From: Orbicella franksi
Lineage: Eukaryota
NCBI GenBank assembly: GCA_964199315.1
Contig: OZ116707.1
Span: 26,040,001-26,104,000 of the forward strand
DNA length: 64,000 bases
Direction: 5' to 3'
Shown: positions 1-64,000 of the stretch, piece after piece
How the letters are laid out: each line of letters opens with the position of its first letter
How positions within the stretch are numbered: position 1 is the first letter of the stretch
The notes under the pieces: model-generated
The model's database searches: none
The model's input: the letters and a program-made list of their open reading frames with translations, nothing else
Told to the model about the DNA's origin: nothing
Made by a program: the position numbers and the translations under genes

Positions 1-1180
1 ACCACGTAAAAACGATCTATTAACAAAATTGTGTAACGGTGATGAAATTGAAGTTACTCTGCGAAAGCGAATCTATCAAGTGTATATTTTCAGTTTTAGT
101 TGCTGGAATAAATTTCTCAAGTTGTTTTGCTAACATTTGTTTACCAAAAAGATTCCATAGCTCGCCCTTGTTTTGTGATTGATAATGTCATCAGACGCGC
201 ATGCGTGGCTTGCTTTTTCTAAAGTTTGAATATCTTCTTCTGACAATGAAACGTTCTTGTCTTTTCCGCCTTTGGTGCGCAGGTTGCATTTTCAAAATGT
301 AACACTCGCGTCACTTCTTAAGACATATTCACATCTTCTTCTTTGAAAAGTCCGGTTGGTTGTTTTTTTTTTCAATCGACAAAACAATCGATACTCCTGA
401 AGACAGGAATTATCGATTGTTGTCAATTTTTGCCAATCGTTAGCAATCGATAAAGATATTTTTCTGTGAGTTCGATTGTTATATCGATTGAATCCATTGA
501 TTTCCGATATCGATTTTTATTGATTGACTACGCCTGGACATGTAAATACTCTCTAATATTGGAAGTTTTTTCAAAGCACCAACACCGTTATTTCTCAGCT
601 GATTCCGTTAGGGGGCTACTCTTAGCACAAAAAATTGACAACGTAACTTTTCCACCAATTCCAGCAATAACAAAAAAACAACAACAACAACAAAACTATA
701 TTCTTTTTTCAATAATTTACATGAATTTTAGGTTAATGAGTTGTGTTACATCTACACTTTATTATTAGAAATAATTAAGTTAGAAACTTAAATATAATGA
801 CAGATAAACCTGCAGGTAGTCTAGGCTAATCTAGGCGGGCCACATCTATATTTATATTATGCCATTAACATGCAATAAGCTTATTATCCAACTATTTGGA
901 CAAAGATTTATGAAAATTTTATTACAAGCGTTATAACCAGAGATAAGCTAAGCGATGGGTGGAAATTAATCAGGCTCTAAATTTAAGAATTTGAGTCAGG
1001 GTATTGACATTGAAGAACGCAGTTCAGTAAGTCGTTTTATCAGAAACAACGCGTGACTTAGATTGCTGAGAATTGTTCAAAAGAAACTCAAGAAAGGTCT
1101 CAGTCATAGCGTACCATAAATTCCGATAATGCGCTTATCTTTCAGAAACCTTCTTTTCAAAAGGTTTTTGGGTGCGTTAA

Positions 1181-1445
1181 GGGTGCGTTTCTTTAGGAAA
1201 AGCCAAGATTAGATTCTTAAATCCGAGAACGGATTTTGCGTTTCATTACTAAACTGATTGATCCAAGATAACTCGGATGATTGTCCATCAAAGGAACCGA
1301 AGAATCCTTGCCCAGAGTGGATTTTTCGGTTCCTTTGATGCACCATAATCCGAGTGATCTTGGATTAAGCTGTTTAGTAAAGAAACGCAAAATCCGTTTT
1401 TGGATTTGAGAATCCACTCTTAGACTTTCCCAAAGAAACGCACCC
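1181..1445. mobile_element. Palindromic MITE, PIF/Harbinger (Tourist)-like
   Basis: Ends GGGTGCGTTTCTTTAGGAAA ... TTTCCCAAAGAAACGCACCC are inverted copies, and the arms pair along nearly the whole length. TAA flanks both sides (1178-1180, 1446-1448). The core CATCAAAGGAACCGA...CCAGAGTGGATT...CGGTTCCTTT is shared with 18445-18628. Confidence 0.85.
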
Positions 1446-3439
1446 TAAGTTTCGAGGGAGTTTAATATCATCAGAAGGAATTTGAGTGACAAGAATGTTT
1501 GGGGTTATATTGGCAAGGGGTGTTGAAAATTTTTGTTGCAGACAAGAAGTATATATCCGCATGGTAAAACGTAAACTCTGTTCGATATTCTAGTTTCGAT
1601 AATTTTTGTTTCTACGTTTCTAAGCATAAAGTAACATAAATAAAAACCGAAAATATGAAACAAGCTTTATAACAGGGGGCCTATTATAAATATTGCCTGT
1701 GGGGGGTGGGGAAGCTTACTATCGCTGGGACTCTTTTGCTCCTTAGGAGATTTGGGGGATTATTGTCGGGGTCTGGGGATATTTGTTGTCAAAACGTTTT
1801 TTCCTTATTGATGATCTTCCCTCAAACGGTTGTAACTTTATAGTTGCTGTCGATTCTGATCAATTTATTTACAGTTCAATCTTTTCTCGCGCTGATACTC
1901 CGTCTTCATGCTTCTCAACGTTGCAGAGACACTCTGTTGGACAAAATACGTTCACGCACTAAGCAGGTATTTATTGACGTTTTCTCCGGCAATATCCGTC
2001 TAGAACTTCTGTTGAAGCGATTTATAGTTCACACAGGAATTTTAGAGTAAAGAACTGTGATACTTTCAGTTTTGAAACAATCTTAGGACATACAATTTCA
2101 GCTTGAAAGTATTTTAGCGTGTAGTTATACTAAAACATTCTTTGCAGAATTTAACGTGCGTCCAAACAAAAGTCGACTCAAAGGAAGCAACCAGTATCGT
2201 CTTAGAAGCACTGAACAGGTAAAAATCGGGCATGTTGCTTCGTACGTCAAAAGAGTACGAAATATGGCATAAGAAAGCATTTAATTTCAGCAAAGAACGT
2301 TCGCTTTTTTGTGAAATTAAAAAGACTTATAGCCTCTCCAAGGTTTCCATACTGAAACGTGAATAGTGACGCCAAGTTGTTGTTGTTTTTCTTATATAGT
2401 ATCGCATATATATTGTACAAGATGATTTTAAGATCCAAAACTCAATGTTATCTCGAATCGTCGATTTATCAGTTAAGACCGACTTCATGAGTCAAAATGT
2501 CTCCTGAACAATATACACGGCTATGTTTGCGACACGATTGAACAATAATTATGTATCCTTAACATGATCAGGTTATGTTCCATTTCACGGATGATGCTGT
2601 TTAGATATAAAAATTAACTGGTGAATTTTTTGTGATCCCATTGTGCGAGTTATATCTTTGAAACTTACATGCACATGTACATGTAACTCTAGTACAATTG
2701 ACACCTAGGTTCTTTTCTTTAGTAAAAATATGAAATTGTATATGTTGTATTTGCAAATTTTCAACACACCAAATTGTCTTCTTTTCAAAATCTCACCCTC
2801 GTGTTTATTCTTAAAATATTCTTAAAATTTCGCAAATTTCAGTCTTGATACTCTTATAAAATATATTCTTATAAAAAATATGACACGTCTAGATACGCAG
2901 TGTTGAGATCTAGAAACCCCTCATATATCAATCATATTTCTTGCCATTACCAAAAATCTTTCACCTGCTAAAATATTAAACGTTTCATTTACTCAGTTTT
3001 AAAATGCCTTCGAGCATCGGTTTATGGCTATGATATCTTGTCTCCTTTGGCTCTACCGATACTAACTGTGATCCAACGACTATCTTTGATCCCCTGATTC
3101 CTGTCCAAACCTTAGGCAAACGTATTGATATGCTTCGGAGGCTACATAGTCAGTAGAGCTGTAACATTTTAACGTAGAACTGAGTGTACTCCGTGAGTTT
3201 ATTTTAAGATAAAAGTAAAAGTAAACGTTTCGATTTTAGAAATGAGAGTTATTCGTTCTGCGTTATTCTGAATAATTAAAAGTGGAGTAGCAATCTTTGT
3301 ATTCAATGTTGTTTGGTAGCTACTTCCTGACCTCATTGCATTCAGTGATTTTTTTAACAATTAGTCACGCATTAATTCTTCACTCTGTACAACAGTAAGC
3401 AGGTGAAAGGTGACACTAAACAAAAGGAGTATTAATTAG

Positions 3440-3857
3440 GACGTGGTGGTTACTAAAACAAGGAATGATTTAAAATGACATGAAATGACTTACAATGACC
3501 TGAAATGATCGAACACGATTGAAAATAATCTTGACTGATGTCTAAAATGACCAAGAATAACGTTTAATTAAGCCTGCCTAAAAGATCTAAGATAGTAATT
3601 GGCAACAGTACAATGACCTGAAGAAATCTGAAGTGGCCTACTAAGTGAAACCATCCTCATTTGGGAAGATTTCAGATATCAGACAAGGTTATTTTCGATC
3701 ATTCGTGGTCATTTTAGGTCATTTTAGGTCATTTTAAGTCATTTCAGGTCATTCAGTTCAGAATTCAGTCAAGCTTATTTTGGGTCATTGTAAATCATTT
3801 AATTTTAGTTAATTTCAAATCATGTTTGGCCATTTCGTGTTTAGCCGAACTACGCTT
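3440..3857. mobile_element. Foldback-like element with 10-bp tandem repeats in opposite orientation in its two arms
   Basis: The left arm has degenerate (AAATGACCTA)n and the right arm has (TAGGTCATTT)n. The termini are degenerate inverted copies (GACGTGGTGGTTACTAAAACAAGGAATG / CATTTCGTGTTTAGCCGAACTACGC). Confidence 0.6.
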
Positions 3858-4373
3858 TATGGAGTGGTCTACTGGAAAGTGAAGCACAGTTGAAGCAAAT
3901 TTTAAAACCTGTAGTCTTGAGTGATAGTGCCTCGACCCAGCGAATGACTTATTCTCTAAACTTTCGGTTTTCAATTATCATTTGTTTGGGTTGGGTATCA
4001 CATTATTTAAAGGGACATACAAGTTACACAGTATAAGTTATATTTGACAATTCTTATATCCCTCGAACTGCGAAGCATGAAGCAAGTGACGTTTGATCCA
4101 CCTAAGTACAACGTCCCTTTACAAACTATAAAACATTAAAAATAATCATCCTTCTTTTGACACTGCATGTTTTTTTCCTGAATTTTTAAAAACGATATAA
4201 TTTAAATTACCAAAATTTAACATTTTAGGATTGTTGTCACCGTTGTGTTAGTGATTTATGGATGACGCTTTGGAAAAGATGTCTGCTGTATTGACAAAAT
4301 GACTTACCATGTTAAATGAGGTTATTACATCACGTTTTTTTTTTTTTTTTCGTCAAAAGGAACATTTCTGAAC

Positions 4374-4505
4374 TGGCCTGCTCTAGGCTCTCAGTCAGTG
4401 TGGTCGATCAAAAAGCGGGTGGGCGACGAGCGAGTCTGGGAGAGAGACGGAGACCCCGACTGATTCTTTGATCGTCTCTACTGACCGGGAGCCTGGAACA
4501 GGTTA
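4374..4505. mobile_element. Short MITE
   Basis: Imperfect TIRs TGGCCTGCTCTAGGCTCTCAGTCAGT ... ACTGACCGGGAGCCTGGAACAGGTTA. Confidence 0.6.
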
Positions 4506-5464
4506 TTTGTGAACATACTATATACCACTTAAGCATCGTGATCATTGCTTGAATATTGCTGAGTTACAGATCGGGGGGGAAGGGGACAGATTCCTCCCCC
4601 TCCCCCTCCTTACGCGATTGTAGAAGACCGAAAACTCCCAGTCTGAAAAAGGTCTTTTTTTTTGCAAATTTGTAGCTCATAAAAAAATTAACAGGTATTC
4701 AACGCGCGATGTGATGTCTACCTGACATCAATGTTAGGGATATGATCTCATGTTAGAAAAGTCATCTGTTGTGCTAAAATAATCATTTTGTTCAGGCGTA
4801 TTCAGTGGTTTTTGCTACATGCTTTCACTCAGCCTTTCACCTGTCGACACCACTCCTCCAGCATTTAACCCCCCCCCCCCCCCCCGCCTACCCCTTGGCG
4901 TTCTGTCCCTCTCCTCCTTCTCCGGCATGGGCAAAAAAACCGCCTTTCTACTACCCCTTCGTTAGCTCCCGGTACTACGATTATCAGTTTGGTCACCAGG
5001 TTTTAACGTGAAAATCGTGTTGTTGTCATGGGCGACTGGCTCCGTTTCCAGTGGCAACTTGTCGGCCTTTGACGTCATTAGCAGCAAAGAGTGCGAAATT
5101 GTAGGCTACGCGACAGGCGACGCACGGCTGTTGATATTGTTACCAATGGAAACGAGGTAAGTTGCCCGTGGCAATACCGTAATTTTAAGGCCAAAACTTC
5201 GTCACCAAACTGCCGTCGTGCCTTATTCAACTGATACTCGTAGTAAGGACAATTACCCCGCGAAGATTAATGATCAAGCGAACGAGCGAACGAACGATCA
5301 AGTGAACGAGAGAATGTTTCTGTCGTGCATTGTATAGGGTGATCGTTAATGACATCATTGTTTATGTATATTTTTCCCCGTTAGCATAAAACTTTACCCA
5401 GAGACGGCTTCATGCCCGGTATATAGGATTTGACTCCAAACATTTAGAGGGCTTCTGAAACTTA

Positions 5465-5760
5465 GTAACTGATGAATTGTTTGGCTCTTTGGGTGTAATA
5501 TTGAAGGAGAAACTGGCTTTCAAACAATGCAGGATTTCTGTCATTGTGGCGAAAGCCCTAATGAGAAAATACGTTTTGTGAAAAATTTTGAGATTTTAAA
5601 CTCGCGTCGCACAAAGAGTATTCAATGACTTGGGCTCAAATTTCCTGGAAAAATTAATCGTGCCATACCTTTTCAATAATCAAAGCTGATATTTTTGAGG
5701 TTTGATCAGAAACAATGTTGCTTCTGCTGACGAGGCCAATGTAGAACAAAGATTTTCTTA
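5465..5760 (+). repeat. Diverged ~300-bp direct repeat; second copy at ~11665-11940
   Basis: GCTCTTTGGGTGTAATATT(G/C)AAGGAGAAA...TATTCAAT...ATCAGAAAC aligns between the two loci, which lie about 4.8 and 5.3 kb upstream of the GPCR1 and GPCR2 starts. Confidence 0.7.
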
Positions 5761-7740
5761 TTAAGCCATAAATATTGGTGTTTCGCCTATGATACTGGTT
5801 GCTCCTTCACGCCGCATTGTAGTATCCAAGAATAAATTAAAATCAATTTAATTGAAGTGTTGGAAATTCAGTTTAAGTAGTGTTGCCTCCAGCATTAACG
5901 GATAGCTCCTATTAACTACCTTTAACCTGCCTCAGTTGCAAAATGGATCGACATTTAACAAACATGTTCACGAACCGAATAAGCAAATGAGAACTAACAT
6001 AGATATCTTGTGTTTTTACTGAGAAAGCATTTTCGTAATGAAAATCGGATTTGATTATTTTCGGTGTAGCTTCTTTAGTTTATTATAACTGTTTACGCAA
6101 CTTAATTTAGACTTGGAGTGCTAGATACTAGCAGTAAAAACAACGCCTTTGTCGAGCTGCCAGAGGCAAAAACAAAAAGTGCTGATGGATGCTAATAAAA
6201 ACTCTGCCCTAGGGAACGATTCCTTTTCGGTTAAAAGGATATAAGAGTTAAAATTAAAAAAAAAAATCACAATAGCAAACTGACAGCGAACGACTAACAC
6301 AGGTAAGCAAATCATCACTTGTTTGTATGTTTTGTTATAAATACTACTCAACATGAAGATTTAAGATACCATTTCTTAAAACCTGGTTCACATCAAAAAG
6401 CTGTTATTTTCTCATAAGGTAATCGTTCATTTGACATTGTAAGAGGTTCAACGCGGTGGTTTTCCAATGATTAATATCTTTTCGTTCGGTAAGTTACCTT
6501 ACTCGAAAATATTGTAAAAAGACTTCATTTCACTGTACACATCCAGAACAAACCTTACCTTTCGCGAGTGACAGTTAACGTACCGTTATGCTCTGAAACG
6601 GTTAATTTGTTTTTGCTCTTGTCTGGATCAAACGATGTGGTACTATCAAAAACAAGTAATGTTTCTGGAGTAGTTTTACAGCAAGAAAGGTCAAAATCAA
6701 AAAGTGTTTCTGTTTTTTGGGTATGATGACTGTAGTTTTTTTAAAGAGTATTGTGGGAGTTTCGCATGCATAACGAAAGATCGATACAAAGGCACGAAAG
6801 TGATATCTCTGTGAGAATAGCTTCAATTGGCGTTTCAGCTGTCACGTTCTCAATTCTATATTCGATGTACCAATGTCTTAGTGAAAGGACGGGCACGCGA
6901 CATGTTGCCTGATAAATACTCATGAACTCATTTCTTGGTAGAAAAATTCAATTATACCAAATACATCAAAGACCGACAGAGGAGGCTTTTAGCTTACGAT
7001 TCCAATAGAAACTGGTAGGGTCTCCCATTTGCAGTTTATAACAAAGATTCCTCTTGAGATAAACATAACAAGCAATTTAAAAGCCTCGGGATCTTTTAAA
7101 TTTTAACTAGCGTCGGAATAATTAGAGTGTGGATTAATCGCAGGCTTTTAACAAAGGTAAAATAGCTGACAAAAAAAAAAAAAGCCGCGAAAATGTTGTT
7201 TAGATATTGGCCTGCATATCTGCCGTTATTGATGGACTTTGTTGCTGAAAATTACCAGACTAGGGCTTGCGATCGTGTCAGTTTATATGACACGTTGGGC
7301 ATTTGTCCTCGCAATTTTATCCTTTGGCCATTAAAAAATATATGCGCACACGTTCTAGAAACTCGAACATTCTAGCGGATGGAAATGAAATTTAATAGTG
7401 ACAATGTTTAACATTGTCAATATGTACTTCCAAGTTTTATGACACAAGGCTACTTGCCATGTGCTCCAGCAAAGCAAATCAACGGGAGCTATCTCAGTCA
7501 GATTCCTGTTTCCGTTTTTCTAGAGCGTTCTGTCCGCAGAGGTCTTGCTTTCCGCTATTTGAATAACCTGTCTTTTTATTTGTCGGCGGATATGTAAATT
7601 CAGGCACAGACCCAAAAATTAATATGTAATGACCGACTTCCATTGAAAAATAATAAGTGTTTGGAAAGGTTTCAGATGCAACTGGCATTTTCTTCCCCAC
7701 AAACCACGTCACGTAACACTCCGCTTTAAAGTGTACCAAA

Positions 7741-7786
7741 CCGTTCTGCGGGCGCTTATTCCAGATTTCTGTTCTCTCTGGTAAGA
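7741..7786 (+). promoter_or_regulatory. Putative end of a non-coding 5' exon of GPCR1 (donor after 7780)
   Basis: TTCTCTCTG|GTAAGAAAAT resembles CACTG|GTAAGGAAAT (13990) and TACTG|GTAAGGAAAT (22382) upstream of the other two paralogs. Confidence 0.45.
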
Positions 7787-10011
7787 AAATTAATCATTCT
7801 GTTCTCTAAATTTATTTAAGGGAATGAAAACCTTGATGATTCTAGTATTCTGAAAAATTGATAGTTATAGCCAAGTTTGTGGGTCCGGCGTAGTTTTGGA
7901 TGCGATGCGACGTTTCGGAGAGGAACGCAAACAGATCACGGTTGGAAGTTGCGCGTTAAGTTGCAGAAAAATTACGTTTGAAGTGATCCTTGTTTAAGTT
8001 TTGAAACTGAGCCTCATTAAGCGACAAAATACATACTCTTTTTAAGAGAATTACTCGTATGCCAACGTAGGTAGGGTATTTTTATCGGGTCCATCCGTAA
8101 TTAAGTTCTGAATCAGTAGGAGACTGAGCGTTAGTAAACAACAGAATTTGAACTGTTCTTTTAGTTCTTGTTTTATCAGTTTGTATTGCGTGGGATCATT
8201 AGAATTCATAACATAACATAACATTTGCTAACATGACGTTTAGCAAAGAAAATTTTGTAACGCTGAAATGCGAAATATTGTAAAAGTGTGTCAATCAACA
8301 GCCATTGTATTGAGATTGACGGTTAGTCCATCAAGTAAGCATATCAAGGGTATGCAAAGACATCCAAACTGAATTTTTCTCATTTAATGAGAATACTGTG
8401 TATTTGTTTCGCTGTCCGTTTTTTGGATATCGATTGCTTGGCGGCAGAATTGTTAGCGCGTTTGGATTATAAATGTTTCAATTAAGAATCGTTTTCAATT
8501 CGGGACGGCCTGGTACCCTCATCTAAGAAAATAAAGTTTTCTGCCGCAAACTTTGAAAATAGAATTTCCTCTGGAGAAAACCCTGGTTATCAAATTTCAA
8601 CAGGAAATGCATACAAATAAATCGGCGGGAACGTTTATTCAATGACCAAAATTGAATTAATTGGAACACAAAACTGCTATTCATCTTGGGACGTCAGCTA
8701 AAAACAATGCTAGTCTCTAAGCGAAGAGGCATAAAGTAGGCAGTACCGACAAAAGTCTAAAGATATTACAATTTTTTCAAGTCATGACTGTACCATTATT
8801 AACATAACTATTTATCCCGCGCGATGGACAAAACAAAATCTTTAGAAAATCTTCTTTTCTGGTGCACTTCGTTAGGAGACAAACCATTCTCTTGTAATAC
8901 ATTTTTGAAAGATATCTCTCGTTTACCTAGAGTGCGTTTTTAAATAATTTTAATCTGTTTCATATTAAATGAGAGGGAATTGCAGTTGGCGGTATATGAG
9001 AACGAAGTTTAACCTTTGACTATGTAAAATAATTTTTGCGGTATTTTTTTAAAAGGCCCGTTTTGAATAATCTCCAAGAAAAAAAAATGCAAATTAATTC
9101 AAAGTAGTAACCTCTAGCGATCTTGAGGCGAGAATGCATTTGCTCATTAAAAAAAGAAATACTGCAACAAGATTCAATTAGAATTCTGAAATTAAAGTTA
9201 ATGCGGTCAAAAGCCTCCCTGACGAACACTTATTTTGTCACTTATTTTACGCAGGACCCATGTTGATAGCAGTTTTTATAACTAAAATGGTCATCTTGCA
9301 TAAATATGTTTTATATTATTACATCATAACACTTCTAGACTGAGCGATCGCCTCCAGAAAGCAACCATTTAAAAACTAAATTATCGGCCAACTCACAATA
9401 CGGAGAACTTATCGTTGCGACAAGCTCCTGAAATTGAGTGGGACCACTTTGATGGGTTGATGGTTAAGAATTTGCTAAAATCTATCCAAATTAAATTACT
9501 ACTTCTTTTTGAGAGAAAGTGTTTTGGGGATCATAGATACTTCCCCTCGTAATCGACACCTTGCTGTAATTATTTCGAAGCGACCACAGAGGCCTCACAC
9601 TTTATCAAAGTTTCGACAGTACTGACGGATACAATGGATAATTCTATATCGCTAGCAGATTCTTCCACGGTTTTAAATGAAACCATAGTAATGCAAGTAT
9701 AAATGTATATCTGCTTACTTACAGTGCTAAATATGAAGTTACACCATATATGTGTTCCTGTCTGGCTTTTTAATGAGCTTCTTCTTCTCTCAGCTGACTC
9801 AGAATCAATACTTTGGTCACGTTTTGAGCTACTGATTTAAACAGTTGGTCTGGCACAGCGTCTAGTTAACTGTGTGTCTCTCTTCCTGAATGTGTCAGAA
9901 AATAATACGAGAATACAAGTCAATATATGAAATATCATACCTATGAAATTTTACCACATAATCGGGTCCCAGATTTGGTACATCGTGGCTCTTCTGTCAT
10001 GTGTCTAGTTC

Positions 10012-10262
10012 ATATTCTTTAACCTCTACTGGTATATTACGAACTCACAACTTGACCAGCTCCCAGCTGGCTTGATAGCTCAGTTGGTAGAGCACTGCAC
10101 CGGTATCGCAGAGGTCATGGGTTTGAATTCCGTTCAGGCCTGAATTTTTTTCAGGCTTTAATTCACAACTGCTCAATTTGCGTATAAATGTGATGATCAA
10201 TCATGTCTTCATATCTTTCTCCGCGATTCAAATATATGATATTTCATATATTCACTTGTATT
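10012..10262 (+). mobile_element. tRNA-derived SINE-like repeat ending at the GPCR1 splice acceptor
   Basis: Contains a tRNA-like head (10069-10141), then GCCTGAATTTTTTTCAGGC and an AT-rich tail ending CATATATTCACTTGTATT. I recognise this from memory as an abundant coral repeat; it was not searched. Confidence 0.75.
10069..10141 (+). pseudogene. tRNA-Thr(GGT)-like cloverleaf, probably the SINE head rather than a functional tRNA
   Basis: Acceptor stem GGCTTGA/TCAGGCC, D arm GCTC-AGTTGGTA-GAGC, anticodon arm CTGCA-CCGGTAT-CGCAG (one mismatch, C instead of U33), T arm ATGGG-TTTGAAT-TCCGT (B box C>T). Confidence 0.7.
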
Positions 10263-10280
10263 TTCCAGATAGAGGTAACA

Positions 10281-11234
10281 ATGGCAACGAATAACACATC
10301 ATTGGCCAGACCAACAGAGTCCATACTTCATATTAACAAAGAGGAAGGATATTTCTGGTGTTCTCTGTTTATTCTTGAGGCGATCATCATCGTTGTACTC
10401 AATATGCTTACGATTATCGTCTTCACCAAGGACCGACACGTGCGCAAGCGCAGCACGTATTTGCTTATCAACCTATCAGCGGCTGATATCGGTGTGGGAG
10501 GACTTGTTATACCTACTGCTGTTTTTCGTCGCGGGAACACTTATGGACTTTGGAATGTTGAAATGACTCCCGCCTTGTTCATTTCCACATATGGAGTTGA
10601 CACACTGTTTTTTGGGTGTTCTCTTGCGTTTTTGGTCTCCATTTCAGTTGAGAGACTGTACGCTACAAGAAAACCAATGAGGCATCGGTCTATGACAGGA
10701 ATGACATACAAAATTTGGATGTCTTGCGTATGGGTTGCGTCTTTCATTTATACAACTGTCGTAGTTTTGTTCTTGTTTTACGACATAATCGGGTTGCAGA
10801 TTTGGTACATCGTGGCTTCATGCGTCTTCATTTCGCTTTTGATTTTAACCTTTAGTTACTGCGCGATATTTGTCACAGTGCGATGCAGTGAACAACCCCA
10901 GCACTCGCATCGCGGCCAGGTTAGAAAGGAACGAAAGCTTACTATGACACTGTTCATGGTCACGCTGGTCTCCTTGTCAGTCTGGATTCCGTACGTGTTA
11001 TTCACTTTCCTGGAGTCTCATCTGTCACGACAGTTCTCTCCAGAAGGGCTTTTACGCGCGCGGGGCGTTTGTGAGGCTCTATTTTTTGCCAACTCCTTTG
11101 TGAATCCGATACTGTACACGATCAGAATTCCACAGTTTAGAAGAGCAAGTATTAATCTGATAACTTGTCCTGCAAAGACTGGAAGCGCACAAATGTCTTC
11201 ATTGTCGTTGGACAGTGTAGGAGTGGACAAATAA
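10281..11234 (+). CDS. Class A (rhodopsin-like) GPCR, paralog 1 of a tandem triplet (317 aa); orphan adenosine/melanocortin/amine-receptor-like type
   Basis: Seven TM segments with LN (TM1), LSAAD (TM2), ERL (DRY site), SVWIP (TM6) and NPILY (TM7), plus N-terminal NNT sequon. Acceptor TTTTCCAG at 10268 and an ATG homologous to paralogs 2 and 3 place the start at 10281; the ORF-track ATG at 10203 lies in the SINE. Confidence 0.93.
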   Translation: MATNNTSLARPTESILHINKEEGYFWCSLFILEAIIIVVLNMLTIIVFTKDRHVRKRSTYLLINLSAADIGVGGLVIPTAVFRRGNTYGLWNVEMTPALFISTYGVDTLFFGCSLAFLVSISVERLYATRKPMRHRSMTGMTYKIWMSCVWVASFIYTTVVVLFLFYDIIGLQIWYIVASCVFISLLILTFSYCAIFVTVRCSEQPQHSHRGQVRKERKLTMTLFMVTLVSLSVWIPYVLFTFLESHLSRQFSPEGLLRARGVCEALFFANSFVNPILYTIRIPQFRRASINLITCPAKTGSAQMSSLSLDSVGVDK

Positions 11235-13799
11235 CAAGAGGTTCGATTTCAGGTACTCATAGGGGCGCGTTCATGTTTTGGCGTACAAGGGTAGTGTGGT
11301 CCCGTGGGATTTGAGGAGAGCCATGCAAAACAAAAGGCCTGAAATTGGTGTGGGTGTGGCCCGAAAAAAGTCTTGTAAAGTCGGAAAAGCACCTGATACA
11401 ATTGATTTTAAGTTAGGCCTTTCCACAAATATCCAGCTATTTTGGGGGTAATATTTAGAGGTTTCCGAGATATTTAGAGAATTAAGGGATATTTAGGAAA
11501 TATTCAGAGCTTTCTTGGCTAAGCCCATGGTGTCCTCTCTATTTTCTTTAAACAGTACTCAGTTCTATGTCACTGGGAAAAAAAACCGAGTTTAGCGATT
11601 TCCCACTTGAAGCATGTATCCCATTAATTTCTCCAGGAAGCTAAAGAGCTAGTGAAACTTAATACATGGTGAAATTTGTAGCTCTTTGGGTGTAATATTC
11701 AAGGAGAAATTGTCTTTCAAAATCTGCAAAATAGCGCTAATGAACTCATATATTCTTAATAACATTTTGAGTTTTTAAACCCGTGTTGCACAAAAGGTAT
11801 TCAATACATCAGGCTCATATTCATTGGTATAGTTGATCGTACTATATGACGTTTCAATATTCAGAACTGATTTATTTGTAGCTCCATCAGAAACTGAATT
11901 ACTTATGCTAATGACGCAAATATTGTAAACAAGGATTCAGCTAATGGAAAGGCTATTTGAAGTTTTGTAATCATGGTATCTATAATAAACCAGCATTCTC
12001 CACAGAATTGCTCGTATAGCGTAACTCGACTTCACAAACTATTTGAGGGATAAATATGGTCATCATTTCACTACTGCAAAGACCACTTCCTTTCATAAAA
12101 ACAACGTTAACTTTTCTTTGCCTTCGCTTGTTAACTGATACATAGTCCGAAAGCTTAAAACCGGCTAAAATGAGCATAATATAGTCCTTTGTTAAAATAC
12201 ATACTTTTTCGCAAACTTGGAAAATTGAAAATTTTGCCCATTCTGAAACTAGCTCAATTACACCAATGCTTAATGAGAGCCTGAATTTCTTAATCGTTTT
12301 TTGCGTCTACGGTTGCATTCTAATATTTTCCCGACTTTGGAATCACTTTTTGGAGCTGTTATGACTTCTCTTATAAGTTCTTTTAAATTCACTATGGCAG
12401 ATCCAAAAAGGGGGATATTCTGAAATTATGACGTCAGTTTGGTTTTGTTGGACGTTTTCATTGACACATAGATATAACTTAAGCAGACAAGTTTGGATGT
12501 TTTACACACGACATAAGTTCGACCACTAGTGACGAAATACTTTCGGAGATACATGGACTCCCCCGCTCCCGAACGAAAAAAAAGGCAGGCTGGATAGGCG
12601 GGTTGAGCGCTCGGTCGTCCAATTCATGAACATCTGTACTGCTCCCTCAAGATATTCATTCCCTCAAAACTGCAATACGCCACTCGTTGTGTCTATTTCC
12701 TTTCGAACGTACTAAAGTGCACTTGAATATGTCTTGATTTTTAACATTTTCTGGGCACCATTTACTTCACGCCAAACAAACTACAAAGGAAATTAAGGCA
12801 CGGTTCCTTTAAATTGATTGCTCCTGGAACCCTCAGACAGTCCAAAAAATAATTATCTGACTATGGTACAAGCGGGCAGATGACCCCCCTCCCCTCCAAC
12901 CCCTCCCCCCTCACCTCATCTAGGGTTTAGTTGTGATGAGACATATTATAATCATTTTCGGTTAATAGATAGCTCTCAGCTTGCTCTACAAGATGAGCTG
13001 TCATATTACATCACATGGTGTCATTAATCCTGCCATGCTGAAACCGCCTTTTTGGATTTCACAATTTTCTTGGAAAGACAGAAAATGACCAAAATTGATA
13101 AAAAAAATAATCCAAGATAATCAAAATGTCTGCAAGACAAGAACGAACTGCTACTGAAGTTTTCATTATCGGTTGTCGTTAGCTCCCATTTTCAAAATTT
13201 CTGGGGCTTGGATGCCAGTCCCCTCCCTGTCTTTTACGCCGAAGGGCTAACATAATTAATGATGAAGCCCTAAGACTCCATTTAATTACATGTAGCATCT
13301 ACGAAATAATACCTAAATGATATTGCAGTGTCTAAAAACTAGAAAGGCGCTAACATGATAGGGTTGCAGATGAAACGTTTGTTTTTCATATTAACATGTA
13401 AGCCTGCTGTTTGTTTTGCATAAACAAATGGTTAATTTGATATTGGAGCACCGCCGTATGTCAAGACCGCAGACCATTAATCATTGAACAATTGTTTCAA
13501 CACGTAACTGCGATCATCGTTATTTATTTGCCCTGACATTATTAAAATAATCATTTGTAACCTGTCTTCCAGTAACGCAAATATATTGCTGCTGGAAATA
13601 ACTTGAAATGTAGCATTGTATGGTAAACAGCTGCAACGTTGAGAAAGTTAGAAAACCTGTTCTCAGGCCTTGCTTTGTACGGAAAAATTGTTACGACTGG
13701 TACGTGTTTCCAATGAAAGCATTTAGTCTTAAATGTACTGAATTAAAGAAGTCTTGCTCTCTCTCCTATTAAATACATTAGTGAACATAACTCTCACTG

Positions 13800-14660
13800 G
13801 CCTGATTATGAAAATGAATGTCCATCTAAATGTTAATTTGCAATGCTGGAATTTTCTCAAAAAGGAACAGGTGTTTAACGAGGCTTTCTTTTCAGATATA
13901 GTTTCCTTTGTTATTAATCTACCACCTAAGAACCTTTCGAGAACCAGCGCGCCATTCTGAAGACGTTTGCGCTCTCTCTCTCTCTCACTGGTAAGGAAAT
14001 GAATTATATTTCGCAATTCTCATGTTATTCACCTTAGCGACTGCAAATCAATGATTTTCTGAGAGTTTTCTGCGCAGGCCTACAGTTTGTAAGCTAATGT
14101 AAAGTGCGTTGTGTCATTACAATATACCAGTGAACATTGCATGTAACAAAGCTAGTGTGACGCGACGTTTAGATGGGGGAAAAAAAAACATTCAAATGCA
14201 TCCTGTGGAGTTGAAGGTTATGGCAAAAAACGTACGTGCGAACCTAAATAAAGTTTAGCTTTCTTTAGAGCATTCTGTTGAAAGTTAGACATTTTTTTCA
14301 GGATTATTGGATTTTATCGCAACTAAACTTAGACTCATATTTCCTTCTCCGAAATAGTGACGGAAAAGTAAATTGATACGAACGAAGTTACAACAGCTAT
14401 AATCAGTGAATTCGCCGACCAACTGTAAGTTGTAAGTAAAAAATGATTCCTAAGGCAACGTAATTGCATTTCCTCTCAGTTACTTGTAAATATAAGAATT
14501 CTCTACCCTCGGGATTTTGGATATTTTCTGTAAGGACGTCAGTTGATTTTCTAAATGGGTTCAAAGAGGAATGTTTCAATTTTTTCGGAACGATCGGGTT
14601 ACCACAGCGACTGGTTTATTTTTGTAAGAATCGAGTTGTTCAAAATTCAACAAGGAAGAT
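13800..14660 (+). promoter_or_regulatory. Non-coding block conserved with 22230-23080: 5' UTR exon(s) and intron start of GPCR2
   Basis: Both copies share TTAATTTGCAATGC, ACGAGGCTTTCT, CTAAGAACCTT, ACTG|GTAAGGAAATGA and a second AG...GTAAGT-bounded segment (AGAGCATTCTGTT ... CTGTAAGT). Confidence 0.6.
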
Positions 14661-16978
14661 GTAAAAATAATTAAACATAGGGGATTTCACAGAATGCAGT
14701 GTTGAACCCGACCTTTAATTGCGAGATAAACTTATTCTCAAGTAGTCTCAAGTATTCTCTCATTAGTCTCAAGACGAAACATAACAGTACAATAACCAAA
14801 ACAAGTACGCCAACGAAGAAAAAGGCACCACTGTAAGAAAGCAGGCTTCTTAGTACTTCAAACTTTTTTTTCCCGAAAGTCATGATCATGAAAGTATTTA
14901 ATAATTAACTCGCAAACTTCTTGTATGCTTTACAAAATTATCGCGCATATAGCCCTAAGGAAATTTACCGATAATTAAAATGTAAGGATACTCCTCGTTG
15001 ATTGCTTCCAGGCAGCCTTGTTAAAAGCCTGAAATGTTTGTGTTTGAAGAATGTTTGAATTGAATAAAACTGAACGCCGATACATTACGTTTAAATGGGG
15101 TCTTTCAATTATGTTTCAGTTTATGCATGTGCATAAAATAACTGAGAGACTACGCGAGCTCTGATTGGTCGATAGAGTTGCAAAACCTATGTTCTATTGT
15201 ACCGGTGAACCACGGTTCCCGATATGGTAGCTCTTTGCGGCAATTAGAGAACTCAGAACACCGAGAGATAACAAATGTAATAAACAGCTTGGGTTTTTAC
15301 TGGCTGAGATATCAATAACGCGAATATCTCTTCATTCAACTTATTCATAGAAATTTTAAAGGATAAACCGGACTAGTAGAAGGTCAGCATATAAAGTTTT
15401 ACCATTTTTTTCCACGGCAAAAATTTCACGACCATTCCGGCTAAGCTTGAGTTTAAGTTAAGGAGGTTTTAGACACTTTTTTCGTTGCCCTTCACGTTCT
15501 GTGGAGGACGATGTCAGCTGGGCTTGACTGATCAATTTGGGTTGTTATAATTTCTTTCGAGTTATATAACATAAAGTTTTTATGTTATATATTGTTTAAC
15601 TCATGTATGCATAACACGATGAAAAATAAATGAATTTCAGTGGTTTGCATCAGCTTGGCTTTAAAGCAATAGTTTTTATTTGGCAAAATACAGAAGAAAC
15701 ACGGAATTTATAGCCTTCAACATAAGTACATGAAGTCTGAGTACACTTCCGGAAGCAGCGTTTCTGTAACTAGTTACCTTTATTTCATTCTCAAAACTTT
15801 GGAAAGTTATCGTTGAATCACTTGGCCAAGCGTATGAAGTTTGTATTTAATACTTGCAAACTTTTCCTGCGGTCTTTTACTTTCGTAATGACTGATTCTG
15901 CCTACGAATCCCTGCATTTCCTCGTCAGAATACTTTCGAATTGGTTAATATGCCTTCTGCCTTTCACCGATAACCCGGCTTTTCCTTTCCTTTCTTAAAA
16001 CGTTCTAAGCACGAAGTGTTTTCGTCGCTTTGCTCTGCGGATTTTGTACTTTTACTTGTAGTCCCCGAATTTGATCAGAATAAGCAACTTGATCACGAAG
16101 GTACAATACATTTTCCTCCCTTTGACAAAAGTTTTCCATAGTTATTTCATAAAAGCAATAGGCCACCCTTTATATGGGTTTACCGGTGCTATAAACTCAT
16201 AAAAAGAGTGGTCCATTGCTTAAATAGACATCAAATAATCACTCTCTTTTCTCAAGGGTTTATTTTTGCTCGATTCATGAACAGAACGGTTTGCAATCCT
16301 CCTTTCAAAATGCTGAAGAAAACCCTGATGTCTTATTCATCCTCGCCCCCCACCCCCACCCCCCCTACTTGTACATCCCTTGTACATGTACGCCAGAGGG
16401 TCATTAACAAGTGGCCAGATTTCTGTTTTATATCCTGCATGCATCGTTTCACAAGTTCACATGTTTATTTGCTTGGCTTGGTCCGCCACCGTGAGTACTT
16501 GTATTTTCTGTCAATGCCGGGATTTTCTCGGATGTGACCGTATCGCTGGTTTTCACTGTCATGTCATCAAAAATTAAAATCTTAACCATTCAATAAATAA
16601 CGTCAAGAATCTGGAGTATGATAGATGATTGAGCTATTAAAGCGGTTGTGAAACGTCAAGTTCTCAGAGGGTCTTATATTTGATGAAACTAAAACTTCAG
16701 GAAGATAGGTAGTTTTTAATTTTGGAAAACGTTAACGCACATAAGAACCGGCACTTTTCTCGGGTGCAGGAAAACACCGACTTCAAATAAAACCGGGGTG
16801 TTTAATGGAAAACTCAGCCGATGTTATTTTAACCTTGCCATTATTCGGGACCTGGCGTTTAATCGGGAAAATACTCTAGTTTAATTTAAACAAAAGAAGA
16901 AACCAACCTAAGACCTTTTGTGATATTGTGAGACAGCAGTAATAACTGTTTGCTGATCTATTTCAGATAGAGGTAGCC

Positions 16979-17974
16979 ATGGCAACGAATAACACATCAT
17001 TAGCAATATTCAGACCAACAGATCCCAATCTTCAGATCTACAGGGAGGAAGGATATTTCTGGTGTTCGCTATTTATACTTGAGGGAATTATCATCCTTGT
17101 ACTCAATATGTTTACGTTTATCGTCTTTACCAAGGACCGCCATTTGCGCAAGCGCAGTACATATCTCCTAATCAACCTATCAGCGGCTGATATCGGTGTG
17201 GGAGGACTTGTTATACCAACTGCTGTTTTTCGTCGAGGGAACACTTATGGACTTTGGAATGTTGAGATGACTCATGCGTGGTTCATTTCCACACATGGAG
17301 TTGACACACTGTTTTTTGGGTGTTCTCTTGCGTTTTTGGTCTCAATTTCAGTTGAGAGACTGTACGCTACAAGAAGTCCAATGAGGCATCGCTCTATGAC
17401 AGGAATGGCATACAAGATTTGTATTTCTTGCGTATGGGTCGCGTCTTTCATTTGCACAAGTGTCATAGTTTTATTCTTATTCTATGACATAATCGGGTTG
17501 CAGATTTGGTACTTCGTGGCTTCATGTGTCTGTGCTTCGCTTTTAATTTTAACCTTTAGTTACTGCGCGATATTTGTTACAGTGCGATGCGGTGAACAAC
17601 CCCAGCACGTTCATCACGACCAGGCTAGGAAGGAAAGAAGGCTTACAATGACACTGCTCATTGTCACGCTAGTCTCCTTGTCAGTCTGGATTCCATACGT
17701 GTTATTCACCTTCTTGGAGTCTTATCTGTCCCGCACATTTTCTGAAGAAACAATTTTACGCGCACGAGGCGTTTGTGAGGCACTGTTCTTTGCTAACTCC
17801 TTTGTAAATCCGATACTATACACGATCAGGATGCCTCAGTTTAGAAGAGCGAGTATTAACTTGATAACTTGTGCTGGAAACTGTGGAAGTAGACAGATAA
17901 CTTCATTGTCGTTGGACAGTGTAGGAGTGGACAAGAGTGAACGGATGGCCTCATCTTTAGACACTGTACTCTAA
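16979..17974 (+). CDS. Class A GPCR, paralog 2 (331 aa), ends in a class I PDZ-binding motif DTVL
   Basis: Same 7TM motifs as paralog 1 and high identity to it. Acceptor TTTCAG at 16966 lies just upstream of the ATG. Confidence 0.95.
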   Translation: MATNNTSLAIFRPTDPNLQIYREEGYFWCSLFILEGIIILVLNMFTFIVFTKDRHLRKRSTYLLINLSAADIGVGGLVIPTAVFRRGNTYGLWNVEMTHAWFISTHGVDTLFFGCSLAFLVSISVERLYATRSPMRHRSMTGMAYKICISCVWVASFICTSVIVLFLFYDIIGLQIWYFVASCVCASLLILTFSYCAIFVTVRCGEQPQHVHHDQARKERRLTMTLLIVTLVSLSVWIPYVLFTFLESYLSRTFSEETILRARGVCEALFFANSFVNPILYTIRMPQFRRASINLITCAGNCGSRQITSLSLDSVGVDKSERMASSLDTVL

Positions 17975-18040
17975 TAGTGGACAAATAACTTTGGCTAGAC
18001 ACTCTTCGAGCGGACAAATAACTTGGACTGTACATTCTCT
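17870..18040 (+). repeat. Degenerate ~33-bp minisatellite spanning the GPCR2 C-terminal codons and 3' UTR
   Basis: Units such as GGAAACTGTGGAAGTAGACAGATAAC, GGACAGTGTAGGAGTGGACAAG, AGACACTCTTCGAGCGGACAAATAAC. Confidence 0.7.
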
Positions 18041-18444
18041 TGTCCCTGAGGAGAGAGACCTCTGCTGGTCACGTCAAGCTCTTCAATACGGTAAGGGTCA
18101 ACTAACACAAGGGACCTCCATTGTAAGAAAATCAAAGAAATGCGACCACTAACTACACACGGATATAGAAGTGCACCTTTGAAAGTCCAGCTGCCTTCTG
18201 AGCTAACTTTTCTCTTGACTTTATACTAGAGAGGACAAAATAGATATATTTACGCACCTCATTGAAGTACATGTATATTACTGTGATTTGAATCAAAGCC
18301 TTTTCATTTAAAAACCGTTTTCACTTTTTAATGTTGCCTGAACATGACTCACATCGTTCACTTTTAAAATGATGTAACCATGTACTATTTATGTATAATA
18401 TAATTCTTGATAATGCAAACAAAACGCGTTACATCGGTGTCTAA

Positions 18445-18628
18445 GGGTGTATTCCTTTGGAGTGATCTGGATCAAGAGCAGTGATCCAAGGTCTGTCTGG
18501 ATCATGGTGCATCAAAGGAACCGATAAATCCGCGACCAGAGTGGATTCATCGGTTCCTTTAATGCATCATGATCCAGACAGACCTTGGATCACTGATCCT
18601 GATCCAGATCACTCCAAAAGAACGCACC
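18445..18628. mobile_element. Palindromic MITE related to 1181-1445
   Basis: GGGTGTATTCCTTTGGAGTGATCTGGATCA ... TGATCCAGATCACTCCAAAAGAACGCACC, TAA on both flanks, shared core. Confidence 0.85.
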
Positions 18629-19199
18629 TAAATATAAACGAAACTTAAGTTACATAAGTCTGATCGATATAATGTACACATATAATGTCAACAAACCTGT
18701 CGAAAATCGGTCAACACTTACGTTGTAGACCAAGTCAGCATGTCAGCATGGTCAGAATTGCCCGCAGATCGGCGGTACGGCAGTAATCTTGTTTCCTGTC
18801 CAAGATGCAGAATAAGAAGATACTACATTACTTAGGTATTCACAGATAAATAGACTGATCCACTGCATGGTTAAATTTCAGTTCGGTGCTTGACGTTTTT
18901 TAATCGCTCCGCGTTCGATCCAGATTCGGCTACCTGCCTCTTTTGTGAACGAAAATGTCTTCCATTCTTTATAGATGCCAAAAAATAAAAAGGCTTTCTT
19001 CTTCATCGGCTAATGCGACTTCGAACCCCAAAGCGCGTGGTTTTTAGCTTGCTAGTGGATTTATAACACACAATACCAGATCTGTCAAAGCAGCAATTAG
19101 AACACATTGCTATACCATTCACCCAATAGATTTTTTGCCACTCAGAACTGCTGGTTTTCAGTGTCACGCCATTCAAAATACTGGCAAAATGAAAATCAA

Positions 19200-19403
19200 A
19201 ACCGTTCAATAGATAAAGTCCAGAATCTGGGAAATGAAAGAAGGTAAATATGCAAAGACTCTCGCCAAGATTCTGGTCACAGCAATTTTTCTTGTGCAGG
19301 ATATGTGGAGAAAATTTTTACTCAAATCTATGGAGATTTGTACGGAGACGCCATGCTGGTGCGCAACCGTATGGGCACCAACATGGCGGCCGGAAACCAA
19401 CAC

Positions 19404-19441
<38 letters not shown>

Positions 19442-19576
19442 ATATCCCTCGAGAAACTCTAAAACAATAAAATAATACTTTTTCTAAGACATAAACTGTT
19501 CAGATAGCCAAATTCCCCGAAATAAGTCAGTTTTTTAACCATCATCACAGCTCTCTAGGCCGTCATGTAAATGCCG

Positions 19577-19609
<33 letters not shown>

Positions 19610-19756
19610 GTATCACAAAACTAAGAACCCATTTGGAGCGAAAATTTGTATGAATATTAGTTTTCAGCTGCTCTTAAACATCACTAAAGTAAAATCTCAG
19701 GAAGATCAATAGTTTTGTGGTCTGAATTTTAGTGACGTCACGTGAAAACCAGCTAT
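19200..19756. mobile_element. Probable non-autonomous DNA-transposon-derived repeat; left boundary uncertain
   Basis: Right end AGTGACGTCACGTGAAAACCAGCTAT and internal CACCAACATGGCGGCCGGAAACCAAC match, from memory, a common coral repeat. No paired TIR was found. Confidence 0.4.
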
Positions 19757-20046
19757 AGGTATTTACCTAATCAACAACAACCAGGTCTCTCTCCTCGACG
19801 ACAATTGCGCAAATGGAGATAGAGTCTGGAAACGAGTATAGAGATCAATGCAAATAAAATAGTAATGAACTTTCTCACCGATGTCGCGCTTTTACAATTT
19901 TTCTTTTTTTTTTAAATTCAAACAAAAAAGGGTTCGTCGCTCGATTTATTATGTTGAATTTTGAACATATGCAAACTTTTATGCGAATCCGTTGCAAACT
20001 TATGAAAATATGGAACCGCAAACTTACCAATGTTTACAAAGATATG

Positions 20047-20079
20047 TATGCCAGGGGGCAAGCGTTGCCCCCTGGCATA
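20047..20079. repeat. Perfect 15-bp GC-rich hairpin ending a dispersed repeat (Helitron-3'-end-like); related copy at 46633-46662
   Basis: TATGCCAGGGGGCAA-GCG-TTGCCCCCTGGCATA, followed by AGTAGT. The ~80 bp upstream also match 46560-46632. Confidence 0.55.
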
Positions 20080-22229
20080 AGTAGTACATGTGCAGTGTGA
20101 CTAGGGAAGTAAACAAAAATCTAATTACAGGCTGTTTATACAGACTGCTTAAAAATTTTAACATGGATTATATTAATTTGACTGTGATTAGACAATGATT
20201 ATTAAAACAATTGTTGACAGGTACAATTTATATCTATTTCAAGTTTTGACTCCAGTTGTTTACATATCTCGTTCCTATACGTATGCGTATATGTTCCTAT
20301 ACGTAGACTATACGTACATCACCAGCCACTATGCCTGTTTGACATGGCTTGCGTTTGACATGATTGGGCAGTCAATCTCTCTCGCAAAAACTAGATCTAC
20401 ACAGTCTCTTGGATGCTAATTTGTCTATCCATCACTCAAATTTTAGGGCATATTTACTCGATAGTGGATGCTGACTTGTACACTATTCATGAAGAAATGC
20501 TCACTCTAGTCGAATTGCATAGAATACAGAAGAAATGTAGTATGAAGAACAACAAAATTAAAAGATTAAGCAATTTGAATTTTTTGCTTGAAGTAAGCTT
20601 ATTTGAAAATACAAAATAACGAAAATAATAAAATCACGGTTTTGAATTTAAGATACGAACACTGCCAGAATTTCAACGTGTACACAAAAAAATGCGATAC
20701 AGAAAAACAGGCTACCTTAGGCTTACCTTGGACTCTACAAGGAGAGAAAGGGAGTGGAAAACCATCAAATTCTCTAGCCATGCAAGAAAAAGGCTATGAT
20801 CGAGCCACGTCTAGTAAACACGATCTGTCTTCCTGACTTTCACTGTAACAATTCTTTGACATCGCCGGCCGCGCTGTTTTGACCGATACATGACCACAGT
20901 GATAAATGCCTCTCTCAGCTTTCATCTACGAGTGAGCAAAAGCCCTAAGCAAAATATTACATATTTGCAAAAGCGAAACACAAGAACCAAAATGGTTGGA
21001 GCTCTTCGAGAAACTCGTACCCAAGCTCTCCATACCAAAAGTTTACATCTGAGTGAGTGACACATTTACAAATTCTGCCCATAACAATAGTCGTTTCTAC
21101 GCTTCGCGTATGACAAATTTGCGGTCCCATATTGTTGCGAGTTTGTACGGATTTTAAAGAAACTAGGCATCTTTTCTACATTCGGCTTGACAAAGTGATC
21201 TATGGAGTTTTTTCTTTGTTGTTTAAATGAAAGATTCGAAAAACTGTTGATGCTGCGTGGCATCGGTAGGAAGGTCCATTCTGCAATTTTCTTCGATAAA
21301 ATAAAAAAAAAAAAAAAGAAATCTGTCTAAAAAAGACAAATTTGGATTAAGCTGCTTAGCAATTGAGCTTGTACTAGCAATGTCAAAATGGAAAAATGGC
21401 GCTGAAAAAATTAAATGGCTCTTTCAAGTTTCATCGTCAAAGAAAAAAATTATTTATTTAGCAATGTTGCTGAAGGAAATGGGAAAAACGAAAAAAAGAA
21501 CAATTTTTGTTTAACGTGCACGTCAAAATGTGATACCTGCACGCATGGCGACGTTTATTGACGTGGTGCGAGTGTTGACAAAACATCCTCACGTAATCCC
21601 TCTTTTCAAAAATGTGAGAGAAATATCTCGGTATTGGATGTCACACGGTGAGAAAGATTGATGATGAAAAAGCAACCAGATAGCTCCATCAGTATTTTTT
21701 AATTACAACTAGCATCTATGATATTATACCTAAATTAATTTCAGGGTCTTAACCACTTTAAAGTAGTTTACAAGAAAGGGCTGTGGTCAATAATTTTTGT
21801 TTTTGTCACGTATACTTGCTGTTAGTGTTGCAGTAAAATTATAACTGTACGGTTTTTGAGCCTTTTATCAAAACCGCAAGCCATTTATTATGGAACAACA
21901 ACTGTTTCAGTTTTTTATGGCACCGTTGCATATTTCTCCTGAGGCTATCACAAAAGTGAACAAACATCTGCAGCCAGCTTTCCAGAAACGTAAACATGTT
22001 ACTAGAAATTACTGTAAAGTAAGGCAGCTGCAAGGTTTAAGAAGCTCAAAAGCCAGTGCCCATGCCGTGCTTCATCGGTATAAATCAAGGGAGACTGGTT
22101 TTTTTTTTTTGCGATTCATGTTTCTAACTAAAGTATTTTGTCGTAAACAAACAATTATAAAACTAAAGATGGCTCGCTCTCCACAACTATAGAGACATAA
22201 GAATAGCTGTGTTATGTCTGCTTTGAATA

Positions 22230-23080
22230 TGTAAATTGCTGACTGATCCAAATATTAATTTGCAATGCAAGAATTTTATTACGAGGCTTTCTGTTCAGAT
22301 GCAGTTTCCCTTGTTTTACTCATCTGCCGTCTAAGAACCTTCAGAGGTGTTGCATTCTGTAGCCTCTTGCTCTGATTTACTGGTAAGGAAATGATTTACA
22401 TCTCGTAATTTTCCGGTTCTCACTTTAGCGACGGCAAATCGATGGCTTGCGCAGGCCAAGCGAAAGCTGCTATGAAGTACGTTGTGACGTTGTATCAATA
22501 CACGAGTGAATTTTGCATGTACTATTGCTTGAAAAAAAAACTTGCAAACAGATCGCCTTGTGTTGACGATTACGACCGGAAACGTTTGTTTTTTTTTTTA
22601 ATTAACTTCAGGCTTTCCATAGAGCATTCTGTTAAACGTTGGACATTTCTCATCTGGGTAATTGGATTTCATCCCAAAACGGTTGACGTTTTTGGCTCAG
22701 ACTAGTATTTCCAACTCCAAAATCGAGTATAACGCCGATACGAACCCGGTTACCACGGCTATAATCAGTGAGCTGGCTGGTTGCCTGTAAGTCGTAAGTT
22801 AAAAAAAAAAAAAATTCTAATTTTTATTTTTGCTTACTTGCATGTAAATATAAGGTAACTGTGTATAATGTTTTTACCCTGGGACCTTGATATCTTCAAT
22901 CTCTTAGCAAGACGTCAAGGTTAATAATATTTTTTAGGGGTTTCAAAGAATTGTTGGGTTGACGCTGAAGATTTCAAAGAAGATGTTTTCCCCTAACAAA
23001 AATAAAAGAAGAATCGAGTTGATCAAATTCAACAATGAAGGCGTACAATGAAATAAGTGGGAAATTCACAGAATACAACG
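22230..23080 (+). promoter_or_regulatory. Non-coding block conserved with 13800-14660: 5' UTR exon(s) of GPCR3
   Basis: Donor TACTG|GTAAGG after 22382; alignable to the GPCR2 upstream block. Confidence 0.6.
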
Positions 23081-24072
23081 CTGAAACGGCCTAGCTTTTT
23101 ACTCAGTGAGCTATTCATTTCAGGACGAGCTAAATGAGCTAAGTCTACAAAACACATGCACATACGTTTGTACTGAATAAGCAAAGTTTTTACTCAATGC
23201 CCAATTCCCTCTATGAGATGTACATGCAGGGAAACATGTTAATTGTATTCATCAAAAATAACAATGAGTCCAATCCAAGATAGCACACAGTGTGGACTAT
23301 AGGCTTGCCTTCTGAAATCTAGTACCTCTCGTCTCGGGACTTACAATCGAATAATAGCAACAGCACCAATTCGAACGTTGCTCTGTTGGATTGGATATTT
23401 TTTCATCCATGAACGCAACTGCCATGATTCCCTACCGGCTCGTCCCAGTCATAGAGGGAATTGACCATTGAGGCGTCCTAAATTCTAATATGGTCAATTC
23501 TAATATGCTTTTCATGCATGTTTTTTTTGTTGTTGTTGTTGTTTTGTTTTGTTTTGTTTTTTTTCACAACTCGATGTTTTAAACATTGATGGTAAATCAG
23601 TAGATCAATATCCGTTAAAAGCTTCTCTGTAATTAAAAAACACTAAGAAACTCAGTGTCAGTCGACTGACAGATGTTAATACTGAAACAGTCGAAGTGTT
23701 TCACATTTCTAAGAATTATTTCCTATCTTCGAAATCTGAAGCCAAGCGGGCGTGGATTAATTTACTTGCCTAGATCATCATGGCTGCATACTTTTCTCTT
23801 TCGAGGTAGGGATTTTCTTGGAAATTGACCGTATTTTTTTCGGCGCCGAGAAAACGTAGGATTTCAAGGCGTTTATTAAGAACACAGCTTTATACACCCG
23901 ATGACATTTGAACCCGGCAATTATTCGGGCTCTGGCGTTTAATCAAGGAAAGCCGCTTGTTTAATTTAAACATGGACAAAAACAAACAAGCAAAAAAAGG
24001 GTCTAAAACCATTGTAGGATTGTGTGACAGCAGAAATAACTGTTTGTGTATCTATTGCAGATAGACATAATC

Positions 24073-25023
24073 ATGGAAACGAATAACACATCATCAGCAA
24101 TACTCAGACCAACAGGGTCCATACTTCATATTAGCAAAGAGGAAGGATATTTCTGGTGTTCTCTGTTTATTCTTGAGGCGATCATCATCGTTGTACTCAA
24201 CATGTTTACGATTATCGTCTTTACCAAGGACCGCCATTTGCGCAAGCGCAGTACATATCTCCTAATCAACCTATCAGCGGCTGATGTCGGTGTGGGAGGA
24301 CTTGTTATACCAACTGCTGTTTTTCGTCGAGGGAACACTTATGGACTTTGGAATGTTGAGATGACTCATGCGTGGTTCATTTCCACATATGGAGTTGACA
24401 CACTGTTTTTTGGGTGTTCTCTTGCGTTTTTGGTCTCAATTTCAGTTGAGAGACTGTACGCTACAAGAAGTCCAATGAGGCATCGGTCTATGACAGGACT
24501 GACATACAAAATTTGGATTTCTTGCGTATGGGTCGCGTCTTTCATTTGCACAAGTGTCATAGTTTTATTCTTATTCTATGACATAATCGGGTTGCAGATT
24601 TGGTACATCGTGGCTTCATGCGTTTTTGTTTCGCTTTTAATTTTAACCTTTAGTTACTTCGCGATATTTGTTACAGTTCGATGCAGTGAACAACCCCAGC
24701 ACTCTCATCGCGGCCAGGCAAGGAAGGAACGAAGGCTTACTATGACACTGTTCATTGTCACGCTTGTCTCCTTGTCAGTGTGGATTCCGTACGTGCTTTT
24801 CACATTCCTAGAGTCTCATCTGTCACAGACATTTTCTGAAGAAACAGTTTTAAGAGCGCGAGGTGTTTCTGAGGCCTTGTTCTTTGCTAACTCCTTTGTA
24901 AATCCGATACTGTACACGATCAGGATGCCTCAGTTTGGAAAAGCGAGTATTAACTTGATTACCTGTGCTGGAAACGCTAGAGGTGGACGGACAACCTCAT
25001 TGTCGTCAGACACTGTACTCTGA
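24073..25023 (+). CDS. Class A GPCR, paralog 3 (316 aa), ends in DTVL
   Basis: Same 7TM motifs. Acceptor TATTGCAG ends at 24060 and the ATG at 24073 (METNNTS) is homologous to MATNNTS of paralogs 1 and 2. Confidence 0.94.
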   Translation: METNNTSSAILRPTGSILHISKEEGYFWCSLFILEAIIIVVLNMFTIIVFTKDRHLRKRSTYLLINLSAADVGVGGLVIPTAVFRRGNTYGLWNVEMTHAWFISTYGVDTLFFGCSLAFLVSISVERLYATRSPMRHRSMTGLTYKIWISCVWVASFICTSVIVLFLFYDIIGLQIWYIVASCVFVSLLILTFSYFAIFVTVRCSEQPQHSHRGQARKERRLTMTLFIVTLVSLSVWIPYVLFTFLESHLSQTFSEETVLRARGVSEALFFANSFVNPILYTIRMPQFGKASINLITCAGNARGGRTTSLSSDTVL

Positions 25024-25123
25024 GAGGGGACAAGTGACTTGACCTGGACATTCTGCAAGACGACCAACGGGCTATACACTCTGGCAGGGAATACTGTCGC
25101 TGCAAACTCTGGAAGTAGACAAT

Positions 25124-25490
25124 AAGGAGTTTACGAAACCACGACGGCAACGGCAACGGGAACGTCACTGAGCAAAAGAATTAATGAGCAGTACAGTGGC
25201 TGTGTAGGTGCGTTATAATTCTTGGTACATTTCTTTGCCGTCCTCTACAAGACAACAACATGAAATGACCAAATTTGGCATCGTCCAGAGAACGTGAACC
25301 ACGACGGCTAATTCTTTAAATTTTTATTTCAAACTTATTGCTGTGTTCCGGATTTAGTTTTGCGATATTTTTGACAGTGATAAACAAAGTAAATGACTTA
25401 AGAGTATCGTGAGATTCGTAGGTAAGATATAAATTCAGTTTTTAATCGACGTTGTCCTCGGCGTCGCCCTCGTGGTTTTGTAAACTCCCT
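25124..25490. mobile_element. MITE inserted into the GPCR3 3'-UTR minisatellite
   Basis: TIRs AAGGAGTTTACGAAACCACGACGGCAACG ... CGTCGCCCTCGTGGTTTTGTAAACTCCCT, with AAT on both flanks. A similar left end occurs near 41095. Confidence 0.8.
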
Positions 25491-25499
25491 AATTATTGT

Positions 25500-25780
25500 C
25501 ACGCAACACTCTGGGAGTGGACAAAAAGACGTACGCAGACGCTGTGACGGTGGACAAATAATTTTGGCTGAACACTGTTGGAGTGGACACTGAACAACTT
25601 ATGCTGGAAACTTTGGCAGTGGACAAACATTTTTGGCTGGACACTCTTGGAGTGGACACTGAGTTTTGCTGGAGACTATGGAAGTGGACAAATAGTTTTA
25701 GCCTCTTGTTTTAGCTGAACACTCTTAGGGTGGATAACTTGCTTTGATCACTCTTAGAGCGGACAAATAATTTGGATTGG
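25500..25780 (+). repeat. ~8 degenerate ~33-bp minisatellite units (consensus about ACACTCTTGGAGTGGACAAATAATTTTGGCTGG)
   Basis: Read directly from the sequence. More units lie at 24960-25123 before the MITE. Confidence 0.8.
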
Positions 25781-25905
25781 GAAAGGGTTTGGATCCAGTC
25801 GAGTTCCGTTCGACAAAAAAAACGTACAAGAACGGATAGCTTAGCATAGTTCATCGCCAATTTGTTTTACGTGATAAACGCGTGCTCGGTAACAGCTCAC
25901 TGCTT

Positions 25906-26047
25906 AGCTGTTATTACAGTTGAGTCTGCGGTCCAATATTCTTTTGCTTAAACAGGCATACAAACGAGGCGAATGGGTCAATACAAAGCAGAATTGACCC
26001 TTTCGCCTCGTTTGTATGTTAAACCTCTGAAAACTGTAATAACAGCT
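25906..26047. other. Nested inverted repeat with a 26-bp-stem hairpin
   Basis: Inner stem 25957-25982 / 25993-26018 (25/26 paired, 10-nt loop). Outer perfect 16-bp pair AGCTGTTATTACAGTT / AACTGTAATAACAGCT. Confidence 0.8.
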
Positions 26048-27998
26048 ATTGATCCAGTCATCCAAAAATTGTTGTGTTAATGCTACCTTTCAAATTTGGC
26101 CTGTAACGGCCACTTTTTCCGACCAGTGGCAAAGCATTATCCGTGTAAACGACCGGTAAAATCATCCGGCCGGTCTGTAACACTTTTTGACGGGTAGGTA
26201 CCCAATTTTCCACTCCTAACGGACTTAAATATTAGTTTGATAGCTTTGTGAAAAATATTTGTATTAAGCAGTTAAGTAATCGCGAGCGTACTGCATTTTA
26301 TGTCCCCGTTGATCAGGTTGAGGTCGATTTGCAGGCGGCTGAGGATTCTTTGTTGATTATTGGATAAGAATCCTTAGTTAACAAGAAACTTCTGTCAATC
26401 ATTTGCACGATGTTATCACGTGAAGTGCCCCGATGTTTTCCCTTAGATATTTCTTTCATCTAAGCGCAGAGGAAACACAACTGGTATTTGCTGGAAGAAA
26501 CTTGCACCAACCTTTCCTTGTGATACATGCATGTTAACCTGAAAAGTATCGGGAAATAAAATATTTATTGCGCGTAAAAATTATCTTGAAATAACAATTA
26601 ACCCATTCTTCAAGGTTCGCAAAAGGTTCTGGAACAAATCCGTTGCCGAGTTACTGCGGACCATATTCAGTTTAATTAGCAGAAACAAAGTGTACAACCA
26701 AAAATGAATTTCTATACCACAAATACAACGTGAAATGAATGAACTATAGGATATGTTGAAACTTTGTGAAGCATAATCTCCTATGCAGACCGTGACAAAC
26801 TTTCGGGTTAAACTACCGCTGAGTGATAATTAAAACGAATGTCTGCCAATATTTGGTACTTATAGTTGCACCTGCAGATGTTTCATTGGTATACAGAACA
26901 TTAAGGAAAACGCGAATGCAGAGTGCAATTTCTAAAAGAAAGCATTTGGTTCTGTAGAGGCCTTAGTGATCGAAAACGTACTGTCATTTTCTAAGACACA
27001 TTAGAGTGTCTATAGATTAAAAGATTTTAAGATTCCTCAACGCACCCTCATTCTCCCAGTCGTAGAGAAGTTTAAAAAAAAGCCCGGAAGCTCAGGTAAT
27101 CGAATTTGCAAAAGTGCTGTGAAAAGAATTAGCATGTCGTAGCAGGTTTTCTGAGACAGGTGATGGGTATCTGTAACTTCAGAGGCGGATTGGGCTCAAA
27201 CAACGGTTAGGTTTCATCTGTTATTGTTTGACATCCCTGAATTTCCATACTTATGTCTGAGAACCGTAATAGCATCCAGAAGCATAAATTAAACAAATTT
27301 ACGAACGAAAGACAAACATAATGTATAACGAGAAAGATAAAGTAGAATTGACGCGTTACGTTAAAAGTAAAAGAGAATTTTAATAAAAGAGTGGGTTTTC
27401 CCTTTTCTCAGTCCTGATTTTGTTCTCTATCTCAGAGGACGGCGTTTGAAAAAAATAATTAATTTTTGAAAAAGCGCTAAGAGCTTTAAGGAAAAGCCGG
27501 AAAAGTTTGCGAAAAGGAAGTGCCCCACTACAAAAATCCTACAACATGACGTCATCATAAATTACAGTTTTTTTCGTCAGAAGTCGTCTTAATAACGAAG
27601 CGCGCAAAGTCTACAAATTGAGTGCAAATTATCGGAACCCCGCAAGAGTCAGACAACATAAGCGTGTTCTGAGAGAAATAGAGGAAAATGAACACCAAAT
27701 TTTCGTTTTAAAAATTGTTCAAGGAGCACTTGCCTACGCGCTTGAAAAAGCGTCAAATCTTGTCATTCCGTTTTGTTTGTCTGAGTTTGTCTGAGTTATG
27801 ACGTCACTCGCGTGCTTCGCTATTGGACATGTCATAGGCCAATTAAGCCAGTAACGACTTAAGTTGTTATTGTTTGAAGTGACATCAATGACGTTAAGGT
27901 AAACATTCTCCTGTTGACATAATGTAAATAGAGCGCCGGAAATTTTCCGTTTTACTTCATGAAAAATAAACTGTGAGTAAAATATCTCATTCTCTGAA

Positions 27999-28976
27999 AT
28001 GTCGCTAGACGCCGTGAACAAGACCATGAATGGAACACAGCCATGGAGCTGCAAACAAATATATGACGCTGCAGCAACAAAGATCGGATTAACCTTTGTT
28101 TACTGCTTAATCTTTGTTGTTTCGTTGGCCGGAAACACTTTCATCGCAATGGTTGTCTTCAAGACGAACACCATGAGAAAGCCCATCAACGTTTTAATCG
28201 CAAACATGGCCATGTCCGATTTGTTGTTTCCGATTTGCCTGTTCCCGCGAATTGTAACGCGTTTGCACGTCGACTCCTGGTTAGTCAGTGGTCGTCTTGG
28301 CGAGGCCTTGTGTAAGCTGCTTACATTCTTAACCGATGTCTCCGGTGCTGTGTCAATTCAGAGCCTGGTCCTTATCGCAGTGGATCGATTTCAAGCTGTG
28401 GTTTTTCCTCTCCGTTCTCCTCTGATCAGTTCAAAGCGGTGCCCGTTCTTCATTCTCGCCACGTGGATGGTTGGGATAGCTACCTCCACCGCATATCTTT
28501 TTGCCTACAAGCTTGTGAAGAATCAGGGTCGGTTGGTTTGTGAGCTACGGTGGAAAGAAGCTTTTGGAGAGTCCTCGTCGTTTGCAAATTACATTTTACC
28601 AATGACTTTTGTATTCTTTTACATCCCGTTACTAGTGATAGCCATACTCTATCGCCTCATCTACTTAAAACTCAAAACACAGGTGATTCCAGGCGAGCAA
28701 ACGGCCATTGCTATACAACAACGACTGACAAGGGAAAGAAATGTGCTCAAGATAGCCATTGCTATTGTGTTAGGGTTTGCATTATGCTGGTTGCCCTACA
28801 GTTTCGCTTCCACTGTGCTCTTTGTATTTGGTGGCACACAGCAGTGTGGTTTCGTCTACTTCACTTTTGTTGCCGCAGTTATTGCTCACTCAAATTGTGC
28901 TATAAATCCTTCCATCTGCTTTATTTTCAGTCAAAATTATCGACAAGGTCTCAAGAATTTTTTAACAAGGTCTTGA
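27999..28976 (+). CDS. Intronless class A GPCR, neuropeptide-receptor-like (tachykinin/NPFF/QRFP/RYamide-type), 325 aa
   Basis: GN (TM1), MAMSD (TM2), C3.25 (ALCKL), DRF, TM4 Trp, ECL2 Cys (LVCEL), CWLP, NPSIC and helix 8 (FSQNYRQGL); N-terminal NKT and NGT sequons. Confidence 0.93.
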   Translation: MSLDAVNKTMNGTQPWSCKQIYDAAATKIGLTFVYCLIFVVSLAGNTFIAMVVFKTNTMRKPINVLIANMAMSDLLFPICLFPRIVTRLHVDSWLVSGRLGEALCKLLTFLTDVSGAVSIQSLVLIAVDRFQAVVFPLRSPLISSKRCPFFILATWMVGIATSTAYLFAYKLVKNQGRLVCELRWKEAFGESSSFANYILPMTFVFFYIPLLVIAILYRLIYLKLKTQVIPGEQTAIAIQQRLTRERNVLKIAIAIVLGFALCWLPYSFASTVLFVFGGTQQCGFVYFTFVAAVIAHSNCAINPSICFIFSQNYRQGLKNFLTRS

Positions 28977-29888
28977 GCACTCCAGTGCAAGGATCGAAAA
29001 AAAGAAAACGATCAACTGAAATTGGTTAAACTGAACATGTCTGCAATTGGATAATCTAAGCCACTTGTCAAAAAATAGTAAAATTTTAAAATATGATGCA
29101 TGCATGGTGATATATTTCTGCTCAGCAATTGTCGCGAATTAAGTCGAACGTAGAGGATCAAGAAAGATCTTAATTCATTTTAATTTAACATCCAATGTAG
29201 GTTCTCTTCAGTTGCCTAGCAAACATCAATGAAGACTGCAAGAAACTTGGAATAACAGTTTCATTTTGCAAGCTGTATATTTTAGTAAACTCAGTCCAGG
29301 CACCTGCGGCTTGTAAATGATAATTATTTTTAGAACTAGGTAACCGGATGGTGTACCAGCTCCTTCATTAAACGATGGCTTTATAATCATTTTGCCTTGT
29401 AGTTAATTATTTTAGTCTATAATTTTATTTAACTCGACTTTGCCACTTGTAATTAATACTTATTTTAAAAAAACGTCGTATTTGATTCAATGTGCTCTTG
29501 ACAACTTTGCAGAGTGCTTTTGAACTGTTCTTTACAAACATTATGTTGTTGTTGTTGTAATTCTAGTTGCAATTTTCCTAAATAAGGAACGGCAGTAGCA
29601 TGTGCAACAAATTTCTGCGCAGTGTTGCAAATTCAGTCCTTTTACACAGTCATTCGATTATGACCCACTTTTTTTATAACCTCCCTCATCTCGAGTACAA
29701 ATGACATACCAGTATATACACTCCTCGTCCCATCTTCAAAAACATGCAGCAACTTCTATCACCGGTCAGTAATAAACACTAATGTCTGGCCCCAAGGGAA
29801 ACAGTGAAAATTTCGCGAGACCCTCAATGTTGAGGGGTCGGGGGGAAACAAGACTAACTGTTTCCCGTGGGGTCAGTCATTAAGTGTT

Positions 29889-30149
29889 TTGTTATACCTC
29901 CCAACCCAAAAATAGAAAAAACTGCGAAAAAAATATCTTTGCTTGACGCCGGCTGACCGGTAAATTTGCCGCGGTTTCAAGGTGCACGACCTCATCACGT
30001 GGCAGTCGAAAATCCAAGTTGTTGTTTCCCTGAGGAGTTAAAGACTTTTGTTCGCCCAGGGGAGTTACAGCTGTATTAAGTTTTGACCCATGACACGTGA
30101 CACGTTCTCCTCCAGTCGGAAAACGTATTTGAGTTGGGAGGTATAACAA
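29889..30149. mobile_element. MITE-like element
   Basis: Perfect 17-bp TIRs TTGTTATACCTCCCAAC ... GTTGGGAGGTATAACAA. Confidence 0.7.
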
Positions 30150-30190
30150 TTTCCCATGTTTGACTCACTAGTATGCAAATCCCACATTTC

Positions 30191-31520
30191 TTTTTTTTTT
30201 TATGAAATGTATTTACTTCTCACACAGTTTACAGAGCTTAAACTACTTACAATGCTTACACAACAGTACTACACTATTTACGTCACTTACAAAGAGATGT
30301 ACTACAGATATAACCCTGCAACTCCTATACACTTTACTTACACTATATTATGGTAGCAATTATCACTGTGTTTTATCATGCAATAAAGATAAAAGCCACG
30401 AACAAGACTACGCCTGGCTTAAAGAAAAGAGTTACAATAAGAGAGAGTGAAAAGAAAAGGACGAAGCGGAGTGAAATTTATAGTAATTTTCCCCAGATGT
30501 CCAAGAATTTATGCAGCTTTCTTTGGACGGTGTAACTTTGCTTTAAAATATCAAGTTTGTCTTGGAGGCGAAGAAGAAAGTCTTCAAACCATAAGTTGCC
30601 ATCACATGAACTTGTCGAGAAGATATGGAATTTTGCGATAAGAATTAGAGTGACATTATTAAGTGCCTGTTTATTTTTGATGTTATTATGCCAACCGTAT
30701 AGGACGTGAGACTCATTCAAAATGACCACTTGTTTAAATTTCTGGTACCAGCAGTTGGTGAATCTATCCCAGAAAGCCAATAGATACTATACAGTGGTAC
30801 AGTAGGTGGTTTATTCTTTGTTTTTCAGTGGCGCATAAGGAGCAAATGTCTCTTTCAGTAATGCCAGCTCGAAAAAGGCTGGACTTGGTAGGTAAAATGT
30901 GGTCTATTATTTTAAACTGGAGGGCAGTTAATTTCGAATCTTTGGCTATTAAGAAAGGCAACGAGTACACTTTGTGGATGCTTTTTTTTAGAGAGACCGT
31001 AATTTAGAATTCTAGTCTCTGATGTCGGTGGACTTACGTTGTTACTTAGAAGTGTAGCGTAGGCTACACGGATCGACGGAAGGTCTTCAAGAGGGGCGTT
31101 TTGCATGGCGCAAGGGTGTTTTGATTTAGTATTTTCTTCCATTCTGTAGGGATGGCAGCGATGAGGCCATAGTAAAGTGCAAACGGAATATTGATGTTCA
31201 CTTTGCGAGTGAGTTCGTCCAGTGAGAGGAAGGTGTTATCGTCTTTTAAAAATTGTTTGATACGGATAATCCGAGCTTCAAATAAGGGTTTGAAAAGGAC
31301 TGGCCGGTCTCCGACCAGGATGCGACTATTATCGGCAGATGATTTTGTTTTGAATACAGTAATTCTCCGAAAATTTTTCAGCGTTGCATTCTTGCCAATA
31401 CTTAAGTTGCGTGTGGTAAAAAGGTGGAAGTGCAAATCCCACATTACTATGTTCAGCAGCAGAATATTAATTAAGCCTGAATATGATTTTCAAGATAATC
31501 AGCCTTATACATGTCCCGTG
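30191..31520 (-). mobile_element. 5'-truncated, frameshifted L1/Tx1-type non-LTR retrotransposon (3' end of ORF2 including the zf-RVT region, 3' UTR, poly-A)
   Basis: Minus-strand fragments LPPFYHTQLKYWQEC, FLSLDELTRKVNINIPFALYYGLIAAIPTEWKKIL, LQFKIIDHILPT...ICSLCATEKQRINHLLYHC and LILIAKFHIF...KFLDIWGKLL. TGTAAG-rich 3' UTR; poly-A is seen as the T run at 30191-30201. Confidence 0.88.
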
Positions 31521-33960
31521 TCACTGTAATAGTCTACAAAAGTGTACGAGAAAACTTTACCGCTGAGCTGGAAATCTTCAATGAGTACATTTCACAAATA
31601 ATATCTGAACTAATATTTAACACAAGCTTTAATTTGACTTGCTGACAAATTTAAAATCGGTTGAACAGTTTCGAATTTTCTGTCAATCCGTAATGATTAC
31701 TGTATCACCAATCAAAGAAACACCAATTGATCATGATATACCGTTAAGTTAAGTCAAAGATCTAGATTTATCTGAACAACATCCAAATGTACAGCTGTAC
31801 CGGTCTACGAGCTATGTGAATATGCCTAAAAAAATTATCATGTTCAATGGTGTATTGCGGAATGTTTAATGATCTCATTCGTCACAGAGAGTTGCCTTGG
31901 GCACAAAAGCAGTACGTTATGTTTAATATTTACCAAGACATAGGCATCGTTCTTCACTCTTCCTTGCTTTTTCACTATCTTCCTTTGTACGGTCTTGTAT
32001 ATCGTTGACATTCGTCAGTCTTAGAAACTATGGACTATATAATCTATCGATATATTGCTAAACCACAGAGCAGTTTTATAAGACCCGATGCGGATCATTA
32101 AGTTCTTGCCTAAGGGGACTCGCTGCTCCCTGCTAAACAACACAGTCAGATTGTGCGGGTTTTTGGTTGACTGTCAACCCATGGAACAATCTTTGACATT
32201 CTCGCACGAAGATCATTTATCACGTGTTAATCACAATGCTCTTAGCCAATCATATTGCGTTGTTTCCTATCTTGACAGCGAGTCTCTCAATAACATCCTC
32301 TTTAAATCAATAAAGGATATTAAATAAATCTGCGAGCTTTTTACTTTCCTCAAGCATACAGATGGTTCCTTGATCAACATCCATCACGCCGAGGAAGTCT
32401 TGAACATATGTCTTGACATACTTGAACGCGATCAGGTAAGACATGGGAGAATACACTCTCTCTGTTAATCATTAATCTATTTCCATGCTGTTATTGGGGT
32501 AAAGTTTAGAAGAGTTAAGCTAACCTGGGCATGCATGGCGAAGGCTTGGCTGGTTCTTTTAAATCACCACGTTATGGTCCGTGATCATGGCACTATATTT
32601 GTCAATCGCCAATAATCGCAGGGAATTCCTTTTCCCCAAGTTTTTATGTTCATTTAGCATTCGAAAGCGACCCTGAAGAGAAGGGAAGTTCTCAACTTAA
32701 ACTTATTTTAGAAAACCGAGAGAAAGTTTTTCAAACTTTGTGACTTGAATAACTCAATGTCTGCATACGCACAAGTTTTGCATAATAAATTCACTCTTTA
32801 GCATACGAAGCTAGGAGATGGATCAAGAAGGCATATGATTTAAACCTACAGTAACCGCTTTGTTTCACACGGTGAAGAATCAGTGAAGTTTGTGGAAGAA
32901 GCATTTGATATCAGTCACAACGTATTCCGAAATGCGCACAGACTGTTTTCCAGAAATATTTAATCAACTCTGTGACTACGGAAGACAAACGTTATGGATT
33001 TTAGACGGCTACGTCACGCTACGATGAATACTTTGATCAGTTTAGTACAAGCGAAACCTCAAAATTAAAGATGAGACGGTTTACAGATCGAATTCGAAGC
33101 ATAGATACTAAGCAATGAATACTGAACCGTTTGTAACCTTAATACTGTACAGAAAACCCATTTGTGTAGCCGTTCATATACTGATAGCTGTTAAGGAATA
33201 TTTTGTTTGTGTGTTATTTTTTTAAATTAACCTTGGGAAAAGGTTAATGATGCGTTATGGCTTTTTCATTTGCAAGTTTGATTTTTCCAATTATTTATGG
33301 GTAAGCATATTGAAAGATCTGAAAAACATTGTTTCGTTAGAGCTGTCAATCTCAGTATTGAAATGCCATTATATTTCATCTGTCAAGGACTGATCCCATG
33401 ATTATTGTAGTAGAAGTAAGAATCAGATCAAACGTTCAGGTGTTGGTAATTGAGATTTATTTATAACATGGTTATAGTTCAGGAAAGCGTACCCTATTGA
33501 GGCTGACCTCACTTGTTTTTCAATTTCTCGCCCACTTGCTGCTCACTCTGGATTCCCTAACAGGGCCTTCGATAGTAACAGGCAAATCGAGGCACTTGCC
33601 TCAGTCATTTGGTTTTGTTTTGGTTGTTTAAATCGGTAAATTACATGAAAATAATAACATGGTTTGTCAACATTTGCAACTGAAAACATGAATAATCAGC
33701 TATGAGATAATTTGTGCATTATTAATTTAATTTACGTTTCGTTCTAATATAAAGTATGAAGCCAAAACGCTACTCCAGAAATGCGTTTTTGAGATGTTTC
33801 ATCTACATTTAAGTTTTAATGTTGTCTAGATGTTGTAAAGATGGCCCTTTTCCCCCAGAGAATAATACTTTAAGATAAAACAAACTTTCAGAGGAAAAAA
33901 TCTCCGTCAGTTTCAGACGAAATCAGGAACAGCTCAGAGAGCATCAGACGGACACGTGGA

Positions 33961-36614
33961 ATGGAGCTGATGACAGTATTACGATTGGTAAGTGACGCCG
34001 GTGGTGATAAAATTAGCCAGCTATATCAGGTGAAACTCGTTTTCCGCTGTGAGTTGTGTCAATTCAAGTCTTTTTACACCTCTTTTAACGAGGTATATCT
34101 AGAAGCCATGAGTTTCAACCGGGAGAGCATGAAGGGTATTTTCAAAGTTATCCCTTTCAAGTTAGTTCCAAGGCTGCCAATTTGGAAGATGAGACTCATG
34201 GACGGCTATTAGTGGTTTAAAGTCAATTCTTATCGAAAGGAAACATATCTAGCAACAATAATTTCATTCAAGTGGCAATGAAGGGTAAGAGAGAGAATTA
34301 AGGGCCGAGACAGTTGAGCCATCTCATGTAGGCCAGGTAACCAGTTCCCCGCAGATGTTACCACGCGCGTTACGTGGATGTTTCCATGAAGGATGAAAAT
34401 GCATTTCAAGCCGCTTACGTTGTCCACGCGAGAAAATTCGTGTGTCAGGATTGTCTATTTAATTCTATATCCTTCGAGAATTCCAAAACCGGGAGCGATC
34501 TAATCTAAACCTAGAAGATTACCTTGAAAATAAGGCTATATGCAGGAACGACTCCCTGAAACTTCACCTCTCTTGTTTCAGTACATTGACATTCCTTACT
34601 GCGTTCTCACTGACCGACTGACCGTCTGTCGGAGTGGCTGGCTGACTGACTGGCTGACTGACTGGCTGACTGACTGGCTGAGTGACTAACTGACTGACTG
34701 ACTGACTGACGGTCTAACCGATTGACTAACTGACTGACTCTGTCATTGGCTGATCGACGGACCCACGGACCCACGGAACGACCGACCGACTGACTGACTG
34801 ACTGACCTATTGACCAGCTGTTTGGCAGGCTGGCTGGCTGTCTAACGTAGCGCTCCTTCACATTTCAGCTCGCTTTCTCCGCTGTAGTTACTTTAACAAC
34901 TGCCAGGCCAAGAGTTCATTGGAATCCAGAATATGGCTATGATGTGGATTACAAAAGATACAAGGAGAGAGGTAAAGAGCAGGCCTCAAAATCAAAACCG
35001 TACTAATCACTCTGGCCAATCAATCAGCAAACGTGTATACTTTCGACACACAAGACTAAACCGCTTTCATCGAGAGGACCTCGTGACTAATGGTAGAAGA
35101 AATTGAACTAACTTTGTCTAAAAATGGTCTCGTTATCCTCGTTTAAATTACAAATCGGTCACCTACAGTATGGTCTTAACTGTTAATTATAGACCATGGT
35201 CAAACTAAAGTGGAACCATGAGCGGCGGGCAAGACGTTTAACTGCAAAGTTTTGGACATCTTACGACGCCATTTCTATGCTTTATAGACTGTAGACCAGG
35301 AGAAAATATGGTCCATTAGCTTTTTTTATGGTAACACTGAAAATTTACTGGCAAATTAGAAGGGTAATCAATGTGAAAACGAGTGCGTGTGACAGTTAAA
35401 AAGATCACTACTGTACTTGAAGCAGACAAGTTCCTCGAAAATTTCTATCCACGACTCTGCGGTTTAAGTCTATTAGAAGGACCAAGACAATTTCTCAAAA
35501 TTAGCTCCAAATTTTTTTTTAAACTTTGCCAAAAGTTGCGTCTTATCATGCTTATTAAAATGTGATAAAATAGAAAAAAAAATCACCGTGCCGTTTTTGA
35601 ATTTTAAGCCTCTAAAGCTGTAATTGAGGGTGTTTTTAGCAGGTCATACTGTTGCTATGGTAACCTATTGTGTCACGAAAATGATAAAAACGTGTTCAAC
35701 AATGATTGGTCAGTTTTTTTGATACCATGATTGTAGCATCAAGTGATAAAGAGTGGTTGTAGCGACCCGCCAAAATCTAAGTGCTGGAAAGTGTTTTACG
35801 CCACCTTAATTTGTTGTTGCTTTCGATAGACAAACTTTATAAGTCAGACGGAGAGCAAGGTCATGACGATAGCAGCATTACAGGCCAAACAAACCGCGCA
35901 TTGTACCAGACGGATAACAAATGGGACGACAATTATAGGCTACTAGATGAATTAGGTAATCTTAAAGTTACGACTTGTTTATTTCGCGTCTCTCTTTTGT
36001 TCGTTCTTTTCATGTTACCATTTTCCCCGCTAGATAAACTCTATACGTCAGACCGTGAACAAGTTTTTGATGACAGAAACATCAGAGACCAAGCAAACCG
36101 GGCATTGTACCAGACAGAGGACGAGTGGAACGATATTGAGAGTGTGCTCGATGAGTTAGGTAATATGACCTTTTCTAATTGTATTAAGACAACGACTGAA
36201 AAGACGTGTCGTGGAATATTTATCTTTAGAATTATCGCTGCTTAGAGAGTTGACTGGAATCAATCTTAATAACTGTTGTTTTTTACTTTGCTCTTTGTTC
36301 TGGTAATTACAGAAGCAGCACTAAGGAGTGATGAAACTACGGAGTCACCAGCCACTGGTGAACCTTATGGATCGCCTGTAATGGACAAACCGTCTGAGTC
36401 ATCTGAATCACCTACCACTGAAGAATCTTCTGGATCAGGTGAATCACGTGCACCTGCCACTGAACAGCCTTCTGGATCAGCTGAATCACCTACGACTGAA
36501 GAACCTTCTAGATCAGCTAAATCACCTTCTACTGAAGAGCCTCCTGGATCAGCTGAATTACCAACTATTGAGGAATCGTCTGGATCAGCTGAATCACGAG
36601 CCACTGAGGAATAA
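33961..36614 (+). CDS. Uncharacterised secreted acidic repeat protein, 5 coding exons, 227 aa
   Basis: Exons 33961-33987, 34869-34971, 35830-35955, 36034-36159, 36313-36614; all introns GT-AG, phases 0,1,1,1, open frame throughout. The N-terminus MELMTVLRLLAFSAVVTLTTA looks like a signal peptide. Exons 3 and 4 are homologous 126-nt duplicates and the tail has 12-aa repeats. Confidence 0.8.
34608..34845. repeat. Degenerate (CTGA/CTGG/CCGA)n tetranucleotide microsatellite in intron 1 of the secreted-protein gene
   Basis: Read directly from the sequence. Confidence 0.95.
36390..36610 (+). repeat. Coding 36-bp tandem repeat (SGSAESPTTEEP-like), about 5-6 units
   Basis: TCTGGATCAGCTGAATCACCTACGACTGAAGAACCT and variants. 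Confidence 0.9.
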
Positions 36615-36839
36615 TTTCACCATCGCAGATAAAAGTTGTTTCAATATCTACATTATTCCCGATATCTGTGATAAATTAAAATTGTAGTTTCGTGTTTTTA
36701 GTCGTGCATCGATCGTTTTGTAGATGGAAGTGGGAACTAAACAGAATTATTTTTAGTGGGTGACAGTAGCCAAATCAGACAATACTTTATTACCTACCTC
36801 CCTCAAAGTCGGTGTTATCAAGTTCCTCTGGTTAGAAGT

Positions 36840-36950
36840 TCCGTTTTCGGTGGACAATTTCTCCAGATTATATTAGTGTGGAGGTTAGGCCTAACCGTAG
36901 AAATAAAGCCACGTTCTCGAATTTCTCCGGCGTAGTGTGGGCAGGAATTA
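36840..36950. mobile_element. Partial (right-end) copy of the MITE family at 43168-43547
   Basis: TTAGTGTGGAGGTTAGGCCTAACCGTAGAAATAAAG...TTTCTCCGGCGTAGTGTGG matches 43465-43540. Confidence 0.7.
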
Positions 36951-38599
36951 AAATGCTTCGTTAAACTTCCCAACTGAAATGAAGTTTTCTATTGGATGGA
37001 AAGATACTACATGAGCCGCCTGGAACTGTATAACTCTCTAGGGCAAGCAAAACTCACTGACTCCCTCGAGCAACAGCAGTGCTAACTTGCACATGATCAG
37101 GTTGTGTGCCTTGAAAACATGGCACGTGTACTCAAAAGCAAAGGTTTATTTTTTATTTTGTTCTTATTCGGTTATTCGGAAGTCAACTAGTTACACGTTC
37201 ACCAAAAATACTTGCGTACTCAAAGAAAGATCTGTCAGTAATTCTAAACCTCAAAGCGTTGTTGAGCTGTCTTGAAAGTTTCAGTAATAAATTCATATCG
37301 GTTTCAGCGGTAGACACATTTTATTTCGGACAATAGTAGGCAACAGAGTGTTTATTATCAGTTGGGATCTAACAAAACGCTAACTGTCGCCACGGGAAAC
37401 AGTGAGTTTTGTTTCGTTTCTCTACCACGGAGGGTGTTGGGGAACAAATTTGTATTACGGGGTGGCCATTGATTGCGGTCCCTTTTTGGGTCAAGAGGGC
37501 TGGATATTAGCCAAGTTCTTTGCTCGTTGAGGCCAGGAAATCGCACAAGCTTCGTCGTAGAGAACATCGCAAGGACGCAACAAGCAACTTTTTTCTGTCT
37601 TATGTAATTTACAACAAGTCAATAAACTGTTTAGAAACAACAAAAGAAAATAATTAGTAACTTAACTACAACCCCACAAATTTTAGCGTAACTTCAGCAC
37701 TATTCATAAATTTTCTTTTCATGAAGAAGTTCTTCTCATTCTCGATTAACCCGATAACTGAATATTTCTTCTTCATGCAGAAAATAGAAAGACAACATGC
37801 AAACGCTGCCTAAGTACACTTGTCCACTTTGATGTAAAAAAGACTCCAAACCAGTCTTTATCCATGGCATGCATTGGGTGAAGCATTAATTCAACATACA
37901 AACTACTCCTGACCTTATCAGTGCTTCTAGAGGTAAAAAATGTAATATCAGTTCAATAGCCAATGGCATTGTTATTGTATAGGAACATTAATTGCTTAAA
38001 GCTCAAAAAGTTAAACAGGAAATAGATGTTCATCTGCTCCATTCGAGGGTGATCATACAATCGCATATTGTGTCCACATTTCTTCCTTCCTCCAAGTTAC
38101 TGATAACAACCGACTAGCCCTCGAAAAACCCGAATCAAGTGTTTATTAATTCTTTTAGAATTTTGACTGCAGAAAACAAAAAAACAAAAAACAAAAAACA
38201 GAAACGACAGCCTGCAAACCCAGCTTGAAATACAGACACAGACCTCGGGGGGTCCATATAAGGACATATGAAGTCAGAAGCGCTGAGGCAGTACAGGCCC
38301 GGTCAGAAATCAACCACCCTATTCCGACACTCCATCCAGACTCATGCTTCCGGTGGATTGTCGCATGGTACTCATGATACCTGCGTGCTGTGTCCAACAG
38401 GATAGGTTTCCAACTTGCGAGCACGGAATGACTAGTCGACCTCTCGACTGCTACCACCGCTCTGGACGTGAAAGTAAAACAAGCACTAAGAGGAGCGCAC
38501 GAAACTCTCCACCCAGCTTTATAGGAATGCGTGATTGCCTTCTGCGATCATTCCGATTTCAAAATGGACGTTTTATTAGCTTGTTCTAGCACTGATCTC

Positions 38600-38835
38600 G
38601 GATTTTTCTAAGAAACCGGAGTCGTTACCTGTGTCCTTACTTACTTATCCTATCATTACCAGAATTGTCCTCAGCCGGGTTGCTCTCAGGACTGAAATAC
38701 TTTTCCGCATTCCATCTTACTGGATTTTTCTAAGAAACAAGTCGATACCTCTGTCCTTATTAACTCATCCTATGGTTACCAGAATTTTCCATAGTCGGGT
38801 TGCTCTCAGGAAAGACTTTGCCGCTCTCCATCCCA
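38600..38835. repeat. Diverged tandem duplication, period about 122 bp
   Basis: GGATTTTTCTAAGAAAC...TTACCAGAATT...CGGGTTGCTCTCAGGA starts at 38600 and at 38722. Confidence 0.85.
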
Positions 38836-41563
38836 TTGTCCGAGGCATTTCTCCGGCCAGAAATCACTTGAGTTTTTCTACAGTATGGATCATTATAAGC
38901 CACAACTGAACCAGGCTGATGACCAGCAGACTGCCGCGGTTGCGACACCGATATGCATGTCATGTACGTACTGCACAGTAATCGGCGCTTCAAGGACTAA
39001 TCTAGAGAAAAGTAGGTGTTTAGATTAGTAATTCACAAAGGAAAACTACGTTTAAACATTTTATAATTACATGCTGTCTTCGGTCTCTTCGTGTCTTATC
39101 ACAAAGAGTTTTATGAAAATTGAAGCTTATTTACGAAGAGTGTAAGGGTAAATATATGTGTATATGTGCGAGAGTCGCCTTCTTGGATAAAGTAACTGCT
39201 TTCCATACACTCGGTTTCTAACTCAAGCATTTTAATATAATTTTCAGATCATTGTTCCACGGTACTGGTGTTGAAGCTTTTCTAGGAAAATTAAACAACG
39301 AGTTTTTGCTGGTATTCTGAATTGTTGTGGAGCCCGAAAGTCACTGAGAGTTACTTTCTTAAGAGACTGCTTAGTCTTTGAAATATCATATGACCAAAAA
39401 ATCTTCAGAAATGCCATTAGAATAAAGTTCAATCTATTTGCTGATTATGTAGAATGAGAAATTCTTACTTACCTTTAAGAAGGCTTTTTCCACTGCCCTG
39501 CCTCTCTTATCTGTCTCCGCATACTTCAACATAGTGACTGTATCTAAATGTCTCACCGGTGAAGAAGGAATTAACGCGGATTGCATCGTTCAGCATCGAT
39601 TATTCTTTTGTCGGTTGCTACTAAAGATTACTACAGTACAGTTCTGAAATGTCCCAAGTGATGAGCATCACAGAGCCCAGTGATGCTGGAATCAAACCGT
39701 TAGAAGGAATGTTGCCACCTTGTGAAGCGAACTTTCAGTCTCAAAGCTTCAAGAAACTCAGGTTCACGTGAAATGAAATGCTCAATGTTTAAATAAAACT
39801 CGCTGTATCCTTTTAAAGCTTCGCTCGCATTGCTAAAAGTCAGCAAACCTGAGGGGAAGTGGATACAGCTCAAACTGAACTAAACATCGGTTGAAAAATT
39901 TGAAAGTGAAATTTGGCTAAGGTGCGCATGGACAAAGGAAACTGCGTCGTTAAGTTTGAAGTTCATTATTAAATGTGTGAATTTCTCGCGCATAGCAAGG
40001 AATTAATAATAAGTTTTGTAACGTATCAAATCAGCGCGTTTAAGTTTTCATTGCATCATTTACATAACAGGCAAAGCTGAGTATCACTTCAGAGACCACT
40101 GATTGCCTCTTAAATCCCTTGGCGTTAAACAGTTAAACAGTTAAACATACTGGTACATTTTTCATCTCGCTTTTGACCGCATTACGTTATGTTGACTTTA
40201 AAAACGCGGGAAAACGGGGCTTTGGATCCGTGGCGTTGCCACAAGTGTTAGACTCACGTGGTCGCGTACGAAGATACCGCGAAGCCACGAAAACAAATCG
40301 CTCTCATTCGGCCAAAGCGATTTGATGGACCATGAAACAAGGAGACAGACACTTTGTTAACTACGATTAAGCGGTTAAATCTGATTTGAATATTGAAACC
40401 ATTAATAATTTGAGAACCCTGACTTCCAACGGGTTTTCCAAAAGACTATTTTAAGACACGAGGTACATAAAAGTAATTTTTAATGCCATGATCCACGCAA
40501 AATACGATCAATCATAATCAGTGGGTGATCAAACACTCCCTAAACGCTTTCCTCATATCCTCGGAAATCGACGGACGTTGCCGACTTGACCATCCGTTCG
40601 GATGTCGTAACACCGAAGATCATGGTCCTTTGTTGATTATTCTGTCATTCAAGAGTCGTTATCCTTCGGTTTCCAAGAGTACTAAGAAGGCCGGAAACCT
40701 CTCAATGCATAATTGTCAAACCCACAAAAACTATTTTTAACTTAAAATACGATACTGTATAACATTTCAGAAATACCAACAATACTGTAAATCTTGGATA
40801 TAAATACACGAGTTGCGTTCAGAGGGTGCGCACGTTTGATTATTTTTGTTTCCTTGTAATTTAAATTAACTCCATATTTATTTATTGTTCGAGATAATTT
40901 GCCCGCGTAGGGCAAACTTGAAGCTAGTACCTGAGCCTCCGCTCCCTCAAACCAGCGGTCGAGACAAGAACCCATGTCATAGTATCAAGGCAGGAGTCAC
41001 AAAGTCAATGTGAACTCATATTAGCGCTAAAATTGGCAGAATATCCTTCTTAGATTGAGAAAAATTGAAACTGAACTAACTGGAGATAATATAATAGGGA
41101 GCTTAGGCAAACCACGGCGACGACGTCAACGAGAACATCGTAACCAAACAAACTTGTTGGATTAACCTTATCATAACTGTTAAGAGTCCACTGAGTGTTG
41201 CTAACTCCAGGGGCTTCTAATTCCCCCAAAAAATAACTCTTGCACGTCTTGCGTGCCTATGTTTCTGATCAGGTTACCGAGCCATCAACAAAAGAAAAAG
41301 GCGCTCGATCGCAACTTGCTCTTGCATTTTCAGAGCATACGATAATAAGAATAACACTTTTTTCTTTGACCTAGCCTGTATATTACTTAATTGCTTCCAT
41401 TCGTTTTAGTTTGTTTTGCTACAACTGATAGTTGGATTTTGTTTCACTACTCCATCGTTAATCTGCTAAGGAAGGAGATTTCCATCAAAGTGTCTGCATG
41501 TTCAAGAAATCGCGCAGTAAAAGATCTTGCAAATTGTTAGGCGGTACTCAAAAAAAAAAAATT

Positions 41564-41850
41564 GAGCCATTAAGAGAGCAGAAGACAAGGTAGAGATCGA
41601 CGTGGCTAGGTCACGTTCTTGGAATGGATCATCATTTACATCCACGAATCGCTCTCACATGGGTACCAGCAGCTAGCAGGAATCGGGGTCGACCGAGAGA
41701 GTCATGGAGGAAAACAGTGGAAAGGGAGCTTGAAGAGAAAGGACTAAAATCTTGGGACGAGGCGGCATCAACGGCAGAGGATAAGATAGTCTGGAAGTAG
41801 AGAGGCAACAGCCCAGTTCTTCATAGGAGAACGGAACAATGATGGTGATG
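41564..41850 (+). mobile_element. 5'-truncated RTE-clade LINE with a (GAT/GGT)n tail and TSD
   Basis: Translates as TWLGHVLGMDHHLHPRIALTWVPAASRNRGRPRESWRKTVERELEEKGLKSW with in-frame stops. Flanked by ACTC(A)nTT on both sides (41546-41563, 41851-41862). Confidence 0.88.
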
Positions 41851-43167
41851 ACTCAAAAAATTCCGCATAGAAACTCAATACCAACTGACTGATAAAAATG
41901 ACTGTGAGTAAATTGGTAGCGTAATCATACCTTTTTAGCGATAATCTTATCTGTGAAATTACGATACTTCTACTAATATTTTTAGATGAAAATATAGTCA
42001 ATATTTTGCATTTTAGTTTGCAAGTTTGTCAAGGCAAAATGTAACCAGTCTAGATGCCGGTCTAAATGGGAAATTCTAGACCGCAGTCAATATCGATTTC
42101 AGCCAATCACATTCGTGAAATTTGTAGTTCCCAGTCCTTGTCAGAAACAGCCATATAATAATATTGAATAGCGGCCAGGGAAAGCATTCAACTAATTAAA
42201 TCTACTTGGTTTACTTCTTCAACTGAGTCCCTTGACTATAACGCACAACAAAGTCGTAGTTGTGAATATAAATATAACGTTTTATTAAATTGGTTTTGTT
42301 TATTAGTAATTTATCTAATTCCATACATGTTCAGGAAATAAAATTCAAACCCCTATTTGGTCAAATACATGCTTATTATCCAACAGATATCTCTCTTTTT
42401 TGCTATAAATATCCCATAAGAGCAGCAGTACAATAAAAGCTAATAAAATATCTCCACAAAACTCTTAACTAAATATTACAATTTACCAATACAAAATACA
42501 CACAAAGTTTTCTCATTGTCGAAAACCGAAAAACATTTTTAAAACAAGTGGCACTGAAACGTTTGGCTAAACAAAGCGAACTCAGTCAACCATCATATGG
42601 AGCCATACTGGTTCTCAAACCGACGATGGAAAATTTTTGCATCAGAAAAGAAGTTTTCCCAGTGGAAGAAATTTCATTATATATTAAGTCAAATTATTCT
42701 CGCATTATGATTGGTTCTTACCTATGATCTATTGGAAGACAGACTCATAGATGACGTCATTGACACTGTTGTTTGTTTATTGGATGGCAACAGTAATATG
42801 GCTGCGTGAGGTAGTGACACCGTTCTTATAGGCATTTTTCAGAGTAGAACATGTTTCCTTTATTTCCTCATAAGCCAAGTTTATTTTTACTGACAAACAG
42901 AAAAATTCGAGAAGTTTAAAATGTTGTACCAAAGGCAATTGATTCATGTCACTCGTCTGGCAATTTTGATACGACACACGTTGAAGAGATACGATGGATT
43001 TTGTACGTGGTGTAAACTGCACAAGACTTGCCGCAAGGTTGTAACACTTTGAACACGATTGCCTTAAAATAACTTTTGCTTACTATCACTGTCAATGTCA
43101 ATGACATTGCTCTAGATACAGGAGCTAGTCATTTCAAGGTCTCTTAATCAGTTTTAAACTTCATTAA

Positions 43168-43547
43168 CGCCCCGTCCACACTACGCCGGAGGAATTTAAA
43201 AACGGAGGTTTCACTCTGAAAACGCATCAAATGTTTTCTGTCCACACTGCGCCGGAGGAAGTTAAAAAGCAACAATCACCGGTCATTTTAGATCTGTGTT
43301 TGAGGAAACCTCGGTCAGGGAAATCACATGATCATCGTGACGACATCGTTTTCGAAAAGCACCGTTTTCAAAATGTTTACCGTCCACGCAAAAACGTAAA
43401 GCCGGCGTTTTCGAATTCCTCCGGTTTGATGAGCGGTTTCGAAAAACTCCGTTTTCGTGACGGATTAGTGTGGACGGTAAGCGGTTGGCCTAACAGTAGA
43501 AATAAAATTGCGTTTCCAAATTTCTCTGGCGTAGTGTGGACGGCGCC
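43168..43547. mobile_element. MITE, Harbinger-like
   Basis: TIRs CGCCCCGTCCACACTACGCCGGAG ... CTCTGGCGTAGTGTGGACGGCGCC in a TTAA context. Confidence 0.85.
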
Positions 43548-44059
43548 TTAAATCAGTTAAACATTAAATGAAGCTCCTGTGTGTCTTTGTGTTTCGCGGA
43601 CAGATAACAACTAAACCTTTGTCCACGTCCATGTCTGTTTCCGTGGCGTATATCAAAGTTAAATATGTGAGGTTCGCCGTCTATTCCATGTCAGAGATAT
43701 TCCATTTCCGCGAGGGTATATTAACATTCCCGTTGGGTTTTTCTGTCATTGTGCTTTGTAAAATAATCTTCTCCGCCTTGGCTTGGTTGTAAGTTCGTTA
43801 AATTAGCAGAAGTCTACTGTTATATTATCTCTTTGTTTCGCTTTAGTTCTTTAGTGTCCTTGAATGTTCTTTAAATCATTCGTTAAATTGTCAGGTCGTT
43901 TCACTTGCTTGGTTTAGTCGCTTCGTTCCAAGTTTATTTACATTGAAATATCCCAATCCAAACGCCACTGGCGTGAACACAGAACTCCCTGGTCTCGCTA
44001 AAGAACTAATAATTAAATGACGAGTTTCTAACAAACCATCTTCCAAGCCTGGCGTACAG

Positions 44060-47000
44060 TCAATCACTGTCGCTCTCATCTTCCACGTTTTGCACAAAGA
44101 GCAATGCATTGGCTTCAATTCCGGCAGTTTCCAAAGTTTGGTCTTCATTTGATGAATCAAAAGCGTAGATTTTACGTGGAAAGTTTGAAACAAGGACGAA
44201 TTCAGCCGGTGACTCCTCATCGCAAAACACAAAGTCATACAAAGCCTATGGGGAATAACAATGAATCGTTATCTTCATTGATAAAATTTATACTGTTACT
44301 GTTATTGAATTTCTACATTTCCTATTGGATCTCTTCTTGTCTGTTATTAGTCACAGTGTATAACAGACTGCCGACCTTATCTGGTAAATAGATGTGCGAT
44401 TGTTTACATTTTGTTCGGCCCAACAAGTTTTCCATGTAAAATCATCAATTATGAGAACCATTTGCCATGAAAATATAATACGTCTTAACAAGTCGACAAG
44501 ACCAACAGGTCTCGAATTTAAAAAAAAAAAGAATTGAAAAAATTCTCACCTGCAAGGAATGCGACTTGAGAAATCTCCTCTCCAGCCGTTTGCCGTTGGG
44601 TAGTTTAATTAGTACACGGATTGAATTGGGATCAGAATTCTCCGGTTCTTCTGGAATTCTTAATTTTCTATCCAAGCGGTCCTGGGCTATAGACTTAAAA
44701 AAACAACTACGCATTACAGTGGAGCCTCACAATAGCGGTTAACATTCCACAAAGGCCAACGGATTTTTTTGTCCGAATATGTCAATCAACACCGTTTACT
44801 CCAAGCCACTTAGAAAAGAGTTAACCAATCAGAACGTTACTTAAGAACAAAAGATTGCGATCTCCTTCTCAAATAAACCAATAACATTGAAGAATTAGGA
44901 CGACACAAAACCGAAAACCCAACAAAGTGCGAAGTGTTGCGAACCTCTCAGTAAACTTTGGCATTTGTTGATTGGTTTATTTCAATCCTAAATTTTGTAC
45001 GCTTTTCAACGGTTTTGGTTTAGTTGTTGCTATATGAATTTTTAAGCTAAACTTTGCGAGCGAGATTTATAATTACGATAATTCGCCTTCAAGGACTGAA
45101 TGTCTAAAAGTGTATATAACACAGAGGAGTCGATAGTACTGATGTATTCACGTCAAACAGACCGTTGCTTGCTGTCACGAGAAGCTACCAGTCCATTTTT
45201 CTCAGTTTACGTTTTGATTGGTTAGTTTTTTCTAAGTGATCCGGTTAGAGTAATCGCACTGTAAACCTCCCTTCAACGTGGTCCAGCGTGGCTGTTGTGG
45301 AGAGTTTCGAAGTTCATTTGGCGAAATTGTCCATCTAAAAATTGTCCAGTACATCGAAATCTTGCACAATCTAACAAAGCTCTCATTACCTGTGCCCTGT
45401 CTCTTCGAGCTTCTTCTTTCTTTCGTTTAGTCTCTTCCTCCAGTCGCTTTTTGTCCTCTTCTTCACGTTTTCTTCTTTCCTGTGAAATTAAGATAAATTA
45501 AATCAACTTTGATTGCCTTATTACCAACGTAATATCAATATTAGCGGCTGCACGGAACGAAGTGATGTCAATTGCAAGTGAAAAGAAGTTGTACAAATAA
45601 CATTATAAATAAACCAGCAGCTCGCAAGCGATAAAAGCCATCAAAAGGCAAAAAAAGCTGTAGCGACTTACTTTCTCCTGGTCAGCTCTGACAGACTCGT
45701 AATAGGCCTCATCTTGTTCATCACGCAACTGTTGAGCTTGGGTACGTTCCTGCCTGTTGAAAACAAACAAAAAAAACATACTACATACAAAAATTTGCAA
45801 TGATTGTCTTTCCCTCTGTCATTCTATAGACTACAAATGGTTGAAGAGAGAGACATTACCGATCAATGCGGAAAAGCCAGTGCAGCCCCCCCCCCCCCCC
45901 CTCCCCCGCTTCTCCCCTCCTCCACGTCTTTTGTTTTGGAATAGGGGCCGTATTCGTGACTCTGACGGGGTTCTCAAAGGGTTTCCCATTCTTATTCTCT
46001 TATCAACAAAAGCAGATCATCGTCCATTGTCGTCAACACTGACATGTTGCTACGCAACCAGACAAATGACAAGCTCATTCGCATTTGACTACTTTTCATT
46101 TTTGTCGCCATTTCCCCGCCATTTTGACCAAGGCTTTTAGCATGCGACGAAATGCAGTGTTTTTTCACTGCGCTACGTCACGCAATCATCAATGCAGATA
46201 GCCGTACGTTACGTCACGCAGTCATTAGTGCAGAATAGCCGTGCTTTACTAACCTGTCCGCTCTGGCCACTACTAAGGCTGGCTCGTTATCTTCTATTAA
46301 ACGCGCTAAATGTGAAACATATCTATCAACATTCATCAATCCTGTACAAAAACAAAATCATACCATACGTGTAGGTACAAAGTTCTCAAATATTGTTGGG
46401 TCAATGTTAAGGTTTATGAATAGCACGAGAAGCTAGCTGTCACCAAAGCTTTCCGGGTCAACGATAGTTCGGTTTTCATGCTCCAATTTTTCGTATTTTT
46501 CTTATAAACAAAAAAACACCTGCATGGATCAATCTATCATGCCGAATTTAGAACGTGTGAAGAGTTTTATAAAAATCCGTCACAAAGTCATGAAAATATA
46601 CATGCAGGACCCCAAATTACAAAGAAAATATCTATACCAGGGGGCAAGCGTTGCCTGGCATAAATTTCTTCGTAAAAATTGACTACTAGTTTAACTTCCA
46701 TTATTTTTATGAGTTTGCAAAGGATTCTAATGAAACTTCTCATAAAAAAATCGTAAAAGCATGAAAAATTAGTAAAAAGTATTACGGTCAACCGGAAAAA
46801 ATGTACTCAGTTCATTCATACTAGTAATTTAAGCATCCATTTCTGTAAAGAGCATAACCTTTTCAGTTTCAATACTATATCAAAATCCTCTCTTATCCTG
46901 TCAGGGCGTCTATTTGAGTTCAACTAAGGCCAATGCATATTACCGCTAGAGAGAGACCCTTACATCACTATCACATAACTTAGTTTTTACAAGTGACAAC

Positions 47001-50000
47001 ATGCAGTAACTTGTGAAAACAAACCTTCCATTCGCCCAACAACCGTCATTCTGTTATCTCTAAGACATATCAAGGCCAGAAAAGGATAGGTGGCTTCACG
47101 AAGAGCACGAGAAACTGAGGCACAAATGAAAAACATTAATTTAGTACTTAACCAGCTCCTGCACACGCAACTTCTTTACTCAGTTAACAAAGCCACAAGA
47201 AAACAAAGCAACATCTCCGTCAGTGACTCCCAAAATAAAAGTACTACATTTTTGTTGCTGGAAATGGTCAGAAATGCAAATGTAGTTCCTGCATTAAGTT
47301 AAAACAGAGTACTGTACCTTTATATCCTTCAGTAGATTTCACATTTGCTGCCCAAAATAACATGTTTCCATTCACATATTCCCTAAATCCTTCATTTGTC
47401 ATTGTTGACCTGATAAAAAGAATTGGATACAAAAGAAGAAAATGGTGTTTCAACTGATGAATATAGACAGCCTAGAAATATATATTACCCATGAAGGGCA
47501 TTCAGGTAGTGACTTGACAAAGGTTAGTGTTCAAAGCAAACGAGTAATGGGCACTGGAGTACAAACAAAATATATTTATAAACTTGTCCATTGTTCTAAT
47601 GAAGATACTTCACTATTGCAGTGTATGTCTCTCCTCAGGTGTGTAAGTGGAAACTGGCATTTACAGCTGGGAAAATATAAATACCAGTGAGCATAGGATC
47701 ACAGGCTTGGAGGGGGATCTGCAGCACCTTCCCCCGACCAGTTTCAGAAATTGTGAAATTTTTCAGGCAAAATGCTCATGATTTGGGTAACGGTGCATGG
47801 AAAAATCCTTGGAAAGTGTCAGAAATCTTTGTAAAATAGTCAAAAACATACATTAGTTTATTAATAGTATATATATGTTTATATAATAGTAATAATAACT
47901 TTTTGTTATATAGCGCCATTCCTACATTCAGGGCCCTTTACAAAGTTGGCAAATATTTAGCAATCATGTGATAAACAAGATAATACATGGTTGCTTGTAG
48001 ATATGGAATATCTCATGTTCAACATTATATTGAACACATGAAAATAAATTCCATATCTAAGCATGCCCATGTATTATTCTCTACGTATAATAATAATTAT
48101 TACAACATTGGGTGTATTTTACAATCTCAATCCCCTTATGCCTTGCCAGCACATCTAGATCACATAAATCAATCTATATTTACCTGCAAAATTCCACTGT
48201 GTCCTGGTGCTCTGAACTATGAAGGTAGACTAGAAGAAAACGTAATTCTCTCTTGGCATCATCCAAAGCCTACAAGAAAATAAAACAAAATATTTTATGA
48301 CTCCTAGCTGCTGAATGTTTGTAAATGTACAGGTTACCCATGCTGCTACTACCCCTAATAGAATTGCCCTAATTCACACAGCTTACTGACCCTGCTGGGA
48401 GACGGGGGTGGGGGAAGGAGGAGCTGTTGCAAAAAAAGTGATGGAGAATTGTACATACCTTTTTAAGGGGCATTACTCATGACTTGGTACTGCTTATGGT
48501 ACCAAGCCAGAATTTATCTTGATACCTCTTAGGGTATAAACCAGAGTCAAGAGAGATAATAAGATAAAACAAAAAAAAAAAACAAAAAAAATAAAAATGA
48601 AAAGAAAAACTAGATCATACATGTAGTGCTAGGAATGTGGATGGTTTGTCCAATAAGCAGACTTGACCTGTAACAGGGACGTTTGAGAAATACTGTATGC
48701 TGATATTATTTTATACTCTTAGTTTTCTTCTTTACTTGGTTCTAACCTGACTGTAACTTCCTTGATAAAATGTGGGATGGACCGCTCCATACTCTGCTTC
48801 AAATTCTGCCTTAAACTGTAACACATCTTCCAGTGGAGTAGTTTGAGCTAGACCAAAGAGGAATAGACTGTGTTAAATTGCCCAATCAGGGTTGCCATCC
48901 ACCGGAACAAAAAATATCCCTGACTTTTCACTGACTGTAAAGCAATTTTCCCTGACCCTACATGATGACTATTCTGGCCAGGAATCAATAAAAATAAGGA
49001 TGGCTCAGATAATTTTTAAAACAAAATTGCCTTGTCTATACAAAAACATCTAATAAAATAATTTGTGGCAACCTTAAGATAAAATTCTCTGACTTTTCAC
49101 TGACTTTGAACAGGGATTAGAACACCCTGATCTGATACAAAACTCCCTGACTTTTTCCTGACCTTGAATAAAGCCTAATTTTCCCTGACGTTTTCCTGAC
49201 CATGGCAACCCTGCCAATTCCTACAAGTAACAAGCTGAAGTACATCATTGTAACTTTATATCATTTCAATATTCAACTTTTCAGAATGACTACATGCCAT
49301 GTGGTGAGTAACATGACAAAAAGTTCCAACACAATAATAAACAATAATACAAGTAAAATGTTACCAAAATCAAGTATATACCTTGAAATGCTGTTGGCCA
49401 GATAAATCTCGCTGAAAACAGAAGACATTAATTTTAAGCATCTTGTGGTTATCACTTTTTCTACAATATCACTACATTGTAAGTTAGAAAAAAATCTTTC
49501 TTACATGTACTTGAACGATAGGGTTTCTGCTATTCAGTGCCAAAACAAGCAATCCCAATGTACACTGTCTTTTTGGTTGGTTTTGATTTACTAAGTTAAG
49601 CTTGAAAGATAGATTCTACCGGTATTAAATAATTAGATTTTTTAAGAACTTGGTCCTGAGGATTGAGTGTTCTCAATGATGCATGGCTCAGAGTGTCCTT
49701 CACGTATTGTTTCTTTTGAAACTAATTCACATACATCATTGACAAAAGGAGATTCAAGTCAGTAATCTTTATGATTAATGGTGCAAAAACCCAAGTGTGA
49801 TTACCTTAAGTTTAAACCAGACAGGAACTGTAGGAGCAGGAAATTTAATTTCAGAATAAAGCTACTGGTTTTTTAAATGAAACTGTTGGGTTGTGATGGC
49901 AGGCCAGTGAAACACTCAGTTCATTAATATCAAATTGGAGTCGATAAAGATAAATGAGCCACCTTAACAAAATGAGGTGACATTTTTCATGTTAGCCCTT

Positions 50001-52367
50001 CATCACATAGCTCTGATGACGGGATAACGCTCAAAATGCCAGCTTCAAAACTCACTATGGCAGTTAACATACCTTTATCAACTTAATTAATTAATTAACC
50101 CCTTGAGTGCCTGACCATTGTGTACACTGTGTGCCACACCATTTTCACTGAAATTGGGTGTCTAGTAAAAACCTTCAGAATTATGCCATAAGCTTTTTCA
50201 CTTAAGCTATGGACAAGCACACATTTACTGAAAGGTCATAAAAGTATCTATTTAATGCTGTAAATTTCACTGAGGTTGACATAATTTGATATCCATATGA
50301 CATCAGAGCAATGGGAAATCAGAGGTCTGTCAAAAAACCTCCTACGAGTCTCAGGTGCCAATAAAAGTTGCCGGGAGTTTAACTAAATCTCTTAAAATTT
50401 TGACGTACCCAGCACACCATATAGGCACCCGAGGGATGAAAATCACGACATACTGAGTACGTCATATAGGTACTCAAGGGGTTAATTTCAGGCACAACTT
50501 CCAAAAGCACTGCTCTATATTGTGCTCAATGAACATTCTCTTCAATAAAGTAAAATAAAAGTTTCAGCTGTTTGCTGTGTGTAATACCAATGAATCCAAG
50601 AAGATCTCTCACAATACTGGACGCAAATCTAAAAGGAAGAAATGGAATGGCCAGAGCCCAAAACAACCATCCCTGAAACAACAACACAATGGAATCACTG
50701 TTAGTATTGATATTCACTTACAAATATTTAAATAACATAAGTCTTAAATATATTGAGAAAGCAGGCACTAAATGTAAAAGACAGAGTATTCAACTGTTTA
50801 TCTCTGACAGTCAGTAGCTGAACTTTAACCACAAATAAGTTTAGTTTGCACTATAGGGAAGACAAATTGCTTTTTACATAGAAATTTTCTAGTATGATTT
50901 ACAAAATTAAATAAATGCATTCACTGCAGTCCTTCAGTACATCACTCATGGTAAACTTGTATGGGCTCATTGACTAATAACACCATAAAATTCAGACGAT
51001 ACTCATCCCCCATCTCAGCACCAATACCAGATGGCTACATGTAGGATTGAATATCAAAACTTGATTCTTGATTCAAAGAATCAAGGACCACGTATCAAGT
51101 TTTGAGTTACCACCGTAAGCAACCTTCATGTAAACGGAAGATACACCTAACCTGGTTTTGTCTTTGTGCCACCACTACTGTTCTAGGTGTGCCGGTGTTT
51201 GCAGTAGTTCTTGAAAATTGGCTCTGGGTTGCTGAATCTTCATCTCTGCCATCATTCTCGTCGTCACTACCATCAAATGAGTCTTGCCGAGGGTGAAAAA
51301 CTGGCTCTGACCCTTCTGCTTCATTCAGTGTATCTTGAACTGCCGTCTAAGCAATAAAATGATAAATGTTAAAGATGGAAAATAAATATCAGCATACCTG
51401 CCTACTCTCCCTAAAAATCTGTTAGTTTCATCGCAGCAAACTGAATCCACAAACCTGCTGCTCCCCTATATGGCTTGTCAGTTCTTCGACAGATTTCAGG
51501 AAGAAATTGGGATTTCAAATTGACTCTCTACCATTATATCTATCCAGAGCTTATTGTTTTAGTTAGCCTCTTTATTGGGCCGAGAAGAGGTACTTTTGAA
51601 CTCACAAAATTGATGATCTCCCAGATTTTTATTTAATATATTTTTACTTATACTTAATTTTTCAGGATTCTTTGATTTTACAGTTGGTTTATTCTTTCAT
51701 TTTTAAAATCACACCCAAAGGCAATTTCAATAAAGATTCATCTATTACTAGTTAAATATAAATTTGCAGCTGTTGTTAAAAGACAAACTGTTTAAATATC
51801 TGGTGGTTTTTTTTTTACGGTGAATTTTAGATTTTTCAACTGTGTTCGATTGAGTTCGATTGGGTTCGGGTACTCCTGAAATCAAAGGCAACCGAACACT
51901 CTCACACAAATGTATTGGTTCCATTGTCCAATCGTTCGAAATCTTAAGTTCGATCAGGTTCGATTAAATTCGATTATCGAACAGTTCGATTAGGAACGTC
52001 GGACATTTCAAAACTTCACTGCGCACATATTAAATATGAAACAATCAGAAAATTAACTATGATTCAACAGGTATTTATATGCTTATTCTAAATTCTACCA
52101 AAATTTGGCAATAACAAATTAATCTTAAATACATTTTTAACTTGTAGTATGGAAACCAAAAGTAAATCACCTCGATATCCCAATTGTGCCTCTCAAGAAC
52201 TGCTCGACACTCCTCAATATCGTTGTAACCAGTTATATCCTGAAAGAAAATAATTCTAATGATGCTTTTTCTCTTTACATCTAATAACTGAAGACGCTTT
52301 ACACTCCAACCTGAAAATGAGCTAAAATCTCCGTTCGACAAGCTGAATCGTCGCATCCTTCCGCCAT
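44060..52367 (-). CDS. FAF2: FAS-associated factor 2 (UBXD8): UBA-like, hydrophobic hairpin, UAS, coiled coil and UBX domains; 13 exons, 454 aa
   Basis: Exons (minus): 52367-52311, 52239-52171, 51346-51152, 50672-50588, 48847-48747, 48269-48184, 47409-47318, 47114-47025, 46341-46254, 45753-45672, 45479-45390, 44693-44550, 44245-44060. All introns GT-AG and in frame. Motifs include HFQDITG..LERHNWDIE, HPTFYQGSYSQALDDAKRELRFLLVYLH, VSRALREATYPFLA, QDEAYYESVRADQEK, KLPNGKRLERRF and NFPRK. Confidence 0.96.
48887..49213. mobile_element. Non-autonomous TIR element with a 5-bp TSD (hAT5-like?) in FAF2 intron 4
   Basis: Perfect 12-bp TIRs CAGGGTTGCCAT/ATGGCAACCCTG, CCAAT on both flanks, and an internal repeated motif TCCCTGACTTTTCACTGAC. 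Confidence 0.8.
50099..50481. mobile_element. piggyBac-type MITE in FAF2 intron 4
   Basis: TTAA|CCCCTTGAGTGCCT ... AGGTACTCAAGGGG|TTAA. Confidence 0.85.
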
Positions 52368-53103
52368 TTTGCTCCTGTTACCCACGTTGCCTTGCGGGAT
52401 AAGCTTTTATCCTCAGCCTCGTAACCACGATCTTTTTCTGTAAGCGTGACCAGAGCTAGCGTGACTAACGAATCTGAAGAAGTCACGTTATTAACCCGTA
52501 GGAGATTGATGGATAAAAAAGGTTATTCGGACTTTTTATACCCGGGCGAGCTCACTAAAAAGACATGGAAAATCTGGCAGCTCATGAAAAACTCGAAACT
52601 GAGGTTCATTCTTTTTTCCATGTCATGCGAAAGTCAAGAAGTTGAACAGAAAGCCTGTTCAAATAAGCATTGCGTTTAAGCTCAGGCCTAGTTTTGGAAT
52701 AAGCGCGTTGTTGTTGTCCTAGGAGCGGCACTTATTCGGTGGCGGCGTTTATTGGCATTCAAGGTGTTGTCAAGTGCAGTACTTTACTGTAGCCGTTCGA
52801 CCCCTAGGTCTGGAAGCGGACATTCGAGAGTAATATTTAGTGGTGACGGCGGTGAAGATGGTCATATTATGGTATACAATTTCCGTTAGCTCCGTTTTCC
52901 TCCACTCTTAACGAGGAGTAGGGCTTGCCTTTCGTGCTTTTCCAGTTTTTAGTAATCGCAAATATTTTGCCATCGCAGAAGATACCTTAGAAACGCTGCA
53001 GGCAATTTTGGGGGATTCTATCCACACCAAGCGAAGAAAATGTTATTTTGAGCCAGAAACACAATGTGATCGAAAGCTCAGGCCCTCACTTGTTATTAAT
53101 ATA

Positions 53104-53296
53104 TTTTTAGAAACAACACAACGTTTTTTAAAAACATGTTTCAACAGAATCTTCTGTCATCTTCAGTTTAAATTACAAAGTACAGAGTTGAATACACACA
53201 CTATATATTCAACTCTGTACTTTGTAATTTAAACTGAAGATGACAGAAGATTCTGTTGAAACATGTTTTTGAAAAACGTTGTGTTGTTTCTAAAAA
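53104..53296. repeat. Near-perfect palindrome: 91-bp arms (1 mismatch), 11-nt spacer
   Basis: 53104-53194 is the reverse complement of 53206-53296; the spacer is CACACACTATA. Confidence 0.95.
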
Positions 53297-53633
53297 TTTA
53301 ACATGTCTGCTACTATCCAGACTTTTTGGCATTATTAATAATATACATGAGAAAAATCCCCTGGTGTATTTTATATATAGCCTTTTTGATCTTCTCTCCC
53401 CTTCCACCCCTCTCATACCCCTCATAGTTTTCCTCAATAGGGAAACGGGAAATGACAATTTCTAACTCTGAAATATAAACGATCTTGCTACCATTCTGAT
53501 CAGTGTGAGCAAGTCAGTATCAAAAAAAAGCCGGCTTGATGAGTTAGCTACACAGATTAGTCGCTTTAATCATTTGATCTAAAAGTCCGGAGTAAGCGAT
53601 GATAATAGATGGCAACTTTGTCATCTTTTGCAA

Positions 53634-53674
<41 letters not shown>
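53634..53674. repeat. (AAT)n microsatellite, about 13 units
   Basis: Read directly from the sequence. Confidence 0.95.
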
Positions 53675-53677
<3 letters not shown>

Positions 53678-53889
53678 TGATGATAATAAGACTTCATTTA
53701 TATATCGCTATTTCCCTTTAGCTCAAAGTTTACAGTCATAGAGGAAGCTATAAACGTTACAAATTTAAAAGATCGTTGTTGCTATTCTCCGTCTTTCCTT
53801 GGTATTGGTTTTCTATGGGTTTCCCACATTGGGGGTTTTCTCGGCTGGCAAATTAATTCCCCTTTGACCCATCTTACCAGGGACCACGT

Positions 53890-53899
53890 CCATATTAGG
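53890..53899. promoter_or_regulatory. CArG box (SRF site) with an overlapping ETS-like GGAAGT
   Basis: CCATATTAGG fits CC(A/T)6GG, about 57 bp upstream of the Pur ATG; TATA-like AATAAATA lies downstream. Confidence 0.45.
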
Positions 53900-53955
53900 A
53901 AGTGCCGTTCACCCAAATAAATAGTGCAGGGGGTCTGGGTGCGTGCGCACTCAAG

Positions 53956-56900
53956 ATGGCTGGTGCCGAGCACGGGAACACCGAGGCTGATGTAGGAGAA
54001 GGAAGAATGGCTGCGAGTGAGGGAGCGAACGGAGGGGAATATGCGGACGAAGGACAGGATGGTCGAGGTAAAAAAGCTAAAAAAACAGCCTGAATTTATG
54101 TGTCATTTTCGCGAAGGCTAAGTTTGGAGCGGTCGTGTAAGGAAGGGAAAAAATCGTTTTCAACATGCACATCCTGACAGCTTTCGAAGGCTCTTCTACC
54201 TCCGGTCGCTAAGTCTTCGCTATTATGCGGCGAAAATTTTTCGCAAATGTTTCTGACTTTGTGTTTTTCTTCCGCTAGGCGACACGGAACTTTTCAGCAA
54301 GTCGCTGAAAATTCAATCCAAACGTTTTTACGTGGATGTGAAGCAAAATCGTCGTGGCAAGTTCATCAAAATTGCAGAGGTTAGTCGTAAAACAATAAAA
54401 TCCATTTGCCGGCGTCGAAGAAAGGCAGTTGCACCTTCGCTGAAGCTACATTACGCCGTGGTTTTTAACCAGATAATGTCCTCTTCTTGAGAATACCGTA
54501 AACAAGCTAACGCGGGCGTCTGAGTGGGCTGTCTTCGACTGTCTTTGCAATTATTTATTTCAGCTGAATTATCGGCGCAACGGAAGGTGTGAAAAGAGTG
54601 GAGAGAAAATATCCGAGAGAGCGAAAACCAAAACCTGGCAGGGTGTCTTTACAGTCTGTCAGGCTCCTAAAGCTGTTCTACATATAATTATTTTTGGCAA
54701 GACCTAGAATAGCCCGTTATGAGTTGGTAATTTGCAAATCTCTGTGCAATTTGTGACTGGAGTTTCTTGGATATTTTTTTTTTTTGGTTCGGGTTTGAAT
54801 TTAAATGGCCGGGACTTCCTGTAGTGTGATAAATAAGGTATGTACACACAAAATGTACTGTTATTGGTAATACGTGCTAGTTAGATATGCCATTTCTAGC
54901 TTTCGCACTTGATATCTTTTTCTGAAAAACAGCTTTTTGTATCCAGTCGTAAAGAGCAGGAAATATTTTCTCCTCCAAAAGGAAGCCTATGTTTTGATAT
55001 ATACGATAAAAATCACTGATTATCAATTATTCAGCTGTGTTGGCAGGCCGCTAGCTTGTTCTGCTATTGTAGGTAGCATTTCCACGTTTTTATTTGTTCC
55101 TTTTCAGACCTTAATCAGCAAGTACTTTATTATTGAACTTATTGCGAGAAAACGAAGCTCGGAAGGAAAAATAATGTCAGGCTTATGCTGTGTTTGAATT
55201 CTATTTTACTTTTTCTAACATGCATAAAATCCTGCCGGCTGAGGAAAACGTTTTTTCAGGAACTAATTATGTAAATTTCCATGACATTATGATTTACCTG
55301 AATTCTTAGATTTCTCTATTTTGGTGGAAACCAGAAGTAAAATATGTTATCTTGCTGCGCAATGCATAGTTACTATTTAATATGTTGTTCGAAATGGGCT
55401 CGATTGGGTCGAAAGTTTTGAAGGGTTATCGGTTGTTCACGAATTTTAAGCTCTTGTTAGCTAAATATTATCTTGTACAATTTGACATGCCTGAACTTGA
55501 ATTTATGGTGATTTTAATTGTAATTTAGTGATTTGTAATTTAGAATAGTGTCTGTGCCTCTAAAACGTAAATTGACGTCGATATTAGGGAATTCAACCGT
55601 GTTTCAAGTAAATGGAAATGCAATATATTTACTCGGTGACGATACGTTAGTGAGGTTTCTCTTTTACTGCTCATTTACCAGTTTGGGAAATCAGATGTTA
55701 TGAAATGAGTAAACATTATGTGTAATGTTTTTTTACGTTGACTTTAGAATGTTAACCGGGGTACATATAAAATCCAGAGATGAAATTTCCTCGGAATTCT
55801 TCCAAACAGTTCACTTCTCTTTCAATCTAGCCATTGTTTTTGAAGATAACTCTGTGTTATGGATTGTCTGGGATGTTACTGAAAAGAACAAAGGAACCTT
55901 ATCATAAAGACTTTTATTTTAAATTATTCATAAGAATTTACAATTCAACTAGTATTCTTAAAAATACCTGAAGCTATTGAGTCCTGCCTCAAAATTTTTG
56001 AAGCTTAAAATTTGCAAGATACATGAAGATAGCCATTTACCAGTAGATACCAAAGGCAATCATTCCAAAAGTTTTACATGAAATTTGTGTGGGAACGTCT
56101 TTATTTCCGGTGGATCTTTTTAAAATTATTTTCTTGGTAGACCTTTTTATTTTAATTCCTGGTACATGCAACGCCAGTCAGGCTACCAGGTTAGTATGTA
56201 AAATTCTTGTGATGTGGCAACAGCTTTTCCTGTTTACTATGCTTTGAGAGGTGTTCTCAAAAATGATATTAGCCTAGTGATTATAATGATGAAATCCAAT
56301 ATCAAGGCCAGTTATCTGAATTATCACAGACATTCAGACCTTTGATATAAATGACAGTACACGTATACCCAAGATATTATTACTTCAAACACTTCTATGA
56401 AAAACAATGAGGTATTTATAAATTCCAGTTGGTACTGGATAGTTTTTTTAGTGTTTTTTTTTTCAGGATTGACTATACAATCAAGTTATCATCCTACTAG
56501 CAGTTGGCAATTATGCTTAAATATAATTTAATTTATGTCAATTTGAGCAACTCTGTTATTCAGAATTAGGTTAGACTGTGAGCAGTTTTTTTTTTTTTTT
56601 TTTGCTCGAAAATCTGTGTGAAAGAACGTGAAACAAGTGAGCGGTCATGAGTGTGCGAGTATGACTTGCAAAGCCACAAGCCGCAAGTAGTGCGGGCATT
56701 GAAGACGAGTGAAAAGAGACTGCAATGGTTTTATACAGCATTTCTGAATCCCAGTACTCTGCTGATGGAGTAATTCTCTTGGTTGGTCTATGAAGTTATG
56801 ATGAACATCTGTCAGTAACCTTTATTTGTAACATGCGCTGCACTCCAAACTCTGTTGTTAAGTTTGTCTCCTATGGGTGGTAACATTTTTTACCTCTGCG

Positions 56901-59900
56901 GTTCTCTTTTAAATTTTAATCGATCCACCTTATTATTAGTTTTATTTGTTTTGAAGGGCTGTGGTATTAGGAGGACTTGAAAGTAGAGTAGAGCTGTTTG
57001 AATGTCTACAAGTTTTGGCTGTTATCTAGTATGGTAGGGTATGGATATTTTGGAATCAACCCTTAACAGGTTGTCACACATCCAAAATCCCTAAATATAG
57101 GACAAATCATGTGTTATTATTTAACAAAGCGCACTCAGCCAAGGTTTAATTTGTGACTATGTATGATGACCCTTGCGACAAGTCTCTTTTTGCAGCTGGA
57201 AAGGATTTGATTATTCATTATTTCCCATTGTATGTAGTACCAACAGCCTAGATGAAAGAAATGGACTTAGGTTTCTAGTAATGATTTCCAGCACTTGCAC
57301 ATTGATGGATTGACACTACCTGCTACATGTGTTTATTATATAAGTTGATGCTCAAGTAATGAATGGTATAACACAAACATCCAGTCATTTGTGAGAGTTA
57401 CAATCCTCTTCTTGGTTTGATGGGTGCACTGTAGGAATTACAAAACCATTGAAAAAATCTGGTTAGCTTTATTTAGCTTTATATTTTTAGTGCTTAATGT
57501 TTACCCTAGTGCTCAAAACATTCAAAAATGAATCTGCAGAAGGTTTAAATTTCCCTTTAGTTAGTTTTTGTTTTTTGTTCTGTTCTGTTTAGTTTTTTCT
57601 TATTTTTTTCCTGTGAAACAGTTGGCACATGTATAAAAGAATAAGTAATTAGACAGTATAATTTCTGGGCTAGGTACATTGCAATGTTGTTAGAAGTATA
57701 AAAATGTGATTAACTTAATATCTTGCAGGTTTCTGTTAACCGTTCTGGAAAAAGCAAGGTCATATTTACCATGGGCGTGGCTCGGGATTTCTGCACCAAG
57801 CTAACAGCCTTTGCAAATTTCCTTGCCCAAGGTAAAAGCTATCTTGATAGTACATGTACATCACAGTTACATGTACATACATGTCACTGTTTCATAATTT
57901 GTGTCATGATTTACACTCTTATTTTAATTCATGATTGCTTGCAGTTCTTGCACACTCAAAAGAACCTCGTGTAAACTCCTTTCTCAAATAAGATTTCTTT
58001 TAACAATGACACAATTGCATACTCTTATCAATCAGTTGCTGACCTTCCTTACATCATTATAATAGTGGTGCAGCTGGGAACAATAGCATAGGTGCATCCG
58101 CAATTATTGGGGAGGAGCCCTAGGCTTGGTGTTAGTTTGCCATGGTGCTCGAAGAACCTTCAGCTAAAAAGACTCATCTTACCTCGTAAACTTTTTGTTT
58201 CTAGCACCGAAACGTGATGAAGAATCAGAGGAATCTGGCAATTTGATGAGGTAAAATGACAAGTTACATCATTTACTGTTTGTATGTGCTGTTATTCTGG
58301 GGTGCTCCACCAGTGCAGTTCCTAGTTGGAAATCAATCAGTGGATACTTTCACAAAAAACCTACATACATGTACGTGTCCATGTGTACAAAGGACATGTA
58401 TAGTAGCAATATTCATTGTGACAGATGTCCCTGCTTGATTTTATGTCTTAGTCTGTAGCATGGGTGAATTGACAGTACTACATAATATGCACTTTACATC
58501 GACATGGTCTTCCTCATTGTGTAACATACCTTTTAGAACCCATGAAATAATTTATACAGTTAACAGTACAATCAGGGTTCTCTGGTTTGGGAGGTTCTGA
58601 ATGCTCAGTGCCGGGTCTTACTGGTCAGTCTGAGAGAACCTTGCACTAACATTCAGCTGTTTCTCAGCTGCTTGTGATTGAATGTAACTCTCTGTCTCTT
58701 TTTTTATTTTGTAGCGAGAGCATCAGAGGTCCAAACAACAGGATGTATTATCTTGACCTCAAAGAAAATAACAGAGGAAAGTTCCTCAAGGTTTGTGTTA
58801 GTGTCTTCAGTACTTTTCCTGAAGAATGGTTATTTTGATTCCCAAATTGATAAAAACAGTATACCTGGCAAATAAGAGGCTGGCTTCTAGTACTGTAGCT
58901 TTTTAAAAATGCCCTCCTAAATAGGAAATTCCAGATAAAAATCAGGCATATGTTGATGGGCATCCAGGAGTCCTGTGGATGGCCACTTTTTAAAGAAAAT
59001 TGTTTTATTTTTCATATGTTGCCTTATAAATTGTTCATTGGAGCAGGCCCTATTTTGCATTTTGGATGCCCACTTTTCAAATCCTGGCAAAAAGCCTGCA
59101 GAGAAGAGTTTCACGCATAAAACAAGCCCTTCATTCAAGAATTCTGAAGCTTGAATTACAGTTGTTAAGCTGACTATGGGTAACACGCATATAAGAACTA
59201 CAAAATCAGATTTCAACAGTCACACATACTTGCATGAGAACATTCACAATTTTGACAGCCTTCTGCTCTTGAGTTGAAGCAAGTGTGTAATAGTGTTAAC
59301 CTGTATACAAAGTCTATTGACATATTGTATGACAATCATTCATGGAAAGCCTTGAAACATTCTAACACAACTCTGCTTTGACAGATCAATCAAACTGGGA
59401 CATATGGCCGTGGAGGTCGCACTAATATTGCTGTTCCTGCTCAAGGCATTGTGGATATTAGAAATGCACTTTCTGAGGTGCTTGAGGAGTATGGCTCAGA
59501 AGAAGGTTGGTGAATTAATCCACATTAAAATGTGTGCTAATATTCAGCTGTTTGTGATTAAATTATCTGAAGTCACTTCACAGAAAGTGGAGTGGCTTCT
59601 TCATTTTTCATGTCTCTGGCTGTGACTCTAATTTTGTGTAATTTACTCCACCTGTCCGTTACCCTCTACCCCACCCATCACCTTGAGTAAATTTTAAATT
59701 AGGTCAGTCTATGGCCTGCAAGTTAGTCTTGCAGATCCCAGTGTATATCAGATTTTCAAAGTGCAATTTTAGGTCAGCAGGGAAACCATTGCCATAAAAT
59801 CCAACCAAGGATCTTTTGTTGTAGACCTACAGAATGTAGTTCAATCTGTTCAATGGCAAATGTGATAACAGTAAACTGAGTACCTTTTGAAGAATCCTTT

Positions 59901-62900
59901 CAAAAAAAAACCTTCATATTTATATTGATTTTGTAAATTATATATTACATTCATTTAATTACTTAATCCCACTTGACAATGACAGTTTTGTTGATAATGC
60001 TGTCATGTCATGAGGATGGCAAATATGAAGCGTTATTAGGGTCAAAATTAGAATGCAAATTATGTTATGGTGTTTCATATTTTATTCGGCCACACTGATG
60101 AATTATGTTCAAAAGTTTGATCGCATTATGTTCCGCTCTTTTGAATTATGTTCGGAAGTTTGAATTTATTATAGAATACTACCGTTTGTAAATTGTGTTC
60201 AGCTTTTAAGAGTAATGTTCAGAATGTTTAGCTTATAATTGCTTTGGTTATTTTCTTGATTTATGTTTTGACTTATGGAGTGCGGCTTCTTCGAATTATG
60301 TTCGGCAAGTGGATCGGAGGCTCGCAGCAGGAAACTCACAAGCAGTCCTGGGACGAGTAAATTTTCCTGCGCTTTCAATAATTTATTCCAATTATTACCA
60401 GTGTTGGTGTGCTGTTCAAATCAATATGGCGGACGAGTCAATTACTCAGATCACTTTCGAATTGGGCAGACGTATAGCCACAAATAGCCTCCTATAGCCA
60501 CAATTTGGAAATTCTCTCATTGATCCTTCCACTATCCAAAGCTTCATCAGAAATATCTGAATATCTTTGCCTAACAAAAGTTTCATACTCAGGAATTCTC
60601 CATTTAACAGTGCTTCCACTGACACCAAGCAGAGATGCGATCTCTCTGGATTTAAACCCCAAGTCTAATGAAAACTCGAGCTGACCCTCTGAAATAATAA
60701 AGCGTGGTCTTTATTGTTCGCTAGTACCAGTAATCTCTGCTTGAAACGAGACACTGGACTGACTAAAATCATCATTTTGTTTCACTTTGTCTCATAACTT
60801 CCATGGCTTCGTGAGTGACGGCCATTACAGCTTCTCCAGATGGAATGAGATCACTGTAACGCACAATTGTACAACCAGTGAAGGCAGAATTGTTGAAAAT
60901 CACTCTGACAAGCACTTCGTTCAATCAAATCGATTATATCACTTGCATGTCTGCCCAATTAGCTCCAATTTAAAAGTGATCGTCTTGTCCACCATACCAC
61001 CAACACTGGTAATAATTGGAATAAATTATTGAAAGTGCAGGAAAATTTACTCGTCCCAGGACTGCTCGTGAGTTTCCTGCCGCCAGGCTCCAATCCACTT
61101 GCCGAACATAATTCAAAGAAGTTGCATTCCATAATTCAAAACATAAATCAAGAAAACAACCAAAGCAATTATAAGCTAAACATTCCGAACATAACTCTTA
61201 AAAGCCGAACATAATTTACAAACGGTTTAATAGTATTCTATAATAAGTTCAAACTTCCGAACATAATTCAAAAGAGTGGAACATAATTCGATCAAAAGTT
61301 CGAACGTAATTCATCAGTGTAGCCAAATAAAATACAAAACACCATAACATAATATGCATTAAATTTTGACCCTAATAATGCTTCATAGGCAAAATCTTGT
61401 TGGCTTCTTATTTCACTAATTTATATTATATAACATGTTTCTCCAAAGTGTCTCTGATTTGATACTTTCTTATGTAATATTTTTAAGGCCATTGAGTTAA
61501 TGTTTGGTAATTAAATTTATTTAATATCTGCTTTATTTCTAATATCTTGCAGAAAGGGAATGGACCCCTTCCCCCAACCAATAATTTAAATGTCAATTCT
61601 TTAGCTATATATTTTCATAAGAACCAGTTGTAACTCTTGTGCAATCCTGGTTAATTCTTTTCACACTTTCTGTTTCAGAGGAGGTATCAAGTGACTTACC
61701 CCCTTCACGTGAGCAGCGTGTGGAACAAAAACGTTTTTACTTTGATGTTGGTAGCAACGCAAGAGGAGTATATTTGAGGATTTCCGAGGTAAGCACATGG
61801 CTTTATATTGGGCAGTCAACTGACTGCAAATGGTCTCTTTTTCTCCAGCATGGATCTAAGAATGAGACATGGTTACAGGGGCATTTTCTCAAATGTGCAC
61901 AAAGGAATACATTACTTGCAAAAAAAATTACTTGAAAAAAAGGAAGTTTAATTTTCAGACACTTGTTATCTCATTTTGGACAAATTTAGGACAAGAAATT
62001 CGGGACCTTTGCTGGAACATAACTTAAGCAAATTCACGCCTGTAAAACACAAATTAGATTGAATCAACTGCACCAACAAGAAAATAACTCAAATTTTATC
62101 AAGCTGTTACGCATCTCAAGCAGTTTCTTAACTGGAGTTCGCGACCATAAAGGAAACTAAGAGCTTTAGAGCTACTGTACCTTAAAGTTTTATACAGTAC
62201 TGTTAACATTTCACACACGTAAAATTTCATACGCTAAAAAATTTCAGGCGATTTAATTTCCAGCACTTTTTTGTGTGAAATTAAAATAATCTGAAATTTT
62301 TTGCCAGTAATGTATATTAATTGCATTGGTTTTAATAAATTATTATTAGTCAGATCCAGTTGTCTTCCTTGTGTGTTATTGTTAAGCACTAGCAGCCACC
62401 CCCTCTCTCGTTACCACCCAGATAAACCTCATTTCAGAAGCAAGAGATTGTTACCAAAGTGAACACTGCATGAGCCAGTTTTGATATACTTGTCACCCAC
62501 CACAACTCCTACGTTGCTTGGTCACAATCATGAGTTTAAAATGGCGCTGAGACTTGGGACTAAAGGAGAATTTAGTGTTGGGCAAATAAATTCCCAGGAG
62601 ATGATGTTGATGTAGTTAGTAACTTCTAGCTGTTTATTTATTTTTACATGTCTAATGACATCTACTTTTTTCCTTTCCAGGTAACAGCCAATTATCGAAA
62701 TTCGATCACAATACCCAAAAGAGGGTGGGTAAACATGAGGGATATTATAGGTGAGTCGAACATGTACCAGTCCATTGCAATCTGATTAAATTTATATTCT
62801 TAGCTCTGCATGTATGTGTTGAACCTGAAGGTTATACCAAGTTTATCAGTCTTGTTTACCAATAGAGATGTGGAAGTAGCGTGCAAAGTTGTCCTATACT

Positions 62901-63633
62901 GTAGAGATTGTTAGCTGTTGTTTATCAGATATACTTGAATGTAAATATATAATGTAAATACCATTGTTGTTTGTTTAAAGTGCTTCTAGGATGAAATGTT
63001 TACTTTTTGCAATCACTGCAGGGGGCATCCTCTTGTCATCCCTGCTTTTGAGGTTATATTACAGTGGTCATGTGCATATCTTTATGCTAACACAATGTAC
63101 AAATGAAATACACCACTTAGTTTGTTTGTGAGTTAGGCACTCGTACTGACAGTGATTAAACATTCCATTTGTTTGTCTGTATGTTTGTTTTCCATACATA
63201 TTATTATTATTTTTTTAGTAACTTAACAAAAAGTGTTCATTGACAGGGGAACTTATTTTTCAAGATTGTGATGTCTTTTAATTACACATACCAATCATGC
63301 GAGGGAAAATGTGCAGTTCCAGAAAATATCCATACTCTCCCCCAGTGTAGGGATTAGAATTTCCTGGGAGGTGAGGACGTGAATGAGGAGTTCTGTAAGA
63401 CCTAAAAATTTAAAGAAATGTATGAAGCTTAATTGGAATTTCCAGAGGGGTGGGGAGTCTTTGAAAAAATCACTTCTGTGGCGGAAGTATGGATATTTTC
63501 TGGAACTACATGATGGTAAATAACGGATAAAATGTGAGCTCATCTTTTGTCAGATGACTTCGTCAAGAAGATGGAAGACGATGAAGAGGAGGAGGATGAA
63601 GAGGACGAAGAAGAAGAAGAAAGAGGGGACTAG
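53956..63633 (+). CDS. PURA: Pur-alpha/beta family ssDNA/RNA-binding protein (three PUR repeats, acidic C-tail); 9 exons, 272 aa
   Basis: Exons 53956-54067, 54279-54379, 57729-57831, 58205-58250, 58715-58790, 59385-59505, 61679-61788, 62681-62750, 63554-63633; all introns GT-AG and in frame. PUR repeats [39 protein letters not shown] and [30 protein letters not shown]. It is probably co-orthologous to vertebrate PURA/PURB/PURG. Confidence 0.96.
56572..56733. mobile_element. Degenerate short MITE in Pur intron 2
   Basis: Left end TAGACTGTGAGCAGT...GCTCGAAAATC and a degenerate right end GAAAAGAGACTGC. Confidence 0.4.
60024..61387 (-). mobile_element. Internally deleted IS3EU-like DNA transposon with ~390-bp TIRs in Pur intron 6
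   Basis: TIRs about 60024-60410 and 61000-61387; termini TAT...ATA; 6-bp TSD GGCAAA (60018-60023, 61388-61393). Internal minus-strand remnant [66 protein letters not shown]. Confidence 0.82.
63310..63511. mobile_element. MITE in the last Pur intron
   Basis: TIRs TGTGCAGTTCCAGAAAATATCCATAC ... GTATGGATATTTTCTGGAACTACAT. Confidence 0.8.
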
Positions 63634-64000
63634 CCCAGTGTCCTCTCCAAAGCCTCCTGACTTCTCTCTATTTCTTTCTCTCACTTTCTCTTTCTCTCCA
63701 TTCCCCCTCCTCTCAAAACACAAAACTCTATTACTTATAGTAAATAGCCATCCCCCAAAAACACAATACATGGCCTCCTTTCTCCTCCCCGCCTCCCGAA
63801 AAATAATACGAACACTTTTAAAATAATATCAGAAGCAAACTTAACTGGCTTTCGTGTTTTGTAAACAGAAAGCCAAATTTATTCTTATTTCAGAGGGTGC
63901 AAGAAATTTTAACTCTGCAGATTACATTTTTTGTTGTAATCGCTTCGGCTTTTGAATGCCATGCACAGAAAAAAGAACGGAATTTAATACTAAATTTCCT

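Follow-up and report, generated by a model that had tools for sequence, protein, structure and literature searches.

Does the DNA between positions 33961 and 36614 of this window (the whole stretch of 64,000 nucleotides that was analysed) hold a real gene, and if so, what kind of protein could it encode and in which corals? The original prediction, made from the letters alone, described a five-exon orphan gene for a secreted, acidic protein partly built by exon duplication. Nothing in the protein sets searched gives this gene a name, and its transcripts are found in RNA from several studies.

Gene model and transcripts

Scripted joining of the five predicted exons gives 684 nt, i.e., 227 amino acids and a stop, so that the proposed in-frame splicing is exact to the base. 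All features lie on the + strand, and the four introns have GT..AG ends and phases of 0, 1, 1 and 1. Exon 1 (33911-33987) consists of 5′UTR sequence (33911-33960) and of nine codons (MELMTVLRL) beginning with the ATG at 33961, which lies in the context GGAATGG and is preceded in the mature mRNA by an in-frame stop; the next intron is in phase 0. Exon 2 (34869-34971), delimited by the X1 and X5 junctions described below, opens with the remainder of the signal-like peptide, LAFSAVVTLTTA, which is divided between the two exons as foreseen. It continues with a Tyr/acidic and basic stretch, RPRVHWNPEYGYDVDYKRYKER, and ends in phase 1. The expected pair of 126-nt phase 1/phase 1 exons corresponds to exon 3 (35830-35955) and exon 4 (36034-36159), encoding modules 1 and 2 of 42 amino acids each. 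The coding part of exon 5 (36313-36614) supplies the end of the second predicted helix, an acidic Ser/Thr/Pro/Glu tail and the stop codon. The repeats claimed for this tail are indeed present as a 36-nt tandem repeat at 36388-36597, with 5.7 copies of a 12-residue unit of approximate consensus EPSGSAESPTTE. Scripted translation also agrees with the description of an acidic, Cys-free protein, with 0 Cys, a pI of 4.30 and Asp or Glu at 51 of the 227 residues.

Four RNA runs were examined over 33800-36800. All four introns are found removed in RNA, since transcript contigs of X1 (study P1) and X5 (study P2) bridge every predicted junction exactly (33987/34869, 34971/35830, 35955/36034 and 36159/36313); the contigs with all four junctions have k-mer depths of 55 and 37, respectively. 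A JGI transcript contig from a close relative (L015) holds the complete spliced coding sequence, with 97% amino acid identity and a retained 5′UTR intron, and another species has an orthologous, spliced mRNA in five RNA runs (L009-L013). Altogether, 14 RNA runs belonging to about seven studies on the window's species and close relatives contain the sequence; one library with the transcript, X11, is a single-cell library of this coral. Two poly-A raw-read runs with the same species label (~10 million reads each) contained 0 exon reads, indicating that expression is conditional and not universal. No exon-skipped isoform was seen among the RNA forms examined (window and L009-type mRNA), and none of the contigs examined retained the in-frame 78-nt intron 3. 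The database ORFs P0001-P0005 were considered as isoforms and rejected, as these are ORF calls reading through the in-frame intron 3 as it stands in genomic DNA. The five-exon gene is real, transcribed and spliced at exactly the predicted sites.

The transcripts also extend the five-exon model at both ends. At the 5′ end, a 1761-nt contig of X1 reaches 119 nt upstream of 33907, and these 119 nt match window positions 32313-32431, and the X5 contig has a loose end that matches 32402-32431 exactly. The corresponding non-coding 5′UTR exon (~32313-32435) contains two tiny uORFs and is spliced from the donor cag/gtaaga at 32435/32436, with the donor GT at 32436, to an acceptor at 33910/33911. At the 3′ end, the 3′UTR covers at least 36615-37245, L015 being collinear up to 37245; the X1 record has 1208 nt downstream of 36311, and the length of its contig implies an end at ~37518.

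Copy number and search for relatives

In the 497-Mb genome, the module sequence and the module profile match only exons 3 and 4; the gene is single-copy, and no paralog was found in this genome by either single-sequence or profile searches. Outside the genome, word-indexed searches over 5.8 billion proteins were combined with a HMMER profile search over 1.84 billion representative proteins. Together, these searches, of which the module HMM had been suggested as a check, returned nine clusters, all unnamed and all from JGI, ENA or Logan assemblies (coral metagenomes or transcriptomes). Most of these clusters are prokaryote-style ORF calls that read through the in-frame 78-nt intron 3, and the cluster P0006/P0012/P0013 is the spliced-mRNA ORF from five RNA runs of another species. 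No annotated cnidarian protein occurs among the matches in the libraries searched and, as far as these libraries go, the gene lacks annotation in public protein sets.

The statement that no known domain is recognisable holds for Pfam, the PDB and the ESM Atlas, none of which gave a significant match. Pfam searches with each exon product and with a full-length ortholog found nothing above threshold (best DUF5126, E 0.11), and a PDB profile search returned designed helical repeats only, at E 0.43 or worse. In the ESM Atlas, searched by features, the best scores of 0.82 and 0.79 are at chance level. The named Atlas neighbours MEPE, polysialoglycoprotein and UL22A were considered as relatives and rejected, as they look like composition matches only. 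A literature search with peptide strings gave irrelevant matches only. No counterpart has been described for the 42-residue module or for the architecture as a whole. No family membership can be claimed; of the family-defining features tested, only tandem repeats of the Pro/Thr/Ser (PTS) type are present.

Orthologs, exon duplication and selection

Orthologous loci were found in at least five further coral lineages, represented by L003 and L019, L004-L008, L009-L013, L014 and L018. L019 comes from the JGI project Ga0126343, a Cyphastrea sp. metagenome (bioRxiv 10.1101/391565). L003 is collinear with window positions 31645-36674 at 72-79% DNA identity and has a 7tm_1 GPCR gene upstream of the ortholog, as in the window; 7tm_1 GPCR genes flank the gene in the window and at two orthologous loci. 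Exon 2 is conserved in L003, L004, L009, L014 and L018, and the ortholog models, built from L003, L014 and the L009 mRNA, share the exon structure and the splice sites and encode no Cys. On the evidence of these matches, the gene is confined to a small set of stony corals. Because the cnidarian sequence searched consists of metagenome and transcriptome assemblies, the range of the family may exceed the six lineages seen.

Modules 1 and 2 share 59% identity in protein and ~74% in DNA. When 14 modules, taken from seven loci, are placed in a maximum likelihood tree, the module 1 copies and the module 2 copies lie on opposite sides of one branch (support 99/96). The tree thereby upholds the proposed exon duplication and, since it separates all copies of module 1 from all copies of module 2, places the event before the split of these coral lineages, exon 4 being an old tandem duplicate of exon 3. 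The splice signals of the two copies are alike (acceptor ...CC(G/T)CTAG before an A, donor GTAAT after TTAG), and the duplicated unit evidently took them in. In L009 and L014, the module 1 acceptor has changed from CTAG to CTAA and splicing occurs instead at an AG located 9 nt upstream, adding three residues, a shift confirmed by the L009 mRNA.

At least six coral lineages keep the frame open, and the purifying selection on it is weak. Selection is indicated by Nei-Gojobori dN/dS values between ortholog pairs of 0.40-0.63 over the first 127 codons and of 0.49-0.80 in the tail, and by the excess of synonymous changes in the first 127 codons (Fisher p = 0.005 and 0.001 for two pairs, 0.12 for the third). 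It is further indicated by the exon lengths, which in the window and L003 are 27/27, 103/103, 126/126, 126/129 and 302/251, all differences being multiples of 3, beside intron lengths of 881/1015, 858/880, 78/104 and 153/605. In addition, the neutral probability of keeping the first 127 codons free of stops is 0.03-0.07 per lineage. All indels in these 127 codons (the first four exons) are in frame across orthologs, and splice sites are conserved between the window and L003. The weakness of the constraint is apparent from the aligned identity, which is 85% in exons versus 83% in introns, and from the mild skew towards third positions (differences by codon position of 15:15:20 to 22:18:27). Against a close relative, the sequence differs by 6 non-synonymous and 3 synonymous changes.

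Constraint is lowest in the tail. In two independent assemblies, the Cyphastrea-type ortholog carries a TGA ten codons ahead of the ancestral stop. L014 has a tail that is both shorter and frameshifted, and the L009 tail has an extra 16-residue insert. In the two lineages with a truncated or frameshifted tail, the first 127 codons are intact. To judge from these comparisons, the gene is fast-evolving and not dead.

Architecture of the predicted protein

By inspection and hydropathy, the N-terminus contains Arg8, a hydrophobic core of ~10-13 residues, too short for a membrane span, and then T-T-A/R-P, whose -3 and -1 positions are occupied by small residues. All orthologs keep this arrangement though the sequence varies. 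These rule-of-thumb features suggest secretion via a cleavable signal peptide of ~21 residues. The head that follows (residues 22-43) is basic (pI 9.3) and includes the Tyr/acidic cluster EYGYDVDY, which we take to resemble tyrosine-sulfation sites. A K-R pair after this stretch is conserved in five of the six lineages, L014 having YEGYKEK instead.

The modules are acidic (pI 4.0-4.3), and residues 59-91 and 101-134 have the periodicity of amphipathic helices: their hydrophobic moments peak at 100 degrees and reach 0.36-0.38, compared with 0.16 ± 0.08 for shuffled sequences (p ~0.01). AlphaFold2 likewise places helices at ~58-91 and 99-134, each crossing an exon boundary, and models 135-227 as a non-helical coil of uniformly low confidence; the confidence of these models is low both for the modules (pLDDT 58, pTM 0.36) and for the full length (pLDDT 42, pTM 0.19).

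The 100-residue tail contains 23 Ser, 11 Thr, 13 Pro and 21 Glu (S+T+P 47/100). Its seven S-x-[DE] sites compare with 5.3 ± 1.8 expected from composition, i.e., sites of the S-x-E type recognised by Golgi kinases are not enriched above the compositional expectation. Asp accounts for 8.8% of the precursor, 9.7% of the mature protein and 17% of residues 22-127 (the 106 residues of head and modules). The longest Asp run is two (DD), and Glu is more abundant than Asp.

Proposed function and alternative readings

The best explanation of the whole, to which we give an even chance of being right, is a secreted glycoprotein of the matrix, mucus or granule type encoded by a fast-evolving, lineage-restricted gene. 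The 227-amino acid precursor would enter the secretory pathway and lose its ~21-residue signal peptide, yielding an acidic, Cys-free protein with a short, Tyr-rich, acidic/basic head. Two amphipathic alpha-helices of ~33 residues, joined by acidic loops and derived from the tandem duplication of the symmetric 126-nt exon, would follow, and then a presumably disordered tail of 12-residue Ser/Thr/Pro/Glu repeats, the length of which drifts between species. Going by its sequence type, the tail is probably O-glycosylated and possibly phosphorylated. Outside the cell, the protein could, speculatively, act as a soluble, hydrated, negatively charged glycoprotein of matrix, mucus or secretory granules, in which the helical pair is a candidate module for interaction or self-association and the repeat tail may serve as a spacer or a polyanion. 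A bolder proposal, which we consider rather improbable, is that of a new family of one robust-clade stony-coral branch (Cyphastrea and relatives), combining the helical module with a glycosylated or phosphorylated polyanionic tail for an extracellular task peculiar to the lineage; this might be to shape the skeleton-forming or mucus matrix, or to act on the adjacent cluster of GPCRs as their ligand.

The original prediction named biomineralisation first, before mucus or cnidocyte matrix, as the candidate role. A skeletal organic matrix protein would be secreted by the calicoblastic cells, bind Ca2+ or CaCO3 through its acidic residues and phosphoserines and become occluded in aragonite. A secreted-looking, Cys-free product with a pI of 4.3, seven S-x-[DE] sites and an Asp content that reaches 9.7% in the mature protein and 17% in residues 22-127, set beside the 9% cutoff of PMC6824150, would suit this role, and coral skeletomes are known to include lineage-specific acidic proteins (PMC6824150, PMC4890752). 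However, Asp never runs beyond DD, whereas long Asp-rich regions define the SAARPs and CARPs, the S-x-E sites are no more frequent than composition predicts, and the search of 1.84 billion proteins revealed no sequence relation to any named protein. Moreover, the acidic tail appears partly dispensable, since two lineages carry a truncated or frameshifted version. We therefore regard an occluded skeletal protein as unlikely; a role in skeleton formation is possible and is indicated by none of the tests. The K-R pair after the Tyr/acidic stretch, kept in five of six lineages, and the 7tm_1 GPCR genes flanking the gene in the window and at two orthologous loci bring to mind a secreted signal or prohormone, in which cleavage at Lys-Arg would free a Tyr-rich, possibly sulfated peptide, or in which the helices themselves would be the ligand, perhaps for the neighbouring rhodopsin-type GPCRs. 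Yet gene neighbourhood is by itself weak evidence, the single dibasic site is lost in L014, neither repeated peptide copies nor Gly-Lys-Arg amidation signals are present in the protein, and most of it is a long acidic tail, atypical of cnidarian neuropeptide precursors, making this reading quite unlikely.

The helices could also have a more direct use, with the protein binding lipids, membranes or microbes, as an apolipoprotein-like molecule or an anionic defence protein would, and its tail serving solubility only. Exchangeable apolipoproteins likewise consist of helical repeats that arose by exon duplication, and the two ~33-residue helices have a significant amphipathic periodicity within a Cys-free, secreted-looking protein. 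Nevertheless, there are only two helices, their strong acidity (module pI 4.0-4.3) is unfavourable for membrane binding and no homology was found, so that such a binder is very unlikely. Finally, the locus might be a young ORF that is transcribed but has no function or is decaying, as the fairly high dN/dS (0.4-0.8), the almost equal conservation of exons and introns, the damaged tails of two lineages and the 6 non-synonymous versus 3 synonymous differences to the close relative would allow. This reading, which we hold to be highly improbable, has to face a dN/dS that, in two of three pairs, lies significantly below 1 for the first 127 codons, in-frame indels throughout the first four exons, L003 exon lengths that differ by multiples of 3 and conserved splice sites. 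It must also account for a frame open in six lineages, against a neutral retention of 3-7% per lineage, and for a high transcript depth in several studies.

Corals have many taxonomically restricted genes, of which this is one, and a tie to calcification or symbiosis would be speculative. Under the preferred reading of a secreted matrix, mucus or granule-type glycoprotein, it offers a clean, small example of a lineage-restricted secreted protein that has evolved by duplication of a symmetric exon, a sliding splice acceptor and a drifting tail encoded by a minisatellite. Coral proteomics and single-cell work rely on gene models, hence an abundant transcript without an entry in protein sets is missed, and adding the gene to the reference would allow skeleton, mucus and cell-atlas data to be read again for its protein. 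Should the new robust-clade family exist, it would have been missed by gene predictors and therefore have been invisible to all skeleton, mucus and single-cell studies so far.

Comparison with known systems

The acidic proteins of the coral skeleton (SAARPs, CARPs, SAPs and acidic SOMP/P27) are secreted, as the present protein is predicted to be, and are likewise of low pI, restricted to corals and partly of low complexity. A cutoff of 9% Asp, close to the content found here, was used to mine coral acidic proteins, and long Asp-rich regions are the defining trait of SAARPs and CARPs (PMC6824150), whereas the acidity described here comes mainly from Glu within a Ser/Thr/Pro repeat. The profile search (1.84 billion proteins) and the word-indexed searches revealed no homology to SAARPs or CARPs and returned only the gene's own unnamed ORFs. 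The taxonomic range also differs, being much narrower here, with few lineages, one of them documented as Cyphastrea sp.

The vertebrate secretory calcium-binding phosphoproteins, or SIBLINGs, are similarly acidic and Cys-poor, are disordered and secreted, as is predicted here, contain S-x-E sites and have grown by internal duplication. The SIBLING MEPE is an Atlas neighbour at 0.80, which is chance level. Intron phases are all 0 in SIBLINGs as opposed to 0, 1, 1 and 1 here, the S-x-E sites do not exceed composition in the coral protein, and the two, from different phyla, are not homologous. The small cysteine-rich SCRiPs of reef corals resemble the present gene in size, in predicted secretion, in their restricted taxonomic range and in having first come to light through transcript data alone, but conserved cysteines define the SCRiPs, while neither the protein nor its orthologs in L003, L009 and L014 contain any, and there is no homology. 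Cnidarian neuropeptide precursors contain several copies of a peptide between basic or acidic processing sites, mostly with a C-terminal Gly for amidation; the sequence here has one K-R and no G-K-R or G-R-R, the single site being lost in L014.

Mucin-like or PTS-repeat glycoproteins share with this protein a signal-like peptide and short Ser/Thr/Pro/Glu tandem repeats, the number of which is labile between species. Pro/Thr/Ser-rich tandem repeats, which characterise mucin-type proteins, are present here as 5.7 copies of the 36-nt unit in a tail with S+T+P at 47/100. The nearest named ESM Atlas cluster is the fish polysialoglycoprotein, with a score of 0.79 that is at chance level. Neither the Cys-rich vWD and C-terminal knot (CK) domains of gel-forming mucins nor a SEA domain is present in this protein, which has 0 Cys and no Pfam domain. 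In contrast to mucins, it is tiny, with ~100 residues of repeats, lacks a transmembrane anchor and has a unique helical two-module head. Lineage-specific secreted proteins of acidic or mucin-like type are common in the secretomes of corals and other invertebrates (PMC6824150, PMC4890752), and the gene described here is similar in kind.

Changes in the coding sequence among orthologs

In two other lineages, the acceptor of the exon encoding module 1 has moved. In L009, a spliced ortholog mRNA contig (~300-315), and in L014, an ortholog locus (5926-5937), the acceptor CTAG has become CTAA and is replaced by an AG 9 nt upstream, which inserts Pro-Leu-Asn/Ser. The L009 mRNA bears out this slide. 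The other end of the protein is altered in the Cyphastrea-type ortholog, where a GGA to TGA change (L003 11284-11286) creates a stop ten codons upstream of the ancestral one, removing part of the final tail repeat. The same stop is found in L019, from the same species, in a second, independent assembly, and the ancient ...ATEE stop context remains legible 3′ of the new TGA.

Intron 3 and fused ORFs

Public metagenome protein sets contain two unnamed ORFs, P0001 and P0002, which are pseudo-proteins of 142-154 aa joining both modules. ORF callers merge modules 1 and 2 in this way because, in the window, the 78-nt intron 3 (35956-36033) is in frame and without stops. Intron 3 of the L003 ortholog contains a stop. 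No RNA retaining intron 3 was seen in the RNA examined.

Leader and neighbouring genes

The spliced leader carries two minimal uORFs in its 5′UTR exon, encoding MVP-stop (32361-32372) and MS-stop (32407-32415). The leader intron, of 1475 nt, is unspliced in one JGI transcript contig. Upstream of the orphan gene lie two intronless rhodopsin-type GPCR ORFs on the + strand, at 24046-25023 (7tm_1, E 5e-29) and 27999-28976 (7tm_1, E 2e-43), and the orthologs in L003 and L014 are likewise adjoined by a 7tm_1 gene.

Repeats within introns

Intron 1 harbors a microsatellite of ~200 bp, (CTGA)n / ACTGACTG (34609-34806). Since a comparable array occupies the corresponding position of the Cyphastrea-type ortholog (L003 8692-8777), it has been retained since the lineages split. 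Intron 2 contains a solo copy, ~285 bp long, of a dispersed repeat (35513-35798), over which RNA depth is very high (maximum ~3700); this signal is due to repeat copies elsewhere and not to the orphan gene. Genome-wide, at least 57 copies with 83-91% identity were scored (1622 first-look candidates), many of them forming inverted pairs with ~70 bp between, an arrangement that looks MITE- or foldback-like.
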